NCBI GenBank assembly: GCA_938045545.1
Contig: CALIBN010000002.1
Coordinates: 8,120-72,119 of the forward strand
DNA from: an uncultured archaeon
Lineage (GTDB): Archaea; Thermoproteota; EX4484-205; JAAOZP01
Reading direction: 5' to 3'
Length of the DNA stretch: 64,000 nucleotides
Shown: positions 1 through 64,000 of the stretch, one piece after another
Layout of the letters: each line of letters opens with the position of its first letter
Position numbering within the stretch: the stretch's first letter is position 1
Notes under the pieces: model-generated
What the model was told of the DNA's origin: nothing
Database searches by the model: none
What the model saw: the letters and a program-made list of their open reading frames with translations, nothing else
Translations under genes and position numbers: made by a program

Positions 1-1
1 C

Positions 2-94
2 GTAATAGATGCTTTTGGAAACGATCTGTACGAGGACCTTAGGAGAAGAGTAGGCGAAAACCTTTCGCGTGTTTTGAAAAGCATGGAGGAATAG
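2..94 (+). CDS. 3' end of an unidentified upstream gene (…IDAFGNDLYEDLRRRVGENLSRVLKSMEE*), partial at window edge
   Basis: Open frame from window start to TAG at 92-94, immediately upstream of next gene start; no recognisable motif. Confidence 0.3.
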   Translation, partial: VIDAFGNDLYEDLRRRVGENLSRVLKSMEE

Positions 95-98
95 AAAA

Positions 99-968
99 AT
101 GCATCCCGCTAAGCTTAAGGAATATGTTGTCGAAGCAATAAGGCTCTGTGAAACATCCCTGCCTTTGGATGTTAAAAACAGTTTGAAAGAAGCCTATGAG
201 CGTGAAGAAAGAGAGATTCGGAAGAAAATACTGGGTGCCCTCTTGAAGAATGTTGAAACCGCTGAAAAAGAAGGCAGGCCCATATGCCAAGATACTGGCA
301 CATTAACCTTTTATGTTAAGAGAGGAGGATGGAGGGAAAATGAACTGCAGAGAATAATTGTTGAGGCTGTTGTGGAGGCAAGTGGTAAAATACCTTTGAG
401 GCCGAACACAATAGATTTCCCCTCCAGAAGAAATCTAGAAGACAACACAGGGAGATTCGTCCCATGGATTGTCTGGGAGCAAGGTGGAGAAGATTTGGAG
501 ATAACGGTAGTGGCTAAGGGCGGAGGATCCGAGGCTGTTTCAAGCCTAAAAGTTTTGCCGGCCACTGCTGGAAGAAAGGAGATTTTTCAAACGGTTCTCG
601 AGAGCGTTGCAGAAGCTGGAGCCAAACCATGTCCCCCGATAATCCTTGGAGTCGGAATCGGCCCATCTTCAGAAATGGCTCTCGAGCTGGCTAAGAGAGC
701 TGTTTACTTAAGGCCCATTGGGGAGAGGCATATGAACGGCATTATTGCGAGGATGGAGGAGGACTTGCTGAGAATGGTTAACGAGCTTGACATAGGTATC
801 CACGGCTTCGGAGGTATATCGGCCTTAGATGTTCACATAGAATACGCTTCAATACACCCTTCATCCATGGTCGTTGGTGTTGTGGCAAGCTGCTGGGCTT
901 TGAGAAGAATCGTGTTGAAAGTTTCTGGAGAAACTGTAGAAATTAAAAACCATAGTTCACAATTCTAA
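99..968 (+). CDS. Fe-S hydro-lyase, class I fumarate hydratase / L(+)-tartrate dehydratase alpha subunit
   Basis: 289-aa ORF with PICQDTG motif and [18 protein letters not shown] region typical of the catalytic alpha subunit of two-subunit class I fumarases; no beta-subunit gene follows it. Confidence 0.75.
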
Positions 969-978
969 AACTGAAAAA

Positions 979-1374
979 TCATTTGCAACTCGTTACTTCC
1001 ATTCTCCTCGTACAGTAGTCTAAAGCGATCCTCATATTTTTTATTAGTTCTGTCCCTATGACTATTTCCTCAACCCCTTTTACGGTTTCTATGAAGCCGC
1101 TGAACTGGTTTTTAAGACTCGGTATAACTACCTCGCCGAATGTCCCAACGGACTGTATAGAGAGGGCATTGGCAAGAACGAGTTGTCTTTGCTCCGTGGA
1201 AAACTGGTCAAAAGAAAGCCCTTTGAAAACAGTCTCCGGTATGAGTAAGAATCCTTCAAACCCTGTGTCAAGCACGGCGATAACAGTGCCCTCGCTCGGA
1301 AAACTCTTGTTCATTACGGGATTCCTAATGATTATCTCCAGCACCGGAGTATCATCTAGAAAATAGGAATTCAT
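979..1374 (-). CDS. retropepsin-like (clan AA) aspartic protease, small archaeal type
   Basis: 131 aa; VLDTGFEGFLLIP contains D-T/S-G catalytic motif in a hydrophobic context typical of single-domain retropepsin-like proteases that dimerise. Confidence 0.55.
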   Translation of the reverse strand: MNSYFLDDTPVLEIIIRNPVMNKSFPSEGTVIAVLDTGFEGFLLIPETVFKGLSFDQFSTEQRQLVLANALSIQSVGTFGEVVIPSLKNQFSGFIETVKGVEEIVIGTELIKNMRIALDYCTRRMEVTSCK

Positions 1375-1382
1375 CTTCCCGG

Positions 1383-1727
1383 CTATGTGTGGCTGAGGGT
1401 TGGTCTCATTCTATACCCGCCGCGGACCACTGGCTTAATCGGCTTCGTCGACACTATTCTCAGGCCCCGCGGTTCAATGCCTCTGCTTTTTAAAATCGAC
1501 GCTAGCTCTTCTAGGGTACTGGCTTCCGCTACCACATTCCCCTCCCTAAGAGCTTTAAATACTGTTTTTTCGTAATCTGCGGATTTATCTAGGATCGCGA
1601 AATAATTCGTCAAAGCGTTTTCAATCACCTTTGACATTCCCCCTTTACTTGACCCGTATAAGCGTCTAACAATACTTCTAAGCTTCTTTTCAACATCGTC
1701 GTTAAGGGAGATCGTGATTGTGCCCAT
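1383..1727 (-). CDS. ribbon-helix-helix (CopG/Arc-like) small DNA-binding protein
   Basis: N-terminus MGTITISLNDDVEKKLRSIVRRL has beta-strand/helix pattern of RHH fold; 8 bp upstream of the aspartic protease gene on same strand. Confidence 0.45.
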   Translation of the reverse strand: MGTITISLNDDVEKKLRSIVRRLYGSSKGGMSKVIENALTNYFAILDKSADYEKTVFKALREGNVVAEASTLEELASILKSRGIEPRGLRIVSTKPIKPVVRGGYRMRPTLSHT

Positions 1728-1963
1728 ATTAATTTAATAGATATGTATGTCCTATTTAAACATTATTTCAAATCTCTGATTTTCCACAAATGATGCAAAA
1801 ACGAGCGTAAAAATAGACGAGCCACAGTATTTCACTGACATCTTAAAATAAGCAAAATCCTAATCCTTTAGTCTTCCGCTGAAAATGCTTTTATCAACTC
1901 TTTGTTTAAAAACATCGTGGAGAAAAGGATAAGATACATGGACAAGCTTGCTCATATAGATAG

Positions 1964-2314
1964 GAGGATGCTAATATAGAATCTTGGTTACCCTCCCAAG
2001 ATGAAGAGAGAACTTGATTAGCAATCTACAAGGCTTTTCAGGAGATAGTTGAAGCATTCTTTGACATGCTATCTATGAAACTCGACGAATTGAAAATACC
2101 CCCGAAGGACGATTATACTAACATTCTGTTAATTGAAGAAAAAGGATTAATCGATAAAGATACCTCCAGTATTCTAAGTGCAAACGGATTGAGAAATAGA
2201 CTTGTCTATAACTATAACAAAATATCAGACAAATTAGCGCTGGAATCGATAAAAACCCTCCTTCCCAAATTGGCTAAAATAAGGAAGGATTTAGAGTCAT
2301 GGACGAGTACATAG
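1964..2314 (+). pseudogene. HEPN/DUF86 (HepT-like) toxin-family gene, disrupted: in-frame TGA at 2015-2017, only ATG-initiated ORF is 2066-2314; catalytic His replaced (GLRNRLVYNY)
   Basis: C-terminal …ILSANGLRNRLVYNYNKISDKLALESIKTLLPKL matches DUF86 RNxLxHxY block except H->Y; upstream in-frame sequence LAIYKAFQEIVEAFFD resembles HEPN helix 2 but is separated by stop codons. Confidence 0.5.
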
Positions 2315-2522
2315 ACCTATACCAGTTATCCAGATTAAGGGTGTTTTAGCAATACTCCTATTCGGCTCTAAGGCGAAGGGAGAAACGATGATAAGAGATG
2401 CCGACGTTTGCATAGTTACACCAGAGGTTAACGATAAAGCAGGATTAATGCTAGACGTGTTCTTCAGGGTTAATAACCAGAAGTACGATATCTGGTTGTT
2501 TGAAGAACTTCACTCTATATGA
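2299..2522 (+). pseudogene. minimal nucleotidyltransferase (MNT/MntA-like antitoxin family), frameshifted
   Basis: ATG 2299 gives MDEYIDLYQLSRLRVF*; continuing in frame 0 gives …KGVLAILLFGSKAKGETMIRDADVCIV… (GS…DxD nucleotidyltransferase motif) to TGA 2520-2522; no start codon in the motif-bearing frame; overlaps HEPN stop. Confidence 0.5.
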
Positions 2523-2924
2523 AGGCTGAAATCATAAAGACCCACAAGGTAGTATGGTATAGAGATATAGACGAGCTTTATGACTATTTCGCTAACCTTA
2601 TGAAAATATGGAGAGACCAAGAAGTCAGAATTAGAACGTATATCAAAGAATTATAAAAGAGGCAGATCATAAATTGCTGGCCAACCGCTTAACGCATGAC
2701 GGAGGGAAATCAGGGTAGAAAAGAAAACTAAACACATTCTCATCGGAAACATCTTCTTCAAGTTGTAAACAGTAAAAAATGTTATTTATTTCTTAAGTAA
2801 TCTCTCCCACTAGCTCTGAGTCTTTCAATTTGGGATTTCTAGCCTTGTTCAAAGAGTCGATCGAATATACTGCAATCGTATTTAAATCGCTCACTTTAGA
2901 TTCAAGGTCTCAGCAACCATGTAG

Positions 2925-2996
2925 CGCGCACAAGCGGGAGTAAACGGGATTCATGCCGAGCAATTTCGGAATAAGCTGGCTCACGCTTACTGGTAA
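2925..2996 (+). pseudogene. fragment of a second HEPN/DUF86 gene (…EQFRNKLAHAYW*)
   Basis: Perfect RNxLAHxY HEPN motif at the 3' end of a frame otherwise full of stops; lies where the HEPN partner of the upstream MNT would be expected. Confidence 0.3.
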
Positions 2997-3046
2997 CTAA
3001 AGGATTGGAGTAAACTCGAAAATTCGTCCTTTCGAGCGCGTGAAGC

Positions 3047-3685
3047 CTATCTCCCAGTGGTCCAGATCCTCTGGAACTCCCTTTCGAGGGCCGTGGCCAG
3101 CTCCGCGCTTCGAATCACCAGCAAGTTCTCATTGTTATCTCGGTCTGCTGACGCAGTCCAATTGAAGCTGCCGATCAAGACTATGTGACCGTCGATTATC
3201 GCTACCTTGTGGTGCATGAGATTCGGGTTAGTGTCGTTCCTCACCTGGACTCCGGCTGCCTTCAGGCGGAAGTATTCGCTATACTTCGTAACTTGCTGCT
3301 CCTCGAACACGATCTTAACCTCTACCCCTCTTTGGTACGCAGCAAGAACCGCGTCGCCTATACTGTCGAGAGTGAAGCTATAGATCAGGACGTGGATGCT
3401 CAAGTTAGCCCTGTCCAGCCAGTGGATCAAGGTTGAAGCACATCCGCCCCTTGGAGAGAAGTAGACACCCAAGATTGAGACCTCAGGGACAGCTTCGGCA
3501 GCCTTCAGCGCTACTATCGTGGCGTTCAGCTCCTGAATCTCTTCATTCAGCCGCGAAATTTCGGCCTGAGCGGCACCTAGCTGAGACTGGAGGGAGCTGA
3601 TCTGAGATCCGGCGAGACCGAAGTATCCCAAGGCCACGCCGATTAGAAGCCCGCCAACGGCCAGCGCAATCACCTCATTTTTCAT
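3047..3685 (-). CDS. PLD-family (single HKD motif) nuclease, N-terminal membrane anchor plus coiled coil
   Basis: HHKVAIIDGHIVLIGSFNWT = HxK(x)4D(x)6GSxN motif; one copy only (Nuc/Zucchini-like dimeric nucleases); N-terminal hydrophobic helix ALAVGGLLIGVALGYFGLAG followed by heptad-like SSLQSQLGAAQAEISRLNEEIQELNATIVALKAAE. Confidence 0.7.
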   Translation of the reverse strand: MKNEVIALAVGGLLIGVALGYFGLAGSQISSLQSQLGAAQAEISRLNEEIQELNATIVALKAAEAVPEVSILGVYFSPRGGCASTLIHWLDRANLSIHVLIYSFTLDSIGDAVLAAYQRGVEVKIVFEEQQVTKYSEYFRLKAAGVQVRNDTNPNLMHHKVAIIDGHIVLIGSFNWTASADRDNNENLLVIRSAELATALEREFQRIWTTGR

Positions 3686-3920
3686 TTTCTACGTCATTTG
3701 AATTCCTAGAGATTTGGATTAATAAATCCTACTTAGATGGCAGCAAGGTAAACTCCTAATCCGAGTTACCGCACACAACAATAGCGCGCCTTTCTCCGAT
3801 TTTTCGTCCAATAATATTTGGTAAGAGGATTAGTTGAATCTCAAACCTCACTTTCCTTCTACAGCTTCTCTAGGATTCTATGATCTTCTCGCACGCTGAA
3901 GCAGGAAACAGTTTTAGAAT

Positions 3921-4811
3921 TTAGGTTTCAGATATTAGCTTCTTGATAAATTCCACGTCCTTTTTCAAAACAGTTTTTCTCTCTTCCCGACCATACTTTC
4001 CTAGAGACTCGTCTTCGATGGTTAAATCGCCAGCATACCCAGCTTTCCTCAAGACCTGAACGACCCTTTTCAAGTCAATATCTCCTTCGTACAGAGGTAC
4101 TGCAACCTGAGGAAAATCTATCCCAGGACGCCTCTGCTTTTCCCTCCTAGCTTCAGGATATTTTAAATTTTTAAGATGAGTATGTTTAACTAGTTTTGCA
4201 TACTTTTCTATGAGTTCATGAACCTTACTCAACGGATAACCATACCAATAGAAGTTTCCGGTGTCTAACGTCAAGCCTATTCTCTCATCATTCACCTCTT
4301 TAAAAGCATGGTCTAAAAATCGCTCATCGTTACTAACATAGCCGTGATTCTCTACAGCATAAGCTACGCTGCTGCCCCTCGTCTCTCTTAAAAGGGATTT
4401 CATTATTTTAACGAAGTGCTCAGCATACTCTTCAATTGGCTTCTCTCCCATTATTTGCATATGCGAGTTTATCCGTATCACTTCAACCCCGATTTCATCC
4501 GCAAGTTGTGTCGCCTTTTTAATATAATTCAGCTCCTCTTCCAGATTTTCACTTGAAAAATCATTTTCCAACAATATGGTGCACGGTTTTATACCCATAT
4601 TTTTAGAAAATTCTAAAAATTCTTTTCTTTCACGAGCGTCTCTCAGGTTAAAACCTAGCTTCACTATGTGGCCCATATCTTCATACGTGTCTTGAGTTAA
4701 TGTTTTGTTGACGTACATTTCATACCTATCTAAACCCAAGTCCTTTAAACCTTTAACGAGATCCTCGTAACCAACCCATACTACTGTGAAATCCCTTACT
4801 GAGACATACAT
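3921..4811 (-). CDS. sugar phosphate isomerase/epimerase (xylose isomerase-like TIM barrel) family protein
   Basis: 296 aa; ENHG…ND…LDTGNF pattern of AP-endonuclease-2/xylose-isomerase-like TIM barrels. Confidence 0.6.
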   Translation of the reverse strand: MYVSVRDFTVVWVGYEDLVKGLKDLGLDRYEMYVNKTLTQDTYEDMGHIVKLGFNLRDARERKEFLEFSKNMGIKPCTILLENDFSSENLEEELNYIKKATQLADEIGVEVIRINSHMQIMGEKPIEEYAEHFVKIMKSLLRETRGSSVAYAVENHGYVSNDERFLDHAFKEVNDERIGLTLDTGNFYWYGYPLSKVHELIEKYAKLVKHTHLKNLKYPEARREKQRRPGIDFPQVAVPLYEGDIDLKRVVQVLRKAGYAGDLTIEDESLGKYGREERKTVLKKDVEFIKKLISET

Positions 4812-4947
4812 TTGATCCTACAATAACAGGGATATTAATAAACTTATCAAGTGGCCAATATGCCAAATCTCATAAAGCCATGCATAGCGATCTATAGAAG
4901 CAGTGTGGAAGCTGATTTGAAAAACATATAGTTCAATTAGTACTCGG

Positions 4948-5463
4948 CTATTTTGATTTTAACCCATATTTTTCCCAATGCGTTATTTCTTCAAGCGGTC
5001 TCCTGTTTCTGCTGGGTTTCTCATCAGGATAGCCGACTGAAACAGTACATAGAACTCTAAGACCGTCAGGTATTCCTAGCAGCTTCCTTATAGGTTCTTC
5101 AAAGGAAGTGTTCAAAACGCCCATCCAGCATGTTCCTAGCCCCATAGAGTGGGCAGCGAGAAGGAAGTTTTGCACGGAAACCGCGACATCCCCGTGATAC
5201 CAGTTGCTGCTCCTCCCGGGGTCAGCTATGAAAACCACTACGACGGGGCTGTCAGCCATGAACCTTCCGTACCTATGTATCTCCGCAAGCTTCCTCCTAG
5301 TCTCAGGGTTCTTCACCACTAGAAACTCCCATGGCTGAGAATTGTTAGCTGAGGGAGCCCATCTGGCTGCTTCAAGACACTCCATTATCTTCTCGTCCTC
5401 CACAGGAGTCGACTTATACTTTCTAATGCTCCGCCTAGTTTTAATCGCCTCCATCACATCCAT
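4948..5463 (-). CDS. nitroreductase family protein
   Basis: AIKTRRSIRKY…APSANNSQPWEF signature of FMN nitroreductase fold. Confidence 0.75.
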   Translation of the reverse strand: MDVMEAIKTRRSIRKYKSTPVEDEKIMECLEAARWAPSANNSQPWEFLVVKNPETRRKLAEIHRYGRFMADSPVVVVFIADPGRSSNWYHGDVAVSVQNFLLAAHSMGLGTCWMGVLNTSFEEPIRKLLGIPDGLRVLCTVSVGYPDEKPSRNRRPLEEITHWEKYGLKSK

Positions 5464-5596
5464 CTTTAAACACCTAAGAAGATTTCATGAAACATCTTAA
5501 TATGGTTTACTATGATCTGGAAGACCCCTTTAACAACAGAATTCCAGAATTCGATTAGGGAAAGTAGCAAACGGGATTTGGAAAACTAGAAAGTTT

Positions 5597-6769
5597 TTAA
5601 GCCTTACTGGCTCCGGCTTCGAATACCCAGCTATCAAGGTTTTTACAAATTAATGTAAGGATCCGCATAGACTCCTCCGGTCTCATGGCGAGAAAAAGCG
5701 CGGCAACATGCTTGCAGAACTGTTTTTGACCAATTCTTTTAACCCAGTCCTCACAGTCATGCTTCAGCCTCCTGTTAGGAATATTTATGATGACAGCGTA
5801 TTCCTTAACCCTAGCTTTAACCTTCTCCTCTCCAGCCTCCTCAACAACCACTTTCCCAACCAGTTCCCTCGCCCTCTCCAGCCTACCCACCTCAAGGAAG
5901 GCTGAGACCAGTTTCTCAATGTCTTTTTCACCTGAAGAAAGCACTGCTTCAACCCTGCGAACCGTCCTCCTTAAACCCTGCTCTTCAAAGTAGTTTAGAA
6001 CCCTGTTCAAAGCCTCCTCCTGAGGCTTTTCCATGACTCCGACGATTCTCATCATTTGAAGCGCGTTCTTCACCGCATATCCCCTGAAGTGGTTGTTAAA
6101 ATAGACGTAAACCTTCTTAGCCTTGTACGAGAGCTCCTCAAGCTTTCCCTTCCACTCCTCAAGCTCCTCAATCCTGTAATCGTAATAGTACCAAGGCCTG
6201 TTCCCCCTGCCGTGAAACCTTACGTATGAAAAATCTCCCGTAACCTTCAACAATGCAGGCAGAAGAGGCTCGTCGACAATACAGTAACCCACATTGTTCT
6301 CGGACAGAACCCTGAAAGACTCATCCATCAGCCAAGTCGGATGCCTGAACTCGACAGTAAAATCGTAACCTTCAGGAAGGCTTTCTAAGAACTCTTTAAA
6401 GCCTTTGAAGGCTGCAACAGGCTTGGGTGGAAGCTGGAAAAGCAGTGGCCCAAGCTTCCCGTCTTCCTTGAGAGGAGCCAGCGCACTCAGGAAGAGCTTT
6501 AAATCCCTCAGAGCACCCTTCTCCAAATCCATTAGTTTCACGTGAGTCACTGTTTTAGGAACCTTAAGGGAAAATACGAAGCCTTTCGGCGAGGACCTGG
6601 CAATAGTACGTATGAATCCCAGGTTAGGCTGTTTATAGAAGGTTGAATCCACTTCAACCGTCTTGAAAACATCCGCATACTGCTGGAACATTTTCTCACT
6701 ACTTGTGTAGAACACAGTTAGCCAATCCTTATAGCTCCAGCCCGATGTCCCTACAACAATATTATCCAA
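5597..6769 (-). CDS. DUF72 (UPF0759) domain protein with C-terminal SWIM-like zinc-finger segment
   Basis: N-terminal VGTSGWSYKDW…FYTSS is the DUF72 signature; C-terminal …CEDWVKRIGQKQFCKHVAALFL resembles SWIM CxH-containing finger. Confidence 0.55.
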   Translation of the reverse strand: MDNIVVGTSGWSYKDWLTVFYTSSEKMFQQYADVFKTVEVDSTFYKQPNLGFIRTIARSSPKGFVFSLKVPKTVTHVKLMDLEKGALRDLKLFLSALAPLKEDGKLGPLLFQLPPKPVAAFKGFKEFLESLPEGYDFTVEFRHPTWLMDESFRVLSENNVGYCIVDEPLLPALLKVTGDFSYVRFHGRGNRPWYYYDYRIEELEEWKGKLEELSYKAKKVYVYFNNHFRGYAVKNALQMMRIVGVMEKPQEEALNRVLNYFEEQGLRRTVRRVEAVLSSGEKDIEKLVSAFLEVGRLERARELVGKVVVEEAGEEKVKARVKEYAVIINIPNRRLKHDCEDWVKRIGQKQFCKHVAALFLAMRPEESMRILTLICKNLDSWVFEAGASKA

Positions 6770-7245
6770 CCCTTTAGAACATCTACTCTACGGGTGATAA
6801 ACTTTTAGTTGAATCTGACACTCCTATGACTAAAGCCAACTGGATTCCCGTCGTCGCCCTCGGGCCCACCATACCGGGTAAAGTGCTTTATGGAAAACGT
6901 ATACCGCGCGCTTTTCTTAGGTTACTTCTACTATAAGGCAGGCAGGAACCTTTTAGAACCTGTGACTACCATTTCAGCAACTTGTTCTTTAACATACCGT
7001 ATGTATGGATGTAGCCGGCGGCAGTATCCTTTAGAATCCATCCTTTTTTCCGGAATTCGCGTGCACTGGTTTTCCCAATGGACTCTGAAACCCCATATTT
7101 AAATCCAGATACTGATCCTTAGAAAGATTCGTTTAAACAAGCTAACCACATAGAGCAATTTAGAAGATTAGTATCAACCTCGTCTGCAATCTATCTAAAA
7201 TGTTATATAATCTGTTGTAAGCTTCTAAAAAGGTAGGGGTATTTA

Positions 7246-8076
7246 ATGGCTCTCGGAGAAAAAGTTATAGCTTTGCAACTGCTTAAAAAAAGGTTAGGGA
7301 TGCTCTGGGAATATTTAACAAGCCCCGATATAAAGGAAGTGGCTGAGAAGAAACTCGTCGCGATTCTCCCAGTAGGCTCGGTCGAGATACATGGACCCCA
7401 CATGCCGACTGGAACAGACTCCATAACTATTCGCGAGATAACTAGAATGGCCGCTGAAAAGGAGCCTGCAGTAGTTTTGCCTACGCTATACTATGTTTAT
7501 GTGCCTGAGAACCGGCATTTTCCTGGAACCATATCGCTAAGCGCTAGGACAATCCTTACTATTCTTGAGGAAATATGCGACGAGGTGGCGAGAAACGGTT
7601 TTAAAAAAATCCTTATTGTAAACGGTCATGGAGGAAACAATAATCTTCTAAGGGTTTTCCTGAGGGAAAGCCTGCATAAGAAGAAGGATTATACTATTTA
7701 CGCGTTAATTGAGCCCTGGTCATCAATAGAAGAGATTGCTGAGAAAATATGCGAGAGCAAGATAACTGGGCATGCTTGCGAGCGTGAAACCAGCATGGGG
7801 CTATACTTGTTTGAAAACCTGATTAAGATGGAGAATGTTAAGCATGAGGCGGAGATAGGAGGTACGAATCTGCCTGGAGTAGAGACGCCTGCCGACTGGC
7901 AGGCCTACGCGGTCCAGCTTTATCTCGGTGACCCTAGGCTGGCAACTAAGGAGAAGGGCAGAATCATGGTTGAAAAGCTTGTTGATTACGTGGCAGATGC
8001 TATAAGAAGGGTTAAGCAGGATGAGAGGGTTCCAGCGATACTCGACGATTTCTACAGGAAGGCCTACGGGCAGTAG
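7246..8076 (+). CDS. creatininase-family amidohydrolase (ArfB/creatinine amidohydrolase family)
   Basis: VAILPVGSVEIHGPHMPTGTD and IVNGHGGN metal-binding motifs of creatininase fold. Confidence 0.75.
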   Translation: MALGEKVIALQLLKKRLGMLWEYLTSPDIKEVAEKKLVAILPVGSVEIHGPHMPTGTDSITIREITRMAAEKEPAVVLPTLYYVYVPENRHFPGTISLSARTILTILEEICDEVARNGFKKILIVNGHGGNNNLLRVFLRESLHKKKDYTIYALIEPWSSIEEIAEKICESKITGHACERETSMGLYLFENLIKMENVKHEAEIGGTNLPGVETPADWQAYAVQLYLGDPRLATKEKGRIMVEKLVDYVADAIRRVKQDERVPAILDDFYRKAYGQ

Positions 8077-8102
8077 TGAATGCCAGCATGGAAAGCAGCA
8101 TG

Positions 8103-9224
8103 CTAAAACCAGTCTGAGTGCCAGATATGGGGATTTCCTGGTGGAAACAATGTTTCTAAAGTTTTCTCAACCTTCCCCTCATGCTTCACGGCTTGGTCGA
8201 CTAAGACGTTCTTCGGATCCCTATATCCAAGAATGAGTTGCATCAACACCCATTGCGGGAGCTCAACCCAGTTCGCCGACAAGGTTTCTGAAAGAGACAC
8301 CCCGGATTCGGAAACTTCGAGAGTAGCAATGCCTATGTCGGTTTTAAAAGATATTTGCGAAGCCAGATCCTTCACACACGCTTTTTCCAAACGGTCCTCA
8401 AATACTGAAACAAGCTTCTCGAAGGTCGACTTGAGATTAATGATTCTCCCCATGCCGTCTGAAGCATATGGATAGTCGATGCTAATCGTGCAGCCGAGGC
8501 TTTTACAAAGCTCGGCGAAAGGATGGTCAAACGGGACGTATATTTCAAGCTCACTAGCCTTCTTCTGGAAAGCAGTGCCGCACGCGTAGCGGAGCACATG
8601 CTCATACAGGGCAGCGTCTACAGCACCCACCTCAGTTATCCTCATTACCCTCGGCCAACGGTCAGAAGCACAATAGGCAACTATCCTTCCAGACTCATCT
8701 TCGAAGACTGTTCCGTCAGCAGGTACTCCCCACCAGCTTCCCTTTCTAAATCTGAACCATTCACCCCTATATCTTTTAAGGGGGCCCGTCCTATGCTCGT
8801 TAGCCAACTCGTAAATGTCCAAGATAGCTTCAGCATCGTCCTTCACCATCGGGCGGGCTTTAAGCCCAGGCCTAGCCCTCTCAGCATTTCTTAAAGGCAT
8901 GGTTATCTTGCAATTGGGAAGCGTTGAAGCATAACCCCATCTAATATAATAGTCAGGTATGCCGAACAACATTGAAACATCATATTCGTTTCTAACCATG
9001 TATTCGATAGAAAACTCCATAACCTTTCTAGAATATCCTTTCATCCTGTGTTCCTCGAGCGTTCCAACTCCACCTACTCCGCCCATTTTCAGGAAGGTTT
9101 TCCCAACTTTTACTTCAAGATCATTGATGATGAGCCAGCTAACCGGCGACCCTCCCAGCTCATCCAGAAGAAGCTCAACTCTATGGGATCTTGCCGAGTC
9201 AGTAACCCTTATCTCGCTTCCCAT
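8103..9224 (-). CDS. GNAT-family N-acetyltransferase, Eis-like three-domain architecture
   Basis: 373 aa, N-terminal acetyl-CoA motif region (…HRMKGYSRKVMEFSIEYM…) followed by long C-terminal extension as in Eis/SCP2-containing GNATs. Confidence 0.45.
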   Translation of the reverse strand: MGSEIRVTDSARSHRVELLLDELGGSPVSWLIINDLEVKVGKTFLKMGGVGGVGTLEEHRMKGYSRKVMEFSIEYMVRNEYDVSMLFGIPDYYIRWGYASTLPNCKITMPLRNAERARPGLKARPMVKDDAEAILDIYELANEHRTGPLKRYRGEWFRFRKGSWWGVPADGTVFEDESGRIVAYCASDRWPRVMRITEVGAVDAALYEHVLRYACGTAFQKKASELEIYVPFDHPFAELCKSLGCTISIDYPYASDGMGRIINLKSTFEKLVSVFEDRLEKACVKDLASQISFKTDIGIATLEVSESGVSLSETLSANWVELPQWVLMQLILGYRDPKNVLVDQAVKHEGKVEKTLETLFPPGNPHIWHSDWF

Positions 9225-9271
9225 AGGCCTTTCTAAAAAACATGCTGTTAAAAAAACTTAGCGTATGCTAA

Positions 9272-10270
9272 TCATTTGGACTCAATATAGTAGAGATCCT
9301 GCCTCGGATCCCTTATTAAAGGCCTTTTCTTGACGAAGTTGTTTCCGACAAGTATTGCGAGAGCGTGTCGCACAGTCCTCGCGGGGAGCATCGTCTTCTT
9401 AACAATGTCTTTCTGAGTTAAAGCCCCCTCGTATTCGAGAACCTTCAAAATTAGTTTAGCACTAGGAGGCAGACTGCTTATGTCGAGAGACATCCTAGCC
9501 TTCTTCTCGAGCCTTCTTGCGAGAAGCGCTTCGCTGAGCCTTACGAAGCCAGCGTCTTCACCCTTCTTAACGACGACCCTGTCAGTTATCCTCATTCTAT
9601 ACCCCCCATCCACGATTACTTCGCAAGCCGAATTGCTGACTATGTCTCGGATTTCTATGAGGCTTTCAATAGGAGTTACCAAGGGTCTTCTAGTAAGGTT
9701 TAAAGAGTTAACCGGGACTATGCCTACCACCTTGGCTTTCGGATGTATTATTGGTCCTCCTGTCGAAAGAGCATACGCCGTTGAACCTATGGGCGTGGAA
9801 ACTATCAGGCCGTCGCCTATATCCCTCCAGACGAACTCGCCGTCAACGTAAAGGCTGTATTCAAGTATTGTGGCACTTTTCCTCGGGAAGATTGCCAGCT
9901 CGTTTAGCGCACACGGTGTTTCAGAATCATCCACAACAGCCTTAAGCCTTGAAGAATACTCCACGCTATACTCTCTTCTTAGAAAAGCTCTTAAAGCGTC
10001 GCCGAGCCTCTCCAGCGTTGTCTCCATCAGGAAACTATTATTCTCAGTCTTGCTAACCCCCAGGATGAGCACATCCCTAGATTTCACGTGGTGTAACGCT
10101 TTCAGAACATCCTTATCCTCGCCCAAGACAAGGAGAAGACCCTCGTTAAGCTTCTCAAGCTCTTCGAGACGCTTGACGCGCGTAACCTCCGCCCCGACAC
10201 GATTAACTGTTCTCAAGCACTCCTTAAGGAGACCATGGTCGAACCCCGCTGGAGCTAACACTATGTTCAA
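9272..10270 (-). CDS. nadK: NAD(+) kinase fused to C-terminal winged helix-turn-helix domain; TTG start
   Basis: NELAIF and GDGLIVSTPIGSTAYALSTGGPI NadK motifs; GGDG box atypical (LGEDKD); last ~70 aa (…LILKVLEYEGALTQKDIVKKTMLPARTVRHALAILVGNNFVKKR…) is a MarR/TrmB-like wHTH; minus strand begins TTG AAC ATA GTG (LNIVL) with in-frame stop just upstream. Confidence 0.8.
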   Translation of the reverse strand: MNIVLAPAGFDHGLLKECLRTVNRVGAEVTRVKRLEELEKLNEGLLLVLGEDKDVLKALHHVKSRDVLILGVSKTENNSFLMETTLERLGDALRAFLRREYSVEYSSRLKAVVDDSETPCALNELAIFPRKSATILEYSLYVDGEFVWRDIGDGLIVSTPIGSTAYALSTGGPIIHPKAKVVGIVPVNSLNLTRRPLVTPIESLIEIRDIVSNSACEVIVDGGYRMRITDRVVVKKGEDAGFVRLSEALLARRLEKKARMSLDISSLPPSAKLILKVLEYEGALTQKDIVKKTMLPARTVRHALAILVGNNFVKKRPLIRDPRQDLYYIESK

Positions 10271-10422
10271 CTGGTTTCAGTAGTGTGTTAGAAGGGCTAT
10301 TTATTGCTTTCAGCAGTTTAAAAACGTTGCAACTCTATTTTGCCTCTTAATGAAGCACCTATGCAATTATTGCCTTAATAGAACCCCTTAAATAAGAGGG
10401 TTTTAGGCTTCAAGAGAAGCTG
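10271..10422. promoter_or_regulatory. divergent nadK / nadA promoter region with palindromes GTTGCAAC (10326-10333) and GCAATtATTGC (10363-10373), TATA-like TTAAATA ~30 bp before nadA ATG
   Basis: AT-rich 152-bp spacer between divergently oriented genes; perfect short inverted repeats seen directly. Confidence 0.35.
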
Positions 10423-11358
10423 ATGGAAAACCTTAGCCGTAAAATACGGGAAAAGGCGAGAGACATCGGGGCCATAGTATTAGCCCATAATTATCAGAGG
10501 CCTGAGGTGCAGGATGTTGCTGATTTCGTCGGCGACAGCCTGGAACTTTCGGTCAAAGCCATGGAGACCGACGCGAAAACTATAGTTTTCGCAGGCGTAG
10601 ATTTCATGGTTGAGCAGGCGGCTGTGCTGAACCCTAGTAAGACAGTGTTAACGCCTGAGCCAAGCTCCATCTGCCCGATGGCTTGGCAGCTTGACCCGCC
10701 AGTGGTTGAAGAATATCGTAGGAGAAACCCGGATGCACCACTAGTAGTTTACGTGAATTCATTCGTCGAAGTAAAGTCTATGGCTGACTACGTGGTTACC
10801 AGCAGCAGTGCCTCTAGGCTGGTTTCGAAGCTTGACGCTGGGAAAATCCTTTTCGGACCGGATAGGAATCTAGCGTCCTACGTTGCTGAAACCACTGGGA
10901 AGGAGGTTATCGCTGTTCCACTTAACAGCTACTGCCCGGTTCACATAGGGATCACACCGGATAAAATATTATCTGTTAAGGAAAGGATGCCGGATGCGAA
11001 GGTACTTGTGCATCCGGAGTGCCCGCCTGAAACAAGGAGGCTGGCGGATTTCGTGGGCAGCACTAGCCAAATAATAAGAGCAGTGGGAGAGATTGATGCA
11101 AAGCGTTTTATAATAGGCACTGAGAACGGGGTGATTCACAGAATTTCAAAGCTTTATTCCGGTAAGGAGGCTTATCCTGTCAGTAAAGACACGATATGCC
11201 CCAACATGAAGAAGATAACGCTTGAAAAAGTATACAGGAGCCTCGTTAGCGGCGAGACTCTTGTAAAGATCGATGAGAAGCTTGCTGAAAAGGCTAGGAG
11301 AGTTCTTGAAAGAAGCTTTACTCTTCTGGGGGTTGAGACACCTTGGTCGAGGAAGTAG
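10423..11358 (+). CDS. nadA: quinolinate synthase
   Basis: LAHNYQ, GVDFMVE, three conserved Cys-containing segments (…ICPM…, …YCPVH…, …ECP…) typical of NadA. Confidence 0.9.
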   Translation: MENLSRKIREKARDIGAIVLAHNYQRPEVQDVADFVGDSLELSVKAMETDAKTIVFAGVDFMVEQAAVLNPSKTVLTPEPSSICPMAWQLDPPVVEEYRRRNPDAPLVVYVNSFVEVKSMADYVVTSSSASRLVSKLDAGKILFGPDRNLASYVAETTGKEVIAVPLNSYCPVHIGITPDKILSVKERMPDAKVLVHPECPPETRRLADFVGSTSQIIRAVGEIDAKRFIIGTENGVIHRISKLYSGKEAYPVSKDTICPNMKKITLEKVYRSLVSGETLVKIDEKLAEKARRVLERSFTLLGVETPWSRK

Positions 11359-12197
11359 TTTTCAGAAAATTTATCGAGTGGCTCTCCGAGGATATTCCCT
11401 ATTGGGACGTGACCTCCGAGATAATACCTCCGCAAGTAACGTGCGAGGCGGTTGTAATAGCTAAGGAGGAGGGCGTTGCAGCCTGCTGTGAGGATCTTGC
11501 TATGATACTTGAGAAGATGGGTTTCACGGTTAGGGTTTTAAAGAAGAGCGGTGAGGAATTCGGAAAATGGGATCAAGTAATGTGGATTAAAGGCAATATG
11601 CGTAGGCTCATGGAGATCGAACGACTATTGCTGAACATTCTCTCCCAAGCCTTCGGAGTGGCAACGCTAACCAAGGCCTTTGTCGAGAAGGCTAGAAGAA
11701 TAAACCCGAACCTGAAGATAGCTGCAACTAGGAAGGTTAAACCCGGCTTCCAGTATTTCGAGAAAAAGGCTATTGCAGCCGCGGGCGGGGACACTCATAG
11801 GCTGAACCTGTCAGACATGATTCTCATCAAGGAAAACCATCTAAAGTATTTCAACTCGGTTGGTGAAGCTGTTAAGAAGGCTAGGGAACTGGCGAGCTTC
11901 AGCAAGAAGATAGAGATCGAAGTGGCTGAGGCTGAGGACGCTGTGGAAGCTGCTGAGGCGGGTGCAGACATAATCATGCTTGACAATTGCACCCCTGAAA
12001 AAGTAAGGAGGACGATTGAAATGCTTAGAGAGAAAGGGTTAAGAAGCAGGGTTCTAGTAGAGGTCTCCGGCGGAGTGAAGCTTGAAAATCTTGAAGAATA
12101 TGTGGAAGCCGGCCCGGATATAATAAGCTCAGGAGAGCTAACGCATTCAGCGAAAGCAGTAGACATATCGCTCGAAGTCACGAGGGTTGAGAAATGA
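11343..12197 (+). CDS. nadC: nicotinate-nucleotide pyrophosphorylase (quinolinate phosphoribosyltransferase)
   Basis: Type II PRTase pattern (…IAATRKVKPGFQYFEKKAIAAAGGDTHR…MLDN…); overlaps nadA by 16 bp. Confidence 0.9.
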   Translation: MVEEVVFRKFIEWLSEDIPYWDVTSEIIPPQVTCEAVVIAKEEGVAACCEDLAMILEKMGFTVRVLKKSGEEFGKWDQVMWIKGNMRRLMEIERLLLNILSQAFGVATLTKAFVEKARRINPNLKIAATRKVKPGFQYFEKKAIAAAGGDTHRLNLSDMILIKENHLKYFNSVGEAVKKARELASFSKKIEIEVAEAEDAVEAAEAGADIIMLDNCTPEKVRRTIEMLREKGLRSRVLVEVSGGVKLENLEEYVEAGPDIISSGELTHSAKAVDISLEVTRVEK

Positions 12198-12979
12198 AGA
12201 GGATAGGGTTGATAGGGTGTGGTGCAATAGGCTCCCTCATAGCCACGGCTGTGGACGAGGGCAAGGTTAACGCGAAGCTGGTTTATGTCTACGATTCTCG
12301 TAAGGAGGCTGCATCGAAGCTGGTTGAGAAGCTGAGGAGCAAGCCGAAGGTTCTGGAAGGAATAGAGGAGATGTTGAAAGACAGGAGGCTCGAAGTTATC
12401 GTCGAGGCTGCAAGCGACGAGGCCGTTCTAAAATACCTTAAGCCCATCGTTGAAGCCGGGAAAGAGGTTCTCGTGATGAGCATAGGAGGGCTTCTTTTCC
12501 CTGAGACAAGGAAAATATATGAGGAAAACACTCGCAGAATACATGTTCCGGCTGGAGCAATCGCTGGACTGGATGCTATCCAAGCCATAAGCCTAGTCGG
12601 CGTGGACAGGATGGTTTTAACCACGAGGAAGCCTCCGGAAGCATTAGCCTATTCCAACTATTTCAAGGAGAAGGGGATTGAACTAGATAAAATCAGGGAG
12701 CCCACGCTGGTTTACGAGGGGCCCGTGGAAGACGCTTTAACGCATTTCCCAAAAAGCGTGAACGTGGCGGCAGCGCTAGCCTTATACTCTAAGTCAGGGG
12801 TTCTAGTTAGAATAATAGCAGACCCAACCAGGAAAGAGATAATGCACGAGATAGATGTTGAGTCAAAGGTTTCCAATCTAAGGATACTGGTTGAGAATGT
12901 TCCGCACCCGGATAACCCTAAGACAAGCTATCTGGCTGCATTATCCTGTATTCAGAAGCTTAGAGAGATTTGTGGCTGA
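12194..12979 (+). CDS. nadX: L-aspartate dehydrogenase
   Basis: MKRIGLIGCGAIG Rossmann start and …HVPAGAIAGLDAI… block of NadX family; ATGA overlap with nadC; substitutes for NadB in archaea/Thermotoga. Confidence 0.85.
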   Translation: MKRIGLIGCGAIGSLIATAVDEGKVNAKLVYVYDSRKEAASKLVEKLRSKPKVLEGIEEMLKDRRLEVIVEAASDEAVLKYLKPIVEAGKEVLVMSIGGLLFPETRKIYEENTRRIHVPAGAIAGLDAIQAISLVGVDRMVLTTRKPPEALAYSNYFKEKGIELDKIREPTLVYEGPVEDALTHFPKSVNVAAALALYSKSGVLVRIIADPTRKEIMHEIDVESKVSNLRILVENVPHPDNPKTSYLAALSCIQKLREICG

Positions 12980-13020
12980 GGCTTGAGATAGTGTTTTCTT
13001 AGCCAATCACCTTAGAAAAG

Positions 13021-13028
13021 TTTATAAA
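13021..13028 (+). promoter_or_regulatory. TATA box TTTATAAA for the PIN-ATPase gene
   Basis: Canonical archaeal TATA ~46 bp upstream of ATG 13070; incompatible with the TTG 13034 start of the ORF track. Confidence 0.35.
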
Positions 13029-13069
13029 CCCGTTTGAGAAAGATTCTCGAAAGCCGAGAAGAGATAGTT

Positions 13070-14617
13070 ATGGGTAATAATGCGGTTAAAGTCTATGTTC
13101 TAGACCCTGCTTCAATACTTACCGGAGTGGCTGCTAGAGCAGTTGAAAACGGTGAGGTAACTGGGAGGATAATAGTGCATAAGGCCATTGTCTCGGAATT
13201 CGAGAGAAAAGCCAGATTCGGCGATGAAACAGGGTTAAATGGCTTAAAATCCCTTAAGGACGCAGCTTCGGAGAAAGGGCTGGAGGTCGAGTTTATAGGC
13301 TCTTCCAATACTCCCGAAGAGGTTTCAACAGTTCTCAGAGATCTAGCGATGAACACAAGAGGCACTCTCGTTTCATGCGACCCGGTTTTGACTAAGACTG
13401 CAAGAGCAATGGGGATTGAGGCAATCTACCTAAGCCCGGTTGGAAAGGCTAAGCTTGAAGAGTTCTTTAAACCAGGCATAATGTCTATACATCTCAAGGA
13501 GAACGTTATCCCGAAGGCTAAGGAAGGGATTCCTGGCAGATGGGTTTACAGAGATGTTGGAGAGAAACCAATCAGTAAGTCTGAGCTTGAGTCAATAATA
13601 GCTGACATAATGGAGAGAGTCCAGTTTACAAACCAAGGCTTTGTGGAAATAGACAAGTCTGGCTCGACAATAATACAGCTTAAAGACCTTAGGATAGTCA
13701 TTACTCGACCACCCTTCTCAGACGGGCTTGAAATAACCGCTGTTAAACCACTCATTAAGAGAAGCCTTGAGGAGTATAATTTGGAGGTAAAGCTTATTGA
13801 GAGGCTTAAGACTCAGGCTGAAGGAATACTCATAGCTGGGGCACCTGGAATGGGAAAGTCCACTTTCGCCCAAGCCCTGGCAGAGTTCTACAGGTCGATG
13901 AACAAGGTTGTTAAAACAATAGAAAGTCCGAGAGACCTTCAACTCCCTCCTGACGTGACACAGTATTCTAAGACAGCAGCAGAGCCCAGTGAGCTTCACG
14001 ACGTATTACTGTTAAGCAGACCGGACTACACGATATACGATGAGCTTAGAGATACTAATGACTTCAACATTTTCATAGACCTTAGGCTTGCGGGCATAGG
14101 AATGGTCGGCGTCATACATGCTACAACACCCATGGATGCTATTCAACGCTTCACCGGGAGGACTGACCTTGGGCTCATACCCTCTATCATAGACACAGTC
14201 ATATTTATGAAGGAGGGCGAGGTTTCGAAAATATACACGCTTGAAACAGTTGTGAAGATCCCTAAGGGAATGAGAAACGCGGACCTAGCTAGGCCGACGA
14301 TAGTCGTTAAAAACTTCTTGACGGGGGAGGCGGAGTACGAGCTCTACGTCTTCGGAGAACAAACTTTCATAGTCCCGGTTCGCAAGAAGAAGACAGGATA
14401 TGAAGAGAAGCTTAAGGAGGAAGTGCAGGCGATAGTGCGCAACCAGGTTTCAGACTTCGACGTCAGGATTGAGGGAGACAGTTTGATCCTGTATGTAAAT
14501 AAGGAGGACATCCCCACACTCGTCAAGAAGTACAATAAGAAGCTCAACAGGTTTGCGAAAAGAATAAACATGAACATTGAGATAAGCCCACAGAATAGGC
14601 ATGAAAACAAATACTGA
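13070..14617 (+). CDS. COG1855-type ATPase: N-terminal PIN domain + PilT/PhoH-like P-loop ATPase + C-terminal KH-like domain (ORF track start 13034 is TTG inside promoter; ATG 13070 preferred)
   Basis: VKVYVLDPASIL (PIN), GAPGMGKST Walker A, conserved archaeal architecture. Confidence 0.8.
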   Translation: MGNNAVKVYVLDPASILTGVAARAVENGEVTGRIIVHKAIVSEFERKARFGDETGLNGLKSLKDAASEKGLEVEFIGSSNTPEEVSTVLRDLAMNTRGTLVSCDPVLTKTARAMGIEAIYLSPVGKAKLEEFFKPGIMSIHLKENVIPKAKEGIPGRWVYRDVGEKPISKSELESIIADIMERVQFTNQGFVEIDKSGSTIIQLKDLRIVITRPPFSDGLEITAVKPLIKRSLEEYNLEVKLIERLKTQAEGILIAGAPGMGKSTFAQALAEFYRSMNKVVKTIESPRDLQLPPDVTQYSKTAAEPSELHDVLLLSRPDYTIYDELRDTNDFNIFIDLRLAGIGMVGVIHATTPMDAIQRFTGRTDLGLIPSIIDTVIFMKEGEVSKIYTLETVVKIPKGMRNADLARPTIVVKNFLTGEAEYELYVFGEQTFIVPVRKKKTGYEEKLKEEVQAIVRNQVSDFDVRIEGDSLILYVNKEDIPTLVKKYNKKLNRFAKRINMNIEISPQNRHENKY

Positions 14618-14694
14618 GACTTAGAACCATACTTTCTAGAAAGCGCATGTTAAATTTTCCGCTGAGAAGCGAAACATAAAAAACATGGTTGGTT

Positions 14695-15066
14695 CTAACC
14701 TACTGCTCCACCAATAACCCCACCGATTATTGACATTATCGATCCGAACGCCAGCGATACTATGATTGCTCCGCCAGCAACCAGGCCTCCTAGAAGACCG
14801 AGCAGCCCGCCGAAAACCCCTCCAAGCAGCCCCCCGGCTGCAACGAACCCGATGACTAGAAGTATGGTTGCAATTACTCCGCCAAACACTCCTGCCAGAA
14901 ACCCGGCTAGGGCACCTCTGCCAGGTCCTCCTCCAGCTATTAAGCCGGATATGAAGCCGCCGATCAAAGGTCCGACCACCGGAAAGTACGCACCTAGAAC
15001 AGAGTTTATTATGAACCCCAAGAATGCGCCAAGCCACAGGTTGCCTTCCCTCCTCATCCGCACCAC
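14695..15066 (-). CDS. glycine-rich small integral membrane protein (DUF5518-like)
   Basis: 123 aa of G/A/I/L-rich repeats (GGFISGLIAGGGPG…GGLLGGVFGGLLGLLGG) forming 3-4 predicted TM helices; downstream of surface-protein genes on same strand. Confidence 0.5.
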   Translation of the reverse strand: MVRMRREGNLWLGAFLGFIINSVLGAYFPVVGPLIGGFISGLIAGGGPGRGALAGFLAGVFGGVIATILLVIGFVAAGGLLGGVFGGLLGLLGGLVAGGAIIVSLAFGSIMSIIGGVIGGAVG

Positions 15067-15103
15067 TAAAGATATCCGGCATTAGCCATGATTTAATCGT
15101 TTC

Positions 15104-16993
15104 CTACTTCTCTACGACAGGCTTCTTTCTAGCAAGGTAGAAAGTAGTGAAGCATGAAACTATTAGAGCAACCGTGACAAGAATAAGAACTGTCCTCAAG
15201 TTAAACCCCGATCCTTTTAGCGTTACAGATTCGTTTCGAATAAGATTAACATTCTTGCTTTCAGCAGAAGTGCTGACAATATAGTTTCCAGCAGGAATGT
15301 TTGAAAAAACAATGCGGCCCTCAGCATCTGTTCTCCCGGTAGTTTGAAAAACCGATGATTCGTTTAAAGGCCTACTTGTCACGGGATGCGGAGACGGAGC
15401 TATCTTGACTTCAACGTTTCCCATTGGCTCGCCGAATTCATTGACCACGTGAACGCTTATGGAATAGGTTTCAGTCCTCAATTCAATTATCAAAGGCCTG
15501 CTTGTTATGGGAAGCGGAAACTCCGCACTCTGTTTAAGGGAAATCAGTGAGATACCCTTATTCGTTAGACTGAGATAACCCTTGAATACTTCAGCGCCAT
15601 CACTCTTTACGATGACCTCGTAATCCCCAAGATTCGGGATGATTTTCAATTCACCAGCTCCTGAGCATACAATTTCACTATTATGCTTCAACTCTACTAC
15701 TGCTTCATCCAGTAGTCCGCCTGTGGAGTTAACTGCCCTAAGCTTCACCTCTCCTAAGACGATGACTTTCGTAACATTGCTAGCCCTCAACAATCTTACT
15801 CCACTAGCCTCGAGAATCAGAACATAGACCCCGGGCGACCCTGGCTTATAGCTTACGGTGAAAACCCCGTTTGGAGAAGGATTCAGCCTAAAGGTTTCAA
15901 CCTCCCTCCCACCATTATAAACACGCATAGTTAACTCAGCGGTTTCAGGATGCGTAACACCAATAAGAACCCCGTTGACCCGTACTTCCTCCCCAATCCT
16001 GATCAGAGAGTTCTCAACCCATGCTCGCAACATGCATACGCTTGGCAACACTGTTTGAAACCTCCCGTATGCAACCGAGCCGGTGTAAGTATCGTTCCCA
16101 GCCCACTCTGCCTTTATGAAGATATCTCCGAAAACCCTCGGCTTCCAAACCATTGAGAAAACCCCTATCGTAGCATTCAACTCGGCGAAAAGAATCCATG
16201 AAGCATTGTCTAAGGAATAGTAGAGTAAAACGTTTTGAACACTAGGAGGATAAAGCCTCCCGCTTATACTAATGTTCTCAGCCCCTGCTACCACCACGGT
16301 CGGGCTTAAAGTCAGATTAAGAATCGACCTTGCTTTCACCCGAAGAGAGTACTCGGGTGTTGAAGCAGGCTCATACTCCGAGTCACCCGGAAAAAACGCT
16401 GAAATCCTATAGACGCCTAAAAGCGTAGGCGTAAAATCGAACGAGAAGCTTCCGTTTAAGGCAACCGACAACCGATATTCATTCAGAATATTTTTCGGAT
16501 CCCTAGCCTTCAAGTATAATTGGGAAACACTTGGATTAACCTTCCCAATTATCCTGACACTGGCGTTAACAGCAGCCTCGCTCGGGACACTAAGCTGGAT
16601 ACTAACCGGCTTTCTCGATGGTGGCGGGGAAGGCGGAGGAGGCGGGGGTGGAGGCGCTGCCGAAAGACGTATGTCTATCTGTACCGTACCCTCGCCCGTG
16701 GCAGATGCGCTACCTGAATAACTGTCTTTCGATGCGCTTACGATTATATTCACGGGAACCGAAGAAACAGTTAGAGTAACTGGCCCATATTTGCCGTCGC
16801 TCCCAGTAATTGTTGATTTAGAGTCTCCTCCACCAGAAATTGAAACAGAAGCGCCGACTGCAAGAGTCCCATCAGGCATATAGACATACCCCCACACGTT
16901 TACCGGTACTTGCGCCCTAACGAGACTCGTGGTGATTGAAATTACTCCGCATAGAACGATTATACAGGTTAAGTAGAAAGCCTTCTTCATCAT
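15104..16993 (-). CDS. secreted/anchored surface protein with CarboxypepD_reg-like beta-sandwich domains, poly-Pro linker and C-terminal TM anchor
   Basis: N-terminal signal-like helix, GYVYMPDGTLAVGASVSI…GSDGKYG and GRTDAEGRIVFSNIPAGNYIV carboxypeptidase-regulatory-like motifs, PPPPPPPPSPPPS linker (nt 16604-16657), C-terminal LILVTVALIVSCFTTFYLARKKP anchor. Confidence 0.7.
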   Translation of the reverse strand: MMKKAFYLTCIIVLCGVISITTSLVRAQVPVNVWGYVYMPDGTLAVGASVSISGGGDSKSTITGSDGKYGPVTLTVSSVPVNIIVSASKDSYSGSASATGEGTVQIDIRLSAAPPPPPPPPSPPPSRKPVSIQLSVPSEAAVNASVRIIGKVNPSVSQLYLKARDPKNILNEYRLSVALNGSFSFDFTPTLLGVYRISAFFPGDSEYEPASTPEYSLRVKARSILNLTLSPTVVVAGAENISISGRLYPPSVQNVLLYYSLDNASWILFAELNATIGVFSMVWKPRVFGDIFIKAEWAGNDTYTGSVAYGRFQTVLPSVCMLRAWVENSLIRIGEEVRVNGVLIGVTHPETAELTMRVYNGGREVETFRLNPSPNGVFTVSYKPGSPGVYVLILEASGVRLLRASNVTKVIVLGEVKLRAVNSTGGLLDEAVVELKHNSEIVCSGAGELKIIPNLGDYEVIVKSDGAEVFKGYLSLTNKGISLISLKQSAEFPLPITSRPLIIELRTETYSISVHVVNEFGEPMGNVEVKIAPSPHPVTSRPLNESSVFQTTGRTDAEGRIVFSNIPAGNYIVSTSAESKNVNLIRNESVTLKGSGFNLRTVLILVTVALIVSCFTTFYLARKKPVVEK

Positions 16994-19900
16994 TCTTCTA
17001 CCTCCAGCTCTACGAATCTGCGGGGAGAAGTCAAGTACACGAAGTAGCCGAAGCCTTGCTCTATTGGAAAATCGTCTCCCGGACTGCTGACTCCAGGCGA
17101 ATAGCCCTTAAACTTCTGTATTGTAGTATCCCATTTCGCTATTAACGTTACTTCAGGCCCTATGGTTTTCCCGAGGTCTTCGGCCGAATACCCTGAAGAT
17201 TGTTTAAAGACCAAGGCGATAAGATTGTACCTCTTAACCAGATTCCTGACATGGAAGCGTACAGTAAGCCAGCCGCTTGTGCTCTCAGTATCATTGGCCC
17301 TAACATAAATCGTGTGAAATCCGTCAGAATACGAGGAGGCGTTGAAGCTTATCCTGATGAACTCTATGTTCGAATCCCAAGACCCATCCATAGGGGAGGG
17401 CATTATAGTCAGAGAATTGGTATCGTCGACTGCATACCCTGCTCCAGTAATGTTGTTGGGCGATGCTATTTTAACGGTTAGATTGACGACCCCCGCTTGA
17501 ACTGTGCTGTCCGCCACTCTCAACGTTAAGCTAGTAACTATTACAGTGAAGTTGGCTGTCACAGTTCCTGGACCGTTTATAGTTGCATAAGTGTTCGGCA
17601 AATAAGGGTCAGCTATAGTTATCTTCGATGTGTTTGAAAACCAATTTTTGAAGACGTAGTCAGGGTCAGGGATGGCGGATATTTGTATTGTTGAGCCCTC
17701 GTTATACCAGTCCGAGCCGGAGGGCGATGCGGTTCCGCAGCCCAGTGGCTTAACCGTGAAGGTGACGTTATACTGTCTCTTGAAGAAGGCTTTTACAGTA
17801 GTGTTGTAACCGGGAACAGTGTAATTGTGGCTTTGGGCTCCTCCGTCGCTCCAGCCATACCAGACATACCTCGTCCCATTCTCTAGGTCCATGGGTGAGA
17901 CTGCTTCCAGCAGGTGGGTTGAGCCCTCCTCCCATGTGAAGACTACAGGTGTCGTGACAAGTTGTCCATCAACCTTCACGAGGCCTGAGCCCCGTGGGTC
18001 CGAGTCGACAGTAATCTTAGATAAAGCGTTGAACAGTGAGAGACTAGGGTCACCGTAGAGGTTGAAGCAGAACAGGTTCATCCACCAAACACTGCTATCA
18101 TGAGGCAGCATCCCCTTAGCCTCGTAGAGAGCTACGCCTGCACTAAGCTTATCCTTTAACAGTTTCTCAACGTAGCGGTACCCTATTTCAACATTATCCG
18201 CAAGCATACGGGGCCACCAGTAGCCAACTATATACCAGCTTACCCTCGAGGCTGAAACAGTTGCTACCGCACCATTCTTAAGCAGAGCATAGCCAAGGTT
18301 ATTTTCATCCTCCGGATAACCATTGTTGCAGGAGCATTGGAATGTGAATGAGGGTGCGGAGCCGTTCAATCCAGGGGCATCAGAAGAGCCGAAGAATAAT
18401 TGCCAACTCATCTCGCCGGACTCCGGCACCCCGTCACCATCGTCAAAACTCCAATACTTTCTGAAGGCCCCCTGGCTGCTCCCATGGCCGAACCAGAAAA
18501 TCACCCCATAACCCTTCTTCCACTCGTTGACCAAGTTAGCCTTCGTCAATGGTGCTGAGTAATACGGCGCGGTCTCAGGCACCGGGTCTCGTCCAGCTCT
18601 CTCATAAAGAACATAGTGCAACCAGCCTTCAGGCAGAATGTTTTCAACCGCGTATTTAGGCAAGTCTAACCCATCTGTTCTTTGCCAGCCCTGGTTATCT
18701 TCATTCGCATAGTTGCCTATAGCTACCGGAAGCAAAATCCTGTTTCTCCATCCTGTTCCTGAGAACACGTAGCTCATCGTCTTTCGGAGAACCTCATCTA
18801 GCGTAGCGTAATCATCATTGTAAACAGGTATTCTTCCCACATATACCTCCGCCGTGAAGTCTACGCCGGTATCTTGACCATATTCTCCATAATAATCGTC
18901 CCCGTCAGTATTCCAGTTTCCAGTAAGGTCAGCATAGAAATAGTCCGTGGGCGCAGTGTCATAACCCTGAACCCTCGGCCAGCACATCATCATTGGAACA
19001 TCACCGTAAGAGTCAGATGGATTACTCGGGTCATCTGGATCAGGATTGCCTATTAGAAGAACATACTTGACCCCCAGGGTTAGATAATTGTTCTTTAACC
19101 AGTTTCTTATGTTTATTGCTCTCTGCTGCCCAGTTTCCGGCCCGTAATCATCCTCTGTGATCACCCTCACCTTGAAGCCTCTAGTGTTCTGAAGATGGTT
19201 AACGTAATTGGTTAGCTCCCTGCTTCCTGTTTTTATAGCCTTCGTAGTGACTATAACATAATCATACTGGTAGTCCAATGCCTGAAAAGACGGCAAATAC
19301 CATTCTTTAGCGCTATTCCAGTTTACAAATTGTTTCTCAACGATTTTTTCAACTATCGTGTTCTTAACGGTGGCTGCTCGTCTACCTGTAAGCTGATAAG
19401 TGATCTTGAAAGATATATTCTCATGTATCTTAAGCCTCCCTTTTAACGGGTTATACTGAATGGGATTATATCGGATTCTTGCAAACACATATATTCCTCT
19501 ATTAGAAACTTGGGAAACCTCTACAGCATTATCCGGATAATATTCTCCTCTCCCGTATACGAGAAGATTCTTACCATTCTGTATCTCCTTGCCGGTACCC
19601 CAATCCACTGTTTCACCGCATGCCAAAGGTGGCGCCGGCACTACTTCTGCAGTCACATTCATCTCATAGCTTTCATCCTGTAAAACACGTATACCTATGG
19701 TGGTTGTATTCACATCGGGTGGAAGCAACACGTCTAAAAACTTAGTCGGAAGCTTAGGATTGCCAGGTTCACCCAAATAATTAAAACCATCAAGCTCAAC
19801 AAATAGGTAGTTTCCGAAGTATGATATACTTGGGCTGCCACAGCCAACATTTAATTCTATTTCACCATATCGCGTTCCAGAAACCATTATAGTAGGCATC

Positions 19901-20106
19901 CATCTTACTGAGGAAATAGCTGAGAAACAGAATGCGATCAGAATTAGAATGGCGAGTAATAAATTACTTCCTACACGCCTACTTACCAATTCTCTTCCTT
20001 TTAATATGGCTGGCAGATGGATATAAAATTTTTTAATTAAAATCTTGAAAAGACAATCTTCATTGCAGATCGACGTTGGGAAAATGTTTATAATTAGAGA
20101 AATCAA
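16990..20106 (-). CDS. peptidase family C25 (gingipain-like) cysteine protease with signal anchor, propeptide-like region, InlB B-repeat-like domain and C-terminal beta domain
   Basis: YDYVIVTTKAIKTGSRELTNYVNHL…FKVRVITEDDYG, catalytic dyad context FWFGHGSS and FQCSCNNG, C-terminal GCGTASPSGSDWYNEGSTIQISAIPDPDYVFKNWF repeat; ATGA overlap with downstream surface protein gene; true start uncertain (first 35 aa AT-rich/low complexity). Confidence 0.75.
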   Translation of the reverse strand: MISLIINIFPTSICNEDCLFKILIKKFYIHLPAILKGRELVSRRVGSNLLLAILILIAFCFSAISSVRWMPTIMVSGTRYGEIELNVGCGSPSISYFGNYLFVELDGFNYLGEPGNPKLPTKFLDVLLPPDVNTTTIGIRVLQDESYEMNVTAEVVPAPPLACGETVDWGTGKEIQNGKNLLVYGRGEYYPDNAVEVSQVSNRGIYVFARIRYNPIQYNPLKGRLKIHENISFKITYQLTGRRAATVKNTIVEKIVEKQFVNWNSAKEWYLPSFQALDYQYDYVIVTTKAIKTGSRELTNYVNHLQNTRGFKVRVITEDDYGPETGQQRAINIRNWLKNNYLTLGVKYVLLIGNPDPDDPSNPSDSYGDVPMMMCWPRVQGYDTAPTDYFYADLTGNWNTDGDDYYGEYGQDTGVDFTAEVYVGRIPVYNDDYATLDEVLRKTMSYVFSGTGWRNRILLPVAIGNYANEDNQGWQRTDGLDLPKYAVENILPEGWLHYVLYERAGRDPVPETAPYYSAPLTKANLVNEWKKGYGVIFWFGHGSSQGAFRKYWSFDDGDGVPESGEMSWQLFFGSSDAPGLNGSAPSFTFQCSCNNGYPEDENNLGYALLKNGAVATVSASRVSWYIVGYWWPRMLADNVEIGYRYVEKLLKDKLSAGVALYEAKGMLPHDSSVWWMNLFCFNLYGDPSLSLFNALSKITVDSDPRGSGLVKVDGQLVTTPVVFTWEEGSTHLLEAVSPMDLENGTRYVWYGWSDGGAQSHNYTVPGYNTTVKAFFKRQYNVTFTVKPLGCGTASPSGSDWYNEGSTIQISAIPDPDYVFKNWFSNTSKITIADPYLPNTYATINGPGTVTANFTVIVTSLTLRVADSTVQAGVVNLTVKIASPNNITGAGYAVDDTNSLTIMPSPMDGSWDSNIEFIRISFNASSYSDGFHTIYVRANDTESTSGWLTVRFHVRNLVKRYNLIALVFKQSSGYSAEDLGKTIGPEVTLIAKWDTTIQKFKGYSPGVSSPGDDFPIEQGFGYFVYLTSPRRFVELEVEE

Positions 20107-20167
20107 GACAGAATATGAACGCCAATTATTACATCCGCATCTGATCAGCCATTTGGTTGTCTATGGA

Positions 20168-20728
20168 TCAACCTTTCGGGATGGAGTCGGCAATCAGTCT
20201 GGATCGCTCAGGTGTTATTTTTTTCTCCTTAAAGAAGCCCGCCGGAGCTTCAATGGCATACTTGAAGTACTCATACGCACCATATAGCTTAGTCGGGCTT
20301 GGATCCATGCGCAGGATCCCAACTATGGCTCCGTCCGCCTTGATGAAAGCTATGTCTAGGCTTGCCTCAACGTTGCGCATATGGAATAAACCACTAACTT
20401 CATCGGGGAATATGAACAATATAAGAGTCTTCTCAATGATGCTCCTACTGATGTTCTGGAAGCCTGCTGCACGCTCATCAGGCTCATCCGCAACCTTAAC
20501 CTCAAGCTCGAGAACTTGGCCCTCGTCGTTAACAATCTGGATCCTTGCACTACTCATCTTTTGAAACTCCTCGGTGACCCTTGAACCACCATTGTTGAAG
20601 TATGCCCAAAAACAGAGTAAAACTGCAGCGGAAACCAGCAGGATTTTAACAATCTTTCCCCGTCCTCCCAAGCTCTCCACTATATTTATTAAGGCTGCTG
20701 AAAAAGCTTTAGCAGCATTTTTATACAA
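20168..20728 (-). CDS. DUF192 (COG1430) domain protein with N-terminal membrane anchor
   Basis: …LELEVKVADEPDERAAGFQNISRS…LFIFPDE…FHMRNVEASLDIAFIKADGAIVGI matches DUF192 core pattern. Confidence 0.55.
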   Translation of the reverse strand: MYKNAAKAFSAALINIVESLGGRGKIVKILLVSAAVLLCFWAYFNNGGSRVTEEFQKMSSARIQIVNDEGQVLELEVKVADEPDERAAGFQNISRSIIEKTLILFIFPDEVSGLFHMRNVEASLDIAFIKADGAIVGILRMDPSPTKLYGAYEYFKYAIEAPAGFFKEKKITPERSRLIADSIPKG

Positions 20729-20790
20729 GATGATTGAAAAACTAAATCTCTCTCCGAAACTTAGAGTTAAGTAAAAACTAGTTCCCCTAT

Positions 20791-22035
20791 TTATCCCGTA
20801 GGATTGCTAATCTTCCCCATGAAGAGAATGGCTCCCGTTTCCTTCTCCTGAATCATGAAGATGAACGGGTGGTCTGCTCTAAAGACTTTAGTCTCCGGCA
20901 TGGCAGTTAGCTTCATGGCCACGGCGGTTGCGGCGGCCGCTTCAGTCCCCTTCTCATCAACCTTAACGTAAGCCTGGTGAATAACTTGGCTGATAAACAA
21001 GTCTCTTCCGCCAGTCATTCCCGAGAAATCCCCTTCCCCAGTGAACGCGGTGGGCATTCCCAAGCTGCTTAAAGTCCCCCGCATAAAGTATTTGGTTTCA
21101 ATCTCGAATTTCGGCAGGCAGATCTCATCCAGCTTCTCCTTCTTCATTTGAGCCCTATACTCTTCAAGCTTCTCCGCTGTTAGGGACAACTCTGTCGCCT
21201 CAATTTTTTCCGGTAGTATTATCAGCATAGAGAAATTACCCCCTTTGTACGGCAGCTCTAGAATTTGCAAATCCCTCGTATCAACGAAGTTGAACCTTAT
21301 TGTTTCATTTGGATGCATATGCATCATCTGGACCTTCATGCTTCTATTCGGAGTTATCCAGAAATCCTCTTCCACGATGAGGGATTCGTTGAACGCTATC
21401 TTCCAGTCGCCTTTGAAGTAGATAGCGTTGGTTAAGACGAGCCGCGTAAGCTTGTCGAGAACCCCGGGCGGGATCAAGTCTTTAATCTTATGATTTGTCT
21501 GCTCCTCTATGAAGACGTTGATTGCTTCCCGCGACTTTTCAGCTTCATGAATAAAGTCTAAAGCTTCAGCCTTCCCACCGTAGTATTTTTCAACCGTCTC
21601 CAAATATTCTTCAAGAAACGGATAGTCCTTCTGAACCCAGAGCGCGTTTCCAGTCCTCAACTCGTATTCTCTAACAACCTTATTAATACGGTTATAGATC
21701 GCGGTGAAGTTCGGCCTTAACACACTGTTTTCCGGGAAGTTGAAAACCGTTTTCATTTCCTCCGCGGTTTTCCCCCTAGCACCCTCATATGTCATTGCAA
21801 GAGCAGAGAAGATGCTGTAAGGAGAGAAGAAAATATTGCCGCTCCCAGTTTTAACAAGTTCCGAGTAAAGCTTTAATGCGAATCGGTTATTGGCCTTTAC
21901 AACCTCCTGAACTCCCTGCGGTATTGAACCAGCATCGTTCGCCTGTGGTAGTTGAATCGGCAATAAGGGTATGGGAGGAAAATGGCTATAAGAGGTACTA
22001 TAGTAGCCAGTAAGAGAATCGTCGCAACTATCCAT
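20791..22035 (-). CDS. serpin (serine/cysteine protease inhibitor, inhibitory type)
   Basis: NAIYFKGDWK, hinge GTEAAAATAVAM, C-terminal FRADHPFIFMI are hallmark serpin blocks; Ala-rich hinge predicts loop insertion competence. Confidence 0.9.
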   Translation of the reverse strand: MDSCDDSLTGYYSTSYSHFPPIPLLPIQLPQANDAGSIPQGVQEVVKANNRFALKLYSELVKTGSGNIFFSPYSIFSALAMTYEGARGKTAEEMKTVFNFPENSVLRPNFTAIYNRINKVVREYELRTGNALWVQKDYPFLEEYLETVEKYYGGKAEALDFIHEAEKSREAINVFIEEQTNHKIKDLIPPGVLDKLTRLVLTNAIYFKGDWKIAFNESLIVEEDFWITPNRSMKVQMMHMHPNETIRFNFVDTRDLQILELPYKGGNFSMLIILPEKIEATELSLTAEKLEEYRAQMKKEKLDEICLPKFEIETKYFMRGTLSSLGMPTAFTGEGDFSGMTGGRDLFISQVIHQAYVKVDEKGTEAAAATAVAMKLTAMPETKVFRADHPFIFMIQEKETGAILFMGKISNPTG

Positions 22036-22228
22036 AATCTCTTTTTACCCATTGCCGTGAAGAGATTCTAAGACATTTAGTTAAACGTTGTGTTGTTCGA
22101 CTTTTTAGAAAAAAGGATTCGGGAAAAGAGCATGCTGTACATTTTTTCGAACAGCGTGCTTGGAGCGGGATGAATGATTTTATGAATGGAAAACAATGGA
22201 ATTAGAAAGAATCAGAAAAATAACCCGG

Positions 22229-23398
22229 TTAGAATGAAATTTCTATTCTTCTACCTGTTTCAGCCGACTTCAATATGGCGTCCATGATCACATTGTTTCT
22301 ATAACCGTCCTCGAAAGTAGCGCCCAAAGGGGCAATATCCTCATCCTTAACCACGGCCTTAATGAAGTGGTATATTTCATTTATGAAAGTATGTTCCCAT
22401 CCTATGATGTGGCCGGATGGCCAGTATCTCTCTATGTAGGGCTGAGTCTTCTCAGTCACGAGAATAGTGTTCCAGCCGCCTATCGCCTTATCCTCCCATT
22501 CCCTCAAATATAGTTTCAGCTCGTTCAGCCGCTCAAGGTTGAACTCTATTGAACCCTTCTCACCGTTAATTTCAAAGTTATTATAATTTTTCCTGCCGGT
22601 TGCGAACCTCGAGGCCTCCAAGGTACCTATTGCTCCGTTATCAAGCTCTATAACTGCCTCGAAAGCATCGTCAACCGTTACTTTACCCTTCCTACTCGGA
22701 TCCTCAGGCAGAGGCCTCTCCTCAATGAACGTTTTAACCATGCCCATTACTGACTTAAACTCCCCAACGATAAACCTTCCAAGGTCTATTATGTGGCTAC
22801 CGAGATCGCCTAAAGGACCACTTCCAGCCTCCTCCTTCCTAAGCCTCCAAGCTAATGGGAAGTTTGGGTCAACAATCCAGTCCTGAAGGTACCTAGCCCT
22901 GAAATGGTATATCCTGCCGAGCATTCCTGATTTAACTATTTGCCTGGCAAGCTGAACCGCCGGGACGAACCTGTAGTTGAACGCAACCATGGTTTTAACG
23001 CTGGCCCTCTTAGCAGCATCCCTGAGAATCCTCGCCTCCTCACCATTCCTTGCCAGAGGCTTCTCGCATAACACGTGCTTACCTTTTTCAATAGCTTCAA
23101 TCGTGGGATCCACGTGCATGTTGTTTGGGAGACAGTTGTCAACCACCTCTACTTCAGGGTCTTCAACAGCCTTCCTCCAATCAGTAACATACTTTCTAAA
23201 CCCGTAGTTTACCGCAGCATTCCTGACTTTTTCCTCAGTCCTGCCATATATTACCACCAGATCGGGTACGGCGGGTGGAGGATAGAAGAAGTGGGACATG
23301 CTTTTGAAACCATGAGAATGCGCCTTACCCATAAACGCATAACCAAGTAATGCAACACCTATTTTGCGCGGGGCGCTCATTTCCCATCGTTTTATCAT
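22229..23398 (-). CDS. Gfo/Idh/MocA family oxidoreductase
   Basis: IGVALLGYAFMGKAHSHGF Rossmann start, …EKP… and C-terminal alpha/beta domain. Confidence 0.8.
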   Translation of the reverse strand: MIKRWEMSAPRKIGVALLGYAFMGKAHSHGFKSMSHFFYPPPAVPDLVVIYGRTEEKVRNAAVNYGFRKYVTDWRKAVEDPEVEVVDNCLPNNMHVDPTIEAIEKGKHVLCEKPLARNGEEARILRDAAKRASVKTMVAFNYRFVPAVQLARQIVKSGMLGRIYHFRARYLQDWIVDPNFPLAWRLRKEEAGSGPLGDLGSHIIDLGRFIVGEFKSVMGMVKTFIEERPLPEDPSRKGKVTVDDAFEAVIELDNGAIGTLEASRFATGRKNYNNFEINGEKGSIEFNLERLNELKLYLREWEDKAIGGWNTILVTEKTQPYIERYWPSGHIIGWEHTFINEIYHFIKAVVKDEDIAPLGATFEDGYRNNVIMDAILKSAETGRRIEISF

Positions 23399-23550
23399 CC
23401 AGAGTTCTCTAATTTAAGCATTATGGAATCCATTAAATTGGGGTAATGCATACTTGTGCATGCCAAATTTGATAAAAATATCTTAGCGAGCACAAGCCGT
23501 TAAAAGCCTGACAAATTCTTATTAAGAGCAGCATAGATTAAAAATACAGC

Positions 23551-23883
23551 ATGACGGAAATGCGGATACCGGTTAAGATCAAGTACGCCGAGGACTTTGC
23601 AAGAGTATATGCAACGGGCGCGATTGGAGGCTTCAACGGGTTTGATTTTAGAATCGCCTTCTTCAATGATGTTGTGAATCACCCGGAAGAGCCAACCCAA
23701 CCCCCCACCGTAAGTAGGGAGATTAAGGTTGAAGTAATACTTACGCCAGTTGCATTGAAGCAGCTTACTAAATGGCTGAACCAACACTTAGCCGAGCTCG
23801 AGAAGATGATTGGAGAGATTAAAGACCAGTATCCACCGCAACCGAGCCAGCGCAGAGAGCCTCATTCAGGCTACTACGTTTAA
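23551..23883 (+). CDS. DUF3467-like small protein
   Basis: 110 aa, YATGAIGGFNGFDFRIAFFND pattern. Confidence 0.4.
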   Translation: MTEMRIPVKIKYAEDFARVYATGAIGGFNGFDFRIAFFNDVVNHPEEPTQPPTVSREIKVEVILTPVALKQLTKWLNQHLAELEKMIGEIKDQYPPQPSQRREPHSGYYV

Positions 23884-23896
23884 CGAGAAATTATGA

Positions 23897-25240
23897 ATGG
23901 GCATGGGCGTTAAGGCTGTTAAACATGAGGGTACTAGAGTTGGTGTTTTAGGCGGCGGGCTCTCCGGAATTGCTTATGCTTACTTTTCCTCTCGAATGGG
24001 TTTCAACGTTGCCGTGCTGGAAAAAAACAGTGTTCCCGGGGGTTTGATGAGGAGCATTGTTGAAGAAGGGTTTACCTTCGACATTGGCGGTTCACATATA
24101 ATTTTCTCGAAGGACACCGATGTTCTAAGCTTCATGCTTAGCCTTTTAAGGGGCAACAGGATTGAGAATAGGAGAAATACCGCGATCCTCTATAAGGGTA
24201 GGCTTGTGAAATACCCTTTTGAAAACGGTTTGTCCGACCTGCCACTTCTCGAAAACCTTTCATGCCTCCTTCATTTTCTCTATGCCAGAATACGGAGAAA
24301 ACGCGAACCGGGGAATCTCAGAGAGTTCTTTTACAATTCTCTCGGAAGCGCTATCTCCGAGAAGTACTTGATCCCGTATAATGAGAAAATCTGGAAGATG
24401 AGCATAGAAGACATGTCTCTCGGTTTTATAGGTAGGATTCCTAATCCTAAGGTGATGGATGTTGTCAAGGCTTCTCTTGGAATTGGTTCAGAGGGATATG
24501 TCCACCAGCTTTTCTTCCACTACCCGAGGAAGGGGGGAATTCAGGCGCTCATAGAATCTTTGAAGAGTAGCGTGCAGGATCATGTGGTAACGGGCTTCGA
24601 GGCAAAGCATGCTGAAAACGAATCTGGAGAATGGGTTGTTTCAAACGGGCATGTAGAGAAAATTTTCGACAGAATCGTCTCTACAATTCCTTTACACGAT
24701 GCCGTTAGAGTATTCAACGCTCCTCGAGACGTGAAGAGTAATGTCGAGAGGTTAAGGTTTAACTCTCTTGTGACGGTTGCAATAGGGTTGGAAGAGCTTA
24801 ATGTTAAGGGTTTAAGTTGGCTGTATATTCCCGATAGGAATATTCATCCACACAGGATTAGCTTCCCCTCTAACTTTAGCCCAGAAAACGCTCCGGAGGG
24901 GAAGTCGTCTATCCTCGCAGAGATAACCGTCAAGCCTGATGACCGTCTCCTTAGGACGAGTTGCGACGAGGTTGCAAACATGGTGATTGAGGAGCTTGAT
25001 AAGCTTAAGATTATTTCTAAGAACAAGGTTGTCTACAGGAATGTTTTTCAAAACAAGTATGCATACCCCATTCTGGATTCGAATTACCAAGAATGCATGG
25101 AGAGAATAAGAGGCTTCTTCAACGAGATAGGTGTGGAACTAATCGGAAGGTTCGCGGAGTTCAAGTATATTAACATGGATGACGCTATTAGAAATGTTGC
25201 AAACCATCTCGGCATACATAAGGTAAGCGAATATGCTTAA
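23897..25240 (+). CDS. FAD-dependent oxidoreductase (amine oxidase / UDP-galactopyranose mutase-like fold)
   Basis: VGVLGGGLSGIAYAY dinucleotide-binding motif and overall PPOX/UGM-like layout. Confidence 0.6.
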   Translation: MGMGVKAVKHEGTRVGVLGGGLSGIAYAYFSSRMGFNVAVLEKNSVPGGLMRSIVEEGFTFDIGGSHIIFSKDTDVLSFMLSLLRGNRIENRRNTAILYKGRLVKYPFENGLSDLPLLENLSCLLHFLYARIRRKREPGNLREFFYNSLGSAISEKYLIPYNEKIWKMSIEDMSLGFIGRIPNPKVMDVVKASLGIGSEGYVHQLFFHYPRKGGIQALIESLKSSVQDHVVTGFEAKHAENESGEWVVSNGHVEKIFDRIVSTIPLHDAVRVFNAPRDVKSNVERLRFNSLVTVAIGLEELNVKGLSWLYIPDRNIHPHRISFPSNFSPENAPEGKSSILAEITVKPDDRLLRTSCDEVANMVIEELDKLKIISKNKVVYRNVFQNKYAYPILDSNYQECMERIRGFFNEIGVELIGRFAEFKYINMDDAIRNVANHLGIHKVSEYA

Positions 25241-25263
25241 GGCAAGCTGTTTACCGCTGACGC

Positions 25264-27453
25264 CTATTGAATCTTTTTCAGAATGATGCTTGCAACCTTA
25301 CCGTTGAAAGGCGGGATTTCAACCAGCAGCTTACCTTGAACCAGTTTAACACGTAGATTAGCCTCCTGACCGTCAACCGCGTAGAGTCTACATGCTACTT
25401 CACTATTGAGATTATAGAACTCAGAATCAACCTCTATTAGAAAACTCTTTTTCTCAGACCTGTAGTCAATAAGGTTTATCAACAAGCTTCTTCCATCCAA
25501 GCCCTTAAACACCTTTGCAACAACTTTCTCAGAGTACCATTTTACTCCCAGGCTGTCCATGAACCTTGAATCATACTGCAGCTGCTTAACCCTCTTCCTG
25601 AGAGCTATCAATCTTCTTATATGCTCGGTTAATGGCTCGCCACTCTTAATCCTCGACCCAAGCGGGAGCGGTGTTACGTCAAACCTGAACCCGAGCAGGT
25701 AGACCCTGTTGAGAAGGTCGTCCAAGCCCACTTCACCATCCATATCCGGATAGTAGCATTTGCCTATCCATTCGACCGGCGGGTTGGCAAAGCCGTCTAT
25801 TATAATATACTCGGGGAAAGTGTATGCGAAAACTTCTGGAGCAGGATGCATCGTCTGGCTTGAGAAACTAGTGTAAAGGTGAAGACTGCAATATTGCCCT
25901 ACGGAGTCCCCATTTCCTTCGATACACAGTGAAAAATCTCGGGTAAGCTTCCTACCCTCCTCAGAGAGCTTCTGTATCGTTTTAACTCTTCCCTGGACTG
26001 AACACCCGTGATGCTTATGGCCGTGTGCAAGGTTGAAACAATAGGAAACAGGTGGGGAAAAAGTTTGATCGATATAGGCGAAGTCGGCACCATACTCCTT
26101 CAAGTATTTCTCCACAATCCAATGGACCAAGTATTTCTGCCAGCCCTCAGAATATGTGCACATTATCCTGAAACCGTCGTTTTCAAACTCTCTTCCAGGA
26201 TACTGCACAGTCGTCGACCCGTCGAAGTTTGTTTGAGCGTAATTTCTGAACTCGCCCATCCAGTCCGGAATCCCCTCGGATTCGGGAATCCTGATGCCTC
26301 TTGCACAAAGATACTCTCTTACGGAGGGTGAGAATGCTTGAATGTTAAAGTAGAAGCCTATTATACCGCCCTTACTTTTGACCATGGATATTGCTTGCTT
26401 AAGCTCTTCAACCGTTCCTAGTCTCGGATCCGGATAGTAGAACCTGTAGCAACAGCCATCTCCAACCATCTGGCCCCACAACTGAATATGGTTTAGACCA
26501 AGATACTCCGCGTCCTCAAAAAGGTCTTCAATATCCTTGAAGCTGAACTTCATCTCCCCCCCAGCTTTAAAGTGCACACCATACCACCCGTCGCTCCATT
26601 TCAGCTTTTCAGGAACATTGGGCTTCACCATCCAAGACTCAGCCCACTCCCTATACCTATCGGCAGCCCAGTGCCAGTCCCCATCATGCACCCCGATTAC
26701 AAAAGGGCTTGACCTCCAAGAGCTTCCAACGGGAACATATGCATACTTCCTCATCCCGAGGTTCATCGCCCCTCTCGAGCAATCTGGGTTTGATTCTAGG
26801 GCAGTAAGTATTAGCTCCTTATCGTAACTAGCGATATAGAGTCCTGCTTTCTCATCGTAAATATCCATCCACATCATTGAGGCAAAACCGCCGTAAAGCA
26901 GCGTTCTAGGATAGGTTCCGCATTTTCCAACCGGATCCTTGATTTTCTCCCCGAAACGATTCGGCCTAACCAGTATGTCGTCCTCACTAGCATCACCTAT
27001 ACATACTCCTTTTAACTGCGGGAAGCCTATTCCGACAACATCCTCTGAGCAAACCCGATCCAGGGTATTGTCAACTTGGACATCGCAGGTTAGAAGCGGG
27101 CTTTCACCTTCAAGCGTAAAACTGTATTTCACATCCACCGATTCAATCCTGTGGAGAACCTCTATAGAGGAACGTGGGCCATCCTTGTTCAACCGGATTT
27201 CCCTCAAGGTTTCAGGCCCCGATGAAACCATTCTGAATGGCTCGTCATCATTTGCGTAGACGGTGGATTTCTTTCCCTTCTGGAGGAACCAGATGTAAAC
27301 CAATCCATCAGAGGGATACTTCAGATATGTGGTTGAAGCCTTTTTGTTCACAATCTGCTTTATTCCCCCGCTTTCTGGATTAAACACTACTTCGACCTTA
27401 TCGTTGCTTAGAATTAGGCGATGTTCTCCTTTTTTCTCAGTCAGGGAGACCAT
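25264..27453 (-). CDS. large hypothetical protein, probable glycoside-hydrolase-like TIM-barrel core
   Basis: 729 aa, no signal peptide; central region rich in W/Y/D/E typical of glycosidase barrels; family not recognised. Confidence 0.35.
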   Translation of the reverse strand: MVSLTEKKGEHRLILSNDKVEVVFNPESGGIKQIVNKKASTTYLKYPSDGLVYIWFLQKGKKSTVYANDDEPFRMVSSGPETLREIRLNKDGPRSSIEVLHRIESVDVKYSFTLEGESPLLTCDVQVDNTLDRVCSEDVVGIGFPQLKGVCIGDASEDDILVRPNRFGEKIKDPVGKCGTYPRTLLYGGFASMMWMDIYDEKAGLYIASYDKELILTALESNPDCSRGAMNLGMRKYAYVPVGSSWRSSPFVIGVHDGDWHWAADRYREWAESWMVKPNVPEKLKWSDGWYGVHFKAGGEMKFSFKDIEDLFEDAEYLGLNHIQLWGQMVGDGCCYRFYYPDPRLGTVEELKQAISMVKSKGGIIGFYFNIQAFSPSVREYLCARGIRIPESEGIPDWMGEFRNYAQTNFDGSTTVQYPGREFENDGFRIMCTYSEGWQKYLVHWIVEKYLKEYGADFAYIDQTFSPPVSYCFNLAHGHKHHGCSVQGRVKTIQKLSEEGRKLTRDFSLCIEGNGDSVGQYCSLHLYTSFSSQTMHPAPEVFAYTFPEYIIIDGFANPPVEWIGKCYYPDMDGEVGLDDLLNRVYLLGFRFDVTPLPLGSRIKSGEPLTEHIRRLIALRKRVKQLQYDSRFMDSLGVKWYSEKVVAKVFKGLDGRSLLINLIDYRSEKKSFLIEVDSEFYNLNSEVACRLYAVDGQEANLRVKLVQGKLLVEIPPFNGKVASIILKKIQ

Positions 27454-27569
27454 ACCTTCCAGGCGAAGGTTAAGGATAAATGTTTTTCTAGTTAGAATGC
27501 TACTATATCTTGTAAGAATATGGGATAGGCATATAGATTTATAACCTAAAAGCAGATGGAAGCAACTAT

Positions 27570-28340
27570 ATGCTAAAGATAGATTGTCATTCCCATATTA
27601 GTGGCAGGTTCTTTAAATGGGGGGTGGAGTTAAAAAGTCTTGTAGAGGCTGCTGATAAACTGGGTATCGATAAGCTGTGTTGCTCAATACCTATCGTTGA
27701 AGGTATGCCTACGCCAAGCGAGTTTAAAACCTGTAATAACGAGATGGTCAAGGCAATGAAGGAATATCCAGATAAGATTCTTGGCTATTGCTTCGTTAAC
27801 CCTGGATATCAACAAGAATCTGTCGAAGAGATCGAAAGGAGGGTTCTTGAAGATGGAATGATAGGTGTAAAACTATATAACCAGTATCGATGTTCCGATC
27901 CGGTTGTTTATCCAGTAGTTAGGAAGGCGGTAGAGCTTAAGGTTCCAATCCTACAGCATGCAGGATATCTTACGGATCCTGCCGAAGCGGCTAGGCAGCC
28001 GAATATTTCTAATGCTCGCGACATCTCGTACTTGGCCTCCCTATTTCCGGAAGCGATGATAATAGAGGCCCATCTCGGTGGGGGAGGGGACTGGGAATGG
28101 GCTTTAAAGGTTCTGAAAAACACGCGTAACGTTTACGTCGATACGAGCGGCAGCGTGATAGACTGCGGGATAATAGAGAAAGCCGTTAAGCTCTTAGGTG
28201 CAGATAGATTATTGTTCGGCACCGATTTGAGCATGGAGGAAGGGATCGGTAAAATATTGGGTGCGGAAATAAGCGAACGGGAAAAGAGCCTCATATTCGG
28301 GGAGAACATGCGGCGGATCCTGGAGGCTAGGTCCAGATGA
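27570..28340 (+). CDS. amidohydrolase-2 family metal-dependent hydrolase (TIM barrel)
   Basis: MLKIDCHSHI N-terminal HxH, …VDTSG…, …FGTD… C-terminal Asp motif. Confidence 0.7.
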   Translation: MLKIDCHSHISGRFFKWGVELKSLVEAADKLGIDKLCCSIPIVEGMPTPSEFKTCNNEMVKAMKEYPDKILGYCFVNPGYQQESVEEIERRVLEDGMIGVKLYNQYRCSDPVVYPVVRKAVELKVPILQHAGYLTDPAEAARQPNISNARDISYLASLFPEAMIIEAHLGGGGDWEWALKVLKNTRNVYVDTSGSVIDCGIIEKAVKLLGADRLLFGTDLSMEEGIGKILGAEISEREKSLIFGENMRRILEARSR

Positions 28341-29122
28341 TCATAGATTTCAACGTGTATCTGGGACACTGGCCATTCAGAAGGCTTTGCGTTAGAACCG
28401 CGCTCGGGATTCTGAGGCAGATGGATAGGAGCGGGATAGACATCGCTGTGGTCTCGTCTTTAAACTCCGTGCTCTATGCCGATCCACATGATGGAAATCT
28501 AGAACTTCTACAGGAGATTGAACAATACAGCGAAAGGTTTGTTCCACTAGCCGTCCTCAACCCGAAATACCCCGGTTGGGAGGGTGACTTGGAGGAATGC
28601 ATCAACCACGGCTGTAAGGGATTAAGGCTCTATCCGCAGTACCATAACTATTCGCTGACGGATGAAGAGTGTTTGAGGCTTGTTAAGAGAGCTCATGAAA
28701 GTAATCTTGTCGTCTCGATACCAGTCAGGCTCAGGGACGGTAGGGGGCGGCACTGGATGGACTCAGCGAGGGATATTAATCTGGAGGAGTTAAAGCAACT
28801 CGCGGAGAGAGTTCCAGAGGCGAAAATAGTGGTCTTAGAAGCAAGAGGGGTTGCTGATTCCCCATTGTTCGAGTATCCTAACGTATATTTCGAAATATCC
28901 GGGATGGACGCCGCTTTCGGTGAGATCGACAGATTAATTGAACGAGTTGGCGATTCCAGGGTAGTTTTCGGATCCGGTTTTCCGTTAAAATACTTACAGA
29001 GCGCTATTCTAAAGGCTAAGCTTATCCGAAAGCCTGAGGAAACGGTTGAGAAAATACTATGGAAGAATGCATACGGACTCCTGGGCTTGGACCAAAAGAG
29101 ACCTTCATGTAGGCTCAATTGA
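28337..29122 (+). CDS. amidohydrolase-2 family metal-dependent hydrolase paralog
   Basis: MIIDFNVYLGHWPF…; FGSGFP near C-terminus; ATGA overlap with preceding paralog. Confidence 0.6.
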   Translation: MIIDFNVYLGHWPFRRLCVRTALGILRQMDRSGIDIAVVSSLNSVLYADPHDGNLELLQEIEQYSERFVPLAVLNPKYPGWEGDLEECINHGCKGLRLYPQYHNYSLTDEECLRLVKRAHESNLVVSIPVRLRDGRGRHWMDSARDINLEELKQLAERVPEAKIVVLEARGVADSPLFEYPNVYFEISGMDAAFGEIDRLIERVGDSRVVFGSGFPLKYLQSAILKAKLIRKPEETVEKILWKNAYGLLGLDQKRPSCRLN

Positions 29123-31087
29123 AAACATGTTCTTCCCATAGTAGGTCAGGAAGGCGCCTATGGCCTCGCCGGCCCCTACGTTCGAAGAGACAACGGGCGT
29201 GGCCATTATTCCGACATCCCCTCGGGCAATCTTTCCCGTTACAGCACTCATGCACTCCCAGACGCTCGGATGCTTCAAGAGGAATCTCACCATCGAATCT
29301 TTCACCGCCTCTAAGAGGTCAGGATAGTAGTTGAAAGCCGCGGCCACCGCTAGGGAGCACGATTTCGTCCATGCCGGCCCCCTCCAGTAAACCTCCTCCT
29401 CAAACCCGGGCTGGCCCGGAGCGAGGGTGAAAACCCCGTATTCACCTATCAGTTTGAGGAAATTCTTCCTGGCTCGCTGAGCCTTTTCCGAGTCAACCAG
29501 CCCATAAGCGAATGGAAAGAGTCCGTCCACGCCTATCCTAGTATCCAGCGAACCATCCTGGTGAAGGACGCCGTACCAGTCTAAGCCTTCGTCCCAGAGG
29601 ATGCGATCCATGGTCTGCCTAGTTTTCTCGGCCAGCCTAAACCATGTGTGCTCCTCACCGTTCTCAAGGATTCCGGCTATTCTGCCCATTGCTTGCTCGA
29701 AACGGCATTTTTCAGCCGCGAAGATGGTAGGATAGCAGAAATCCTCCCTCCCTCTAGAGTCGCCATAGGTCACTTTCTGAAACGCTGGGAAAGTATCCAG
29801 CCCGGTATCAAAAGACGTGAGAATAGCCCAGAGGCCCATCCTATGTAGCCTAGCATCCCGAGACTCGTTGAGATAGTTGTAGTACTTCACCAGCCTAGGA
29901 TACCATGCTTTAATACTTTTGAGATCTTTAGTAGCATAGTAGTATCTCAGCACGACCCATGGAATGTGAGGAGTCTGAATAATATTTTTCCTGCTCCACG
30001 TTTCACCCGGAGTTCTCTCGCTGAGGTAAATTGCATGCGTAGTATAACCGTCTTCCCTCTGGTGTTTGAAAAATAAGTTCAGAAGGTTTTTGACGAAGCT
30101 AGGTCCTATTTCCGGGTTAAGCATCGAATGCCACTCGATAGCAGGAAGGGCCCATTGCCAATAGCCGCGGTAAACCGGTAGGGCTTCCAGAACGGTTTTT
30201 CCCAAACGTGGATGCTTATAGTAGTTTAACCTCACGTTCCACCAGCATTTATAGTACGCCTTTCTATCCGCCTCGGCTTCAAAACTCGGTGCGGGTAGAG
30301 AGTTGAACCATTTATTCCACTTCGCCCTAATGCTTGCAACAGGGTTCTTCAGCTTCAGCGCTTTAGCTGCTTTCTCGGGAGACTGGAAGCTTATCCCGAA
30401 CACAAGGCGGTCTCGCCCCCCCGATTTCAGAGCAATATTGTTTTCAAAAACAATATGACGCCCGGTTTTCCTACGTACATGAATAGTGCCCTTCTCCAAG
30501 TCGCCGAGGTATTCCTCTTCAGAAGAGTACACGCCGTAGTTGCTTGACTCGAAAGCTAAGAACAAGCTTTTCTTCCCAAGATGGATTTTTAGAATATTCT
30601 TAGAGTTTTTGCTTACCCTTGCGGAGGAACCTCTCAGAGAAACAACAGTGTAGAATTTTCTGTTCACGCTGTATGGCGGGTGGCATCTGGCTTCAAGAAT
30701 AATCCTCCAGAAGAAGCCTCCATTCGGACACTGGCCGAACAGCTCAGTAGCCTCAATCCCAACGTTTGAGAAAACGATTTCCCTCTTTACGAAGGAGGGT
30801 TGATACTCCATAGTCTTAAAGTAGAAAACGTTCTTAGCCAGCCTTCGGCCTGACAGATCTGGAAAAACATATTCTCCGAATTTTAAAGCAGCTACAGGTG
30901 TCTCTTCATAAGTCGTTTCCTCCCTGTTATCTAAGAGCCAACCGATAGATCCGAATTCAGAGGGATATGCGAAGGAAATAGAGAAATCCTCTTCCTTCAC
31001 GAGGATGGCGGTACGCCGGGGCAGTTTCTCATTAAAACCCTCTTTCACCAGATCCCAGAAATCCTGTCTTCTTGAAGACATCCTCAA
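29105..31087 (-). CDS. (alpha/alpha)6-barrel glycoside hydrolase, GH63 / amylo-alpha-1,6-glucosidase (GDE_C)-like
   Basis: 660 aa; W/Y-rich helical repeats (…YYKCWWNVRLNYY…, …RGPAWTKSCSLAVAAAFNYY…) characteristic of six-hairpin glycosidases. Confidence 0.5.
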   Translation of the reverse strand: MRMSSRRQDFWDLVKEGFNEKLPRRTAILVKEEDFSISFAYPSEFGSIGWLLDNREETTYEETPVAALKFGEYVFPDLSGRRLAKNVFYFKTMEYQPSFVKREIVFSNVGIEATELFGQCPNGGFFWRIILEARCHPPYSVNRKFYTVVSLRGSSARVSKNSKNILKIHLGKKSLFLAFESSNYGVYSSEEEYLGDLEKGTIHVRRKTGRHIVFENNIALKSGGRDRLVFGISFQSPEKAAKALKLKNPVASIRAKWNKWFNSLPAPSFEAEADRKAYYKCWWNVRLNYYKHPRLGKTVLEALPVYRGYWQWALPAIEWHSMLNPEIGPSFVKNLLNLFFKHQREDGYTTHAIYLSERTPGETWSRKNIIQTPHIPWVVLRYYYATKDLKSIKAWYPRLVKYYNYLNESRDARLHRMGLWAILTSFDTGLDTFPAFQKVTYGDSRGREDFCYPTIFAAEKCRFEQAMGRIAGILENGEEHTWFRLAEKTRQTMDRILWDEGLDWYGVLHQDGSLDTRIGVDGLFPFAYGLVDSEKAQRARKNFLKLIGEYGVFTLAPGQPGFEEEVYWRGPAWTKSCSLAVAAAFNYYPDLLEAVKDSMVRFLLKHPSVWECMSAVTGKIARGDVGIMATPVVSSNVGAGEAIGAFLTYYGKNMFSIEPT

Positions 31088-31180
31088 ACAATATGAAGCT
31101 AAACCCAGTATTAAGGCTTACTTGAAGTATTAACAAATCTTAAATAATGCTTACAAAAGCTCTATTCAACAGTGTGAACA

Positions 31181-32395
31181 TTGGCAAAAGTTTCCGTTGT
31201 AAAGATTCCGCGAAAATGTTTTGACGAAGATGTTTTCCGCGGTGTGAAGCACAGCATAGAACTATTAGGAGGTCCAGAGGCATTTGCAAGACATGGTGAC
31301 AAGGTGGTTGTGAAACCCAATATTTTAAACGTTACGGATGTTGAAGCCACAGACCCCCGAATAATTTACGCTGTCTCTAAAATATTTAGGGATATTGGAT
31401 GCAACGTTATCGTTGGCGAGAACCCTCTTGTCGGAACAATATCCAGCGAAGTCTTTGAAAAAATGCGGATAAGAGAAGTCGCCGAGAGGGCTGGAGCAAG
31501 GTTTGTTGATTTCCGTAGGGATGAACAGGTAACCGTGGAGGTTCCGGATACGAAAGGCTGCCCTACATTAAGAATCGCTAAAACAGTAATGGATGCCGAC
31601 CTCATAGTTAGTCTTCCGGTCATGAAGCAACATGGATTATGCAATGTTACGCTGGGGTTGAAAAACATGTGGGGTGTTATAGGACCAACTCAACGGCGGC
31701 TAGGTCATCTTAACAGCCTGAATTGGACGCTTGCAGAACTAAACAGGATCCTACGAGTGAGATTAACCATTATAGATGGTTTAATAGGAGTTGGCTATAA
31801 TGAGGCTTTCCCCCTGGGGCTTATAATAGCCGGCGACGATCCTGTTGCCACAGACGCTATAGCCTGTTTGAGAATGGGTTTTAACCCGATGAGCATCGAG
31901 CATATTCGCTACGCCCATGAGCTCGGATTGGGAGAGATAGATCCAAAGAAAATAGAGCTGGTGGGAATAACGCTTGAGCAGCTCATTAAAGAGGGAAAAG
32001 CTTCGAGGAAAATTTTTGTAATGCCTCTTGCAAAACCCGCACGGCTTCTTAAGCGGGCTAGGAACGTTAAGCTAGTCCAAGGGAATGTGTGCTCAGGCTG
32101 CGAGAAAAAGCTATCCATAGCTATAAAAAAGGTTGGCATAAGACAGATTGCGAAAGGCCCTAAAATGGCGATCATTATCGGTAGGGGTGCTAAACCTTTA
32201 GATGGGCGTATAAACATTATTATAGGCAGGTGTCTCCAAGAATACAGAGACAAGGGGGTCTTTGTAGACTATTGTCCAGCCTACGATCCGGATATACAGC
32301 AGGCCATTGAAGTAGCCCTTGGAAAACGTGAAAAGATCACTTATCTCTGGGACGAGTTAGAACAGAAGATGGAGAAAGGATTACCTGGATCCTGA
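31181..32395 (+). CDS. DUF362 domain protein with C-terminal Cys cluster
   Basis: KVVVKPNI…NVIVGENP pattern of DUF362; CSGCEKK Cys pair. Confidence 0.5.
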   Translation: MAKVSVVKIPRKCFDEDVFRGVKHSIELLGGPEAFARHGDKVVVKPNILNVTDVEATDPRIIYAVSKIFRDIGCNVIVGENPLVGTISSEVFEKMRIREVAERAGARFVDFRRDEQVTVEVPDTKGCPTLRIAKTVMDADLIVSLPVMKQHGLCNVTLGLKNMWGVIGPTQRRLGHLNSLNWTLAELNRILRVRLTIIDGLIGVGYNEAFPLGLIIAGDDPVATDAIACLRMGFNPMSIEHIRYAHELGLGEIDPKKIELVGITLEQLIKEGKASRKIFVMPLAKPARLLKRARNVKLVQGNVCSGCEKKLSIAIKKVGIRQIAKGPKMAIIIGRGAKPLDGRINIIIGRCLQEYRDKGVFVDYCPAYDPDIQQAIEVALGKREKITYLWDELEQKMEKGLPGS

Positions 32396-32675
32396 ATAGC
32401 CATATAGACGATTAGAGCCGAGATGTTTTAATATGGTTGTTGAAGACAACAGGATACGAAATTCTCATGGGGATGAATATTCAGCATGCGTGAAGAACTC
32501 AGGGAGGCTTTGGGCATACGAACGCGCGCGGTGCCTGTTGTAGCTCAAGCCTTGAACTTGAGTTTCCCCACAAGAGGGTGCGTTGCCCATACCGATTAAC
32601 ATTATCGGGTAACGTGAAAATTATAGTGTCGATTCACATAATATTGTAGAAAAATGCTGATGAAGGAAGGCTGGA

Positions 32676-34016
32676 TCAGCCTAATGTAGACTGGTTGTCA
32701 AGCTCCTTGATCTGCCGTCTCCTTGCGCCCCTGAGCCTCAGCCCATATTGAACCGTTAAGAGCTTCTCTGGCGCCAGCAGCATGCTTGTAGCGTAGAGGA
32801 CTAGAACCGTTAGGGCTGCTGAATACGGTATTCCGATTATGGTTTCAAAGGATATTGGCGTCATCGTCATGTCTTTAGCTATCATTATGGGGTAGGATGT
32901 TGGCAAGGCGTATACTAAAAGCTGAAGAGCTAAAGGCAGCGTGTCGAGGTCCCCGTACATCATCAGGAAGGAGGGAATCATTATTGGGACTATTACCACT
33001 CCGAGGAGAGAGTTCGCCATCCTGACATCGCTGCTTAACGCTCCAATCGCCACACCAAGAGACGTTACGAAAAGTATTGCAAGCAGCAGGCTGACCGCGA
33101 GAAGTATGAAGCTCTCAGGCGGTGGCGGAGGAAGCAATTGAGAAACATCTTTCACGGGAAAGTTGAAGCCAGACAGGGAAAGCATGTTGTTAAAGTACAG
33201 GACGAACCCGCCCGTAAACAGGATGCTTCCAATAACGGCTAAGATGGAGGAGCCCAGCAGCTTTGCCAGCAGAATATCGTAACGCGTCACTGGAAAGGTC
33301 AAGAGCGTTTCCAAGGTTTTCTCCTCATTCTCAACCGCAGTTGCAGTAGCAGCAAACTGGACAACAGTAATCGACAGCATTAAAAGCAGAAGCGGAATCA
33401 TGATGCTGTATCCCATTAGGAGCTGGTTGAAAAGCATTTGAGGAGGAACTTCAATTATTTTATCCTTAAGTATTGAACGAGCTGAAATGTTGAAGGGGTC
33501 TCGAACAACGTCAGGAGAAATGCTTGGGTTAAGTTTCGATATCAACATGTTGCTGAAAAACTTCGAAGATAAAGCCAGTACTCCTTCGACAGCCGTGTAC
33601 GCTCCCATTGAGCCTAGGCTCATGCTCTCCATTACAACGTATACTTCAACACTTGCCCTCCTGAAGTTAACCAGATCATTCTCAAACCCTTTTCTTATAA
33701 CCAGCAAGGCGTTTGAACCGAGCTTTCTCGCTTCACCGACTGCAGTATCCAAGTCAGCAGCATCAATCCTCTTAACATCCGCACCCAAGCTCATAGACAG
33801 GTTCAGGAGGGCATTGCTTAACGCAGTCTTATCACAGTCAAGCACAGCTATTTTCAACCCCTTGGCACCGGCTTCAATAGAGTGGCTCATTGACGTTGAC
33901 ATTAGAAAACCCAGTAGCGGCATCAATACCACTGGCACTACGAGGCCTATGTATATCCTAGGGTCTCTTAGAAGATCCTTAACCTCCTTCTCGACCAGTG
34001 AAAAAAGCTTCCTCAT
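32676..34016 (-). CDS. ABC-2 type transporter permease
   Basis: 446 aa, 6+ hydrophobic helices, large extracytoplasmic loop after TM1; ATGA overlap with ATPase gene. Confidence 0.7.
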   Translation of the reverse strand: MRKLFSLVEKEVKDLLRDPRIYIGLVVPVVLMPLLGFLMSTSMSHSIEAGAKGLKIAVLDCDKTALSNALLNLSMSLGADVKRIDAADLDTAVGEARKLGSNALLVIRKGFENDLVNFRRASVEVYVVMESMSLGSMGAYTAVEGVLALSSKFFSNMLISKLNPSISPDVVRDPFNISARSILKDKIIEVPPQMLFNQLLMGYSIMIPLLLLMLSITVVQFAATATAVENEEKTLETLLTFPVTRYDILLAKLLGSSILAVIGSILFTGGFVLYFNNMLSLSGFNFPVKDVSQLLPPPPPESFILLAVSLLLAILFVTSLGVAIGALSSDVRMANSLLGVVIVPIMIPSFLMMYGDLDTLPLALQLLVYALPTSYPIMIAKDMTMTPISFETIIGIPYSAALTVLVLYATSMLLAPEKLLTVQYGLRLRGARRRQIKELDNQSTLG

Positions 34017-34747
34017 CTACCGGCCACCTCGATGAAGGCCTCTTCAAGATTCGAAACCCCCAGTTCCTTTATAATCGCCTTCGCCTCTCCTACAAAAAGA
34101 ACGCGGCCACGATGTATGAAAGCAACTCTAGTACACAGATATTCTACCTCAAGCATGTTGTGGCTTGAAAGAACCACTGTTCCACCCTCCTTGACATGCC
34201 TGCTTACAACCTCCCTTATGTGTTTCGCGTGAAAAACGTCTAGGCCTGCGGTTGGCTCGTCTAAAATCGCTAGCCTCGGCCTCGTCATCAATGCCCTAGC
34301 TACCTGGAGCCGCCTCTTCATACCCTTGCTGTAAGTCTTCATCTTGTCATCTACCCTTTCACCCAGCCCAGAGATTCTAACCGCCTCCTCAACAGCCATC
34401 GACGCCTCAGTATTTGAATCAAAGTATATTCTTGATACTATAGATAGGTATTCGCGGCCACTCAGGTTTCTATATGTGCCGGCGTCCTCAGCCAGGTATG
34501 AGATGTAAGGCCTAATCCTACTTGCCTCCTTAACAGCGTCATACCCAAGTATGTTTACATAGCCGCTTGTCGGCAGGAGGAGCGTCGCCATTATTCTTAA
34601 AATAGTGGTCTTGCCAGCACCGTTAGGACCTATTAACCCGAATACTTCACCCTCTTCAATTTTTAAAGAAACCCCGTTGACAGCCGTCAGATCCCCGAAG
34701 CGTTTAACAAGGTTTCTGACTACAACTATGCTTCCAGCTCCCATCAT
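34013..34747 (-). CDS. ABC transporter ATP-binding protein
   Basis: GPNGAGKTT Walker A, LSGG-type signature (YSKGMKRRLQVARAL), ILDEPT Walker B. Confidence 0.9.
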   Translation of the reverse strand: MMGAGSIVVVRNLVKRFGDLTAVNGVSLKIEEGEVFGLIGPNGAGKTTILRIMATLLLPTSGYVNILGYDAVKEASRIRPYISYLAEDAGTYRNLSGREYLSIVSRIYFDSNTEASMAVEEAVRISGLGERVDDKMKTYSKGMKRRLQVARALMTRPRLAILDEPTAGLDVFHAKHIREVVSRHVKEGGTVVLSSHNMLEVEYLCTRVAFIHRGRVLFVGEAKAIIKELGVSNLEEAFIEVAGR

Positions 34748-34932
34748 GAATCCGTGTCCATAGCGAAGGGGAGGCTATTTAATTCTTCTGCAGAATTAGA
34801 AGAGGAAAAGGGGTTAAAGAAGCGAGCCTCACTAGTAACCAAGCATGAAGACATTCCTAAAAAAAGATTACATGGGATTCGTGTTCCACCAAGAAAAGAT
34901 TTAATAGTGAAAAGAACCATTTAGGATTAGAA

Positions 34933-35373
34933 ATGAGCGAATTACGATATTATAGAGATTTTTCTTTAATCATGATGAGCCGGATTCTCGAGAAGGAGTT
35001 TGGGAAGGAAGCGCTTGACGTTTTATTAGACTGGAGGAATAGGAGGATTGAGGAAGAATGGAGGAAGCGAGGCCTAGAGGCTGAGGATAAGTCTCCAAGA
35101 CATTTCTTAGCCCTGTTCAGTAAGGAGGCCCATGAGTTTGAAGTCTTGGAGGAAAGCGAAGAGGTCTTGGAAGTCATCGTTAAGAAGTGCATCCATGCTG
35201 AAGTCTTTAAAAAATTTAACGCGGCTGACATCGGGGAAAAACTAATCTGCAGTGGAGATCACTATGTTGTAAAAGGATTTAACCATGGGATAGAACTGGT
35301 TAGGGACAAGCTTTTAATGAGAGGAGATGAGTGCTGCCACTTCCTGTTTAGGCTGAAAAATCAGTGGATGTGA
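34933..35373 (+). CDS. hypothetical small protein with C-terminal Cys/His cluster (CSGDHY…GDECCHF)
   Basis: 146-aa ORF, no overlapping alternative; family uncertain. Confidence 0.4.
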   Translation: MSELRYYRDFSLIMMSRILEKEFGKEALDVLLDWRNRRIEEEWRKRGLEAEDKSPRHFLALFSKEAHEFEVLEESEEVLEVIVKKCIHAEVFKKFNAADIGEKLICSGDHYVVKGFNHGIELVRDKLLMRGDECCHFLFRLKNQWM

Positions 35374-35407
35374 AAAACTTATAAAGTTCTTTCACTCGCC
35401 CGCTCTC

Positions 35408-36283
35408 ATGGTTTACAGAATAGGAATAGTCGGGTCAGATAATTCTCACGCAATTACTTTCTCACAGATTGCGAACGGCATGGATAAGGAAAATTACGTA
35501 CCGGGTTTCAAAGCAACCCACATCTTCGGGTTCGACGAAAAAAGAAACAGGGAGGTCGCAGAGAAAGGCGGTATTGAAAATATTGTTTCTGACGTAAACG
35601 AGATGATCGGGAAAATTGATATTGCGTTCGTGGTTTTTAGACACGGTGGACTCCACCTGGAATACGCGAAGCCCTTCATAGAAAGCGGGACACCGGTTTT
35701 CGTGGATAAGCCTTTAGCAGCCACGGTTGCAGACGCTAAAAAGATAATCCAGCTAGCGAAGGAGAGACAAACCCTTTTAATGAGCTTTTCGACGTTAAGG
35801 TTTACGGATACCGTGCAAGAGCTGAAAGGAATTTTAAAGAACGAGGAACCGGTTTTCCTAAGCGTCCTTGGACCAGGAGACCTTGAAAGCGAGTATGGCG
35901 GATTGATCTTCTACGGGATCCATTGTGCAGAGATTTTTAATGAGGTTGCGGGAACGGGGGTGAAGGAAGTACACGCTGTTGCGAAGGGTAAAAGCATTGT
36001 TGCAATACTCGTCCATGAGAGACTGATTGGGAGTATAAAAATCTCTCCAGAAATACCATATGTTTTCTCGGTCGAAGGTCTAACTAATAAAACCCATTTC
36101 TCAGCCAAGGTTGACTCTAAGGACTGTTATAAGAGGGGAATGATCAAGATTAGGGAGATGCTTGACAAGAAGCAGTGGATACTTTCTGAAGGAGAAATGC
36201 TTGAGCCAGTAGCTGTTGTTAAGGCTATAGAGGAAAGCGTTAGAGAATCTTCTAAAAAGCCTATAAGTTCTAGCCAGTCTTAA
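35408..36283 (+). CDS. Gfo/Idh/MocA-like NAD(P)-binding oxidoreductase
   Basis: MVYRIGIVGSDNSHA Rossmann start; …VDKP… conserved segment. Confidence 0.6.
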   Translation: MVYRIGIVGSDNSHAITFSQIANGMDKENYVPGFKATHIFGFDEKRNREVAEKGGIENIVSDVNEMIGKIDIAFVVFRHGGLHLEYAKPFIESGTPVFVDKPLAATVADAKKIIQLAKERQTLLMSFSTLRFTDTVQELKGILKNEEPVFLSVLGPGDLESEYGGLIFYGIHCAEIFNEVAGTGVKEVHAVAKGKSIVAILVHERLIGSIKISPEIPYVFSVEGLTNKTHFSAKVDSKDCYKRGMIKIREMLDKKQWILSEGEMLEPVAVVKAIEESVRESSKKPISSSQS

Positions 36284-36845
36284 TGCTTATAGAGACTCCT
36301 TCCTGAGTGGGCACTATAATGGTTCTCCAAACCCTCCCAGAGGCTTCGTTTAGAAAAGCATCCACAGTGCCGTAGGTATGCCTGACGTTGTGCGCAAGCA
36401 CCACTCCGCCGCTGGGGATCCTACTCTCAACCAGACGGAAAAACTCTAAGTAGTGCTCCTTCTCAATATCTATGAAGACTAAGTTCAGCTCTTCAAATTT
36501 CCTAACATGATTAAATGCATCGCCGTTAACTGGCATGATCAAGTTCTCCAAGTGATGCCTAACTACAAGACTCTTAAGACTCTTGAATCTTTGAATAGTC
36601 TTCTCAACTGCGTAGACATTGCCGTCAACCCCTGATTCTAAAATAGCTCTAGCAATCCATATTGTTGAAAACCCTGTGCCTGCACCAGCGTCCATGGCTT
36701 TCAGCCTTCCAAACCGTAGGGCCGTCAGGAAGGATGTTGAGTAAAGCACGCAGCCATCATCCATGCTTATCGTCGGAACCCCTAGGTCTCTAGAGGCAGC
36801 ATACGCCTCCCGGATTATGCTGTTCCAGGCATAGTCTTCCCGCAT
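36270..36845 (-). CDS. class I SAM-dependent O-methyltransferase (CCoAOMT-like)
   Basis: …AMDAGAGTGFST… SAM-binding motif I; …LVFIDIEKEHY… motif typical of cation-dependent OMTs. Confidence 0.65.
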   Translation of the reverse strand: MREDYAWNSIIREAYAASRDLGVPTISMDDGCVLYSTSFLTALRFGRLKAMDAGAGTGFSTIWIARAILESGVDGNVYAVEKTIQRFKSLKSLVVRHHLENLIMPVNGDAFNHVRKFEELNLVFIDIEKEHYLEFFRLVESRIPSGGVVLAHNVRHTYGTVDAFLNEASGRVWRTIIVPTQEGVSISIKTG

Positions 36846-36903
36846 GGCTGTTAAAAATAATCTGCGGTTCCAACTTATAAACTTGGCAGAGGAGGCTTGC
36901 GGA

Positions 36904-37146
36904 TTAATATTTATGACGGGCTTGACGACAGCCTTCAGTCAACTCTTCAAGCTCGTCTCTAACATAGGATGAAATCAGGTCCCTGACAACGTTTGAATTT
37001 GCTTTTAAGACGGCTACCTTTGCCTGTTGAAATATGCTTAGTGCCCTTGGTCCCATACCGTATACGATGACTGCATCCGGCTTAAGCTGAAGTATACGGT
37101 CTGCAGGCCGGCCCTTCCCTCTGAAATGCTCACCCTCGTTAAGCAT
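36904..37146 (-). CDS. small NifX/NifB-C-terminal-like (dinitrogenase FeMo-cofactor-binding family) protein
   Basis: EHFRGKG…PDAVIVYGMGPRALSIFQQAKVAVL resembles HFG…vdvvi..giG..a fold motif. Confidence 0.4.
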   Translation of the reverse strand: MLNEGEHFRGKGRPADRILQLKPDAVIVYGMGPRALSIFQQAKVAVLKANSNVVRDLISSYVRDELEELTEGCRQARHKY

Positions 37147-37379
37147 AGTCCCTTTTTCAAAACTCTTCCCTCCTCATCAAGCTCAATCATCAAGAATAAG
37201 GGGGCTCTGGCCAAAATGTTCGGATAAGCGTGAATCTAAGCCACGGTCATCCTCCACAGGTATTACAATCCTCATTTTGAATCATCATGCTTACATACTT
37301 GTCTCTATATACGTCTTACTGTTAATAGACCTCCTCTATTCCTTTTTGTCCAAGGAATCCTTATCCTAGACAATTACTT

Positions 37380-37733
37380 CCTTAACTCCTCAAGCCTATT
37401 GTTTACGTAACCGAGCTCCTGCTGGATAAGCCTTCTCTGTTCCTCAGAAAAACAACTCTTGCTCCCTAGCCGTCAGGGGTAAGGCAAACATCGGTGGCTC
37501 ATACTCATGCTCCCCGCGGAGCCCATGAAAAACCCACAGGTATAGCTTCCAGAAACGCCGAGCGTAATTATGACGGTAGGGCGATGGCAGCCACCAGAAC
37601 CCGCTCGCAATATCAGTACTCCTACTTACCGACCCCCCTTAACGCTTAATTCTTCAAGCCTTTTTCTAACGGTTTTCAACCGAGGCTCCAAAATCTTAAT
37701 CTGCTGCTCAAGCATCGTTCGCTCCTGCTCCCC
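37380..37733. repeat. two diverged direct copies (~70% identity, ~95 bp each, 37380-37466 and 37637-37733) of an element beginning CCTTAAC…TCAAGCCT…
   Basis: Direct alignment of the two segments; on the minus strand each copy encodes a similar coiled-coil-like peptide (…EEQRRLIQQELGYVNNRLEELRK / …EQERTMLEQQIKILEPRLKTVRKRLEELSVK) in different frames. Confidence 0.5.
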
Positions 37734-37995
37734 GCATAAGCCGGCGGAAAGCTCATTCTAAACGGAGTGAGTTCAGACGGCATAGCGTGCTAAAGGGCTT
37801 TCGCAAAGGGAAGCAGGAGGAGGATGGGCGTCTCTAGGGGGATTGCGTGAGGCTTTTGCAGAGCGCTAGGAGAAAGACTGCTCAAGCCCTTAGCGAAGGC
37901 AAGCCAATACGCATTGGGCTCCCCCCTCAACAAAACTGTTCATAGAAAACATGGAAGACAATGTCAAACAGGCTTTTCTAAGAGCATTCTCACAG

Positions 37996-39129
37996 CTATC
38001 TGAATGCTTTTTTCCATTCTTTCAGAATTTCTCGCGCAACGTTAAAGCTTTCAACACTGATTGAGAATATGACTCCAGTTTTATTTTCAAGAGATTTCGA
38101 CACTTTATCGACCCAGGATCCTGGTTTCTCACCCTCTTGGGGACCCTCAGTCCATATTAGACACACGTGTTTCCTTTGAAACAATTCCACGGTTTCCTTT
38201 AAGCCGTAGAACTTGGCGGGACTTCCGAAGAAGAATGCTTTAAAGGCTCCGCTTGACAAGATTGGTTCAAGAACCTGCCTGCCGTCTGAAGCCTCGCTGC
38301 AGCAGAAATGACCCATGCCTCCGTCGAAAAGCCTGACTGAAAACTCGTTAACCGGGATGCAGAACTTTCTGTATTGAGCCGGGTTCATCATCACCGCCAC
38401 GTCCTCGCAGAGTCTAACACCGCCTTTATCCATCCATACGTTAGGCGTTCCGTGGAACCCCTGGTTAAGAGGCTCGCCGACTATTTTCTTCTGCGCAATT
38501 GAGAACTCAACGTATACTTCGGCAACCCTCTTAAGAAGCTCCATTGCAAAGTCCGGGTGGCGATGGAAATCGCTCAGCAGCTTCGGTCCCCTGAGTAGGT
38601 AGGCTATGTCTAACGGGCCCTGAGTGTCGCACAGGTATACTCTTACCCCTGTTCCCTCAAGTTTTTTAACGAAATACTCTTCTGTCTCAATAACGCGCGT
38701 CATCAAGCTTTGACGAGACCAAGGATCCTTTAACTCGCCTAGGTCCGGAGGATCCTTCTTTAAAACCGGCTCTTTAACCCATGGCATTTGGTCGGAGAAG
38801 GGTTGTACGACTATCTCGCTACCAAATCCGCTCGGCACGATTCCAACGCCATAATTAGCCCTTACGCATGGCATGCCATCATCTTGAAGAAGGGCATGAG
38901 AATATACTGAGGCCAGTTGAGACAAAAGCATCTTATCCATATCGTAATATGTTTCATAGTATTTGAAGGAGGGCCAAGGTTCTGGAGGAGGACAGTTAAT
39001 GATCAAAGGAGGGATTTCCACTTGTTTAAAATTCCATGCTGCAGCAATCCTGCTTCTCGCCTCATCGACTACCTCTAGATCCAATCTTGAGCTTACCTTC
39101 TTAACCCATTTTTCCACATCAATGCTCAA
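37996..39129 (-). CDS. uroporphyrinogen decarboxylase (URO-D)/MtaA-like family protein
   Basis: 377 aa TIM-barrel-like pattern with URO-D family hallmarks; no specific catalytic assignment. Confidence 0.55.
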   Translation of the reverse strand: MSIDVEKWVKKVSSRLDLEVVDEARSRIAAAWNFKQVEIPPLIINCPPPEPWPSFKYYETYYDMDKMLLSQLASVYSHALLQDDGMPCVRANYGVGIVPSGFGSEIVVQPFSDQMPWVKEPVLKKDPPDLGELKDPWSRQSLMTRVIETEEYFVKKLEGTGVRVYLCDTQGPLDIAYLLRGPKLLSDFHRHPDFAMELLKRVAEVYVEFSIAQKKIVGEPLNQGFHGTPNVWMDKGGVRLCEDVAVMMNPAQYRKFCIPVNEFSVRLFDGGMGHFCCSEASDGRQVLEPILSSGAFKAFFFGSPAKFYGLKETVELFQRKHVCLIWTEGPQEGEKPGSWVDKVSKSLENKTGVIFSISVESFNVAREILKEWKKAFR

Positions 39130-39169
39130 AGTCGACGGTTAGCCTACTAAAAACTATTTAAGCTTTCCT

Positions 39170-39967
39170 ATGAAATCCGGGAAAGATTTATATCGTTTAA
39201 ACTTAGACAGAGGAAGCATGAGCAGCTTGAAGATTGGCGCTCAACTAATTATCTGGGGAGCAAAGCCGCGGGAAAACCTTAAAGGAGTTCTTGAAGAAGT
39301 AAGGGAGGCCGGATACGATGGGATAGAAACCTCTCCTGAAATAGTTTCTACAGACATTATGGAGACGAGAAGGCTTTTGCTCGAAAAAGGCTTAAGGCTT
39401 GTCGCATTACACATGGGTGTTGGAAACATGGAACAGGTTGAACCGGCGGCAAGGCTATTGGAAAGGCTTGAAGGAGAATATTTGACTTTTAGCGGTCCAG
39501 GTGGAAAAGGCTCTGAGGAAGACTATTTAAACTGCGCAGAGTTTTTAAACAAGGCGGGAAGAATTGCCAGGAAGCACGGGGTTAAAACCTGCTATCATAA
39601 TCACGGGCACGAAATAGCTAATAATCAAAGGGGAATAGGAATAATCATTCAGAAAACGGAGCCGGAGTTAGTCGGACTATGCGTTGACACGTATTGGGTT
39701 AAATTCGGCGGGGCAAACCCGCTTCAGTTCATCAAGACCAATAGGGAGAGGATCGAATACCTGCATCTGAAAGACGGGTCTGAGGAAGACATGAAAAACA
39801 GGAAGTTCTCCGAGCTTGGAAAGGGCTCGATAGATTTTCCAGCCATACTTGGCTTCACGACGCAGCTTGGAGTAAAGTGGGTTGTCGTTGAACAAGATTT
39901 GACCCCGAGAAGCCCGTTCGAAAGCATGTTGGAGAGCAGGAATTACTTAAGAAAAATCGGGTATTAG
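39170..39967 (+). CDS. sugar phosphate isomerase/epimerase (xylose isomerase-like TIM barrel)
   Basis: …GYDGIE…, …YHNHGHE…, …LHLKD… metal-site pattern. Confidence 0.75.
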   Translation: MKSGKDLYRLNLDRGSMSSLKIGAQLIIWGAKPRENLKGVLEEVREAGYDGIETSPEIVSTDIMETRRLLLEKGLRLVALHMGVGNMEQVEPAARLLERLEGEYLTFSGPGGKGSEEDYLNCAEFLNKAGRIARKHGVKTCYHNHGHEIANNQRGIGIIIQKTEPELVGLCVDTYWVKFGGANPLQFIKTNRERIEYLHLKDGSEEDMKNRKFSELGKGSIDFPAILGFTTQLGVKWVVVEQDLTPRSPFESMLESRNYLRKIGY

Positions 39968-40413
39968 TTCGCTTTCCACATATAAAGGCGATCGTATACC
40001 ATCCGTATTTCATCCATGTGCCATCGGAATGTCTATATGCCCGCATTTGTTAACATAATTGGGAGCTGCTGAGGAGCGTGAAACAGGGAGTTTTTGAAGA
40101 GGCATCTTAGCCTGCATTGTAACGGCTGAAACCCGCCTTTAATCGGGCATAGGCCTGGCGTGGCTTTTTCTTAGATTATAAGAAGGCGGGGTATGAGCTA
40201 TACGCTTTATGGCAGGGGCTGAATTGACACAGCCCTTAACCCGGTAGGATGAGCTCCTAAGGGCGACGAACCGGGAACCCAATACCTTAAGTAGAAGGAT
40301 GCCAACCGAGGAAAATCGGGTGCTATTTCACAAGCACGTGCTAACAGGCAGGCACTACAGTGTCAAACGCATGGAGGACTAAAAAACATAAATAGCCTTC
40401 CTCAGCCTCACGC

Positions 40414-41178
40414 ATGGAAATGATAAAGATCGGTTGTGCAGCCTACTCTTACAGGGATTATCTTAAGGATGGAAGAATGAGCTATGAGGATTTCATTGAG
40501 GAGGCATATAAGATCGGTTTGGACGGGGTGGAGATGACGCTCTACTGGCTTCCTTCAAGAGAACCAGGATACCTCAGGAATTTAAAGAGGATTGCATTTT
40601 CACGAGGACTCTCCATTTCCTGTGCCGGAATCTCGACTAACTTCTGCAGCCCAGATCCTCGTGAAAGAGAAAGAATGATTAAGACTGTGGAGGAAGGATT
40701 AAGGATTGCCCGTGAGCTCGGTGCTCCTGCACTACGGGTTTTCGGCGGCTACGTGCCTGAAGGATATTCTGAGGAACAGGCCACACGGTGGACGGTTGAA
40801 GCTTTAAGCAGATGCATAACCTATGCTGAGGAAAACGGCGTTACAATAGCTTTGGAGAACCATGGGGGCGTTACGGCCAGGGCGGATAATGTAGTGAGAA
40901 TAGTGGAGAGCGTGGGTTCACCTTGGCTAAGAGTTAACCTAGACCTCGGCAACTACAGGGAGTCAACGTATGAAGACATTGCGAAAACAGTTCCCTACGC
41001 AGTACACATCCATGGTAAGATAAGTATCTCTGAAAACACGAAGGTTGACTATGAGAAGGTTAAGAGGATACTTGAAGACAATGGTTACAACGGGTTTATC
41101 TCAATCGAGTATGAGGAGAAGGAAGATCCTAAAATAGGGGTCTGCGAGTTTGCAAGATACCTTTTAAGGTTATTCTAA
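40414..41178 (+). CDS. sugar phosphate isomerase/epimerase (xylose isomerase-like TIM barrel)
   Basis: …GLDGVE…, …ALENHGG…, …VHIHGK… pattern. Confidence 0.75.
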   Translation: MEMIKIGCAAYSYRDYLKDGRMSYEDFIEEAYKIGLDGVEMTLYWLPSREPGYLRNLKRIAFSRGLSISCAGISTNFCSPDPRERERMIKTVEEGLRIARELGAPALRVFGGYVPEGYSEEQATRWTVEALSRCITYAEENGVTIALENHGGVTARADNVVRIVESVGSPWLRVNLDLGNYRESTYEDIAKTVPYAVHIHGKISISENTKVDYEKVKRILEDNGYNGFISIEYEEKEDPKIGVCEFARYLLRLF

Positions 41179-41210
41179 GTGCAAGGAGGGAGCTTTAACT
41201 GAGCGGCCGG

Positions 41211-42242
41211 GTGAACGTCGGGATCTCTGGGCTCGGGAGAAGCGGATGGGACATTCATGCCAATGCACTCGAGAAATGCTCCGACATGTATAAGGTGGTT
41301 GCAGTCTTCGATCCACTTGAGGAGAGACGAAAGGAAGCTGTTAACAGGTTTGATTGCAGAGCATATACAGATTTCGGTTCACTCTTGAGGGATGAAGAGG
41401 TAGAACTGGTGGTTGTGGCAACGCCAAGCCACCTTCACGCCCCACAAACCATAGAAGCGTTGAAATCCGGTAAAAACGTTGTATGTGAGAAGCCGATGGC
41501 AACAAACCTGGCTGAAGCAGACGAGATGATAAGGGTTGCGAAGGAGGCTGGAAGAATACTAACGGTATTTCAGAACAAGAGATACACCCCAGACTTCTTA
41601 AAAGTTAAGGAGATAGTTAGATCAGGTAAGCTTGGGCGCATAGTGCTTGTGAAAATATATTTACACTCCTTCGGAAGACGTTGGGATTGGCAGACATTGA
41701 AAAGGTTTGGAGGAGGAGAACTTAACAATAATGCTTCCCATCTTATAGACCAGGCGGTTCAACTCGTAGGGGAGGAGGTGGAAGTACTTTTCTGCGACCT
41801 GCAGAGGACCCTAACTCTAGGTGATGCTGAGGATCATGTTAAGATAATTTTGGGAGGACCTAGCTCAACGAAGATTGACATAGAGGTTACTCGCGCATGC
41901 GCCTACCCTCAGGATTATTGGCTGATAATGGGTACCCAAGGAGGACTTTCTGGAAACGGGACCTCGATAAAGTGGAAGTATTTCGACCCTAAGGATCTTC
42001 CTCCCAGACAGGTTGAAACGAGGCCGACTCCAGACCGCAGCTACAATTGGGAAGATATTCCCTGGAGGGAGGAGAAGTGGATTCTAGACGAGAATGCTAA
42101 GCGCGGCGAAATCTTGTTTTACGAGGAACTCTACAAGACTCTACGCGAGGGAGCCCCCCTGAGCGTTACGCCTGAAAGCGTTAGGAAAGTAATGTCATTA
42201 ATGGAAAAATGCCGGGAATACTGCGAGGACAAGCGGTGCTGA
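41211..42242 (+). CDS. Gfo/Idh/MocA family oxidoreductase
   Basis: …VVCEKP… motif and family layout. Confidence 0.8.
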   Translation: MNVGISGLGRSGWDIHANALEKCSDMYKVVAVFDPLEERRKEAVNRFDCRAYTDFGSLLRDEEVELVVVATPSHLHAPQTIEALKSGKNVVCEKPMATNLAEADEMIRVAKEAGRILTVFQNKRYTPDFLKVKEIVRSGKLGRIVLVKIYLHSFGRRWDWQTLKRFGGGELNNNASHLIDQAVQLVGEEVEVLFCDLQRTLTLGDAEDHVKIILGGPSSTKIDIEVTRACAYPQDYWLIMGTQGGLSGNGTSIKWKYFDPKDLPPRQVETRPTPDRSYNWEDIPWREEKWILDENAKRGEILFYEELYKTLREGAPLSVTPESVRKVMSLMEKCREYCEDKRC

Positions 42243-42331
42243 AGTAGTCCATGACGAGAAGACTATTCTTACTATTAAACTACCAAGAAACTGTAAAAGC
42301 TTAAAGTAAACGCCTGAGGGTTAAGAAGGGA

Positions 42332-45300
42332 TTGGAGTTGACCGAGGACTTAACGATGATCGGCTTGTCTAAGCCCTTTGAAGAAGGAGGAAAATCATGT
42401 TTGAAAGCTGGAAGGCTACGTTGCGAGTACAGGGTTAACCCTCTGGGAATAGATGTTTTAAGACCCAAGTTAAGCTGGATCGTTGAATCGTCTGAAAGAG
42501 GACAGCTTCAGACAGCTTATCAGATTATCGTTTCGAGCACTAGATTAAACTTGGAGAAAGGCATTGGAGACTTATGGGATACTGGGAAAGTTAAATCCGA
42601 CCAGACGAGTCAGATAGAGTATTCTGGAAAGCCGCTTTCCTCAAGGATGGAATGTTGGTGGAAAGTGCGGGTGTGGGATAAAGACGGGAGGCTGTCTGAG
42701 TGGAGCGAGCCCGCACGTTGGACGATAGGCCTATTGACACCTGATGACTGGAAGGCGAAAATGATCGGGTATGATGAGTATGCCGAGTGGGAGGAACCGA
42801 ATTTCAGCGGTTGTAGATGGATCTGGTTCAATGAGGGTAACCCACTTAAAGAAGCCCCTGTTGCCAGTCGCTACTTCCGTCGCACAGTAGATTTGCCGTT
42901 TAATAGAAAAATACGTGGGGGAATCTTTCTACTAACCGCTGACGATCAAGCTATAGTTTTCGTAAATGGGGTGGAAGCAGGCAGGAGCGATGGAAAACCG
43001 CGAACAATCGAAATCACACGTCTGTTACGGCCTGGAAAAAATGTCTTTGCAGTTATGGCCACTAACCTAGGTGGTCCTGCAGGCCTACTCGGAAAAGCTG
43101 TGATCGAGTTTGAGAAGGAAGAGTCGTTTACCGTTATTACGGACAAAAAGTGGAAGGTTAGTGCATACGCAGAGGAGGGTTGGATTGGGCTCGATTTCAA
43201 TGACGAGCATTGGGCTAATGCGCTTGAGCTAGGGGATTTCACGAAAGCGCCCTGGGGGGTCCTTGGAATAAAGCCCCCCTATGTACGTCCACTACCATTG
43301 TTGAGGAAGTCGTTTAGCGTGAACAAGCAGGTGAAGCGCGCCTTCATATACGTTAGTGCATTAGGGAGCTGCGAGCTACATCTTAATGGGAAGCGGGTCA
43401 CGGAAGATTACTTCATACCAGGATGGTCTGACTTTCGAAAACGCGCATATTATCGTACCTACGAGGTCACTGATCTTCTTCAACCCGGGAGGAATGCGAT
43501 TGGTGCGATTCTGCACAGCGAGTGGTACTCCGGCTATCAGGGTGGTTGGGGAAGGAGAAACAAATTCGGCCGTGGGCCACGCCTGCTCGTCCAATTGGAA
43601 ATAGAATATGCTGATGGTGAAAGACAATTGATCGTTAGTGACGAGACTTGGAAAGCGACGTATGGGCCGATCCTTGAAGCAGACAATTACATGGGCGAGA
43701 CCTACGACGCAAGGCGCGAGATTAATGGCTGGGACGAGCCCTGGTTCGATGACGGCAACTGGAAAGAGGTCGTTGCAGAGGACGTTAAGGATATTGATTT
43801 GAGGCTCACATACCATCCGGGGGAGCCGATCAGGAAAACCATGGAGCTGGTCGCCAAGTCGATCAGGGAGGTTAGTTCCGGCGTCTTCATATACGATTTC
43901 GGGCAGAACATGGTCGGCACCGTGAGGTTACGCATCAGAAGCGCTAAGCCCGGCGATAGGATTGTGTTGCGCTATGCTGAGGTACTTAACCCCGACGGCA
44001 CCCTGCACACGGCAAACCTTAGGGGAGCCCGTGCCACCGACGTATACTTCTGCAAGGGTGCTGCTGAGGAAGGCTTTGAGCCGCGCTTCACTTACCACGG
44101 CTTCCGATACGTTGAAGTGACGGGTTATCCCGGTAAACCGCTTCTGGATGCGGTGACTGGCATCGTCCTGCACTCCGACATCCCCATAAGGGGAGAGTTC
44201 AGCTCTTCCAACCCGATTTTAAACAGGCTTTTCGAGAACATCGTTTGGAGTTTACGGGGCAATTACTTTGAGGTTCCGACGGATTGCCCCCAACGGGATG
44301 AGCGTCAGGGCTGGACTGGTGATGCGCAGATCTTCTCTCGAACGGCCGCTTATTTGGCTGACGTCTCCTCCTTCATGACTAAGTGGCTCATCGACCTGAA
44401 CGACGGTCAAAGAGAGGACGGGGCTTATCCAGAGGTGGCGCCCGCAACCGGCTCCGGCTTCGGCACGCCCGCCTGGAGCGACGCCGGGATCATCATACCC
44501 TACGTGGTTTGGCGGTTCTACGGCGACGCAAGGGTGATCCGGCTTTACTACGAGAACATGACCCGTTATATAGAGTACCTAGTTGAGAATAGTAAAGATT
44601 TCCTACGGCCAGAAATTGGATACGGCGATTGGGTTCCAGCCGGGTCAGAAACTCCCAAGGACGTGCTCTCCACGGCCTACTTCGCCTATGTCGTTAAGCT
44701 CATGGTTGAAATGGCTAGGGCAATCGGAAAGGAAGACGATGCTAAACTCTACGAGGAACTGTTCGAGAAAATCCGGTCCGCTTTCGTTAAGGCATACGTG
44801 GAACCGGATGGTCGGATAAAGGGAGAAACGCAAACCTGTTACGCCTTGGCGTTAGACCTGAAATTGCTGCCTGAGGAGCTGGAGAAGCTGGCCTTAGAAC
44901 ACCTCGTCAAAGACATTGAGAATCGCGACTGGCATCTTTCAACGGGATTCGTGGGCACACGACACCTCATGCAGGCACTTACCAAGTTCAATAGAGTGGA
45001 TGTCGCATATAAATTGTTGTTGCAAGAAACCTATCCGTCATGGCTTTACCCCCTGAGGCTGGGTGCGACGACGATTTGGGAAAGATGGAACAGCATGACC
45101 GAGGAGGGCATACACGAGCCCGGGATGAATTCCTTCAACCATTATGCTTTCGGAAGCGTTGGCGAATGGCTCTTCTCAACGGTTGTGGGGATCAGTACTG
45201 AAGGCGTCGGCTTTAAGCGGATCATAGTTAAACCACATCCATCAAGAGAACTGGGGTGTGTTCACTCAAAATACGAGTCGATTAATGGGACTATTTCCGT

Positions 45301-45514
45301 GGATTGGTGGTTCTCCGGAAAGGACTTTCACCTGCAGCTGACCATCCCGGCTAACACGTCGGCACTAGTCCACGTTCCGACGACGGATCCGAGAAGGGTA
45401 AGAGAAGGCGGGAAGCCTGCTGAGGAGGCTGAATGCGTCCGGTTTATCGGTATGAGAGAGGGCTACGCCGTGTATCTAGTCCTCTCCGGAAGCTACAGTT
45501 TCGTCGCTGCGTGA
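42332..45514 (+). CDS. alpha-L-rhamnosidase (glycoside hydrolase family 78)
   Basis: N-terminal LRCEYRVNPLGID…PKLSWIV, CWWKVRVWD block, CPQRDERQGWTGDAQIF catalytic-domain signature. Confidence 0.85.
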   Translation: MELTEDLTMIGLSKPFEEGGKSCLKAGRLRCEYRVNPLGIDVLRPKLSWIVESSERGQLQTAYQIIVSSTRLNLEKGIGDLWDTGKVKSDQTSQIEYSGKPLSSRMECWWKVRVWDKDGRLSEWSEPARWTIGLLTPDDWKAKMIGYDEYAEWEEPNFSGCRWIWFNEGNPLKEAPVASRYFRRTVDLPFNRKIRGGIFLLTADDQAIVFVNGVEAGRSDGKPRTIEITRLLRPGKNVFAVMATNLGGPAGLLGKAVIEFEKEESFTVITDKKWKVSAYAEEGWIGLDFNDEHWANALELGDFTKAPWGVLGIKPPYVRPLPLLRKSFSVNKQVKRAFIYVSALGSCELHLNGKRVTEDYFIPGWSDFRKRAYYRTYEVTDLLQPGRNAIGAILHSEWYSGYQGGWGRRNKFGRGPRLLVQLEIEYADGERQLIVSDETWKATYGPILEADNYMGETYDARREINGWDEPWFDDGNWKEVVAEDVKDIDLRLTYHPGEPIRKTMELVAKSIREVSSGVFIYDFGQNMVGTVRLRIRSAKPGDRIVLRYAEVLNPDGTLHTANLRGARATDVYFCKGAAEEGFEPRFTYHGFRYVEVTGYPGKPLLDAVTGIVLHSDIPIRGEFSSSNPILNRLFENIVWSLRGNYFEVPTDCPQRDERQGWTGDAQIFSRTAAYLADVSSFMTKWLIDLNDGQREDGAYPEVAPATGSGFGTPAWSDAGIIIPYVVWRFYGDARVIRLYYENMTRYIEYLVENSKDFLRPEIGYGDWVPAGSETPKDVLSTAYFAYVVKLMVEMARAIGKEDDAKLYEELFEKIRSAFVKAYVEPDGRIKGETQTCYALALDLKLLPEELEKLALEHLVKDIENRDWHLSTGFVGTRHLMQALTKFNRVDVAYKLLLQETYPSWLYPLRLGATTIWERWNSMTEEGIHEPGMNSFNHYAFGSVGEWLFSTVVGISTEGVGFKRIIVKPHPSRELGCVHSKYESINGTISVDWWFSGKDFHLQLTIPANTSALVHVPTTDPRRVREGGKPAEEAECVRFIGMREGYAVYLVLSGSYSFVAA

Positions 45515-45587
45515 CAAGCATTTAACCCGCTGACTACTAACAGGCGTTTCGTCTCCTTAAAACTCTAAGCACCTGGCATAACACGTG

Positions 45588-46193
45588 TCACAACATATTC
45601 TTAACGAACTCCTTTATTTTCCTCTTGATCCCGGGACGAAGGACGTCCTCTCCAGTATTAACATTACCCACTACTATATGGCCGATATACTCCATCCTAT
45701 GATATTCGACAATCCTTCTATAAGCTTCGACAACCAAATCTGCTCCGTCGAATTCGTCCCCCGCCGCGGTCACGAGCAGGCCACATTTCTTCCCCTCGAG
45801 GAGCGAAGTGTAAGTGCCGTCCTCAGCGTACTTAGCCAGACAATAAGTCCGGTCGAGGAAGGCCTTCATTAACCATGAAAACGACCAGTCAAAAACCGGC
45901 GTAGCAAGCAGGATACAATCGGCCGAAAGCATCTTGGGAAACATCTCCTGCATGTCATCCTTAATGGCACAGCCTGGTTCATCCATGACCTTTTGACAGG
46001 CGAAGCATTCCACGCAACCAGAGATTTTCCTACCCATAAGATGGATGAGCTCCGTTTCATGCCCCCGTTTCCTCGCCTCTCGCAGAACTGCCTCCAGCAA
46101 GGTAGCGGTGTTCCCCTTCCTCCTAGGACTTCCGAGGAACCCGTAAATCCTCAGCTTCTTCGCGACCATGTTTTTAGCCCCTTCTCGACACAT
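45588..46193 (-). CDS. NADPH-dependent FMN reductase / iron-sulfur flavoprotein family
   Basis: LRIYGFLGSPRRKGNT flavodoxin-like start and CVECFAC cysteine motif. Confidence 0.6.
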   Translation of the reverse strand: MCREGAKNMVAKKLRIYGFLGSPRRKGNTATLLEAVLREARKRGHETELIHLMGRKISGCVECFACQKVMDEPGCAIKDDMQEMFPKMLSADCILLATPVFDWSFSWLMKAFLDRTYCLAKYAEDGTYTSLLEGKKCGLLVTAAGDEFDGADLVVEAYRRIVEYHRMEYIGHIVVGNVNTGEDVLRPGIKRKIKEFVKNML

Positions 46194-46408
46194 GTTAAAA
46201 GTTTTTAGCTTTCAGAAGCGTTCTGTGGTGTTAGGACATTTCATAACGGAGTTTAGAGATGATGAGACGAACTTGACAAACTCCCTGCCCAGAATTCCCC
46301 CGTAACGTGCGTAAGGACCGAAGGAAGGATTTCTAGCACGTGTTATTCCGTCTTGAAGAGGCACGGGATGCCATAGACTTGCCCGCCATACGACGTCTGC
46401 CCTGAGGT

Positions 46409-47416
46409 TCACCCATAGAACCACTCTATGGGGATGATCTTCAGCTTAAGGGAAAAATGCCTTCCCTCGCTGACGTAATATGTCAACAGGGCCTCCTCGC
46501 CGAAGAATGTGACGCTGGGATAGGCATACGTGTATCTTTCATCGATCTCTATATTTTTAACGTTTTCCCAGGTTTGACCCTCATCCCGCGATATGGCCAC
46601 TGTTAAGGGTACCCTTTGAGGTCCCTGTGTGTTATTCCAGACCAATAGGAGGTCGTTCGTCTCAGGTATCCTTTTCATCGTCTGAGGGGATTCCGGAGAC
46701 ACGACGTTCATCGGCTCTGGTCTGCTCCAAGTTTCCCCGAGGTCGTCTGAAAAAGACCTGTAGATGTAACCCAATGTGGTTCTAAACCACATTAGGAGCC
46801 TACCATCCTTCAGCTCAATTAAGCCCGGCTCATCTGCGGTAGCGTTGGGCAACGAGACATCCATCGCTGACTTGAACCACGTCCTTCCATTATCCTCGGA
46901 GTAGAAGCAAGAGGATACGAACTTGGGCGTTACCCAAGCGTTCAGGGCATAGGCCACCGGCAGCAGGATTCTCCCGCTGGATGTTTGGATCGCCCGATCG
47001 TTATTCGTGGTGAAGTATCCGGGATAAGCCTTTGCGATGGGCACGGGCTCACTCCAGGTTTTCGCCTCATCAAGGGATCTCCTCACGTAGGGATGACAAT
47101 CCGTCTCAGAATTCTTGACTGAAAAGAATAGGAGGATCTCGCCAGTTTTAAGCCTAAGGAAATCCGCTTCCATAACGTTCTCCACCCCAATATCCTCCTG
47201 TATCGTGAATGGTTCGGTCCACGTTCGTCCCCCATCCTTAGAAGTCTTCCCCGCAATCCTCGCCGGAGCCATGTCATGAGGACTATAATGGTAGAACTCT
47301 GTGTAGCCGAGGAGTAAAGTCCCGTCCCTCAACTCGATTATGTCTGCCTCAGTGTTCCTAGGATTTCTTTCAGTCGCCGGGCAAACAATGAGTTCATAGA
47401 TCTGCTCCCCATTCAT
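46409..47416 (-). CDS. BNR/Asp-box beta-propeller glycosidase (sialidase-like, GH33-like)
   Basis: Four Asp-box repeats SKDGGRTW, SEDNGRTW, SDDLGETW, SRDEGQTW. Confidence 0.8.
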   Translation of the reverse strand: MNGEQIYELIVCPATERNPRNTEADIIELRDGTLLLGYTEFYHYSPHDMAPARIAGKTSKDGGRTWTEPFTIQEDIGVENVMEADFLRLKTGEILLFFSVKNSETDCHPYVRRSLDEAKTWSEPVPIAKAYPGYFTTNNDRAIQTSSGRILLPVAYALNAWVTPKFVSSCFYSEDNGRTWFKSAMDVSLPNATADEPGLIELKDGRLLMWFRTTLGYIYRSFSDDLGETWSRPEPMNVVSPESPQTMKRIPETNDLLLVWNNTQGPQRVPLTVAISRDEGQTWENVKNIEIDERYTYAYPSVTFFGEEALLTYYVSEGRHFSLKLKIIPIEWFYG

Positions 47417-47517
47417 AGGATATCACCCATTTCCTCATTTCTTCTCATCTATATAAGATTTTAGAAACATGTGACTATCCAAACCTTTATATTTACCCTT
47501 TAACTCAAAAAGGTCAA

Positions 47518-48954
47518 ATGGGATCGAAACTAATCATTGTGGACGATTGGCCACAGCTGTTTATCGACGACATGCTGATGGAACATTGGAGCAATGTTTC
47601 GTTGAGGATAAACCCGCCGATGAAGGCCGGTCCAGTCCTACGCGCAGACAGGCTTTGGGAAAGCCATAGGGTTGGCGCTTATGGAACTGTGATGGAAGAC
47701 CAGGGGATTTACAAAATGTGGTATGATGCCATAGATTGGGACGGCAGGATCTTTCATTGCTATGCCATCTCAAGGGACGGCATCAGCTGGGAAAAGCCCA
47801 ACTTGGGCTTGGTCGAGTACCACGGTTCGAAAGATAATAACATCCTTCCCCTCCCGCCGTGCGGCACAGTCTTCATAGACCCGAAAGCCCCTAGGGAGAA
47901 GCGCTATAAGTATATCACATACGGCCATGGCAGTGAGGCAGGATATTTAAACGAGCATGGCGTACGGATTTGGTGGTCTGAAGATGGACTTAGATGGCTG
48001 CGGAATAAGGACTATGCGCTTCCGTTGATCTCGGATACGCAAACTCAGGCGTTTTGGGACGATAAGATCAATAAATACGTCGCCTACTTGCGCGCTTGGA
48101 ATCCATTGAGATGTGTAGCGAGAGTGGAGGTCGAGGACATACTCAAGCCATTTCCGTACGAGCCCCGAAGGGATGTTCAGTATGGTCCAGTGAGCGCGCG
48201 AGAGAATTGCATAACCACCGAATTGCCCATAACATTCAAGTACGACGATGAAGATCCGAAGGATTCGGACCATTATAATCCATGCGTGATAAAATATCGG
48301 TATGCAAAGGACGTATACTTCATGTTTCCAAGCGCATATTTACACTATCCGGAGCCCCCGGTGGGTAAACGTCACAACGATGGGCCGCTGGAGATCCAAA
48401 TAGCTACGAGCAGGGATGGGATACATTGGAACAGGCTCGATAGGGAGCCCTACGTGAGGCTGGGAAGGACGGGCGAGCCCGATAGCGGAATGATGTATAT
48501 GCTTATCGGGATGATCCATAAGGCTGACGAAATATGGATGTACTATGCGGGCTATGACTATACCCACGGTTGCTACGACCTCAGCTCTATGAAGTATACG
48601 GGTGCCATCTTCAGGGTCGTTCAAAGGCTCGACGGATTTGTGTCGATAGACGCAGGATATAAAGGAGGCGAGTTCACAACGAAACCTTTATTATTCAAGG
48701 GACGTAGGCTCCTGCTTAACGTGGATACCTCCGCAACGGGTGGGGTAAGGGTGGAGATCCAGGACGAGGATGGAAGGCCATTAAATAAGTTCAATCTGGA
48801 CGATTGCGATGAGATCCATGCTAACGATTGTCATAAAGTCGTGACATGGAATGGAGTTTCCGACGTATCCAGCTTAGCCGGTACTCCCATCAGGCTCCGC
48901 TTCTCGATGAAGAAGGCCAAGCTCTATTCCTTCCGCTTTTCTGAGCGACTTTAA
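47518..48954 (+). CDS. five-bladed beta-propeller glycoside-hydrolase-like protein (GH43/GH130 superfamily-like)
   Basis: …YGTVMEDQGIYKMWYDAI…YAISRDGISWEKP… first-blade pattern. Confidence 0.45.
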   Translation: MGSKLIIVDDWPQLFIDDMLMEHWSNVSLRINPPMKAGPVLRADRLWESHRVGAYGTVMEDQGIYKMWYDAIDWDGRIFHCYAISRDGISWEKPNLGLVEYHGSKDNNILPLPPCGTVFIDPKAPREKRYKYITYGHGSEAGYLNEHGVRIWWSEDGLRWLRNKDYALPLISDTQTQAFWDDKINKYVAYLRAWNPLRCVARVEVEDILKPFPYEPRRDVQYGPVSARENCITTELPITFKYDDEDPKDSDHYNPCVIKYRYAKDVYFMFPSAYLHYPEPPVGKRHNDGPLEIQIATSRDGIHWNRLDREPYVRLGRTGEPDSGMMYMLIGMIHKADEIWMYYAGYDYTHGCYDLSSMKYTGAIFRVVQRLDGFVSIDAGYKGGEFTTKPLLFKGRRLLLNVDTSATGGVRVEIQDEDGRPLNKFNLDDCDEIHANDCHKVVTWNGVSDVSSLAGTPIRLRFSMKKAKLYSFRFSERL

Positions 48955-49059
48955 AATTTCAGAGGGATATTTCAATAAAGCGATGGTCTGTAGGACTTAA
49001 AGCTGTATCTGGAAACCTGTAAAAGTTTTTAAAGTCTTTATACCGGAGTCCGAAGGCAA

Positions 49060-49824
49060 ATGAACAATTTTAAGGAAAGGATGAGGAGTGGAGAGATACT
49101 ATTAGGTACGGCAATAGAGACTCCGGAGCCGGATGTCGCGGAGCTCATGGGCATTCTGGGTTTCGACTGGTTCTGGATAGACATGGAGCATTGTCCCCTT
49201 GACGTCAAAGATGTCCAGACGATACTTCAGGCCATGGGTAGGTCTGAAACCGCAACCCTAGTCAGAGTCCCTTGGAATGACCCCGTTTACATAAAGAGGG
49301 CCCTCGACCTTGGGCCTACTGGAATCATAGTTCCCTGGGTTAACAGCGAGGAGGAAGCCAAAAAAGCGGTAATGGCCTGTAGGTATCCCCCGGAGGGGAT
49401 TAGGGGCTGCGGCCCGAGGAGGCCAGTGTGGTACAAAGATTTCACTGAATACGTTAGGGAAGCCAACGAAAACGTGGTAGTTGTCGTCCAAATAGAGACA
49501 AAAGATGCCATAAGGAACCTGAGGGAGATAATCTCCGTCCCGGGCGTGGACGGCACGATGGTTGGACCAGGAGACCTGTCCGCTTCCTTAGGCCACTTGG
49601 GCTATCCAAATGATCCAGAGGTCCTAAGCGCGATAAAGACCATAGTCGATGCGCATAAGGGAACAACGGTATGTCCTGGAATGGCGTCTAATCCTGTGGA
49701 TGCGGAGAAGCATATAGAGATGGGTTTCAGGCTGGTGAATGTGGGAAGCGATTTAGGTTTCATGAGGACTGCGGCTACGGAAACCTTAAGTAGATTAAGG
49801 AATTATCTGAAAGAAAGCCGTTGA
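49060..49824 (+). CDS. HpcH/HpaI family 2-keto-3-deoxy-sugar-acid aldolase (KDR aldolase-like)
   Basis: …FDWFWIDMEHCP… and …GIRGCGPRRP… blocks of class II HpcH/HpaI/RhmA aldolases. Confidence 0.8.
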   Translation: MNNFKERMRSGEILLGTAIETPEPDVAELMGILGFDWFWIDMEHCPLDVKDVQTILQAMGRSETATLVRVPWNDPVYIKRALDLGPTGIIVPWVNSEEEAKKAVMACRYPPEGIRGCGPRRPVWYKDFTEYVREANENVVVVVQIETKDAIRNLREIISVPGVDGTMVGPGDLSASLGHLGYPNDPEVLSAIKTIVDAHKGTTVCPGMASNPVDAEKHIEMGFRLVNVGSDLGFMRTAATETLSRLRNYLKESR

Positions 49825-49867
49825 CTCGGGTTAAGTATGTAAGCATAACTCGATTGTTTAGCGGTGC

Positions 49868-50989
49868 ATGGATATGAAAAGAGAAGTCGCCATTTTATCC
49901 CTAGTCACATATTTCCTGTTTTTGGGAGCCGGTTCATCACAAATGTTTCTAATTCCTTATCTTAACCGCACGTTTTCCAACGTGCTGAATTCGCTGGTTT
50001 TGGCAGTGGTATACATGTCCATAATTTTAGGGATCCTTCTTCTGAACGTTCCCTCTAAAGGGAGGCACTTAAAAAATATGCTCGTCTTTGGCGTAACCGG
50101 ATATGTTGTTTTTCCCTTCCTCGTATTCTTAACGAAAGAGTACATATTGCTCATCACATCCTCGATATACTGGGGAGTAACTGTGGCATTCTTTTGGATC
50201 TCGACCCTTTTCATCGTACTGAACATTTCTGACGAAAAGGAATCTGGAACAAGCTCAGGCACGATTTTCTTCGGAGCATGGCTCGGGACGTTCTTCGGGA
50301 CAAACCTACTCGGTCTGGTTCAAAAAACATATGGTTATGACCTTGTCTTCCCAGCGGCTGCCTTTTTAAGCATGTTAGCATTCCTTCCTATCTACTTTCT
50401 GCCCCCTAGTATAGAAGAGGTCTCGAAAAAAGTCAAGCTCAAGGATTTACTTGTCATGGGTGGAAGTAAAATAGTGACGTTCTTTTATTTTTTGAGCTGC
50501 TTTGGATATGGCATTCTCATAGGCTCCGTAAGCTGTGTCGTGTCCTCAACTCTAGGTCCCTCTATGATAGGACCCATCTTAAGTGGGTACTCCTTGATCT
50601 CGGCCCTGTTCAGCATCTACGGAGGGAAGGTCTCTGACCTCATAGGAAGAAAGAAGACGTTCATAATCGCGTTCTTCCTGGGAGCCCTTGGCCTCTTTCT
50701 AGGCTCCATCTCCATGAACCCAGTAACTCTCATAATCCTTTGTATCCTAGTAGGGTTTCAAGGGAGCGCAGCACCCGTTAACGCTTTCGGCTGGATAGGG
50801 GATAAGACGAGGGAAAGCGGAAGATTGTCGAGCATATGCTCAAGCTTCGTATGGAATTCCATTGGTGTCACCTCTTCTCTCCTCCTTTCGTCAACCATCT
50901 ATGAATTTTCAGGAAGCTATCAGACAGTGTTTTTCTTATTCGGAATTCTTTCCTTATTTTGCAGCATACTTGCCCACTTTTTAAAATAG
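49868..50989 (+). CDS. MFS transporter
   Basis: 12 predicted TM helices in two 6-helix halves. Confidence 0.75.
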   Translation: MDMKREVAILSLVTYFLFLGAGSSQMFLIPYLNRTFSNVLNSLVLAVVYMSIILGILLLNVPSKGRHLKNMLVFGVTGYVVFPFLVFLTKEYILLITSSIYWGVTVAFFWISTLFIVLNISDEKESGTSSGTIFFGAWLGTFFGTNLLGLVQKTYGYDLVFPAAAFLSMLAFLPIYFLPPSIEEVSKKVKLKDLLVMGGSKIVTFFYFLSCFGYGILIGSVSCVVSSTLGPSMIGPILSGYSLISALFSIYGGKVSDLIGRKKTFIIAFFLGALGLFLGSISMNPVTLIILCILVGFQGSAAPVNAFGWIGDKTRESGRLSSICSSFVWNSIGVTSSLLLSSTIYEFSGSYQTVFFLFGILSLFCSILAHFLK

Positions 50990-51154
50990 ACGGAGACGAG
51001 ATCACTAACGTCAAGGGTTAGCAGTTAAACCTTTTCTTAAGTTTCCGCTCTTCGTAGAGCGAGAAGTAACGCTCAGCTTTCTAACCGATATTAACACATC
51101 CCGTTTCTTCACATTGAAAAACTTTTTATTCACCTGAAAAATAAGGAAAGCTTC

Positions 51155-52312
51155 ATGGAACCTTTGACACCGAGAGAACGGTTTCTCCGAGTGGCCTTAT
51201 TTAAGAACCCCGATAAGATACCATTATGGAGCGTGGGGAGCGCTAGGCCCGCTACGCTGAAAAACTGGATTAAGCAGGGGTTGCCGGAAAACGTGGATCT
51301 GGCTAAATACCTTGGTGTTAAGGGCTGCGAGGTTGGAGCTGTCGACATAGCATCCTACCCGGGTGAAGGATTTGAGTGGAAACCAGATCCGAATTTGATC
51401 AACCTAGGGCCGGAGCCAGCATTCGAACACAGGATAATAAAAGAGGACGAGAGACATAGGGTTTGGGTCGACAGCCTAGGGATAACACAGATAGGGTTTC
51501 AGGAAGATTGGAAAAATGGATGGAGCGGTTTCGCAACTAGAAGTTGGGTCGATTTCCCTGTGAAGAATCGTGAGGACTTCTTAAAGATGAAGAAACGTTA
51601 TGACCCCAAGGACCCGGAGAGATACCCCAAGAACTGGGACCAGTTAGTTAGGAAATATAGGGAAAGGGATTATCCCCTATGCGTAACGATTAGAGGACCG
51701 TTCTGGTGGGCTAGGGATATGGTCGGCCTAAAGGGAATTGCCTTGGGAATACATAAGGAGCCCAGCCTCATCAAGGAGATCATGGATTTCTGCGCTGAGT
51801 TTCAAATCCAAGCCCTGCATAGGGCTTTGGATGATGTGGAACTGGACTTCGTGATTTTAAGTGAAGACATGGCTTACAAGAACGGCCCAATGATAGGGCC
51901 CAAAGCTGTGGAGGAGTTCATGAGCACGGCATATCGCGAGATAGCTAGGTTCTTCAGGGAACACGGCGTGAAGGTTCTAATTGTGGATAGCGATGGGAAC
52001 GTGGAACAGATTATACCAATCTGGCTTAAGCTCGGCTTAAATGGCGTAACACCGTGTGAAGTGGCAGCAGGCATGGATGTGATTAAGCTCGGAGAGAATT
52101 ACCCTGACTTAATAATGATAGGCGGGATAGATAAGAGGGAGCTTGCCAAGGGTAAGGATTCGGTGGAAAAGGAGGTTGACCACAAGGTTCCTCCGCTTGT
52201 AAGGAGGAAAGGGTATTTCCCGGGCGTCGACCATGCCGTACCCGCTGACGTGCCTCTTGAAAACTACAGATATTTTGTTTCGCTTTTAAAGAAACATTGC
52301 GGATGGGAATGA
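51155..52312 (+). CDS. uroporphyrinogen decarboxylase (URO-D)/MtaA-like family protein, second paralog
   Basis: 385 aa, URO-D fold pattern. Confidence 0.6.
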   Translation: MEPLTPRERFLRVALFKNPDKIPLWSVGSARPATLKNWIKQGLPENVDLAKYLGVKGCEVGAVDIASYPGEGFEWKPDPNLINLGPEPAFEHRIIKEDERHRVWVDSLGITQIGFQEDWKNGWSGFATRSWVDFPVKNREDFLKMKKRYDPKDPERYPKNWDQLVRKYRERDYPLCVTIRGPFWWARDMVGLKGIALGIHKEPSLIKEIMDFCAEFQIQALHRALDDVELDFVILSEDMAYKNGPMIGPKAVEEFMSTAYREIARFFREHGVKVLIVDSDGNVEQIIPIWLKLGLNGVTPCEVAAGMDVIKLGENYPDLIMIGGIDKRELAKGKDSVEKEVDHKVPPLVRRKGYFPGVDHAVPADVPLENYRYFVSLLKKHCGWE

Positions 52313-52321
52313 TTAGCCGAG

Positions 52322-53707
52322 TTAAAGGTAGGCGCCCTGTTGAATTAATGTTTCTCTAAGCTCTTTCCCATCAAGTTGCCTAGGCCTTAAACCCTTTTTA
52401 ACGCATAGGGCAGCAGCAACCCCTGCTGCCTGGCCTATTGCCCTCATGTTAGGCTGGATCCTTACCGCAGCGTGAGCTTCGAAGGAAGCTGAAAGAGCCC
52501 TGCATGCAACAATCAAGTTTTCAACCCTCAATGGTATCAGTGATCTGAAAGGTATTTCATGGTACTCCTCAGGGCCTAGTTTTTCTCTCGCTGGCAGATG
52601 TCTGGTTGGCAGATGTATGTCAATCGGATACCTGTTTCTTGAAACAGCGTCTTCAAACTTCTTGGCGCTAAAATAATCCTGCGCGGAAAGAACATACTCG
52701 CCGATTATTCTTCGAGACTCCCTTACACCGACCATCTGAGCAGTCATGGCCAAGTAGGAGTTTTCGAAACCAGGTATTTTCTTCCTTAGGAACTTGAAAA
52801 GCCTGCTTATTCTCCTCCTACCCTGTATCGCTGCCTCCGTGAGATGATCCGCGTTAAATCCCTTGAAGTTGCCGATTATTCTTGGACAGTTGAACGCGAT
52901 GACCCCCGGCATCCCAGGTACGCTGAACGCTTGAAAATAAGCTATGTCCGAATCCTCCAGAATACCTTCTTCAACACCCTCGTTGAAGTATTTTTCAAGT
53001 GGCCATCCTCCACCCGGGACCATTGCGAACTCTATGAGCGGCGGGTCGACATAGCTCCTGCTGTCATTTTCAACAAGGAAAACAGCGAGTTTTTCGATGT
53101 TAACATTTCCCACCATGAATCTTAGTGACATCGGCTGGCTAACACCGTCCTCCTTTCTCCCGGATTCGAAGGGGACCCCTGCGAGTGCAGCAACATCCCC
53201 GTCGCCAGTGGAGTCAACGACAATCTTCGAGAAAACGGCCTGTCTACCAGACTTGTTCGCTATCACTATTCCCCTTAGTTCATCAGCATCCATTATAACG
53301 TCCTCTACAAACGTGAAATAGAGAACCCTCCCACCAGCTTCCAGAACCATTTCCTCCAACACGAATTTTAAGGCCTCCGGGTTAAACCAACCATCATTAC
53401 CATTTTTATCTATGGCAGCGCAACCCATTTCTAGAAGACGCTGCTGTATCTCCCGGCTTATCCCCCTGACAAGCGGCGTCCCCCCTACATGGTTCGGCAT
53501 CATCGGCACCACGAGCGCCGCCGACCCGCTTCCACCTAGAAAGCCGAATTGCTCGACCAAAAGGGTTTTAACACCGTTTCTCGCAGCAGCTATTGCAGCC
53601 ACAGCTCCGGCAGTACCACCACCTGCCACAACCACGTCGAAACACCCATAGGTATTAAGCCGTCTAGCTTCCTCTAGTTTCATCTTTACCCGGTAAGCGT
53701 AAAGCAT
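52322..53707 (-). CDS. FAD-dependent oxidoreductase (FAD_oxidored/pfam12831-like)
   Basis: DVVVAGGGTAGAVAAIAAARNG dinucleotide-binding motif. Confidence 0.75.
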   Translation of the reverse strand: MLYAYRVKMKLEEARRLNTYGCFDVVVAGGGTAGAVAAIAAARNGVKTLLVEQFGFLGGSGSAALVVPMMPNHVGGTPLVRGISREIQQRLLEMGCAAIDKNGNDGWFNPEALKFVLEEMVLEAGGRVLYFTFVEDVIMDADELRGIVIANKSGRQAVFSKIVVDSTGDGDVAALAGVPFESGRKEDGVSQPMSLRFMVGNVNIEKLAVFLVENDSRSYVDPPLIEFAMVPGGGWPLEKYFNEGVEEGILEDSDIAYFQAFSVPGMPGVIAFNCPRIIGNFKGFNADHLTEAAIQGRRRISRLFKFLRKKIPGFENSYLAMTAQMVGVRESRRIIGEYVLSAQDYFSAKKFEDAVSRNRYPIDIHLPTRHLPAREKLGPEEYHEIPFRSLIPLRVENLIVACRALSASFEAHAAVRIQPNMRAIGQAAGVAAALCVKKGLRPRQLDGKELRETLIQQGAYL

Positions 53708-53763
53708 ATTTTAATCTAACTCGTCCATGGGCTGCTGATAGACACTTGCAAGACCAGAGGTAT

Positions 53764-54843
53764 TTAGAACCTTGAAAACGCCTCTTTCACCGCATCCTTC
53801 AACTCAGGATGTTGCAACGGGTAAAGGAAGAAGCAAACCCCGTTGGAGCCTTTTTCTAACGCTACGTTCACCGCTTCCTCCACATCCCTTCCGCTCCTTA
53901 GGAATTCAAACTGTATTCCAGCGACTATCATTTTGCCGCAGGAAACACCTTCCATGACTGCTTCGCCAATCCACCTTATATTTTTCCCATAGTATTCATG
54001 GTATATCATTGGTTCGAAACTGTCAAGTGGCCATTCGCACCACTTTTGAAAAACGATCCTGTAAGCATAACCCGGAGTTGCGAAAACAGCGGCTGAAGTC
54101 TCAATAGTATTATCATATTTTTTCACAGTCCTATGGAAGTTTTTAACTATTTCAGTAATCCTTTCAGCTCTCCATGCATGCCATTCATACCATTTTCTCG
54201 ATCCGAACCTGATTTCGAAAGGATCTATGCCAAAATCTTTTTTAAACCCGTTTCTACATTTTTCACAGTAGCAGAAGTCGAACTTCTCCCGGTAGACATC
54301 TATCTCCCTTTCCAACCCATATCTTTCTCTTAATCCTTCTGGAAGGAAAAGATCCGGAAGCCTAATATAGTCTAAATGAACCCCATCCAAGTCATAAATC
54401 CCCATGAGCTCCTGAATCATTCCAATGAAGAAGCTTTTAACATCATCGTTCGACGGGCAAAGCCATTTATAGCTTTCTACATAAGGCGGGTTATCAACAC
54501 AGCTCTTCCCCTCCCTGCTGACTACAAACCAGTCTTTACTCTTAGCAGCCAGCTCCGCGTTGGGCTTGTTTAAAGCAACCACCCAAGCATGAACCTTTAA
54601 TCCACTTCTCTTCGCCTCCCTTATAATGTCTCCTATCAAGCTCCTTTCAGCAGCTCCTTTTGCAACAACTGAAAACTTGGCCGGGTAGAGTGCCCCCTCA
54701 CCATCTATGCTTAGCAGAAAAATCTCGTCTGCACCCATTTCCACAATCTCTCTAACATGTTTCTCAGGATTTTGAGCAATAGGCCTCGGATTCACCCAGA
54801 ACGCCTTTTTATAACCGCTCGCCATAGCTACTGCCTCAAACAA
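53764..54843 (-). CDS. glycoside hydrolase-like family 10 (GHL10/DUF4015-type) protein
   Basis: …GLKVHAWVV…, …LDGVHLDYIR… TIM-barrel pattern of GHL10. Confidence 0.55.
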   Translation of the reverse strand: MFEAVAMASGYKKAFWVNPRPIAQNPEKHVREIVEMGADEIFLLSIDGEGALYPAKFSVVAKGAAERSLIGDIIREAKRSGLKVHAWVVALNKPNAELAAKSKDWFVVSREGKSCVDNPPYVESYKWLCPSNDDVKSFFIGMIQELMGIYDLDGVHLDYIRLPDLFLPEGLRERYGLEREIDVYREKFDFCYCEKCRNGFKKDFGIDPFEIRFGSRKWYEWHAWRAERITEIVKNFHRTVKKYDNTIETSAAVFATPGYAYRIVFQKWCEWPLDSFEPMIYHEYYGKNIRWIGEAVMEGVSCGKMIVAGIQFEFLRSGRDVEEAVNVALEKGSNGVCFFLYPLQHPELKDAVKEAFSRF

Positions 54844-54972
54844 CGTTTTTATAAACCTTTATCGGTAGTTGAAAAGGATGCCCTGCAAAAACCCTGTTTA
54901 AACATTTCTAACGGTATTTCATGTGAAAACCGTTTTTACCAGTAACCCATTTTTTTAAATACGAGGTTTTAG

Positions 54973-55710
54973 TTGTTTAGGCAAGCAGAATTGGGGAACA
55001 AGAAAATATCCGTAGTGGTGCCAACGTTCAACGAGGAGAAGTATGTTGAAAAGCTACTCACGACGCTAAGTTGGCAAACAATACCTAGGACGGAATATGA
55101 GATCATTATTGTAGACGGGGGAAGCGTGGACAGAACCTTAGAGATATGCAGAAAGTATGCTGATAAAATAGTGATACAGGAGACCCCTACGGTTGGAGGA
55201 GCGAGGAACGATGGAGTGAAAAATGCAGAGGCAGACCTAGTTTTCACAACTGATGCAGACTGCATGGTCACGCACAACCTGCTTGAGAGAGTAATACGCG
55301 ATTTTAAAGCCTATCCGGATGTCGTGATGGTGTACGGCGTGGTGACCCCCATAGAAAGGAGTTTTAAAAACACTTTCCTAATAGAGTTAAACAATGTTTT
55401 CGTTAAAATCCTTTACAGGTTTAAGATATACCTGAGTGTAGGTGCCAACACTGCCTTTAGAAAGAAGCCCTTCATAATTATGAGGGGTTTTCCGGCAGTA
55501 GGGGCTGGGGACGACTATGGGCTTCAATTCAGAATGAGGAAGATTGGGAGAATAATGTTTGATGGAGGACTCAGAGTATACTTCTCCATGAGAAGGTACG
55601 AAAAGTATGGTTTTGGCAGAAGCTTTTACGAATGGCTTTATAACGTTTTCAGCGAACTCCTCAAAAGAAGGGTTCCACCCGAAAAAAGATACTATAGAAA
55701 ACTATATTAA
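54973..55710 (+). CDS. glycosyltransferase family 2
   Basis: ISVVVPTFNEE, IIVDGGS, TDADC (DxD) motifs. Confidence 0.8.
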   Translation: MFRQAELGNKKISVVVPTFNEEKYVEKLLTTLSWQTIPRTEYEIIIVDGGSVDRTLEICRKYADKIVIQETPTVGGARNDGVKNAEADLVFTTDADCMVTHNLLERVIRDFKAYPDVVMVYGVVTPIERSFKNTFLIELNNVFVKILYRFKIYLSVGANTAFRKKPFIIMRGFPAVGAGDDYGLQFRMRKIGRIMFDGGLRVYFSMRRYEKYGFGRSFYEWLYNVFSELLKRRVPPEKRYYRKLY

Positions 55711-55847
55711 TTTTTCATGAAATCTTATATTGAAAACAGGATGAAAAAATAGGGAGCTTCTTTTAAAGTTGGAAACAGTAAACGATGGATTGATCTTAAA
55801 GGGCATTCGACTTAGAACACCGCATACTCTTAGAAAGCTTTTTAACC

Positions 55848-56225
55848 ATGCGCGTTAAAAGTTCTAACATGCTACCGGTGGATGTTCCAGTAATCCTCTT
55901 CAGCACTACGCAGTCCATAACACTATTCTGGGCAATGGATAAGGCTACCAGAATAGTTCTAAACAGGGTTAAAACCAAGAATTACGCGTTCTCAGTAAGG
56001 GGGCTTAGAATCCACCACTGGCTGATCGGCGCAATAGTTGCTGCACTCGGCCTATTAGTCTTTTCAGCCCAAAATCTAGTGATACTCATATATGAGACAA
56101 GCCTTAGCAGCATCCCCTGGAAGCTTGGTTCAAGCACTGTAACCGTGGGATTCAGGATTTTCCTAGATGATTTAAAGGATTTGAAAAGGCAGTTTAAGAG
56201 CTTAATCAGGATGGTAAAAAGATAA
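55848..56225 (+). CDS. hypothetical small protein with one predicted TM helix
   Basis: ORF only; HHWLIGAIVAALGLLVF hydrophobic segment. Confidence 0.3.
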   Translation: MRVKSSNMLPVDVPVILFSTTQSITLFWAMDKATRIVLNRVKTKNYAFSVRGLRIHHWLIGAIVAALGLLVFSAQNLVILIYETSLSSIPWKLGSSTVTVGFRIFLDDLKDLKRQFKSLIRMVKR

Positions 56226-56233
56226 ATCGGACT

Positions 56234-57211
56234 GTGCTCCGCGTTTTAAACGAGTTGAGCATAGTGCTCGGAGTGGATCTTGGAGCATCCAACGTCAGGG
56301 TTGCCTTGTCCGACACGAATGGAAGGATTCTTTTTAAAAAATCAGAAAGGACGACGGGAACAACAGGACCGGATATTGTGAGGCAGATCGTTGAAATGGG
56401 TAGAAGCGCCATCAAGTCTCTGGGGTTTACGGATAAGAGCTTGAAAGCAGTTGGAGTGGGGTCAATAGGCCCGTTGGAATTAAAGAAGGGTTTGATCATT
56501 AATCCTCCTAATCTGCGGGTTGGCATAATACCTCTCGTAGAAGGCATTGAAAAACATTTTAACGTGCCTGTTAGACTTCTGAACGATTGTGTTGCAGCCG
56601 TTCTCGGGGAAAAAAGATTCGGAGCCGGTAGGAATCTTGAAAACATCGTCTACGTTACAATAAGCACCGGGATAGGTGGTGGAGCGATAGTTGACGGACA
56701 CATCCTGCTTGGAAAAGACGGTAATGCACATGAAGTTGGTCACATGGTGGTGGATAAGGAGGGGCTTCTCGAATGCGGATGTGGAAAGCCTGGACACTGG
56801 GAAGCATATTGCAGCGGAAGCGGAATGGTCAACTATGCTAGGCTGCTCTTAAAAGAATGGGGTGTAGATTTCAATAAGAGCTCTCTAAGAAAGTATTTCC
56901 ACGAGGATTTTTCAAAGGCTACTTCCAAAATGCTTTTCGACGCCGCTAGAGGAGGCGACGAGTTGGCACTTAGGATCATTGGGGAAATCGGGCTTCTTAA
57001 CACAATTGGCTTTGCCAACATAATAGACGTATACGATCCTGAGCTAATAACAGTCGGCGGATCAGTCGCTCTTTTCAACAGTGAACTTATACTCGACCCA
57101 GTGAAGAAAAACGTTTCAAAATACGCTATGAACAGATTGCCTGAGATAATGATAACCCCGCTCGGGGAAGACGTGGTTCTCTACGGTGCCCTAGCAGCCG
57201 CACTAGAATAA
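56234..57211 (+). CDS. ROK-family sugar kinase (glucokinase-like)
   Basis: GVDLGASNVRVAL ATPase start; GHMVVD…CGCGKPGHWEAYCSGSG zinc/ROK signature. Confidence 0.8.
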   Translation: MLRVLNELSIVLGVDLGASNVRVALSDTNGRILFKKSERTTGTTGPDIVRQIVEMGRSAIKSLGFTDKSLKAVGVGSIGPLELKKGLIINPPNLRVGIIPLVEGIEKHFNVPVRLLNDCVAAVLGEKRFGAGRNLENIVYVTISTGIGGGAIVDGHILLGKDGNAHEVGHMVVDKEGLLECGCGKPGHWEAYCSGSGMVNYARLLLKEWGVDFNKSSLRKYFHEDFSKATSKMLFDAARGGDELALRIIGEIGLLNTIGFANIIDVYDPELITVGGSVALFNSELILDPVKKNVSKYAMNRLPEIMITPLGEDVVLYGALAAALE

Positions 57212-57216
57212 GCCGT

Positions 57217-58731
57217 TTAACCGGGCTTCTTCGCTAGAAACCAATCTAAAAATGCTTTAAACATCTCGTGGGATTCGCGATCTATCAAACACAGAGTTGT
57301 GAAATAAACAATTATGCCCACTAGGATGACGGGCATCAAGGATGTTAATACAATCATTATCTGCTCGCTTTTAGCTGATTCAGGATACAGCGTTAGCAGC
57401 ACACTTGACATCACCATTCCCGAGACAACTAGTTTAAATATCCTCCTAAAATCTAAGCTGAAGACGATAAGTCGCCTGGAGAGCCGTAAATAGTAAAGCA
57501 TTATGGAGAGGTTAACCAGCAAGTAGCATAAGGCTGCAGACAGAGAGAATAATATTGGCGGGCTCTTTAAATCGTTCAATATTTCAGCCACAACCGCGGT
57601 CACTGTTACGTAAACAATTGAACCGGAAAGGTCGATCAGCGGGATCCTTATGAGGTACGAGTCAACTAGTTTTTTCCACGAGGCGTTCTCATTAACATCG
57701 ACCTTTTCAACTCCCAATATGACTGTTGAGAAAAAACTTTTCAACACAGTGATTGCAGAGCATAAAGCCATTACTCTAAGAACATTATGCACAGGCGCAT
57801 AGCCTTCTCTTAAAAGATATAGTAGAGGCTCTGCAAGAATCAACTGTCCGAGTGTCATGGGTATTAGGAAAAGCAGCACGAGCTCCAGCGACTCCTCAAT
57901 ATCTCGACCTGTTCCGCCGGATAGGAGCTTCGGATATAGCCCTATTGCTAGAGACCCTGCGAAAAGTATCACGCCAGCAAAAATGTTCGCAGCTCTGATG
58001 TATGCCACAGGAAGCAGGGACCCGGTTAACAGCGTTAAGACTAGAGCATCCTGGAAATACACTATTCCAGGAGCGATTGACGCTAGAGGTATCCAGCCCA
58101 TTCTAAACCACATGCCCACCTCATTCGGCAGGAATGAACCCTTAAGATGTTTTGACAGCCTCAGCGAGTAATATAGCGCCTGAATGATTAGAGCAAGGTC
58201 TACTGAAAGAACAGCTCCGAAAAGAGATAGCCTGAAGTACCCGACTAGTACTACTCCGATAACCACCTTAGATGCTTCGAAAAAAACGGTTCCATACCCT
58301 ACTATATGTGGTTCAACTCCATGGCATACTGATTCCAAGCTGGACGTGTGATATATCGCTACGATCCACAATATGAACGCGAGGATTGCCGGCAGGTCGA
58401 TGCTTACGCTCGACGCGAAGACTGGAGACAAGACGGTGAAGAATGATGCTGAAACCAGTGAAACAATGCTGTTGAATAAGACTCCTGATTTCGCAACCGG
58501 TTTCCCTCTTCCTGTGAATCTCGTAAGCCAGTAGTTCGCAATGCTTGAAGGTATTGTGAAATAGCTTAACAGGCTTGCGTAGAACTGCCAGGTTCCGAAA
58601 AGCTCTTCGGTAAGCCTCCTAGTTACGAGCATTGTAAACAATAAGCCCGTTAGGACTGAAATCATCCTCGAGGCGAAGTTGACCAGTCCAGAGTATTTCA
58701 GCCTAATACTGTTCACATCTTTTTCAAACAA
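57217..58731 (-). CDS. Wzx/MATE-like oligosaccharide flippase (polysaccharide biosynthesis protein family)
   Basis: 504 aa, ~12-14 TM helices. Confidence 0.7.
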   Translation of the reverse strand: MFEKDVNSIRLKYSGLVNFASRMISVLTGLLFTMLVTRRLTEELFGTWQFYASLLSYFTIPSSIANYWLTRFTGRGKPVAKSGVLFNSIVSLVSASFFTVLSPVFASSVSIDLPAILAFILWIVAIYHTSSLESVCHGVEPHIVGYGTVFFEASKVVIGVVLVGYFRLSLFGAVLSVDLALIIQALYYSLRLSKHLKGSFLPNEVGMWFRMGWIPLASIAPGIVYFQDALVLTLLTGSLLPVAYIRAANIFAGVILFAGSLAIGLYPKLLSGGTGRDIEESLELVLLFLIPMTLGQLILAEPLLYLLREGYAPVHNVLRVMALCSAITVLKSFFSTVILGVEKVDVNENASWKKLVDSYLIRIPLIDLSGSIVYVTVTAVVAEILNDLKSPPILFSLSAALCYLLVNLSIMLYYLRLSRRLIVFSLDFRRIFKLVVSGMVMSSVLLTLYPESAKSEQIMIVLTSLMPVILVGIIVYFTTLCLIDRESHEMFKAFLDWFLAKKPG

Positions 58732-58820
58732 ACCCTACGCATTTAAAAACCTATTCTGACACCTCCGCGACTGAGGCAAGAGGCCGTCGCCTCTATGGGG
58801 TCGTAGCGCGTAACAGGTAT

Positions 58821-59648
58821 TTAATAGCAGAAAACCAGCTCCAAACCGATTTTTTTAGAAACTTCAAAGACTTTCTTCTTAACTTCATCATAGTAAGAGG
58901 ATTCTGAAAAGAGTATTCTTCTCCATTCACCATATAGCTCCGGGTATTTTTTCAAGATAACTTTTGAAACCATGCTCCAAACCATTGGCCTCAGGTTAAG
59001 CCTGTCAACATAAACATATTCCGCGCCCGTCTCCCTAAACCTCGTCAAAAAACCTTCTAAATCGGTTTCTGAAAGAAATGGAAGTATTGGTCCGAAGAAA
59101 ACATATGTTCTCAAACCTTCCTCCTTGGCAAGCCTGATTGCTTCAAGCCTCTCCTCAGGACTTGAGGAAGCCGGCTCGAAATCCTTCCAGACTCCCTCGT
59201 CCAACGTAACCACCGTAACCCCCACCTCATTAAGCTTGTTCCTCTTCAAAACATCCAGGTCTCTCACAACAAGGTTCGACTTGGTTTGAACAATCACGGG
59301 AAACCCTTTTTGAACAAGCATCTCAAGAATTTTCCGCGTCAACTCGTATTTCTTCTCAACCGGCTGATAGGGATCGGTGAGCGAACTCAAGTATACTTTT
59401 CCAGCCTTCTTCTTCTCAACCTCACTTGAAAGGATTTTTAAGGCATTAGTCTTAACGTCGAGAAACTCGCCCCACTCTTCTCTACTTCTTCTGAACCTAA
59501 AGGTTATTCCTGCAGCATAGCAGTACCTACATCCATGCTGACAGCCCACGTACGGGTTTACACAGTAATCTGCAATAGCACTCCTATTCAGCAGTGTCTT
59601 ACACTCAATCTCCCTGATTTTCACAGGACTATTTGAAAATACATCCAA
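58821..59648 (-). CDS. radical SAM protein, COG1533 (SplB-like) type
   Basis: CQHGCRYC CxxxCxxC cluster near N-terminus. Confidence 0.8.
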   Translation of the reverse strand: MDVFSNSPVKIREIECKTLLNRSAIADYCVNPYVGCQHGCRYCYAAGITFRFRRSREEWGEFLDVKTNALKILSSEVEKKKAGKVYLSSLTDPYQPVEKKYELTRKILEMLVQKGFPVIVQTKSNLVVRDLDVLKRNKLNEVGVTVVTLDEGVWKDFEPASSSPEERLEAIRLAKEEGLRTYVFFGPILPFLSETDLEGFLTRFRETGAEYVYVDRLNLRPMVWSMVSKVILKKYPELYGEWRRILFSESSYYDEVKKKVFEVSKKIGLELVFCY

Positions 59649-59664
59649 ACCCTAATAAGCCTTT

Positions 59665-60753
59665 TCATAACGCTTCGCAACCGTTTTGACAGACAGTGCT
59701 GTTTTCAAGGAAATCAGGGTCGAGAACCCTGCCTGCTAGTAGGCTTAACCCCAGAATCCTCGTCAACGTGAACGAAAAAGGTATTCGCCTCATGATGTTG
59801 AAAAGCTTCCTCATTCTGAGCCCTTTTTCCAATGCTCCACCAATAGTTTTTCTCCAAACAGAATCATATGTTTCAGCCATGAAGCCTTCGTCGAAAAGGT
59901 TTCTTTCAAGGGCGGCTGCGCAAGCATCCCCAGCGATTCTACTGCAGATCCTGTTGTAGACAAGACCGCCTAGCGAGAAAGGCTTGACTTGGCACGCAGC
60001 ATCCCCGACTAGAATAACCCTGTTGGCGGAGGTTCTGCTCATTATTCCGAATCTTATAGAGTCCCCTACGAACCCGCCGCAACTAGACTCCATGTTCAGC
60101 CTCTTCAGGAGCAGCCTGAGCCTCGGCCAGGGATTGCCACTGGTTAAAAGACCCACTTTCGCCTTGCTCCTGCTTAAAGGTATGATCCAGGCGAAGACAT
60201 CCTTGGAAAACTCTGGGTCAAACCTCAGCTCAACAACATCCTGTTCGAAGACACCGTTGGCCACGCATTGAAGCGCGAAGAGAAGGCTATCAGGCTGCTT
60301 TAAACCAGTCAGTCTTGCAACAATAGAGTTAGGCCCATCGGCTCCGACCAGGATTCTTCCAGAGTAACGGCCTCCCTTACTCGTGACCACGCATCCTTCC
60401 TTTAGCCCCACCACCCTCTCGCCGAGCCTAATCTCAACCCCTTCTGCCAAAGCATTTTCAGCGAGATGCTTATCGTAGCCAGCTCTATCTATCACGAGCA
60501 TATCTTTCTTAGAGTATACTTCAAAACTCTCCTTCCCGAGGCAGAACCTCGCGGTGTCAACCCTGTTTAAAACAAGGTGTTGCGGAAGCCCGCCTATCCT
60601 CCAGCTTACAAGACCGGCGCACTGCTCAGGTCTGCCTACTTCATTATGCTCTTCAAGAACTATGGTTTTAAAACCCTTTTTAGAAATGAATAAGCCTGTT
60701 GAAAGACCGGAGGGCCCGCCTCCAACTATTAGAGCATCGCGATCAATCCTCAT
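59665..60753 (-). CDS. geranylgeranyl reductase family FAD-dependent oxidoreductase
   Basis: DALIVGGGPSGLSTG FAD motif and GGR-family layout with C-terminal helical region. Confidence 0.75.
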   Translation of the reverse strand: MRIDRDALIVGGGPSGLSTGLFISKKGFKTIVLEEHNEVGRPEQCAGLVSWRIGGLPQHLVLNRVDTARFCLGKESFEVYSKKDMLVIDRAGYDKHLAENALAEGVEIRLGERVVGLKEGCVVTSKGGRYSGRILVGADGPNSIVARLTGLKQPDSLLFALQCVANGVFEQDVVELRFDPEFSKDVFAWIIPLSRSKAKVGLLTSGNPWPRLRLLLKRLNMESSCGGFVGDSIRFGIMSRTSANRVILVGDAACQVKPFSLGGLVYNRICSRIAGDACAAALERNLFDEGFMAETYDSVWRKTIGGALEKGLRMRKLFNIMRRIPFSFTLTRILGLSLLAGRVLDPDFLENSTVCQNGCEAL

Positions 60754-60762
60754 TAACTCTCT

Positions 60763-60972
60763 TCATTCCTCTGTAACCAGACCTTTATCCTTAAGCCTTT
60801 TCAAAACTGCGTCGAGCTCCCACAGGTGGCAGGGGACAGACCTCCATATTCCAGACAGAGGCATGCGCTTCCCCTTCTTCAGAGCCTCGTAGACCTTTTT
60901 CTCAAGTTCTTCGAGATCAGCCTTCTCAAGCAAGTATTCATGCGGCCCGACGACAACCCATTCTTCAACCAT
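60763..60972 (-). CDS. small hypothetical protein, possible winged-helix fold, first gene of the GGR/radical-SAM/flippase operon
   Basis: 69-aa ORF ending 10 bp before GGR start on same strand. Confidence 0.35.
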   Translation of the reverse strand: MVEEWVVVGPHEYLLEKADLEELEKKVYEALKKGKRMPLSGIWRSVPCHLWELDAVLKRLKDKGLVTEE

Positions 60973-61076
60973 TCTGAAAAATGTGACAGTGCGCCAGTAT
61001 ATTGGTTTTATGCTGAAAGGGTCATAGCTTCACAGAATAACTTAAATAGGGGAATGCTCAACACATCACTCTCGAA

Positions 61077-62261
61077 ATGCCGGGAAAAGTTGTTTCAACA
61101 TACTCAGGCGGCCTAGACTCAACACTCATAACAATACTGTTGAAAGAGAAGTATGGATACGACGAAGTAATTCCTGTTCTCGTTGACGTTGGCCAAGGAG
61201 AGGAAGAGATCAGGATCGCGTATGAAAGAGCTGAGAAGCTGGGTTTAAAAATACATTTCATAGATGCTAAGCACGAGTTCGCTACAGAATACATATTCAG
61301 ATGCATCAAGGCTAATGGAAGCTACGGAGGCTACCCGGTTGGAACCTCTATGACTAGGGTTCTGATAGCTTCTAAGGCCGCTGAAATAGCTAAGAAAGAA
61401 GGGGCGGAGGCTGTTGCACACGGTTGCACGGGCAAGGGTAACGACCAGTTCAGGATGGAGGTTGCAGTTAAATACGTGGATCCAAACCTGAAGGTGATAG
61501 CGCCAGTTAGAGAGCTGAACCTCTCAAGATTTGAAGAGGAGGAGATGCTCAGGAAACACGGTATTGAGCCTAAGAAGCCCAAGGGGAAGCTTGGTGGAGA
61601 CGTAAACATGTGGTCTCACTCCATTGGAAGTGGGCAGGTTGAAGACCTTTACACACAGTATCCCGAGGACTATATTTGGGCCGTCCACCCTGAGAAGGCC
61701 CCAGAAACTCCACAGAAGATTCAAATAACCTATGAGAGAGGCGTCCCTGTCGAAGTAGACGGGGTAAGAGACCCTGTTGAAATAATACTCTATCTGAACA
61801 GGATTGGCGGGCAACACGGCGTTGGGAGAATAGATATAATTGAAGACGGGATACTGGGTTTGAAATCTAGGGAGCTTTACGAGGCTCCGGCTGCAACAAT
61901 CCTCTTAAACACTCATGCGAACCTTGAACAGTTAACCCTTACGAAGGAGCAGTTGAAAGTTAAGAGGGAGATAGACAAGATTTGGGCTGAAATAGTTTAC
62001 CACGGGATGTGGTTCCACCCGTTGAGGAGGGATCTAGATGCCTTCATAGATTCTACGCAAAAATATGTTTCCGGGAGGCTTGACGTAAAGCTTTACAAGG
62101 GTAACGTGGAGGTTGTCGGGAGAGAGTCTAAATACAGTCTATTCTCGCCAGAGTTAAGATCCATTAAGAAGGCCGGTTTCGACCAGAGAGATGCTACGGG
62201 AGCGGTTAAGCTCTACGCTTTACCGTATCAGCTTTATGGTAAAAGGGAGCAGGAAAAGTAG
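61077..62261 (+). CDS. argG: argininosuccinate synthase
   Basis: SGGLDST PP-loop and family-wide conservation. Confidence 0.9.
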   Translation: MPGKVVSTYSGGLDSTLITILLKEKYGYDEVIPVLVDVGQGEEEIRIAYERAEKLGLKIHFIDAKHEFATEYIFRCIKANGSYGGYPVGTSMTRVLIASKAAEIAKKEGAEAVAHGCTGKGNDQFRMEVAVKYVDPNLKVIAPVRELNLSRFEEEEMLRKHGIEPKKPKGKLGGDVNMWSHSIGSGQVEDLYTQYPEDYIWAVHPEKAPETPQKIQITYERGVPVEVDGVRDPVEIILYLNRIGGQHGVGRIDIIEDGILGLKSRELYEAPAATILLNTHANLEQLTLTKEQLKVKREIDKIWAEIVYHGMWFHPLRRDLDAFIDSTQKYVSGRLDVKLYKGNVEVVGRESKYSLFSPELRSIKKAGFDQRDATGAVKLYALPYQLYGKREQEK

Positions 62262-62357
62262 GCCGTCTAGACGCTTTTTTCCAGTAATAGAAGGCGGGCT
62301 TACAAGGATTATCCTGGGAAATTGTTTTTAGGAACCGTTTGAATGACTTAAGCCAGA

Positions 62358-63557
62358 ATGACTCAGGAAACGGTGGTAATCTACTCTAAACACTGGCTTG
62401 CAGTATTCATAATGATTGGCCTTATATCTGCTGGGCTGATAGTGTCGTTCCTCCTCCTTTATTCACAGTTAACCCAGCTTAACGATAAGGTTGAAAGCCT
62501 AGACTTCGCGGTGAAACGGTTAAGCGAGGATGTTAGCAGGATTAAGAATGCTCAGCTAAGCCAAAGCATAGTCTACTTTAACTTAAGCTTCACCGAACTC
62601 TATGAGAAAACCATTAGAGGCGTTGTAATGGTGACGGGATTGGCCAAGTCCTTTCTAAGCGAGGACGTTGGCCTCGGCTCGGGATTCGTAGTGAAACACG
62701 GGGCATCACACTATATTTTGACGAACTATCATGTAGTGAGGAACGTGATTAATCTTACAGTAACCTTTTACAATGGGGAAAGCTATCCTGCTCAAGTGGT
62801 GGGCACAGACCCGTATAGCGACCTAGCGGTGTTGAATAGCACTGCCCCGCTTGAGCTCTACCATCCTCTAAACATGACTTTCAGCAGTAGTCTAAAAGTC
62901 GGAGACTTGGTGATAGCAATAGGGAACCCTTTCGGGTTAACAGGCACCATGACGACAGGAGTCGTCAGCCAGCTTGGCAGAACGATAACAAGCGAGTTCA
63001 CTGGAGGCTATGCTATAGCGAACGTTATTCAGACAAGCGCACCTATAAACCCGGGTAACTCTGGGGGACCGTTGCTTAACGCTAAGGGCGAGGTAGTTGG
63101 GATGAACACCGCTATAATAAGAGACAGCCAAGGCGTGGGCTTCGCAATACCGTCTAACACGATTTTGAGAGTACTGCCATTCCTAGTGGAGACAGGCGGC
63201 TACGATATGCATCCTTGGCTCGGCCTAAGGGGTATTAATGTGAACTACTATATTGCTAGGGCAGCAGGGTTGAACGTTACATACGGCTGGCTTATTCAAG
63301 AAGTTATTCCCGAAGGCCCATCCGATAAGGCTGGTCTGAAAGGAGGGACCAAGACCATTACTATTCTAGGAACCGAGATAAAGGTTGGCGGAGACCTGAT
63401 AATTTCTATAGATGAGCATCCCATTAAGAACAGTGATGACATCGCCAGGGTGCTTGAGGAATACACTTACCCGGGTAAGACGGTTAACCTGACGATTATC
63501 AGAGAGGGCCGGAAGCTGGTTGTCCCAGTGACCCTTGGGAAAAGACCCCCACCCTAG
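62358..63557 (+). CDS. HtrA/DegP-like S1C serine protease with N-terminal TM anchor and C-terminal PDZ domain
   Basis: Catalytic triad contexts …TNYHVV…, …SDLAVL…, GNSGGPL; PDZ-like C-terminus. Confidence 0.85.
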   Translation: MTQETVVIYSKHWLAVFIMIGLISAGLIVSFLLLYSQLTQLNDKVESLDFAVKRLSEDVSRIKNAQLSQSIVYFNLSFTELYEKTIRGVVMVTGLAKSFLSEDVGLGSGFVVKHGASHYILTNYHVVRNVINLTVTFYNGESYPAQVVGTDPYSDLAVLNSTAPLELYHPLNMTFSSSLKVGDLVIAIGNPFGLTGTMTTGVVSQLGRTITSEFTGGYAIANVIQTSAPINPGNSGGPLLNAKGEVVGMNTAIIRDSQGVGFAIPSNTILRVLPFLVETGGYDMHPWLGLRGINVNYYIARAAGLNVTYGWLIQEVIPEGPSDKAGLKGGTKTITILGTEIKVGGDLIISIDEHPIKNSDDIARVLEEYTYPGKTVNLTIIREGRKLVVPVTLGKRPPP

Positions 63558-63562
63558 TTAAG

Positions 63563-64000
63563 CTACTCTATAGTCTTGCTCCACATTTCTTTAGCAAGCC
63601 TACCCTCATACTTCATCAGGCTAAGCTCCTTCTTCGCATATTCACGCTTAACATTATGTTTTTCAAGGAAACCCGTAACCTTCTCCACCAGTATCTCCTT
63701 TATCTCTCCGCTCAACATCCTTCCAGAGGAATACTCCTCCCTGATACTCCTAAGCTTCTCATCGTCCTCCTCGAAGAAGAAGTGGAGCCACTGGTAGGGC
63801 ACATCAACATCCGGGTTTCCACCAAGCCTCCTGTGTTCCTCAACCGTTGGCTGTCCTCCTGAAAACGCTTGAAATATCTTTCTCCGGATGCTCTTCTCAT
63901 CCTCGTTAAGGTAGATGGCACTTTCCGGCTGGGAGGCGCTCATCTTGCCCGAGGGACCCGTTAAAGGTGGGAGAAACTTGCAGTGGATAGCTGCAGTCTT
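63563..64000 (-). CDS. trpS: tryptophan--tRNA ligase (archaeal/eukaryotic type), 3' portion; gene continues past window end
   Basis: Reading frame stays open to position 64000; …PPLTGPSGKMSASQPESAIYLNEDE… contains the KMSAS (KMSKS-class) motif and C-terminal region typical of archaeal TrpRS. Confidence 0.7.
   Translation of the reverse strand, partial: KTAAIHCKFLPPLTGPSGKMSASQPESAIYLNEDEKSIRRKIFQAFSGGQPTVEEHRRLGGNPDVDVPYQWLHFFFEEDDEKLRSIREEYSSGRMLSGEIKEILVEKVTGFLEKHNVKREYAKKELSLMKYEGRLAKEMWSKTIE

What the first reader, a model, noticed from the sequence alone, without database searches (positions are those of the whole stretch)
979..1727. RHH protein co-transcribed with a retropepsin-like aspartic protease
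On the minus strand an RHH-like small protein is followed 8 bp later by a 131-aa single-domain retropepsin-like protease with a DTG motif. Small archaeal clan-AA proteases have no established function. A two-gene cassette with a DNA-binding partner, sitting next to TA remnants and a nuclease, resembles TA-like or defence-island cargo rather than housekeeping proteolysis.
Basis: inference. Interest (0 to 1): 0.5.

Follow-up and report, generated by a model that had tools for sequence, protein, structure and literature searches.

The report
Conserved partner–retropepsin-like protease gene pair
A small DNA-binding protein and a retrovirus-type aspartic protease sit together here as one copy of an undescribed two-gene module found across many bacterial and archaeal phyla; it is built like a toxin-antitoxin pair, but its function is untested.

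Summary
On the minus strand a 114-aa ORF (1727..1383) is followed 8 nt later by a 131-aa ORF (1374..979). The downstream protein is a TIGR03698 'clan_AA_DTGF' aspartic protease (70.5 bits, cutoff 57.35). The N-terminus of the upstream protein folds as a ribbon-helix-helix (RHH), and its best structural matches are type II antitoxins.

In loci picked only by a protease motif, without regard to the partner, about 115 of 121 evaluable proteases have a small co-oriented partner ORF directly upstream. These loci come from Cyanobacteria, Chloroflexota, Planctomycetota, Acidobacteriota and other bacteria, and from five archaeal lineages.

The recurring core is not the RHH. It is a small beta-beta-alpha-beta domain related to DUF5678, followed by a Gly-containing C-terminal motif. 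The RHH was seen in every archaeal or archaeal-type locus whose partner N-terminus was available, and in none of the ~100 bacterial partners.

Immediate neighbours are unrelated between loci, so there is no third component. Copies occur on conjugative Nostoc plasmids and several times per genome.

The best reading is a toxin-antitoxin-like module in which the partner restrains the protease. This is inferred, not shown. I found no paper describing the pairing.

The parts
1753..1760 (-). Archaeal TATA box TTTAAATA, 25 nt upstream of the partner ATG. This spacing implies a leaderless or near-leaderless transcript of the pair.
   Evidence: Read from the sequence. The same TTTAAATA sits at the same distance in relatives L001, L004 and L091, and TTTAAGTA in L010. 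Assigning it as the promoter is inference.
1728..1752 (-). Stretch between the TATA box and the ATG (GGACATACATATCTATTAAATTAAT). Candidate operator for autoregulation by the RHH.
   Evidence: This block is conserved between the window and L004, while sequence further upstream is not. Other archaeal loci carry their own repeats around the TATA box: GATATC..GATATC in L008/L009 and ATATTGC twice in L019. Only suggestive, because the region is AT-rich and no binding test was possible.
1383..1727 (-). Partner gene, 114 aa (stop codon 1385-1383).
   Evidence: There are 17 close homologues, each on a contig that also carries the protease.
1572..1727 (-). Partner residues 1-52: ribbon-helix-helix DNA-binding domain (strand MGTITISL, helices 10-24 and 30-52).
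1449..1565 (-). Partner residues 55-93: small beta-beta-alpha-beta domain, probably DUF5678-related. This is the element shared with bacterial partners.
   Evidence: AF2 gives E57-61, E64-69, H72-82 and E90-93 at pLDDT 75-89. hhalign against bona fide PF18929 partners gives P 1.4e-4 and 8.5e-4, in register. Those partners align with bacterial partners at P 1.5e-4. The window protein itself has no direct Pfam hit.
1386..1448 (-). Partner residues 94-114: C-terminal tail predicted to be disordered, carrying the conserved motif R-x-G-[YWLF]-[RK] (VVRGGYRMR; G104 and R106 are invariant in the close clade). Proposed protease-binding segment.
   Evidence: pLDDT is below 50 for residues 98-108 and 112-114. 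Invariant columns are listed. The same motif is at the C-terminus of archaeal-type partners in L007, L010, L019, L056, L091 and L136-L138; the long-type partners (L008/L009, L094, L139) end in looser variants such as RTIGFNARR and RTFGFGRR. The binding role is inference.
979..1374 (-). Protease gene, 131 aa: single-domain clan AA (retropepsin-like) aspartic protease, TIGR03698 DTGF family. No signal peptide or membrane segment is apparent on reading the sequence (no predictor was run).
   Evidence: NCBIfam TIGR03698 scores 70.5 bits against a cutoff of 57.35. A profile of 47 family members hits the human retroviral-like protease ASPRV1 at E 0.005 and Rickettsia ApRick at E 0.87 in the PDB. The AF2 model was unusable (pLDDT 42).
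1261..1269 (-). Catalytic Asp-Thr-Gly (D36-T37-G38).
   Evidence: Read from the sequence. D36 and T37 are at least 90% conserved across 47 diverse family members, and G107, in the second retropepsin motif, is invariant.

Best explanation
The two genes form a self-contained, horizontally mobile module built like a type II toxin-antitoxin pair.

Shown:
- A small partner gene almost always lies directly upstream of, and abuts or overlaps, a TIGR03698 retropepsin-like protease gene in both bacteria and archaea.
- The pair moves as a unit between unrelated genomic contexts and has no third conserved gene.
- The archaeal partner has three parts: an N-terminal RHH, a small DUF5678-like domain, and a disordered C-terminal tail with a conserved R-x-G-aromatic-basic motif.

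Inferred:
- The protease works as a homodimer, as single-DTG retropepsins must.
- The partner binds it through the DUF5678-like domain and tail, and keeps it inactive or restricted.
- In archaea the RHH dimer also binds repeats around the TATA box and represses the leaderless operon.
- When the partner is lost, titrated or degraded (stress, loss of the module, infection), the free protease cleaves cellular or invader proteins.
For: 1. Recurrence. Loci were selected only by a protease active-site DNA motif. Of 127 protease ORFs, 99 have the bacterial-type partner directly upstream, 13 have the RHH type, and 3 more have an RHH+DUF5678 type. Six lie at a locus edge. Most of the rest are truncated or IS-disrupted copies or an unrelated protein; L123's partner-like ORF was simply missed by the HMMs, and L014 and L020 are unexplained. 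Further distant archaeal-type relatives show the same arrangement.
2. Gene spacing. The gap is 8 nt in the window, and RefSeq annotates a 4-nt overlap in Nostoc.
3. The RHH fold's best matches are antitoxins, and the C-terminal tail is predicted disordered. A DNA-binding domain followed by a neutralising region is the usual antitoxin layout.
4. The DNA-binding module is exchangeable or absent while the C-terminal core is kept, as in modular antitoxins.
5. The 150 immediate neighbours fall into 121 Pfam families, none found more than twice. Close relatives of the window pair sit in different contexts.
6. Mobility and copy number. The pair is on 10 cyanobacterial plasmids, 4 of them conjugative and including pCC7120alpha. 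Tandem or multiple copies per genome occur (L068, L112; L012/L018; L028/L100; L032/L125). Decayed copies also occur (L044, L098).
7. Other TA modules are often nearby in archaeal loci and on pANSO36B.
8. Partner and protease divergence co-vary (r = 0.90 over 45 locus pairs).
Against:
- To my knowledge no type II toxin is an aspartic protease, and the 2009 TA survey does not mention one.
- The bacterial partners have no recognisable DNA-binding domain.
- The partner is about as conserved as the protease and has a folded domain, whereas many antitoxins are more divergent and largely disordered.
- There is no NCBIfam or PADLOC TA or defence assignment beyond one weak hit (PDLC01052, E 2.6e-4).
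- No enrichment of defence genes is seen among immediate neighbours.
- Homology between the window-type and bacterial-type partners rests on transitive profile matches of only P ~1e-4 to 1e-3. The direct comparison is not significant.
- I could not model the complex, and the protease model failed.
Confidence: 0.4

Rival explanations
1. Dedicated processing or regulatory proteolysis. The partner is the protease's own substrate. The protease cuts the tail, or the linker between the RHH and the C-domain, which switches the partner's activity. In archaea this would release or activate a transcription regulator, by analogy with SpoIIGA/pro-sigma-E or ImmA/ImmR.
For: The conserved C-terminal motif lies in a disordered tail, where retropepsins like to cut. 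The order 'regulator first, protease second' resembles repressor-protease pairs. In Calothrix the partner is duplicated in tandem within one ORF, joined by a linker after the FGG motif, which could be a cleavable poly-partner (L084, L124).
Against: In L010 and L091 the motif lies only 1-2 residues from the C-terminus (…RSGWK, …RIGYRMK). That is too close for a normal retropepsin substrate spanning P4-P3'. Bacterial partners have no DNA-binding domain to regulate. It is not obvious why a protease with its only substrate would be multi-copy, plasmid-borne and context-independent.
Confidence: 0.25
2. An ordinary cytoplasmic protease with an obligate accessory subunit. The partner acts as an assembly factor, adaptor or substrate-recruiting subunit for a housekeeping or stress-related proteolytic task. 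There is no toxin-like behaviour, and the archaeal RHH only provides transcriptional feedback.
For: The linkage is tight and the two genes co-diverge. The partner has a folded conserved domain. There is no defence or TA database assignment. The GC content of the pair (45%) matches the window average (46.5%), so it does not look like recent foreign DNA here.
Against: The distribution is patchy across more than 10 phyla. There are multiple and tandem copies, plasmid copies and decayed copies, and synteny is absent even among close relatives. These features are unusual for housekeeping functions.
Confidence: 0.2
3. The adjacency is accidental, or the two ORFs are really one gene: a frameshifted polyprotein in the style of retroviral Gag-Pro.
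For: The ORFs are in different frames and very close. Retroviral proteases are made by frameshifting.
Against: Adjacency recurs in about 95% of evaluable loci. Each ORF has its own start codon. Spacing and relative frame vary between loci: annotated or called gene boundaries give +8, +6, +18, -4, +12 and +20 nt, with a nominal 43-nt overlap in L008/L009 that depends on the called start. A conserved programmed frameshift is therefore not supported. No fused proteins appear among the 67 representative clusters.
Confidence: 0.02

Closest known systems
TIGR03698 / NCBIfam 'clan_AA_DTGF' (AF_0612-family) clan AA aspartic proteases
   Same: The window protease scores above the curated cutoff. It has the DTG[FY]xGF motif and the single-domain size of ~125-135 aa. 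All partner-linked proteases tested have this family as their best hit.
   Different: The family is only a sequence model with no assigned function. The obligatory upstream partner is not part of any description I could find.
Type II toxin-antitoxin modules with RHH antitoxins (TacA/TacT, ParD/ParE, MazE/MazF, CopA_SO)
   Same: Gene order and spacing match. The partner has an RHH N-terminus with closest structural matches to these antitoxins, and a disordered C-terminal segment. The pair is mobile, multi-copy and independent of genomic context.
   Different: The downstream protein is an aspartic protease, not an RNase, acetyltransferase or gyrase poison. The partner has an extra folded DUF5678-like domain. 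Bacterial versions lack the RHH. Toxicity and neutralisation are untested.
Repressor-protease pairs (ImmR/ImmA, Xre-COG2856) and SpoIIGA/pro-sigma-E
   Same: A DNA-binding regulator is encoded next to a dedicated protease. SpoIIGA is itself a retropepsin-like aspartic protease that processes a transcription factor (established knowledge).
   Different: Here the DNA-binding fold is RHH, not HTH, and the protease is clan AA, not a metalloprotease. The protease appears soluble rather than membrane-embedded (read from the sequence). The DNA-binding domain is dispensable in bacteria. No mobile-element regulatory context was seen.
Other prokaryotic retropepsin-like proteases: Rickettsia APRc/ApRick, P. 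aeruginosa Rlo proteases (TIGR02281-type), RimB, and the Sulfolobales CRISPR-associated 'Asp_prot' (Saci_1895)
   Same: All have a single retropepsin-like domain with DTG. The family profile gives a weak sequence match to ApRick. A small archaeal retropepsin linked to type III CRISPR shows that the fold can occur in defence contexts. The Rlo proteases are described in PMC12239564.
   Different: APRc and the Rlo proteases are membrane-anchored or secreted and have no DUF5678-like partner. No CRISPR genes flank the pair here.
Pfam DUF5678 (PF18929)
   Same: Partners of distant archaeal-type relatives pass the Pfam threshold (L008 24.6 bits, L009 32.5 bits, cutoff 23.2). The window partner's C-domain aligns with them in register.
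   Different: The window partner does not hit PF18929 directly, and neither do the bacterial partners. The domain has no known function, and the one paper in the searched library that contains the term is about an unrelated subject.

Membership tests
TIGR03698 clan_AA_DTGF aspartic protease | HMM score above the curated cutoff (57.35 bits) | tested here: met
   70.5 bits, E 1.3e-19, covering profile positions 2-107 of 107.
TIGR03698 clan_AA_DTGF aspartic protease | Catalytic Asp-Thr-Gly followed by Phe/Tyr (DTGF/Y) | tested here: met
   D36-T37-G38-F39. D36 and T37 are at least 90% conserved in 47 family members.
Clan AA retropepsin fold | Second motif (hydrophobic-hydrophobic-Gly, equivalent to retroviral ILGRD/N) and overall similarity to solved retropepsin-like proteases | tested here: met
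   G107 is invariant. The family profile aligns 'VIGTELI' with 'IIGTDVL' of ASPRV1 at E 0.005, and matches ApRick at E 0.87.
Clan AA retropepsin fold | Predicted 3D fold is a retropepsin beta-barrel monomer that forms a homodimer | tested here: inconclusive
   The AF2 model built from the shallow alignment A2 has pLDDT 42 and is unusable.
Clan AA retropepsin fold | Proteolytic activity, pepstatin sensitivity | not testable with these tools
   Requires biochemistry.
Ribbon-helix-helix (CopG/Arc/MetJ) DNA-binding domain | N-terminal beta-strand followed by two helices, superposable on solved RHH proteins | tested here: met
Ribbon-helix-helix (CopG/Arc/MetJ) DNA-binding domain | Match to a Pfam RHH model above threshold | tested here: not met
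   The window partner has no Pfam hit at E up to 10. Homologues give only sub-threshold RHH_6/RHH_1/FitA-like hits.
Ribbon-helix-helix (CopG/Arc/MetJ) DNA-binding domain | Dimeric binding to repeated operator half-sites | tested here: inconclusive
   The TATA-to-ATG block is conserved, and locus-specific repeats flank the TATA box. The region is AT-rich and there is no binding assay.
Pfam DUF5678 (PF18929) | HMM score above the gathering threshold (23.2 bits) | tested here: not met
   The window partner has no hit. The threshold is met by partners of distant relatives L008 (24.6) and L009 (32.5).
Pfam DUF5678 (PF18929) | Profile-profile similarity to bona fide members | tested here: inconclusive
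   hhalign gives P 1.4e-4 (probability 53%) and P 8.5e-4 (probability 24%), both in register. L019's partner has a faint direct hit at E 0.22.
Type II toxin-antitoxin system | Two small co-oriented genes, antitoxin first, abutting or overlapping | tested here: met
Type II toxin-antitoxin system | Antitoxin made of a DNA-binding domain plus a toxin-binding region | tested here: inconclusive
   The architecture fits in archaea. The bacterial partners have no recognisable DNA-binding domain. Binding to the protease was not modelled.
Type II toxin-antitoxin system | Self-contained and mobile: variable neighbours, multi-copy, on plasmids | tested here: met
Type II toxin-antitoxin system | Toxin arrests growth, and the cognate antitoxin neutralises it and is labile | not testable with these tools
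   Requires expression and rescue assays.
Type II toxin-antitoxin system | Match to a curated TA or defence model | tested here: not met
   NCBIfam has no TA model for either protein. PADLOC gives only a weak hit to PDLC01052 'protease' at E 2.6e-4 and nothing for the partner.
ImmR/ImmA-type repressor-protease pair | HTH repressor plus COG2856 metalloprotease at the regulatory region of a mobile element | tested here: not met
   The folds differ: RHH and aspartic protease. No conserved mobile-element neighbours were found.

The most novel reading that the evidence does not exclude
TIGR03698 proteases and their DUF5678-like partners are a large, unrecognised family of toxin-antitoxin or abortive-infection-type modules, present in many bacterial phyla and several archaeal lineages (including Asgard archaea). 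The effector is a retropepsin-like aspartic protease held in check by a small partner, whose C-terminal R-x-G-aromatic tail would plug or dock on the enzyme. This would be the first aspartic-protease toxin. It would also give a function to cytoplasmic prokaryotic retropepsins.
Probability: 0.35. Interest if true: 0.8.

Novelty: new variant of a known kind. Interest (0 to 1): 0.6.

Why it matters
Cytoplasmic single-domain retropepsin-like proteases are annotated in thousands of bacterial and archaeal genomes with no known function. Almost every member examined comes with a dedicated small partner, and archaea fuse an antitoxin-type RHH to that partner. Together these observations give a concrete hypothesis that is cheap to test: co-expression, toxicity and rescue, pull-down, and a D36A control. 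A tractable model system exists, because Nostoc/Anabaena PCC 7120 carries the pair on pCC7120alpha. If the protease is a regulated toxin, this adds a new effector class to TA and defence biology. It would also be relevant to how retroviral-type proteases were controlled before retroelements existed. If instead the partner is a substrate or subunit, it still defines the first specific interactor for the family and gives DUF5678 a context.

Tried and rejected
1. AF2 of the protease using the shallow alignment A2 gave pLDDT 42. This used the second and last prediction job, so no complex or better model could be made.
2. Fold search against afdb50 was unavailable. Foldseek against the PDB with the partner model gave nothing better than E 0.5. 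The C-domain therefore has no identified structural relative, and an idea that it is ubiquitin-like (beta-grasp) could not be tested and is not claimed.
I replaced it with a hand-designed degenerate DNA pattern for the active-site motif, and nearly all of its matches proved to be true family members.
4. The third word-indexed homologue search, run with A3, added only four new proteins.
5. Direct hhalign of window-type against bacterial partners was not significant (E 0.15). Homology is argued only transitively through the long archaeal type.
6. PDB profile searches found no solved relative of either partner type beyond the RHH part. The shallow close-relative protease profile A2 found no PDB hit at all.
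7. PHROGs gave nothing, phage genomes gave nothing, and viral contigs gave one genuine pair. The pair is therefore not virus-associated.
8. Literature searches on TIGR03698, DUF5678, and retropepsin or aspartic protease combined with antitoxin or TA terms found no description of the pairing.
9. The programmed-frameshift polyprotein idea was rejected because spacing and frame vary between loci.
10. The sigma-70 promoter and terminator scan was uninformative for an archaeon.

Full report
OBSERVATION

On the minus strand, ORF 1727..1383 (114 aa) is followed by ORF 1374..979 (131 aa). The upstream stop TAG lies at 1385-1383 and the downstream ATG at 1374-1372, so exactly 8 nt separate the two genes. 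An archaeal-type TATA box, TTTAAATA (1760..1753), lies 25 nt upstream of the first ATG. The same box at the same distance is present in relatives. This implies that one leaderless transcript covers both genes, which is inference. Both ORFs have homologues ranging from 98% identity down to about 25%. The closest are in Brockarchaeota and other Thermoproteota MAGs, so both are real genes.

THE PROTEASE

The 131-aa protein has no Pfam hit. It scores 70.5 bits against NCBIfam TIGR03698 'clan_AA_DTGF', whose cutoff is 57.35. It carries D36-T37-G38-F39.

Across 47 diverse relatives D36, T37, G41 and P46 are at least 90% conserved, and G107 in the second retropepsin motif is invariant. A profile of these 47 sequences finds the human retroviral-like protease ASPRV1 in the PDB at E 0.005, aligned in register through the 'IIGTD' motif. 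It also finds Rickettsia ApRick at E 0.87. I see no signal peptide or membrane segment on reading the sequence; no predictor was run.

A single-DTG retropepsin must dimerise to be active. That is established knowledge for clan AA and was not tested here. My AF2 model of the protease was useless (pLDDT 42), because I submitted the shallow alignment A2.

THE PARTNER

The AF2 model of the 114-aa protein has a mean pLDDT of 76.7. It shows:
- an N-terminal strand plus helices 10-24 and 30-52;
- a small beta-beta-alpha-beta domain at residues 57-93;
- a tail (residues 98-114) with pLDDT below 50.

DOES THE PARTNER RECUR?

1. Close relatives. In close relatives the pair is intact but the flanks differ. 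L001-3 have a GH42 glycosidase and a Usp protein as neighbours. L004-6 have a GFO/IDH oxidoreductase, a 469-aa protein and several MNT-HEPN and RHH-PIN modules. The window has fumarase and a HepT pseudogene.

2. Distant relatives of the protease (24-46% identity), all from metagenome contigs. Each locus whose upstream region is present has a co-oriented small ORF directly upstream. That ORF has the same layout: RHH, then the small domain, then a C-terminal R-x-G-[YWLF]-[RK] motif or a looser variant of it (L007-L011, L137, L139). In L136 and L138 only the partner's 3' end lies on the contig, and it ends in the same motif. In L008 and L009 the middle domain passes the Pfam DUF5678 threshold (24.6 and 32.5 bits against 23.2).

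3. Partner-blind sample. I scanned one genome per GTDB species with a degenerate DNA pattern for the active-site motif (x-D-T-G-[FY]-x-G-[FY]-x-x-x-P). Counting these together with the earlier loci gives 127 protease ORFs, which break down as follows:
- 99 have a ~90-aa bacterial-type partner directly upstream;
- 13 have the window-type RHH partner;
- 3 have the RHH+DUF5678 type (L008, L009, and L094 from a Heimdallarchaeote);
- 6 lie at a locus edge;
- 9 in all escaped both partner HMMs: the 3 RHH+DUF5678 loci just listed plus 6 others.

The 6 others are an IS-disrupted copy (L044), a truncated copy (L098), an unrelated two-domain pepsin-PDZ protein (L103), a partner variant my HMMs missed (L123), and two loci, L014 and L020, that I did not resolve.

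About 115 of 121 evaluable loci therefore have a partner. All bacterial and archaeal proteases I tested have TIGR03698 as their best hit (38-82 bits).

WHAT EXACTLY RECURS

The bacterial partners lack the RHH. Their consensus is EE.A.RG..IYE..IR..VE....GK.VAIDIETG.Y.V.D....A..RL....P.A.....RIG......FG. In words, this is an N-terminal helix, a beta-hairpin, a helix, a strand ending in R-[IV]-G, and a further [FY]-x-F-G. They have no Pfam family and no relative in the PDB.

The long archaeal partners (A7: L008, L009, L094, L139) link the two kinds:
- A7 against the bacterial alignment A5 gives hhalign P 1.5e-4 (probability 52%, 68 columns in register).
- The window-type alignment A1 against A7 gives P 8.5e-4 to 1.4e-4 over the C-domain.
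- The direct window-type against bacterial comparison is not significant.

I conclude, with moderate confidence, that the conserved core of the partner is a DUF5678-like domain plus a Gly-containing C-terminal motif. The RHH is an N-terminal addition. It was present in every archaeal or archaeal-type locus whose partner N-terminus could be read, and absent from all ~100 bacterial partners. The five loci with a named organism are from Brockarchaeota, Geothermarchaeota, Bathyarchaeia, Nitrososphaerales and Heimdallarchaeota; the other RHH-type loci are unnamed metagenome contigs.

GENOMIC BEHAVIOUR

I took 150 immediate neighbours from about 85 loci. They fall into 121 Pfam families, and no family occurs more than twice. 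The module is therefore self-contained, with no third component.

It occurs on 10 cyanobacterial plasmids, 4 of them conjugative. One is Nostoc PCC 7120 pCC7120alpha, where the partner is WP_044523651.1 ('hypothetical protein'), the protease is WP_010999818.1, and the genes overlap by 4 nt. Another is Nostoc commune pANSO36B, where the pair sits among RelE/ParE, Uma2, PIN and DUF1156 genes.

Several genomes carry two or more copies, or tandem copies. It is absent from phage genomes and nearly absent from viral contigs, with one genuine pair. Partner and protease identities co-vary (r = 0.90), so the two genes have travelled together.

MECHANISM

Most of the observations fit a type II TA-like organisation:
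- the partner gene comes first and the two genes are tightly coupled;
- the partner has an antitoxin-type RHH, a specific domain and a disordered tail;
- the DNA-binding module is exchangeable while the core is kept;
- the module is mobile, multi-copy and independent of genomic context, and decayed copies exist.

I therefore favour the following model at about 0.4 confidence. The partner binds and restrains the dimeric protease. In archaea it also autorepresses the operon by binding the conserved TATA-to-ATG block. Loss of the partner frees the protease.

Shown: the linkage, the domain architecture, the conservation of catalytic residues, and the mobility. Inferred: physical binding, inhibition, autorepression, and toxicity.

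The main rival (0.25) is that the partner is the protease's own substrate. The motif lies only 1-2 residues from the C-terminus in L010 and L091, which argues against cleavage at the motif. Cleavage elsewhere in the partner is not excluded.

A second rival (0.2) is a housekeeping protease with an accessory subunit. A frameshifted polyprotein, or chance adjacency, is effectively excluded by the recurrence and by the variable spacing and frame between loci.

Several points weigh against the TA reading:
- to my knowledge no aspartic-protease toxin is known;
- the bacterial partners have no recognisable DNA-binding domain;
- the partner is as conserved as the protease;
- there is no curated TA or defence model for either protein, only a weak PADLOC hit to PDLC01052 at E 2.6e-4;
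- there is no visible enrichment of defence genes among immediate neighbours.

COMPARISON WITH WHAT IS KNOWN

The protease is a member of TIGR03698, and that membership test is met. The partner's N-terminus has an RHH fold, so the fold test is met but the Pfam model test is not. Membership of the C-domain in DUF5678 is inconclusive for the window protein and met for distant relatives. The pair works like a TA module in its architecture. It cannot be filed as one, because the defining phenotypes are untested.

I found no paper describing the pairing, DUF5678 or TIGR03698. The nearest literature covers secreted or membrane-bound bacterial retropepsins (APRc; the P. aeruginosa Rlo proteases, PMC12239564). 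There is also a small retropepsin associated with type III CRISPR in Sulfolobales (PMC3973734).

VERDICT

The family is mainly bacterial. The 'defence island' claim is unproven. This is a widespread, apparently undescribed two-gene module. I rate it a new variant of a known kind (TA-like), with interest 0.6.

Noticed in passing
window 1990-2314 (+): HepT (HEPN RNase toxin) pseudogene. The 82-aa ORF 2066-2314 matches only the C-terminal part of the HepT profile (positions 49-117 of 120, 38.4 bits). The reading frame continues upstream through in-frame stops, and the RX4H catalytic motif reads RNRLVY. No MNT antitoxin ORF is left upstream.
   Followed up: partly
window 1728-3046: AT-rich stretch (37% GC against 46.5% for the window) containing only short ORFs. 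It lies between the pair and the PLD nuclease gene and looks like decayed accessory DNA.
   Followed up: no
window 3047-3685 (-): 212-aa PLD-family (PLDc_2, NucT/Nuc-like) protein with an apparent N-terminal membrane anchor and a coiled-coil segment. It gives weak hits to the DISARM DrmC and DpdK PLD models.
   Followed up: no
window 979-1374 (-), residues C121 and C130: Two C-terminal cysteines (LDYC...C-K) are invariant in the close clade and in 14 sequences of the wider RHH-partner clade, but absent from bacterial family members. They could form a disulfide or metal site stabilising the dimer.
   Followed up: no
L084 5627-6212 and L124 5550-6135 (Calothrix NIES-4105, Dulcicalothrix PCC 7102): The partner is duplicated in tandem inside a single 194-aa ORF, with two full partner units joined by a ~20-aa linker, directly upstream of the protease.
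   Followed up: no
L068 3655-4985 and L112 5020-6484: Two complete partner-protease pairs lie in tandem in the same locus (Chamaesiphon, Oscillatoriales).
   Followed up: no
L103 (Cyclobacteriaceae), reverse-complement offsets 6794-7997; the ORF is on the minus strand and runs to the end of the locus: The active-site DNA pattern also caught an unrelated protein of at least 400 aa. From reading its sequence, it seems to have a signal peptide, two pepsin-like lobes (DTGA and DTGF) and a C-terminal PDZ-like region. It has no partner.
   Followed up: no
L135 4954-5762 (IMG/VR UViG_3300032174_000010): This is the only genuine pair found on a contig classified as viral. Whether the contig is a phage, a prophage or misclassified was not checked.
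   Followed up: no
window 5597-6769 (-): The 390-aa ORF ends in a Cys/His-rich segment (…HDCEDWVKRIGQKQFCKHVAALF…) that looks like a SWIM-type zinc finger fused to a larger conserved domain. This was read from the translation only and was not searched.
   Followed up: no

What the first reader, a model, noticed from the sequence alone, without database searches (positions are those of the whole stretch)
1728..3046. Eroded HEPN/MNT toxin-antitoxin cluster in unusual order
Three remnants of RNA-targeting HEPN/MNT toxin-antitoxin modules are present. (1) A HEPN/DUF86 gene has in-frame TAG and TGA stops in its 5' part, and its Rx4-6H catalytic His is replaced by Tyr (RNRLVYNY). (2) An MNT gene overlaps its stop and is split by a single frameshift between MDEYIDLYQLSRL and KGVLAILLFGSKAKGE. 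(3) About 400 bp downstream there is an isolated perfect HEPN motif (EQFRNKLAHAYW*). The HEPN-then-MNT order is opposite to the common MNT-then-HEPN operon. Either two pairs have collapsed, or the locus is mid-way through pseudogenisation, with the toxin inactivated first and the antitoxin afterwards. The frameshift lies in a G/T run (AAGGGTGTTTTAG) and could alternatively be an assembly error.
Basis: seen in the sequence. Interest (0 to 1): 0.55.

Follow-up and report, generated by a model that had tools for sequence, protein, structure and literature searches.

The report
Decayed archaeal HepT/MntA toxin-antitoxin pair
This is a dead copy of a common two-gene toxin-antitoxin module (an RNA-cutting HEPN toxin and its nucleotidyltransferase antidote) in a Brockarchaeota genome; the toxin was disabled first and the antidote later, and the toxin-first gene order is normal for this archaeal branch of the family, so the locus is ordinary.

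Summary
Window 1917-2656 (+) holds two overlapping pseudogenes: a HepT-like HEPN RNase and an MntA-like minimal nucleotidyltransferase. A syntenic Brockarchaeota locus (L003, 96% identical) carries both genes intact (133 and 119 aa).

Lesions in the window:
- hepT: 1-bp deletion after 1970, CGA>TGA at 2015, 3-bp deletion after 2175, catalytic His>Tyr at 2207.

None lies in a homopolymer. An independent assembler gives the same sequence, so assembly error is unlikely.

A sister strain from another sample (L052) shares His>Tyr, has its own hepT frameshift, and keeps mnt intact.

The "unusual" HEPN-then-MNT order is not erosion. In 45 of 46 informative loci of this clade, across many archaeal phyla, hepT directly precedes mnt, typically with a 16-nt overlap.

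The third "remnant" (2958-2996) is only a short motif in a non-coding spacer. It varies among close relatives, has no detectable parent gene and is unsupported as a HEPN relic.

Verdict: an ordinary, recently decayed member of a known TA kind.

The parts
1917..2314 (+). hepT pseudogene (HEPN/DUF86 RNase toxin). The start is GTG 1917, or more likely ATG 1938. The stop is TAG 2312-2314.
   Evidence: PF01934 E 5.5e-15. 84% identity to intact P0001. Alignments to intact syntenic genes in L003 and L002. The family profile matches solved HepT toxins 5yep and 7ae9 over their full length.
1968..1973 (+). hepT lesion 1: 1-bp deletion (ATGGCT>ATGCT, a G lost after 1970). It shifts the frame and creates a premature TAG at 1977-1979.
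   Evidence: Alignments A3 and A4 against L003, L002, L006 and L052, all of which keep the G. Sequence checked.
2015..2017 (+). hepT lesion 2: nonsense codon TGA, which is CGA (Arg34) in relatives.
2170..2182 (+). hepT lesion 3: in-frame 3-bp deletion after 2175 (ILRSANGL>IL-SANGL), which removes a conserved Arg.
2207..2209 (+). hepT lesion 4: the catalytic His99 of RX4HXY is changed to Tyr (CAT>TAT). The change is shared with sister contig L052.
   Evidence: His is present in all 22 aligned homologues. RX4HXY is present in 45 of 50 clade loci. The shared T is seen in L052.
2299..2656 (+). mntA-like pseudogene (minimal nucleotidyltransferase antitoxin). It overlaps hepT by 16 nt and still encodes the G-S-X9-D-X-D residues.
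   Evidence: Polbeta 28.3 bits and NTP_transf_2 26.3 bits, both above their cut-offs. 90% identity over 100% of intact P0071. Alignment A2.
2326..2338 (+). mnt lesion 1: 1-bp deletion (TCCGAGATT>TCCAGATT, a G lost between 2331 and 2332).
2505..2516 (+). mnt lesion 2: 1-bp deletion (CTTCCACTC>CTTCACTC). It destroys the near-invariant Pro of the WLFEELP motif and shifts the frame.
2558..2560 (+). mnt lesion 3: near-invariant Cys88 changed to Tyr (TGT>TAT). Five further window-only amino-acid changes lie between 2385 and 2464.
2958..2996 (+). HEPN-like motif EQFRNKLAHAYW* inside the 390-bp non-coding spacer 2657-3046. It is probably not part of the module and is listed only because the finding names it.
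   Evidence: Weak 16-residue Pfam match only (E 0.13; nothing). The motif residues vary among close relatives and no ORF exists in any of them. No homologue was found.

Best explanation
The locus is a recently pseudogenised two-gene HepT/MntA-type (type VII, Class I HEPN/MNT) toxin-antitoxin module in a Brockarchaeota chromosome.

How the intact module looks. In the intact relatives, hepT (126-133 aa, motif RNRLVHNY) directly precedes mnt (119 aa, GSX9DXD) and overlaps it by 16 nt.

How it probably works (inferred). This rests on homology to the characterised Shewanella oneidensis, Aphanizomenon flos-aquae and Thermococcus cleftensis systems. The HEPN protein would be an RNase that uses the Arg and His of RX4H. 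The nucleotidyltransferase would neutralise it by AMPylating the Tyr two residues after the His (Tyr101 here). The overlap would couple translation of the antitoxin to that of the toxin.

How it decayed in the window's lineage (shown by comparison).
1. The catalytic His99 became Tyr. The sister strain L052 shares this change.
2. hepT then picked up frame-breaking lesions independently in the two sister lineages.
3. In the window's lineage only, the now useless antitoxin gene picked up two 1-bp deletions and six amino-acid changes, including one at a near-invariant Cys.

Neither gene can now make a full-length protein. The toxin-first order is the ancestral, conserved arrangement of this archaeal clade.
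For: Family assignment:
- Pfam.
- Intact homologues at 84% and 90% identity.
- NCBIfam HepT_toxin and MntA_antitoxin are the only hits for the intact relatives (E 7e-15 and 9e-10).
- The HepT profile aligns end to end with solved HepT toxins 5yep, 6m6u and 7ae9 (E 5e-9).

Intact syntenic copies:
- L003 matches window 1817-8325 at 96.4% identity. L002 and L054 match at about 90%.

Lesions:
- Mapped base by base.

Order of events:
- L052 (run SRR24425660) is 97.0% identical to the window, against 94.7% for L003.
- L052 shares TAT at codon 99, lacks every other window lesion, and has its own hepT 1-bp deletion and R94K. Its mnt is an intact 119-aa gene.

Selection:
- dN/dS between intact copies is 0.13-0.18. 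For window mnt against L003 it is 0.97.

Toxin-first decay is general in the clade:
- hepT is split in 6 of 50 other loci. mnt is uninterrupted wherever it can be assessed, and apart from the window no locus has a split mnt.

Gene order:
- 45 of 50 loci have mnt immediately downstream.

Mechanism:
- RX4HXY, GSX10DXD and AMPylation are described in PMC7641770.
Against: - No raw reads were available. The window-only lesions rest on one sample, although two assemblers agree.
- The sister relationship of the window and L052 has only 3 parsimony-informative sites in its favour, against 1-2 for conflicting splits. Convergent His>Tyr is therefore not excluded. L048 shows an independent His>Tyr.
- The intact relatives score below the NCBIfam equivalog cut-offs (54.9 and 38.4 bits against 60).
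- The MNT profile finds no solved structure by sequence.
- For these reasons the AMPylation mechanism is inferred, not shown, for this subfamily.
Confidence: 0.88

Rival explanations
1. The frameshifts and the stop codon are sequencing or assembly errors, and the strain really carries an active, toxin-first pair with a His-less HEPN.
For: - All window-only lesions come from a single sample.
- Three of them are single-base deletions, a typical error class.
- No reads could be inspected.
Against: - There are seven separate lesions in 740 bp: three 1-bp deletions, one 3-bp deletion, one nonsense codon and two changes at invariant residues. Six further mnt amino-acid changes give a dN/dS of about 1.
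- None of the deletions is in a run longer than two bases.
- The Logan assembly of ERR9287632 is 100% identical over window 1-3740.
- The flanking genes are intact.
- His>Tyr recurs in a second run, whose hepT is also broken.
Confidence: 0.04
2. The locus is the collapsed remainder of two HEPN/MNT pairs, or of a multi-HEPN cluster, and the motif at 2958-2996 is the last piece of a second HEPN gene.
For: - The motif is the only RN..[LIVMA]H.[YF] match in the window, against 0.23 expected. A stricter pattern gave no match in 100 shuffles.
- It sits about 300 bp from a HEPN/MNT module, in an unusually long (390-bp) spacer between convergent genes.
- Clusters of several MNT and HEPN genes are known in crenarchaea (PMC3710099).
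Against: - Only 16 residues match HepT-like (12.4 bits, E 0.13). Nothing is found when whole frames are scanned.
- All six related sequences lack an ORF here. The key His reads His, His, Arg, Tyr, Arg, Arg, and the stop codons differ among them.
- L006 and L004 diverge from the window at about 2757-2785, so the motif belongs to the PLD-bearing segment and not to the TA module.
- More distant PLD loci have no HEPN or MNT neighbour.
- No protein among 5.8 billion shares even three 5-residue words with the conceptual translation.
Confidence: 0.15
3. The His>Tyr HepT was not simply dead. It was kept for a time, with its MNT, as a non-catalytic partner (a 'domesticated' HEPN serving as a regulatory or substrate-binding subunit) before the whole module was lost.
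For: - In the changes shared by the window and L052, 7 of 9 are synonymous. The rest of the module was therefore still constrained around the time His>Tyr arose.
- Other clade members have full-length ORFs with altered catalytic residues next to intact MNTs: L010 and L047 have Arg>His, and L048 has His>Tyr.
- Inactive HEPN domains recruited as MNT partners are discussed in PMC3710099.
Against: - Both descendants of the His>Tyr allele broke the hepT frame independently and soon afterwards. L052 also lost the catalytic Arg (R94K). That is what neutral decay predicts, not retention.
- The counts are too small to measure selection on the shared branch.
Confidence: 0.08
4. The interrupted genes are expressed through programmed recoding (frameshifting or stop-codon read-through).
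For: None beyond the presence of frameshifts and a TGA.
Against: - The lesions are specific to this lineage and absent from relatives that are 94-97% identical.
- There is no slippery heptamer at any lesion site.
- Four separate recoding events would be needed in two small genes.
- The catalytic His is lost anyway.
Confidence: 0.01

Closest known systems
[quoted passage not shown]
   Same: - A small HEPN (PF01934) protein with the RX4HXY motif sits next to a small minimal nucleotidyltransferase that carries the G-S...D-x-D motif.
- The two genes are co-directional and overlap.
- The HepT profile aligns over the full length with the solved toxins.
- NCBIfam HepT_toxin and MntA_antitoxin are the only hits for the intact relatives.
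   Different: - Gene order is toxin first. In the characterised systems the MNT is upstream.
- The Brockarchaeota MNT has GSX9DXD rather than GSX10DXD.
- Scores are below the NCBIfam equivalog cut-offs, and the MNT has no sequence match in the PDB.
- In the window itself both genes are pseudogenes and the catalytic His is Tyr.
COG2445 (YutE/UPF0331, DUF86) HEPN paired with COG1708 MNT, predicted as a TA pair by Makarova et al. 2009 (PMC2701414)
   Same: - JGI names the closest homologues 'YutE (UPF0331/DUF86 family)'.
- It is the same predicted two-gene mobile module.
   Different: - That work does not describe a fixed toxin-first order.
- Here the module has stayed at one chromosomal site next to the fumarase genes across Brockarchaeota relatives whose synonymous sites are saturated.
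Toxin-first TA families (HigBA, HicAB, MqsRA)
   Same: The toxin gene lies 5' of the antitoxin gene. This arrangement is recognised as atypical but established (PMC6929052).
   Different: The proteins are unrelated, and those antitoxins are DNA-binding proteins rather than modifying enzymes.

Membership tests
Type VII HepT/MntA (Class I HEPN/MNT) toxin-antitoxin | Toxin is a HEPN protein of the DUF86/HepT-like family (PF01934) | tested here: met
   Reconstructed window product: E 5.5e-15, 55.6 bits against a cut-off of 23.5. The clade profile matches solved HepT 5yep and 7ae9 over the full length.
Type VII HepT/MntA (Class I HEPN/MNT) toxin-antitoxin | RX4HXY motif in the toxin (catalytic Arg and His, AMPylated Tyr) | tested here: not met
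   The window reads RNRLVYNY: His99 is Tyr, while Arg94 and Tyr101 are kept. Intact relatives read RNRLVHNY. The motif is present in 45 of 50 clade loci.
Type VII HepT/MntA (Class I HEPN/MNT) toxin-antitoxin | Antitoxin is a minimal nucleotidyltransferase with GSX10DXD | tested here: inconclusive
   Polbeta and NTP_transf_2 are above their cut-offs. The residues G23-S24...D34-x-D36 are present, but the spacer is 9 residues in the Brockarchaeota sequences and 10 in more distant clade members. NCBIfam MntA_antitoxin gives E 8.7e-10 but 38.4 bits, below the cut-off of 60.
Type VII HepT/MntA (Class I HEPN/MNT) toxin-antitoxin | Two adjacent, co-directional small genes forming one operon | tested here: met
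   Same strand with a 16-nt overlap in the window (2299-2314) and in most of the 45 paired loci.
Type VII HepT/MntA (Class I HEPN/MNT) toxin-antitoxin | Usual arrangement: MNT in the 5' position ('almost always', PMC3710099) | tested here: not met
   hepT is 5' of mnt in the window and in 45 of 46 informative clade loci. No locus has MNT upstream. This is a usual feature, not a strictly defining one.
Type VII HepT/MntA (Class I HEPN/MNT) toxin-antitoxin | Both reading frames intact (a functional member) | tested here: not met
   hepT has one frameshift, one nonsense codon and one 3-bp deletion. mnt has two frameshifts.
Type VII HepT/MntA (Class I HEPN/MNT) toxin-antitoxin | RNase toxicity of HepT and its neutralisation through AMPylation by MntA | not testable with these tools
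   Inferred only from homology to the systems studied in PMC7641770.
HEPN domain (for the third motif at 2958-2996) | Significant profile match beyond the Rx4-6H motif, or an intact homologue at the same position in relatives | tested here: not met
   E 0.13 over 16 residues, and no hit on whole frames. There is no ORF in six related sequences and the motif residues vary. No homologue was found.

The most novel reading that the evidence does not exclude
The window's dead pair may belong to an undescribed variant of type VII HepT/MntA. This variant spans many archaeal phyla: Brockarchaeota, Methanosarcinales/ANME, Archaeoglobi, Thermoplasmata, DPANN groups and Asgard lineages. In it the toxin gene is always first and overlaps the antitoxin start, typically by 16 nt. 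Antitoxin supply would then be set by translational coupling to the toxin rather than by antitoxin-first expression. The toxin is also repeatedly the first partner to be lost: 6 other loci have a split hepT, about 5 have substitutions in the catalytic motif, and none has a broken mnt with an intact hepT. If so, the clade would be a natural series for studying how an enzyme-antitoxin TA module is regulated and dismantled.
Probability: 0.4. Interest if true: 0.35.

Novelty: new member of a known kind. Interest (0 to 1): 0.2.

Why it matters
For this window it matters little. The locus is a non-functional remnant of a very common archaeal toxin-antitoxin type and should be annotated as two pseudogenes.

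Two modest points have wider use.
- The comparison of four closely related Brockarchaeota sequences (window, L052, L003, L002) gives an unusually clean, stepwise record of TA decay: a catalytic-site hit, then toxin frameshifts, then antitoxin frameshifts. This fits the expectation that an antitoxin can be lost only after its toxin is disarmed.
- The HEPN-then-MNT order that looked anomalous is the rule for a broad archaeal HepT clade. Gene order should therefore not be used as a sign of rearrangement in this family.

Tried and rejected
1. Paralogues in the window. I scanned all six frames with HMMs built from the intact HepT and MNT homologues. No other copy exists in the 64 kb.
2. Exact-product look-ups of the fragment ORFs, to find the lesions in other samples. 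The 114-aa neighbour, P0014, the 44-aa ORF and the 82-aa ORF are not on record. Only the PLD look-up gave a contig (L001).
3. Origin of the third motif.
 - Pfam on all six frames of 2657-3060 gave nothing relevant.
 - Rfam on 1-8000 gave nothing relevant.
 - A metagenome scan with the neighbouring PLD protein returned 20 loci. Close relatives carry the same ORF-less spacer, and distant ones have unrelated neighbours.
 - tblastn of the gene that occupies this position in L006 and L004 found no trace in the window.
 - A search of 5.8 billion proteins with the stop-corrected translation found no candidate.
4. Programmed recoding or an alternative genetic code. Rejected because the lesions are lineage-specific and the neighbouring genes read normally under table 11.
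5. PADLOC gave no hit for the intact HepT or MNT.
6. Literature on a toxin-first HEPN/MNT order. I found no statement beyond 'MNT almost always 5''.
7. Structure prediction was not run. The sequence-level matches to solved HepT structures were sufficient.

Full report
**What is in the sequence.**
The + strand of window 1917-2656 reads as two overlapping small genes broken by several lesions. When the pieces are joined, the first product matches Pfam HepT-like PF01934 (E 5.5e-15, 55.6 bits, cut-off 23.5). The second passes the cut-offs of the Polbeta and NTP_transf_2 nucleotidyltransferase families. Database searches found intact homologues: a 133-aa DUF86 protein at 84% identity and a 119-aa nucleotidyltransferase at 90% identity over its full length. 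Both come from Candidatus Brockarchaeota MAGs. The window therefore comes from a Brockarchaeota archaeon. Observations (1) and (2) of the finding are real and far beyond chance.

**Exact lesions.**
A genome scan with the HepT alignment returned syntenic loci.
- L003 (Brockarchaeota GD2_1) is 96.4% identical to window 1817-8325 and carries both genes intact.
- L002 and L054 are about 90% identical and also intact.
- L006 (QC4_43) is 93% identical over window 1-2757.

Base-by-base alignment (coordinates checked) shows these lesions in hepT:
- a G lost after 1970 (ATGGCT>ATGCT);
- CGA>TGA at 2015-2017;
- V57D at 2085;
- a 3-bp deletion after 2175 that removes a conserved Arg;
- CAT>TAT at 2207-2209, which turns the catalytic His of RNRLVHNY into Tyr.

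The lesions in mnt are:
- a G lost between 2331 and 2332 (TCCGAGATT>TCCAGATT);
- a C lost at 2510/2511 (CTTCCACTC>CTTCACTC);
- Cys88>Tyr at 2559;
- five more amino-acid changes.

None of the deletions lies in a run longer than two bases.

**Are the lesions real?**
No reads were available. A Logan assembly of run ERR9287632, made with a different assembler, is 100% identical to window 1-3740. Contig L052 from a different run (SRR24425660) shows the same His>Tyr codon. Seven separate lesions in 740 bp, next to intact flanking genes, together with a dN/dS of 0.97 for mnt against L003, argue for genuine decay. Intact copies give dN/dS of 0.13-0.18. I put the artefact explanation at about 4%.

**Order of events.**
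L052 is the window's closest relative: 97.0% identity against 94.7% to L003. It shares His99Tyr and lacks every other window lesion. It has its own hepT 1-bp deletion and a change of the catalytic Arg (R94K). Its mnt is an intact 119-aa gene.

The most parsimonious history has three steps:
1. the catalytic His was lost;
2. hepT frame lesions arose independently in each lineage;
3. mnt decayed in the window's lineage only.

One caveat applies. Only three parsimony-informative sites support the window-L052 split, against one to two for conflicting splits. An independent His>Tyr also exists in L048, so convergence is not excluded.

The same direction of decay appears across the clade. hepT is split in L006, L031 (TGA), L043, L045, L050 and L051. 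mnt is uninterrupted wherever it can be assessed, and apart from the window no locus has a split mnt.

**Gene order.**
[quoted passage not shown] The experimentally studied pairs have the MNT upstream (PMC7641770). I scanned the 50 loci of this HepT clade with HMMs of both partners.
- mnt lies immediately downstream of hepT on the same strand in 45 loci.
- Four of the other five are cut by a contig end within about 110 nt.
- No locus has an upstream MNT.
- The typical overlap is the same 16 nt as in the window.

The loci come from Brockarchaeota, Methanosarcinales/ANME, Archaeoglobi, Thermoplasmata, DPANN groups and Asgard lineages. The order is therefore the conserved ancestral state of this clade. 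It is not evidence of collapse or rearrangement.

**Family and likely mechanism.**
The clade's HepT profile aligns end to end with the solved HepT toxins of Shewanella oneidensis (5yep, 6m6u) and Aphanizomenon flos-aquae (7ae2-7ae9), with E about 5e-9. GLRNrLVHsY aligns on GLRNIAVHDY. NCBIfam gives HepT_toxin and MntA_antitoxin as the only hits for the intact relatives, both below the equivalog cut-offs (54.9 and 38.4 bits against 60). The MNT profile has no sequence match in the PDB. The Brockarchaeota MNT has GSX9DXD rather than GSX10DXD.

I infer, but have not shown, three things for the intact module:
- HepT cleaves RNA through Arg94 and His99;
- the MNT neutralises HepT by AMPylating Tyr101, as demonstrated for the characterised systems;
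- the 16-nt overlap couples antitoxin translation to toxin translation.

In the window none of this can operate.

**The third 'remnant'.**
EQFRNKLAHAYW* is at 2958-2996. It is the only match to a HEPN-type pattern in the six frames of the window, where 0.23 are expected. That is its only support.
- The Pfam match covers 16 residues at E 0.13 and disappears when whole frames are scanned.
- The surrounding 390-bp spacer is conserved as DNA in L003, L002, L052, L053 and L054. None has an ORF there. The 'His' reads His, Arg or Tyr, and the stop codons differ.
- L006 and L004 diverge from the window at about 2757-2785, where they carry an unrelated 277-281-aa gene. The motif therefore belongs to the PLD-bearing segment, not to the TA module.
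- More distant PLD loci have no HEPN or MNT neighbour.
- No protein among 5.8 billion shares even three 5-residue words with the stop-corrected translation.

I rate a true HEPN relic at about 15%. The 'two collapsed pairs' reading is unsupported.

**Verdict.**
The finding is a correctly spotted but ordinary object: a recently pseudogenised member of the very common HepT/MntA toxin-antitoxin kind. The apparent oddities are explained. The order is the clade's norm and the third motif is unsupported. Interest is low (0.2). The only mildly novel aspect is that a broad archaeal HepT/MntA clade has a fixed toxin-first, overlapping arrangement and repeatedly loses the toxin first.

Noticed in passing
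window 924-1816 (genes 979-1374 and 1383-1727, minus strand): A two-gene cassette sits between the fumarase gene and hepT. One gene encodes a 131-aa clan AA 'DTGF' aspartic protease (TIGR03698, 70.5 bits, above its cut-off). The other encodes a 114-aa protein with what looks to me like a ribbon-helix-helix N-terminus and no family hit. The cassette is at this spot in the window and L006, and probably in L052, whose upstream sequence matches the window's. It is absent there in L002, L003 and L054, where 21 nt take its place, and it lies elsewhere in L004. It may be a mobile module. All three lineages that carry it next to hepT have a broken hepT, and all four that lack it have an intact one. 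There are too few independent events to tell whether the two are linked.
   Followed up: partly
window about 2757-4950, compared with L006 about 6865-7880 and L004: The segment between mnt and the nitroreductase gene varies among close relatives. The window, L002, L003, L052, L053 and L054 carry a membrane-anchored PLD/NucT-like nuclease (3047-3685). Where their contigs extend far enough, they also carry a sugar-phosphate isomerase-like TIM-barrel gene (3921-4811). L006 and L004 instead carry one unrelated 277-281-aa gene. This is a local hotspot of gene replacement.
   Followed up: partly
L002-L051 (50 genome loci of the HepT clade): The toxin-first order, typically with a 16-nt overlap between hepT and mnt, is conserved across many archaeal phyla. 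The papers I read state the opposite order as the general rule for HEPN/MNT. I found no description of this clade's arrangement.
   Followed up: partly
L006, L031, L043, L045, L050, L051 (split hepT); L010, L047, L048, L049 (altered motif): Loss of the toxin recurs in other lineages. Six loci have frameshifted or nonsense hepT genes. Further hepT ORFs without frame lesions have Arg>His (L010, L047) or His>Tyr (L048) in the catalytic motif, and L049 has lost the motif Arg and has no MNT. Where the mnt gene can be assessed it is uninterrupted.
   Followed up: partly
window 1905-1912 relative to ATG 1938: A TATA-like TTTAAAAA lies about 30 nt upstream of the internal ATG at 1938. Several database homologues start at the equivalent Met (126-aa forms). 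The true hepT start may therefore be ATG 1938 on a near-leaderless mRNA rather than GTG 1917. This is an inference from general archaeal promoter geometry only.
   Followed up: no
window 3740 (end of Logan contig L001): The independent Logan assembly of ERR9287632 breaks at window position 3740, just upstream of the PLD gene, while the window continues. This may reflect strain heterogeneity at that point.
   Followed up: no

Follow-up and report, generated by a model that had tools for sequence, protein, structure and literature searches.

An archaeal NAD kinase with a C-terminal winged helix and a conserved promoter palindrome, a probable regulator of NAD metabolism

Introduction

Can an NAD kinase also control the transcription of the genes that supply its substrate? 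This question is raised by an archaeal locus at which a gene for an NAD kinase fused to a winged helix-turn-helix domain (NadK-wHTH) is transcribed divergently from the nadA-nadC-nadX operon of de novo NAD synthesis. An earlier note on this DNA, made from the letters of the window (the whole 64-kb stretch analyzed), suggested that the fusion protein is an enzyme-regulator with a logic resembling that of NadR or NrtR and without sequence kinship to them, that the spacer between the genes holds three candidate operator elements, and that the kinase may be reduced in activity. The core of this proposal is supported here by the fold of the tail, by the recurrent pairing of the fusion gene with NAD genes and by a palindrome shared across phyla; the multiplicity of operator elements and the reduced kinase did not hold up. 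Judging from sequence comparison, NadK-wHTH and the palindrome probably constitute an undescribed regulator of NAD metabolism in archaea. No description of a NadK-wHTH protein was found in the literature searched, where NadR, NiaR and NrtR were found described for bacteria only. The features of the locus are collected in Table 1.

Table 1. Features of the nadK-wHTH/nadA locus (window positions; residues refer to NadK-wHTH)
Feature	Positions	Strand	Remarks
nadK-wHTH gene	9272..10270	-	332 aa, TTG start; NAD-kinase fold and C-terminal winged helix; Pfam and NCBIfam matches
Winged helix-turn-helix, residues 267-330	9281..9472	-	Models, Foldseek, profile versus PDB
wHTH elements			H1 269-281, H2 286-293, recognition helix H3 297-309, wing strands 314-317 and 325-328
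Linker helix, residues 249-265	9476..9526	-	Joins kinase to wHTH; DSSP on model
NAD-kinase part, residues 1-245	9536..10270	-	Rossmann-like N-domain and beta-sandwich C-domain; PDB sequence and Foldseek matches
GEDKD box, residues 50-54	10109..10123	-	At position of canonical GGDG(T); aligned to GGDGS of P. aeruginosa NadK
Putative TATA box of nadK-wHTH, TAAATA	10298..10304	-	About 30 nt upstream of start codon; invariant block in 12 spacers
Auxiliary half-site TTTTGCC	10338..10344	.	GGCAAAA on (-) strand; invariant in 12 spacers
Candidate operator TGCAATTATTGCC, (T)GCAATTATTGCC	10362..10374	.	GGCAA-N3-TTGC on (-) strand; invariant in 12 orthologous spacers
Palindrome GCAAT-t-ATTGC, GCAATTATTGC	10363-10373		Within candidate operator
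Putative BRE/TATA of nadA, AGAACCCC-TTAAATAA	10380..10395	+	35 nt upstream of ATG; invariant block
nadA-nadC-nadX operon	10423..12979	+	Overlapping stop/start codons
nadA, quinolinate synthase	10423-11358	+	PF02445 3e-103; NF006878 370 bits versus cutoff 294
nadC, quinolinate phosphoribosyltransferase	11343-12197	+	TIGR00078 293 bits versus cutoff 198
nadX, aspartate dehydrogenase	12194-12979	+	TIGR03855 214 bits versus cutoff 207

Architecture of the fusion protein

NadK-wHTH contains an enzyme domain and a DNA-binding-type domain in one polypeptide, as seen by Pfam, model and Foldseek. The Pfam model PF20143 (NAD_kinase_C) was found to match residues 122-235 (4.5e-27), and the NAD-kinase part has sequence matches in the PDB to 7mh7, 4hao, 1u0r and 1suw. 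The AlphaFold2 model of the full protein (pLDDT 89, pTM 0.79) matched solved NAD kinases in Foldseek with TMt up to 0.87, for 1suw, and the tail is absent from all of these matched structures. Canonical NAD kinases (PpnK/NadK; A. fulgidus 1SUW, M. tuberculosis 1U0R) have the two-domain fold, the catalytic Asp, the NE motif and the GSTAY-x-S-x-GGP motif in common with NadK-wHTH, but lack a DNA-binding domain and carry GGDG instead of GxD[RK]x.

For the tail, wHTH models of Pfam were found to match residues ~267-323 (HTH_9, 2.5e-5; MarR_2, 1.6e-3). HTH_9 was the only one of them past its gathering score (24.7 versus 23.4 bits), and those of MarR_2 (19.0 versus 27 bits) and MarR (18.3 versus 24.6 bits) were not reached. 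The wHTH is modeled at pLDDT 89-90, and its Foldseek matches in the PDB are MarR-family proteins, including DNA complexes (TMq 0.70-0.75). In addition, the tail profile matched the PDB sequences 3g3z and 1sfx at about 2e-4, and in the alignment RDxRQ of the wing falls on the D-x-R found in MarR proteins. In these models, the tail is a MarR-type winged helix, much as had been supposed. MarR-family and small archaeal wHTH proteins (AF2008 1SFX, ST1889 2D1H, MepR/OhrR-DNA complexes) show the same H1-b1-H2-H3-wing topology, the same D-x-R wing and a palindromic target, of which NadK-wHTH has a candidate. True MarR proteins, unlike the tail, have N- and C-terminal dimerization helices; in the model of NadK-wHTH only the linker helix precedes the wHTH, and nothing follows the wing. 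Dimerization would therefore need the kinase body.

Distribution of the family and conservation of the tail

Fusion proteins of about 330 aa were found across Thermoproteota, Brockarchaeota, Aigarchaeota, Nitrososphaerota, Thor- and Njordarchaeia, with more than 100 of them from TACK and Asgard archaea, and in ammonia oxidizers the protein looks like a core gene. The tail noticed in the window protein is thus present in related archaea and in a family that spans several phyla. Carriers of the fusion include the MAGs GCA_038868195.1, GCA_052743655.1 and GCA_027031745.1. A scan of genome contigs was dominated by bacterial NadK, with the fusion in 12 of 80 loci, and a metagenome scan returned only close relatives.

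Within the family, conservation is highest in the wHTH (0.705), ahead of the C-domain (0.63) and the N-domain (0.40). Conservation of the tail peaks in the recognition helix, where R298, T299 and R301 are kept in 83-87 of 87 sequences, and in the wing. The tail family also includes stand-alone small wHTH proteins of about 80-100 aa with a PPSAK...RTVR...DARQ signature; the fusion architecture accounts for 43 of the best 150 tail-profile representatives. Both observations speak against a plain NAD kinase whose winged helix serves in oligomerization, protein contact or non-specific nucleoid tethering, an alternative in which the palindrome described below would be the operator of another NAD regulator and the kinase gene one of its targets.

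Is the kinase domain still an enzyme?

The GEDKD box had been taken as a sign of reduced kinase activity, and this reading fails. GxD[RK]x is the family-wide form of the GGDG box, found also in the ammonia oxidizers; among the fusion proteins G50 and D52 are present in 87 of 87 sequences and R or K at position 53 in 69 of 87. Also invariant in 87 family members are N123, D153, G154, T159, G162, S163, Y166, S169, G171 and G172; D150 likewise belongs to the invariant residues of the NAD-kinase part, and both the NE motif and the NAD-binding motifs GSTAY-GGP are kept. No clear sign of relaxed constraint was found in the N-domain of the window clade, which at matched C-domain divergence is about as conserved as that of other clades; in the window protein, the N-domain fold is present in the model and the box reads GEDKD. 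Because the catalytic Asp is invariant and GxD[RK]x is family-wide, loss of kinase activity is not indicated by the box. The invariance of the catalytic Asp and of the NAD-binding motifs makes it likely, as far as sequence can tell, that NadK-wHTH is still an active kinase.

These same features bear on a second alternative, in which the protein binds DNA but has lost catalysis, the kinase fold serving as an NAD(P)-binding effector domain, in the manner of the Nudix domain of NrtR, and a separate canonical NAD kinase making NADP. This is the possibility that the earlier note had raised. Such a pseudo-enzyme would account for the departure from the canonical GGDG box, for the failure of PF01513 (the Pfam NadK N-domain model) to match either the window protein or its close clade, and for the window protein reaching no NCBIfam NadK equivalog cutoff (best NF002984, 140.9 bits versus 326). 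Moreover, a table in PMC6105217 gives SSO2219 of S. solfataricus as a stand-alone NAD kinase of 27.9 kDa, which means that fusion and canonical enzyme can occur together in one order at least, the Sulfolobales. The invariant G50 and D52, the retained NE and GSTAY-GGP motifs and the N-domain conservation of the window clade nevertheless count against lost catalysis, as does the occurrence of the GGDG deviation throughout the family, down to ammonia oxidizers in which the protein looks core. A second nadK was not found within the 64-kb window, which says little about the whole genome. Taken together, we consider a sensor devoid of catalysis unlikely.

Divergent NAD genes in the window and in other lineages

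The spacer between the divergently transcribed nadK-wHTH and nadA (10271-10422) is 152 bp long and AT-rich (62.5%, versus 53.5% for the whole window), as had been described. The divergent arrangement recurs in other lineages. Divergence of nadA-nadC-nadX from the fusion gene was observed in the window clade, in Thermofilaceae (L003) and at loci L108/L109, where the flanking genes are different. In Thor archaea (L008 and L110) the divergent gene is nadA, in a Njord archaeon (L091) it is a nicotinate phosphoribosyltransferase gene (NF006415, 441 bits), and at L089 (4583-5887), L106 and L001 it encodes a PcaK/NiaP-like MFS transporter; NiaP itself has been described as PcaK/BenK-like (PMC2330245). 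The fusion gene is thus paired with four kinds of NAD-related neighbor in lineages with differing flanking genes.

That the neighborhood and the palindrome reflect coincidence, i.e., an AT-rich promoter region combined with inherited synteny, would fit the close clade, in which synteny reaches well past the nad genes, but not these non-syntenic lineages with their varied NAD-related partners.

Elements of the spacer

Twelve orthologous spacers were aligned, with a mean column identity of 71%. Both TATA-type blocks are putative promoter elements, that of nadK-wHTH by its position and sequence, and 5 bp separate the candidate operator from the conserved promoter block of nadA downstream of it. 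The three motifs pointed out earlier in this spacer are all present and fared differently. GCAAT-t-ATTGC is invariant in the 12 spacers and recurs in unrelated lineages. The other two are not conserved: GTTGCAAC (10326-10333) was rejected as an operator, being lost already in relatives with a 93% identical protein, and TTATTGC, present at 10301-10307 and 10368-10374, was rejected as a repeated half-site, since its first copy partly coincides with the TATA box of nadK-wHTH and the G of that copy varies (ACAAT in most relatives). On sequence comparison, both GTTGCAAC and the TTATTGC repeat come down to chance or to the TATA box. For an RNA element or riboswitch, no Rfam match was found in the spacer at E <= 1, and none window-wide at gathering score.

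The auxiliary half-site lies about 29-30 bp from the palindrome, and this geometry differs between the window clade and other lineages. The spacing is suggestive, and the half-site may point to an architecture built on a tetramer.

In the window by itself, GCAA-N3-TTGC shows no enrichment (2 copies versus 1.0 expected), which would suit coincidence. The second copy, at 56031, lies inside the coding region of a membrane protein and is taken as chance. The same applies to one-mismatch 13-mers at 29225, 31183, 37012 and 39556, which were rejected as operators and lie in or beside genes for a glycoside hydrolase, a DUF362 protein and a methyltransferase.

The palindrome across lineages

In Thermoprotei, Njord, Thor and Nitrososphaerota-related loci, the fusion gene is preceded by the core GCAA-N3-TTGC. 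The sites of L089 (GGCAATAATTGCC) and L091 (TGCAAATTTTGCC) are each 26 nt upstream of the ATG and that of L106 (AGCAATTGTTGCC) is 21 nt upstream; the Thor loci L008 and L110 have GGCAACATTTGCC and GGCAACAATTGCC, respectively. In 6 loci, the palindrome lies in spacers that the fusion gene shares with nadA, pncB or NiaP-like genes. Against a background taken from the same loci, the 6 matches in 1,987 nt compare with 0.083 expected (Poisson P = 4e-10), a figure to be read with the motif having been defined from the window's own palindrome, so that the clean test comprises the five other loci or, L008 and L110 being related, some four independent lineages. Dinucleotide-shuffled spacers gave a mean of 0.058 matches and never three or more in 20,000 trials (maximum 2, versus 6 observed). 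Recurrence of this kind in non-syntenic lineages makes coincidence very improbable, and we disfavor it. In addition, GGCAA/TTGCC half-sites number 17 in 1,205 nt of fusion spacers versus 2.3 expected.

Of 9 lineages in which the divergent neighbor is NAD-related, 6 have a perfect site; of 9 lineages that lack such a neighbor, none has one. No palindrome precedes the fusion gene in ammonia-oxidizing archaea, Aigarchaeota, Metallosphaera and L012, and none was found in L111 and L112, two lineages tested after motif definition; L003 has only an N4-spaced variant, and L108 only half-sites. This absence from about half of the examined lineages, the frequent clustering of pathway genes without any regulatory relationship, and a link between tail and DNA drawn from sequence and model are what might be said for the plain kinase with a non-regulatory tail. 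On the other side, the motif stands beside the fusion gene in every case seen and gave 0 matches ahead of 68 canonical nadK genes, where 30 kb were searched, and a conserved recognition helix together with a cross-phylum motif is what would be expected of cognate partners. A purely enzymatic role is, in our judgment, quite improbable.

Proposed mode of regulation

The reading that we favor, and hold to be rather probable, is that NadK-wHTH is a trigger enzyme: its C-terminal winged helix would bind a short palindrome with the consensus GGCAA-N3-TTGCC, and the ligand of its kinase domain would set DNA affinity and thereby feed back on NAD genes. In the window, the site would be the divergent promoter region common to nadK-wHTH and nadA-nadC-nadX. 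The affinity would depend on whether NAD(H)/NADP(H) and/or ATP occupy the kinase domain, so that cofactor status would be fed back onto de novo NAD synthesis in the window lineage, elsewhere onto genes of niacin salvage or uptake, and also onto the expression of nadK-wHTH itself. We infer that the palindrome is bound by NadK-wHTH and not by another factor, and that the effector is a pyridine nucleotide. Binding may be as a dimer or tetramer because NAD kinases oligomerize. The effect may be repression, given the analogy with NadR, NiaR and NrtR and because the site overlaps the region between putative TATA box and start codon of the fusion gene in three lineages (L089, L091 and L106). In the window, the site instead lies beside the nadA BRE/TATA. 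As the site is placed differently with respect to the promoters from lineage to lineage, a single mode of action is not established.

A broader proposition stands at about even chances. According to it, NadK-wHTH is an ancient NAD-responsive transcription factor and enzyme that predates the TACK/Asgard split, controls nadACX, pncB and probably NiaP-like uptake, and has kept its recognition helix and operator core nearly unchanged across phyla, which would be unusual for a metabolic regulator. No transcription factor of NAD metabolism would have been identified in archaea before it.

How does NadK-wHTH compare with known regulators?

The closest parallel is the riboflavin kinase/regulator of archaea, RbkR (Rodionova et al., 2017, PMC5397151), which occurs in Crenarchaeota and Thaumarchaeota. 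It is likewise an archaeal cofactor-pathway kinase fused to a MarR-like wHTH, its palindromic sites precede its own gene as well as genes that make or transport the same cofactor, and both proteins fit the description of trigger enzymes, binding being shown for RbkR and predicted for NadK-wHTH. The two differ in the enzyme fold, which is unrelated (CTP-dependent RibK versus NadK/DAGK-like), and in the wHTH, which is N-terminal in RbkR and C-terminal in NadK-wHTH. RbkR motifs are highly variable between lineages (PMC5397151), whereas the tail and motif core of NadK-wHTH are conserved across phyla. RbkR is backed by EMSA, kinase assay and structure (PMC5397151), whereas NadK-wHTH is known from sequence and models.

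NadR of Enterobacteria (HTH, NMN adenylyltransferase and ribosylnicotinamide kinase) is also an enzyme-regulator fusion and controls NAD synthesis, salvage and transport by pyridine-nucleotide status; NadR regulons include nadA and niacin transporters (PMC2330245, PMC5397151). Unlike NadK-wHTH, it is bacterial, has an N-terminal HTH, other enzyme activities and the operator TGTTTA-N6-TAAACA, and shows no kinship in sequence or fold. The Nudix-related transcriptional regulator NrtR (PMC2330246) resembles NadK-wHTH in its N-terminal enzyme-like effector domain and C-terminal winged helix, and regulates NAD genes from a gene often beside its targets, but it is bacterial and unrelated in sequence, with a usually catalytically dead Nudix domain and ADP-ribose as effector. 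No match to an NMNAT/RNK, Nudix or 3H effector domain was found in NadK-wHTH with Pfam and NCBIfam. By sequence, the likeness of NadK-wHTH to NadR, NrtR and NiaR is one of logic only.

If the trigger-enzyme reading is right, NadK-wHTH would be, after RbkR, the second archaeal cofactor kinase doubling as the transcription factor of its pathway. Feedback would be placed at the NAD-to-NADP branch point, which to our knowledge is the case in no known NAD regulator. The reading would also provide a testable operator, a candidate regulon of de novo synthesis, salvage and uptake, and a candidate archaeal niacin transporter in the NiaP-like MFS protein. Better annotation would follow for database entries, in which many such fusion proteins are now named just 'NAD kinase' or 'sugar kinase'.

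Domain architecture and predicted structure

The product of the nadK-wHTH gene combines a NAD-kinase fold with a C-terminal winged helix. PF20143 (NAD-kinase C-terminal domain) matches residues 122-235 (4.5e-27), many NCBIfam NadK models cover residues ~20-260, all far under cutoff (best 141 bits vs 326), and sequence matches to solved NAD kinases reach E about 1e-25. Winged-helix models match at residues ~267-323 (HTH_9, 2.5e-5; MarR_2, 1.6e-3; MarR, 2.2e-3). AlphaFold2, given 87 homologues, predicts (pLDDT 89, pTM 0.79) a two-domain kinase fold for residues 1-244 and a linker helix for residues 249-265, after which comes a classic winged helix made up of H1 (269-281), a short strand, H2 (286-293), a recognition helix at 297-309 and two wing strands (314-317, 325-328). 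Superposed as a whole, the model reaches a TMt of 0.87 against A. fulgidus 1SUW, its highest among solved NAD kinases; the tail is absent from each of those structures. Modelled by itself (pLDDT 90), the tail resembles MarR-family proteins, many bound to operator DNA (TMq 0.70-0.75), and a profile search with it picks up MarR 3G3Z along with two archaeal wHTH proteins, 1SFX and 2D1H (about 2e-4); RDxRQ of the fusion family aligns with D-x-R of the MarR wing. Because model, structure matches and profile agree, the tail, claimed as a wHTH in the earlier note, is indeed predicted to fold as one.

Features with coordinates (locus numbers denote fusion loci from other genomes, except L113)
Feature	Locus	Position	Strand	Remark
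nadK-wHTH	window	9272-10270	-	332 aa, TTG start
GEDKD box	window	10109-10123
Spacer	window	10271-10422		152 bp
TATTTAT (TAAATA on minus strand)	window	10298-10304		invariant; ~30 nt upstream of kinase start; putative TATA box
GTTGCAAC	window	10326-10333
TTTTGCC	window	10338-10344		invariant; extra half-site
(TG)CAATTATTGCC	window	10362-10374		invariant; holds palindrome
AGAACC-CTTAAATA	window	10380-10394		invariant; 35 nt upstream of nadA ATG; putative BRE/TATA
Quinolinate synthase (nadA)	window	10423-11358	+	above curated cutoff
Quinolinate phosphoribosyltransferase (nadC)	window	11343-12197	+	above curated cutoff
Aspartate dehydrogenase (nadX)	window	12194-12979	+	above curated cutoff
T2SSE/PilT-like ATPase	window	13034-14617	+	527 aa
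DUF72 protein	window	5597-6769	-	390 aa
MFS transporter	L089	4583-5887
MFS transporter	L106	2872-4254
MFS transporter	L001	1835-3229
Extra half-site	L008	5754-5758
Extra half-site	L110	5886-5890
Extra half-site	L106	4313-4317
Extra half-site	L001	3283-3287
Stand-alone wHTH protein	L113	4965-5210

Distribution of the fusion and origin of the tail

Among 5.8 billion proteins searched, more than 100 of ~330 aa have the same architecture; their sources are Thermoproteota, Brockarchaeota (73% identity), Aigarchaeota, Nitrososphaerota (including marine ammonia oxidisers), Njordarchaeia, Thorarchaeota and Metallosphaera. Alignments of 24 and of 87 members show conservation to be highest in the tail, with a mean majority-residue frequency of 0.705, against 0.63 for the kinase C-domain and 0.40 for the N-domain. 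Its signature is LPPSAKLILKVLEYEGPLTQKD..KTMLPxRTVRxAL..L..KG.V......RDxRQ.LY; every sequence has R298 and T299 in its recognition helix, and 83 of the 87 have R301. When 1.84 billion representatives were searched with a profile of the tail alone, 605 matched at E <= 1e-10; the best 150 include 43 fusions and ~95 free-standing proteins (64-150 aa) that share the signature, and the tail therefore stems from an archaeal family of small wHTH proteins. Stand-alone proteins of ~80-100 aa (P0165, P0183, P0176, P0191, P0163, P0169 and one at L113) share PPSAK...RTVRYAL...DARQ.LY with the NadK tail. Many proteins of this kind look haloarchaeal (acidic), and one sits on an IMG/VR viral contig. The 684-aa protein P0161 carries a tail-type domain at its N-terminus.

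Is the kinase domain weakened?

The GEDKD box, read in the earlier note as a sign of reduced kinase activity, aligns to GGDGS of P. aeruginosa NadK. Across 87 family members, G50 never changes, nor does D52, the NAD-kinase catalytic Asp; G, E, S, D or T occupies position 51, and at position 53 there are 69 members with R or K and just 8 with Gly. Because the same deviation runs through these members, GxD[RK]x is, on the alignment, a hallmark of the whole fusion family and not a peculiarity of the window gene. The family keeps both the NE motif and the NAD-binding motif GSTAY-GGP, and at matched C-domain divergence the N-domain is about equally conserved in the window clade (close relatives with the same divergent arrangement) and other clades (0.57 vs 0.55, 0.64 vs 0.74). 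Nothing in these sequences points to a dead enzyme, and the suggestion of a weakened kinase is not borne out. A caveat comes from SSO2219 of S. solfataricus, a 27.9-kDa NAD kinase that stands alone (PMC6105217); at least one order thus has a canonical enzyme, alongside which the fusion could exist as a paralogue.

Gene neighbourhoods

In the window, nadA, nadC and nadX have overlapping stop/start codons and are divergent from the fusion gene. This arrangement is kept in close relatives (71-94% identity; L081-L085, L093-L103), which are not independent evidence because the wider neighbourhood is conserved too. The earlier note had asked whether related archaea share tail and arrangement, or whether the fusion occurs everywhere yet never beside nad genes; it does occur widely, and adjacency to NAD genes recurs in independent lineages. 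The MFS transporters found at three loci belong to the aromatic-acid/H+ symporter family (PcaK-like; TIGR00895, 1e-78 to 1e-82), to which the niacin transporter NiaP shows its closest likeness (PMC2330245), making them candidate NiaP-like archaeal niacin transporters. No NAD gene adjoins the fusion gene in Aigarchaeota L086, Calditenuaceae L111, Metallosphaera L088, L012 or the ammonia oxidisers. In the latter (L005, 4968-5843 and 6871-8061; L006, L007, L010), nadK-wHTH lies ~30 nt after a PfkB-family kinase gene and is followed by convergent pyrG.

Neighbours of the fusion gene and palindrome copies in distant lineages
Locus	Lineage	Neighbour	Copy	Location
L003	Thermofilaceae, 42% identity	nadA-C-X, divergent	GCAAGCCCTTGC	N4 variant between nadA TATA and nadA start
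L108/L109	P0072 clade, TrkAH flanks	nadA-C-X, divergent
L008	Thor-type	nadA, divergent	GGCAACATTTGCC	within spacer
L110	Thor-type	nadA, divergent	GGCAACAATTGCC	within spacer
L091/L092	Njordarchaeia	nicotinate phosphoribosyltransferase, divergent (NF006415, 441 bits vs cutoff 243)	TGCAAATTTTGCC (L091)	26 nt upstream of start codon
L112	Asgard-like	PncB-like gene downstream, same strand
L089	Thermoprotei or Nitrososphaerota-related	MFS transporter, divergent	GGCAATAATTGCC	26 nt upstream of ATG
L106/L107	as L089	MFS transporter, divergent	AGCAATTGTTGCC	21 nt upstream of start codon
L001	as L089	MFS transporter, divergent	AGAAATTGTTGCC	one mismatch

A conserved palindrome in the spacer

The spacer is 62.5% AT (window, 53.5%) and contains all three short motifs that the earlier note proposed as operator elements. 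In an alignment of 12 orthologous spacers (mean column identity 71%), four blocks are invariant. Of the three motifs only GCAAT-t-ATTGC is functional-looking: GTTGCAAC varies even between relatives at 93% identity, and the first copy of the supposed TTATTGC repeat lies inside the TATA block, with its G unconserved.

The core GCAA-N3-TTGC was scanned in upstream spacers of distant, non-syntenic fusion loci. Six perfect cores occur in 1,987 nt of spacer from 16 representative lineages, against 0.083 expected from the rest of the same loci (10 matches in 238 kb; Poisson P = 4e-10); 20,000 dinucleotide-preserving shuffles gave a mean of 0.058 and a maximum of 2. No core was found in 30 kb upstream of canonical tail-less nadK genes (n=68). 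With the window set aside as hypothesis source and L008 and L110 taken as one, four independent lineages have the palindrome, versus about 0.07 expected. Perfect sites occur in 6/9 lineages with a NAD-related divergent neighbour versus 0/9 others. Counting against the model, L111 and L112, examined after the motif was fixed, are without it, as are the regions upstream of the fusion gene in Aigarchaeota, Metallosphaera and the ammonia oxidisers (L005, L006, L007, L010); sites in these three groups, if any, would lie elsewhere in their genomes.

The half-site GGCAA/TTGCC is ~7-fold enriched in fusion spacers (17 vs 2.3 expected). An extra GGCAA lies 29-30 bp from the same-orientation palindrome half in the window clade, L008, L110, L106 and L001; it is invariant in the window clade, with a geometry differing from that of other lineages, and may reflect binding by a tetramer.

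Proposed regulation and comparison with known systems

In size the palindrome suits a wHTH dimer; across phyla its conservation goes hand in hand with that of the recognition helix, and it is located in promoters shared with genes for NAD synthesis, salvage or transport. The tail is without the dimerisation helices of MarR, and NAD kinases form dimers or tetramers; the fusion protein would therefore bind the palindrome as an oligomer, with ligand occupancy of the kinase domain tuning DNA binding. In the window, 5 bp separate the end of the palindrome from the nadA promoter block, upstream of which it lies; relative to the kinase-gene TATA it lies ~60 bp upstream. At L089, L091 and L106 it lies between putative TATA and start codon of the fusion gene, a classic place for autorepression. 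Repression, as by NadR, NiaR and NrtR, is favoured by analogy; a position directly 5' of the BRE would fit activation as well. The fusion described in the earlier note is real, and its reading as a putative enzyme-regulator for NAD metabolism is well supported by comparative genomics, through the recurrent NAD-gene pairing and one conserved palindrome, though not through the other two motifs.

The closest paradigm is RbkR, in which an archaeal riboflavin kinase is joined to a MarR-like wHTH; it regulates riboflavin genes (PMC5397151). The nadK-wHTH protein departs from it in enzyme fold, in domain order and in having motif and tail conserved across phyla. The same paper also lists NadR and BirA as "trigger enzymes" (PMC5397151), and NrtR has a similar layout, an enzyme-like domain preceding a C-terminal wHTH (PMC2330246). 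Pfam and NCBIfam searches revealed no homology between the effector domains of RbkR, NadR, BirA or NrtR and the fusion protein. No description of a NAD-kinase-wHTH regulator or an archaeal NAD regulon was found in searches of open full text. The protein would belong with the trigger enzymes.

Elsewhere in the window, ~850 nt (37147-37995) contain no ORF >=70 aa, no Rfam match at gathering score and no tRNA. The DUF72 protein has a ~150-aa C-terminal extension with a Cys/His motif (HDCEDW...FCKH) and no Pfam match covering it. The T2SSE/PilT-like ATPase gene lies immediately 3' of nadX, an order kept in the relatives L082 and L083.

Follow-up and report, generated by a model that had tools for sequence, protein, structure and literature searches.

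In the window, the whole 64,000-nt stretch of DNA analyzed here, one serpin locus is best explained as a recently inactivated gene. It would be a unitary pseudogene early in its decay, and its product would once have been exported or anchored in the membrane; we give this reading a probability of about 0.8. A functional protein is probably absent. All coordinates below are window positions, and residue numbers are those of the 414-aa serpin-frame ORF (Table 1). The preliminary description had taken the ORF for an archaeal serpin with an N-terminal extension and no obvious signal peptide. The reading frame and its domain were confirmed, on the minus strand, which the description had not given, but the extension turned out to be an artefact of a frameshift.

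Table 1. Features of the serpin locus and its downstream neighbors in the window.
Feature	Position	Strand	Basis
Serpin-domain ORF, 414 aa	20791..22035	-	ORF listing and PF00079 match
"N-terminal extension" MDSCDDSLTGYYSTSYSHFPPIPLL, residues 1-25	21961..22035	-	Out-of-frame translation of anchor-coding DNA
51-aa ORF in the other frame, with the ancestral start	21897..22052	-	ORF listing; reads MGKKRLWIVATILLLATIVPLIAIFLPYPYCRFNY...
Hydrophobic export/anchor segment MGKKRLWIVATILLLATIVPLIAIFLPYPY	22052..21963	-	
1-nt deletion	21962/21961	-	DNA alignments against L008, L014, L015, L001, L002, L004
Putative TATA-like element TTTAACTAAAT	22075..22085	-	By eye; ATG 22052 lies 23-33 nt downstream
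Reactive-centre loop, P17 Glu361 to P7' (EKGTEAAAATAVAMKLTAMPETKV)	20884..20955	-	Hinge count and Serpin B3 register
Intact DUF192 protein, itself with a hydrophobic N-terminal segment	20168..20728	-	PF02643, E=3e-17; downstream of the serpin
Peptidase_C25 (gingipain family), ~1000 aa, propeptide and B-repeat domain	16990..20106	-	PF01364, E=1.8e-40; PF08126; PF18998

The Pfam Serpin domain (PF00079) covers residues 48-412 of the ORF and positions 2-370 of the 370-position model (E=1.5e-121). The match scores 406.6 bits, where the gathering cutoff is 27, and places the ORF in the serpin superfamily. The serpin core had been called canonical from the motifs NAIYFKGDWK and FRADHPFIFMI; both are found in the ORF, together with the full-length domain and the hinge EKGTEAAAA. 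Furthermore, the shutter and breach motifs of inhibitory serpins, which the preliminary description had wanted checked, are all there (FFSPYS, NAIYFKGDW, LPKFE, VIHQAY, DEKGTE, and NPTG). We take them to be equivalent to Ser53/Ser56, Asn186, Trp194, Lys290, His334, Glu342, and Pro391 of alpha1-antitrypsin. Among solved structures, the ORF product comes closest to Serpin B3/B4 of humans and to 8gxv, a bacterial protein labeled "proteinase inhibitor I4 serpin", with E~1e-83. In this clade-B-like affinity, the window serpin resembles other prokaryotic serpins, which are closest to clade-B-like serpins (PMC8233489). The archaeal assignment was also borne out: the nearest DNA relative is the Brockarchaeota MAG GD2_1 (locus L008, JAFNIQ010000002.1), with 94.6% identity over 14.7 kb.

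The hinge EKGTEAAAA occupies residues 361-369 (P17-P9), with GTEAAAA at 20929-20949. It matches ExGTEAAAA, the inhibitory signature (PMC8233489), with Thr at P14 and small residues at P12-P9, and is compatible with loop insertion; an incompatible hinge had been named in the preliminary description as grounds for refutation. Counting 17 from the hinge Glu makes Thr377 (20905-20907) the P1 residue, with Met at P4, Lys at P3, Leu at P2, Ala at P1', and Met at P2'. In the HMMER alignment to Serpin B3, Thr377 lies opposite Ser354, the P1 of Serpin B3. On its P' side, the window serpin exceeds alpha1-antitrypsin and ovalbumin by two residues, and the earlier hesitation among Thr, Met, and Ala as P1 arose because of this longer side; the canonical count and the HMMER register both settle on Thr, which was among the three. 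Measured from P17 up to but excluding FRADHPF, the loop is 24 residues long, which is the family mode (98/118). Moreover, its M-x-L-T-A motif is widespread in the archaeal homologues retrieved; Woesearchaeota, Pacearchaeota, Aenigmarchaeota, Bathyarchaeia, and Thermoproteota are among their source names. The motif is not specific to the neighboring protease.

The first residues had been described as polar, Pro/Tyr/Ser-rich, and not signal-like. The letters are as stated: the conceptual N-terminus of the 414-aa ORF, written in its longer form as MDSCDDSLTGYYSTSYSHFPPIPLLPIQLPQ, is polar and unlike a signal peptide. However, residues 1-25 stem from the DNA of the family's N-terminal hydrophobic segment, translated here in a frame that is not its own. 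The ancestral start codon is ATG 22052-22050, 17 nt upstream of the serpin-frame ATG 22035. It opens the 51-aa ORF, which encodes the hydrophobic segment, continues out of frame beyond the deletion until its stop, and overlaps the serpin ORF by 139 nt (22035..21897). From residue 26 on (PIQLPQANDAGS...; PIQLPQ onward), the 414-aa ORF keeps the ancestral frame. The missing base is the C of a TCG/TCT Ser codon after PYPY. The window reads TAT T-G CCG where its relatives read TAT TCG CCG; in the longer context, it has CCTTATT-GCCGATT against CCTTATTCGCCGATT in L008, L014, and L015, while L001, L002, and L004 have a TCT or TCG codon. Projection onto the intact reference CDS gives a single deletion, at reference nt 91. 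Insertion of one C at the junction yields a 1263-nt ORF of 420 aa that begins MGKKRLWIVATILLLATIVPLIAIFLPYPYSPIQLPQANDAGS..., and in tblastn with this repaired protein the match breaks into two frames exactly at the junction. The segment is polar and Pro/Tyr/Ser-rich because anchor DNA is read in the wrong frame after the deletion. Collectively, the "extension" is a translation artefact of the frameshift and not an evolved peptide. The preliminary description had also allowed for a mis-called start, with a closer upstream start that would restore a signal peptide. Such a start does lie upstream, but the 1-nt deletion intervenes, and the ancestral protein can be obtained from no single start codon in the window.

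To place the N-terminus in its family, we used as protein query a conceptual fusion of the 51-aa ORF peptide and the serpin body. The close homologues are nearly all exactly 420 aa long and cover 100% of this query. They start with MGK(K/R)RLW(I/M)(I/V)G(V/I)ALL...PLAA(M/I)F(L/F)PYPYSPTQPPQANDAGSTPQG in one frame with the serpin domain. A length of 420 aa is the commonest among the homologues (44/122 proteins examined) and is that of nearly all the closest relatives. Of the 120 best homologues, 118 combine a basic N-terminus, ~25-29 uncharged residues, and an FPYxPxxPP linker in frame with the serpin; the other two are the window's own product (P0001) and its Logan twin (P0122). P0001, the window gene as called by others, is 390 aa long and starts at an internal TTG at residue 25. 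The window copy does encode the segment, but in the other frame. At the DNA level, a hydrophobic or lipobox segment is in frame at the N-terminus in 17 of the 19 related loci that were checked; of the remaining two, L025/L026 differs only by a long upstream extension that stems from automatic first-ATG choice. A lipobox (LLLSLGC) occurs in some distant family members (L007/L028). For the extension residues of the 414-aa ORF themselves, no homologue was found, and related loci match only from query residues 13-33, depending on the locus. The N-terminal segment may be a Sec signal peptide or, more likely, a type-II signal anchor; the anchor is favored over a cleaved signal peptide because the uncharged stretch is long. 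N-terminal transport peptides are present on most prokaryotic serpins, some of which are classed as membrane anchored (PMC8233489). The orthologues are already annotated as "serpin family protein" in NCBI records, and the family is thus a known one.

An intact 421-aa orthologue, P0121 (MBO3809557.1, Brockarchaeota), lies in L014/L015 with the gene order unchanged. P0121 shares >90% identity with the window serpin, and the 420-aa proteins P0002-P0034 share 68-84%. All of these have the gene order, loop register, and loop length of the window locus; they differ in that the anchor is in frame. With a disabling lesion set against intact syntenic orthologues, the window copy shows the kind of lesion expected of a unitary pseudogene. 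The serpin of GD2_1 is also broken. Three insertions (+1) and a deletion (-2) divide it into four pieces, and the window has none of these indels; the anchor-linker junction of the GD2_1 copy is intact, and its lesions are in the serpin body. The GD2_1 pseudogene is thus like the window copy in locus, neighbors, broken frame, and near-neutral substitutions, and unlike it in its independent lesions and more advanced decay. No frameshift was found in the GFO/IDH/MocA oxidoreductase (GFO), DUF192, or Peptidase_C25 genes in any genome compared, and in the 19 kb comparison of the window with L008, frameshift indels occur in the serpin only.

The substitution pattern was analyzed with the Nei-Gojobori method on reference-projected codons, with the window, L008 (GD2_1), and L014 as the close trio. 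The dN/dS of the serpin is 0.66-1.03 in this trio and 0.81-1.03 in the pairwise comparisons with the window, where dS within the trio is small (0.04-0.05) and the window ratio depends on 34 changes. For intact orthologues in deeper lineages it is 0.08-0.11, and for the neighboring genes it is 0.04-0.15 (GFO), 0.14-0.21 (C25), and 0.17-0.39 (DUF192). Among changes unique to each trio member, the serpin has nonsynonymous:synonymous counts of 27:7 on the window branch, 19:5 on the GD2_1 branch, and 3:4 on the intact L014 branch, which carries P0121. On the window branch, GFO has 3:25 and C25 has 22:37. When the serpin counts are set against those of the pooled flanks in a Fisher test, p is 7e-6 on the window branch and 1.3e-3 on the GD2_1 branch. 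The window lineage therefore does not show the purifying selection of a functional gene. Moreover, in a 117-member alignment, the window protein is off consensus at 11 columns that are >=90% conserved, compared with a family median of 5 and with 3 in the nearest intact orthologue. Four of the 11 are near-invariant sites (A117T, T177A, T226I, and A341G), and at these sites the window residue is found in no other member. Very few changes are common to the window and GD2_1 against L014, and therefore the two copies decayed independently.

Some observations count against a pseudogene. The serpin frame remains uninterrupted over 414 codons behind a usable ATG, and some cytoplasmic protein may be made from it. 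The hinge, shutter, and breach motifs are intact, and there is one disabling lesion only.

A serpin that functions inside the cell would agree with these observations. It would be translated from ATG 22035 or from the TTG at residue 25, and its near-neutral dN/dS would reflect adaptation to a new role; housekeeping roles inside the cell have been proposed for characterized archaeal serpins (PMC8233489). We nevertheless consider such a serpin unlikely. The 27:7 ratio is what neutrality predicts, whereas constraint mixed with adaptation would not fit it; the changes also hit residues that do not vary among 117 relatives, and the four frameshifts in the GD2_1 copy indicate that the gene is dispensable in this lineage. 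The start itself also speaks against this alternative. ATG 22035 has no evident ribosome-binding context, and the residues that follow it have no homologue anywhere. The TATA-like sequence is a putative promoter element; if it is real, the transcript would be leaderless or nearly so and would begin at or close to the original ATG, which would favor ATG 22052 over 22035. The preliminary description had proposed either intracellular self-protection or a non-classical export route to explain the missing signal peptide. Neither proposal is supported, given the in-frame hydrophobic N-terminus of the relatives, the neutral evolution of the window copy, and the frameshifts of GD2_1.

The missing C could instead be a consensus artefact of sequencing or assembly, in which case the organism would truly have an intact 420-aa exported serpin. 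The source is a metagenome-assembled genome, and the lesion is one missing base in an ORF that otherwise remains open. However, the identical deletion is carried by L013, a separate Logan assembly (run ERR9287632) made by different software, and the deleted base (TT-C-GCC) lies outside any homopolymer. Between L013 and the window, there is one nonsynonymous difference, in the serpin, and there are none in three flanking genes. An error at one base also cannot account for the excess of nonsynonymous changes or for the altered near-invariant residues, and it leaves the confinement of frameshift indels to the serpin across 19 kb unexplained. The deletion is judged to be real because of the second assembly, the non-homopolymer site, and a substitution pattern that goes beyond sequencing error, and we regard an artefact as quite unlikely. 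The window and L013 assemblies might derive from one set of reads or one sample; if so, an assembler artefact is excluded but a population-level polymorphism is not. In JGI metagenomes, neither allele was matched across the deletion site (0 hits). A protein-guided metagenome scan returned 19 loci, none closer than 83% identity, and the relatives checked at 76-83% identity are all intact and 420 aa long. The scan therefore adds no second, independent view of the frameshift allele at the population level.

A bolder alternative is that the frameshift re-targeted the serpin. The product would then be a cytoplasmic inhibitor made from ATG 22035 with a de novo N-terminal peptide, and its changes would be adaptations to a new intracellular target; in a weaker variant, the 51-aa hydrophobic peptide would have a role of its own. 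The open frame and the intact hinge would permit such a product. We consider it very unlikely, given a substitution ratio at the neutral expectation, the replaced invariant residues, and a second, independently broken copy in GD2_1.

Finally, programmed -1 ribosomal frameshifting or transcriptional slippage could rejoin the anchor to the serpin body, and we hold this to be extremely improbable: the needed shift is -1 and the ORF overlap makes it geometrically possible, but the overlap contains no X XXY YYZ heptamer, even with relaxed rules, the sole homopolymer is an A5 run that lies upstream of the junction, where slippage would fail to recover the anchor, and among the relatives checked across the junction the frameshift is in none except L013, with nothing conserved. 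The scan for canonical and relaxed heptamers and for homopolymers covered the 156-nt upstream ORF. A gene with a programmed -1 frameshift was accordingly rejected as a candidate, with no slippery heptamer, a two-frame layout that is not conserved, and relatives that are single-frame. The trans-frame peptide that recoding would yield across the junction reads ...FLPYPYSPIQLPQ....

The C25 protease downstream of the serpin is intact and under purifying selection, and it has a hydrophobic N-terminal segment, in agreement with the earlier statement that the neighboring protease is exported. In every Brockarchaeota-clade locus examined, the serpin and DUF192 are syntenic. The window, L002, L004, L008, L013, L014, and L015 have the order GFO, serpin, DUF192, C25, a synteny confined to this clade, and L001 has the serpin and DUF192 without C25. 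In distant archaeal loci, the serpin is alone, or stands in tandem in a Promethearchaeum contig; no C25 neighbor was found in those checked (L003 and L005-L007). In GD2_1, a constrained and intact C25 lies beside the dead serpin. Against solved structures, the sole match of C25 is the Kgp propeptide (E=3.6e-4), from which its specificity-pocket residues are not assignable. The serpin is not an indispensable partner of C25 because L001 lacks C25, distant loci have the serpin alone, and GD2_1 has kept C25. A dedicated serpin-C25 pair was considered and rejected: co-occurrence is not strict (L001 and GD2_1), and M-x-L-T-A is common in archaea without a C25 neighbor.

Based on these comparisons, we propose the following course for the inactivated gene. 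The ancestor would have been a ~420-aa protein with a basic MGKKR start, a ~25-residue uncharged hydrophobic segment, a Pro-rich FPYxPxxPP linker, and an inhibitory serpin outside the cell. One C was then lost from the Ser codon after PYPY. The original ATG 22052 now leads only to a 51-aa hydrophobic peptide, and the serpin body is left behind the accidental ATG 22035, whose first 25 codons are anchor sequence out of frame. Substitutions have accumulated in the serpin body at a neutral rate since the deletion, unless function was lost shortly before it and they date from then. The ancestral product is thus predicted to have been a competent inhibitory serpin held extracellularly. By analogy, its original role was most likely protection at the cell surface against proteases. 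Characterized archaeal serpins inhibit subtilisin- and chymotrypsin-like proteases (PMC5297747, PMC8233489).

The window serpin is similar to the inhibitory serpins of archaea and other prokaryotes, such as Tk-serpin of Thermococcus kodakarensis, Pnserpin and aeropin of Pyrobaculum, and the "Group S" or hub-like serpins of Spence et al. (2021, PMC8233489), in its PF00079 domain of ~370 residues and its ExGTEAAAA hinge. In contrast to the known archaeal serpins, the window copy has its export segment cut off by a frameshift and evolves neutrally. The P1 proposed for Pnserpin is Val, whereas the canonical P1 in the window is Thr, with Leu at P2 and Met at P4. Miropin of Tannerella forsythia uses a lipobox. 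Like other surface-tethered bacterial serpins, it is extracytoplasmic and attached to the surface, and a lipobox also occurs in the distant L007/L028; in contrast, the Brockarchaeota clade has a long uncharged N-terminal helix in its place. Miropin (cited in PMC5297747) is likened to this clade by anchoring and not by sequence comparison.

Collectively, the chief value of these results is a correction. The apparent signal-less serpin is a frameshifted copy of an archaeal serpin that is ordinarily exported or anchored, and neither a new localization mechanism nor a new protease-inhibitor logic needs to be proposed. The locus belongs to a known and annotated family, of which it is an ordinary member that was recently inactivated; it does not represent a novel type of intracellular serpin. 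In annotation, the label of pseudogene or frameshifted gene should replace that of a 390- or 414-aa protein. The same serpin has been inactivated independently in two close Brockarchaeota genomes, while the adjacent gingipain-family protease is intact and constrained. Repeated serpin loss in prokaryotes was called perplexing by Spence et al. (PMC8233489), and this double inactivation is a small concrete example of it. It also argues that the serpin is no obligatory guardian of the adjacent C25 protease.

The serpin orthologue of Candidatus Brockarchaeota GD2_1 is also disrupted, and the genes adjoining it are intact. The number and kind of its lesions are listed in the table below, and this locus represents an independent and further advanced pseudogenisation of the same gene that is frameshifted in the window.

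Coordinates of the serpin loci and neighbouring genes
Feature	Location	Strand	Remarks
Archaeal Peptidase_C25 (gingipain-family) protein	window 16990-20106	(-)	~1000 aa
DUF192 gene	window 20168-20728	(-)	between serpin and protease
GD2_1 serpin orthologue	L008:7984-9247 (JAFNIQ010000002.1)		three +1 insertions, one -2 deletion
GFO, serpin and DUF192 genes, Nitrososphaerota/Brockarchaeota-clade contig	L001:9886-17191		
Tandem pair of serpin genes, Promethearchaeum sp. (Asgard)	L005:6617-9188		

The C25 neighbour combines a C25 propeptide with a B-repeat of the InlB type (Flg_new_2), and its C-terminal region is long. It contains GHGS (residue 540) and CSCNNG (residue 591), which resemble the catalytic His and Cys motifs of gingipains; in comparison with solved structures, the sole match was to the propeptide (Kgp, 5mun). 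Its dN/dS of 0.14-0.21 indicates purifying selection. For DUF192, 11 nonsynonymous and 7 synonymous changes fall on the window branch, and the pairwise dN/dS is approximately 0.39 versus approximately 0.18 in deep comparisons; this gene may be under mildly relaxed constraint, alongside the serpin. The L001 contig retains the GFO/IDH/MocA oxidoreductase (GFO), serpin and DUF192 genes, and tblastn found no C25 protease downstream in this region. Because the serpin and DUF192 genes are still neighbours there despite the absent C25, their adjacency may point to a functional connection.

To compare the three Brockarchaeota genomes, synonymous distances were calculated across window positions 16990-23398 against L008 (GD2_1) and L014, the locus with the intact serpin orthologue. 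The relationships conflict between genes: for GFO, L008 and L014 form the closest pair (dS 0.057 vs 0.14), whereas for C25 the closest pair is the window and L014 (dS 0.099 vs 0.17-0.21). This change of closest pair suggests recombination among the three populations.

The serpins belong to a large archaeal family, with top-match source names including Woesearchaeota, Pacearchaeota, Aenigmarchaeota, Bathyarchaeia, Thermoproteota and Jordarchaeales. The two tandem Asgard serpins share 57% and 61% identity with the window protein. Some members (P0078, L007/L028 and L006) carry a lipobox-like signal (LTGC, LLLSLGC, AVFAVAC) instead of the transmembrane-type N-terminus, and P0078, at 712 aa, is much longer than its relatives. 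The N-terminal layout of the family is strikingly conserved: in P0035-P0120 and in L003, L005 and L022-L026, MxKK is followed by approximately 25 uncharged residues and then by (L)F(L)FPYxPxxPPxADDTGSTxQG, a linker that directly precedes the serpin domain. Judged from these sequences, the conservation of this putative juxtamembrane linker is far above what a passive tether would need.
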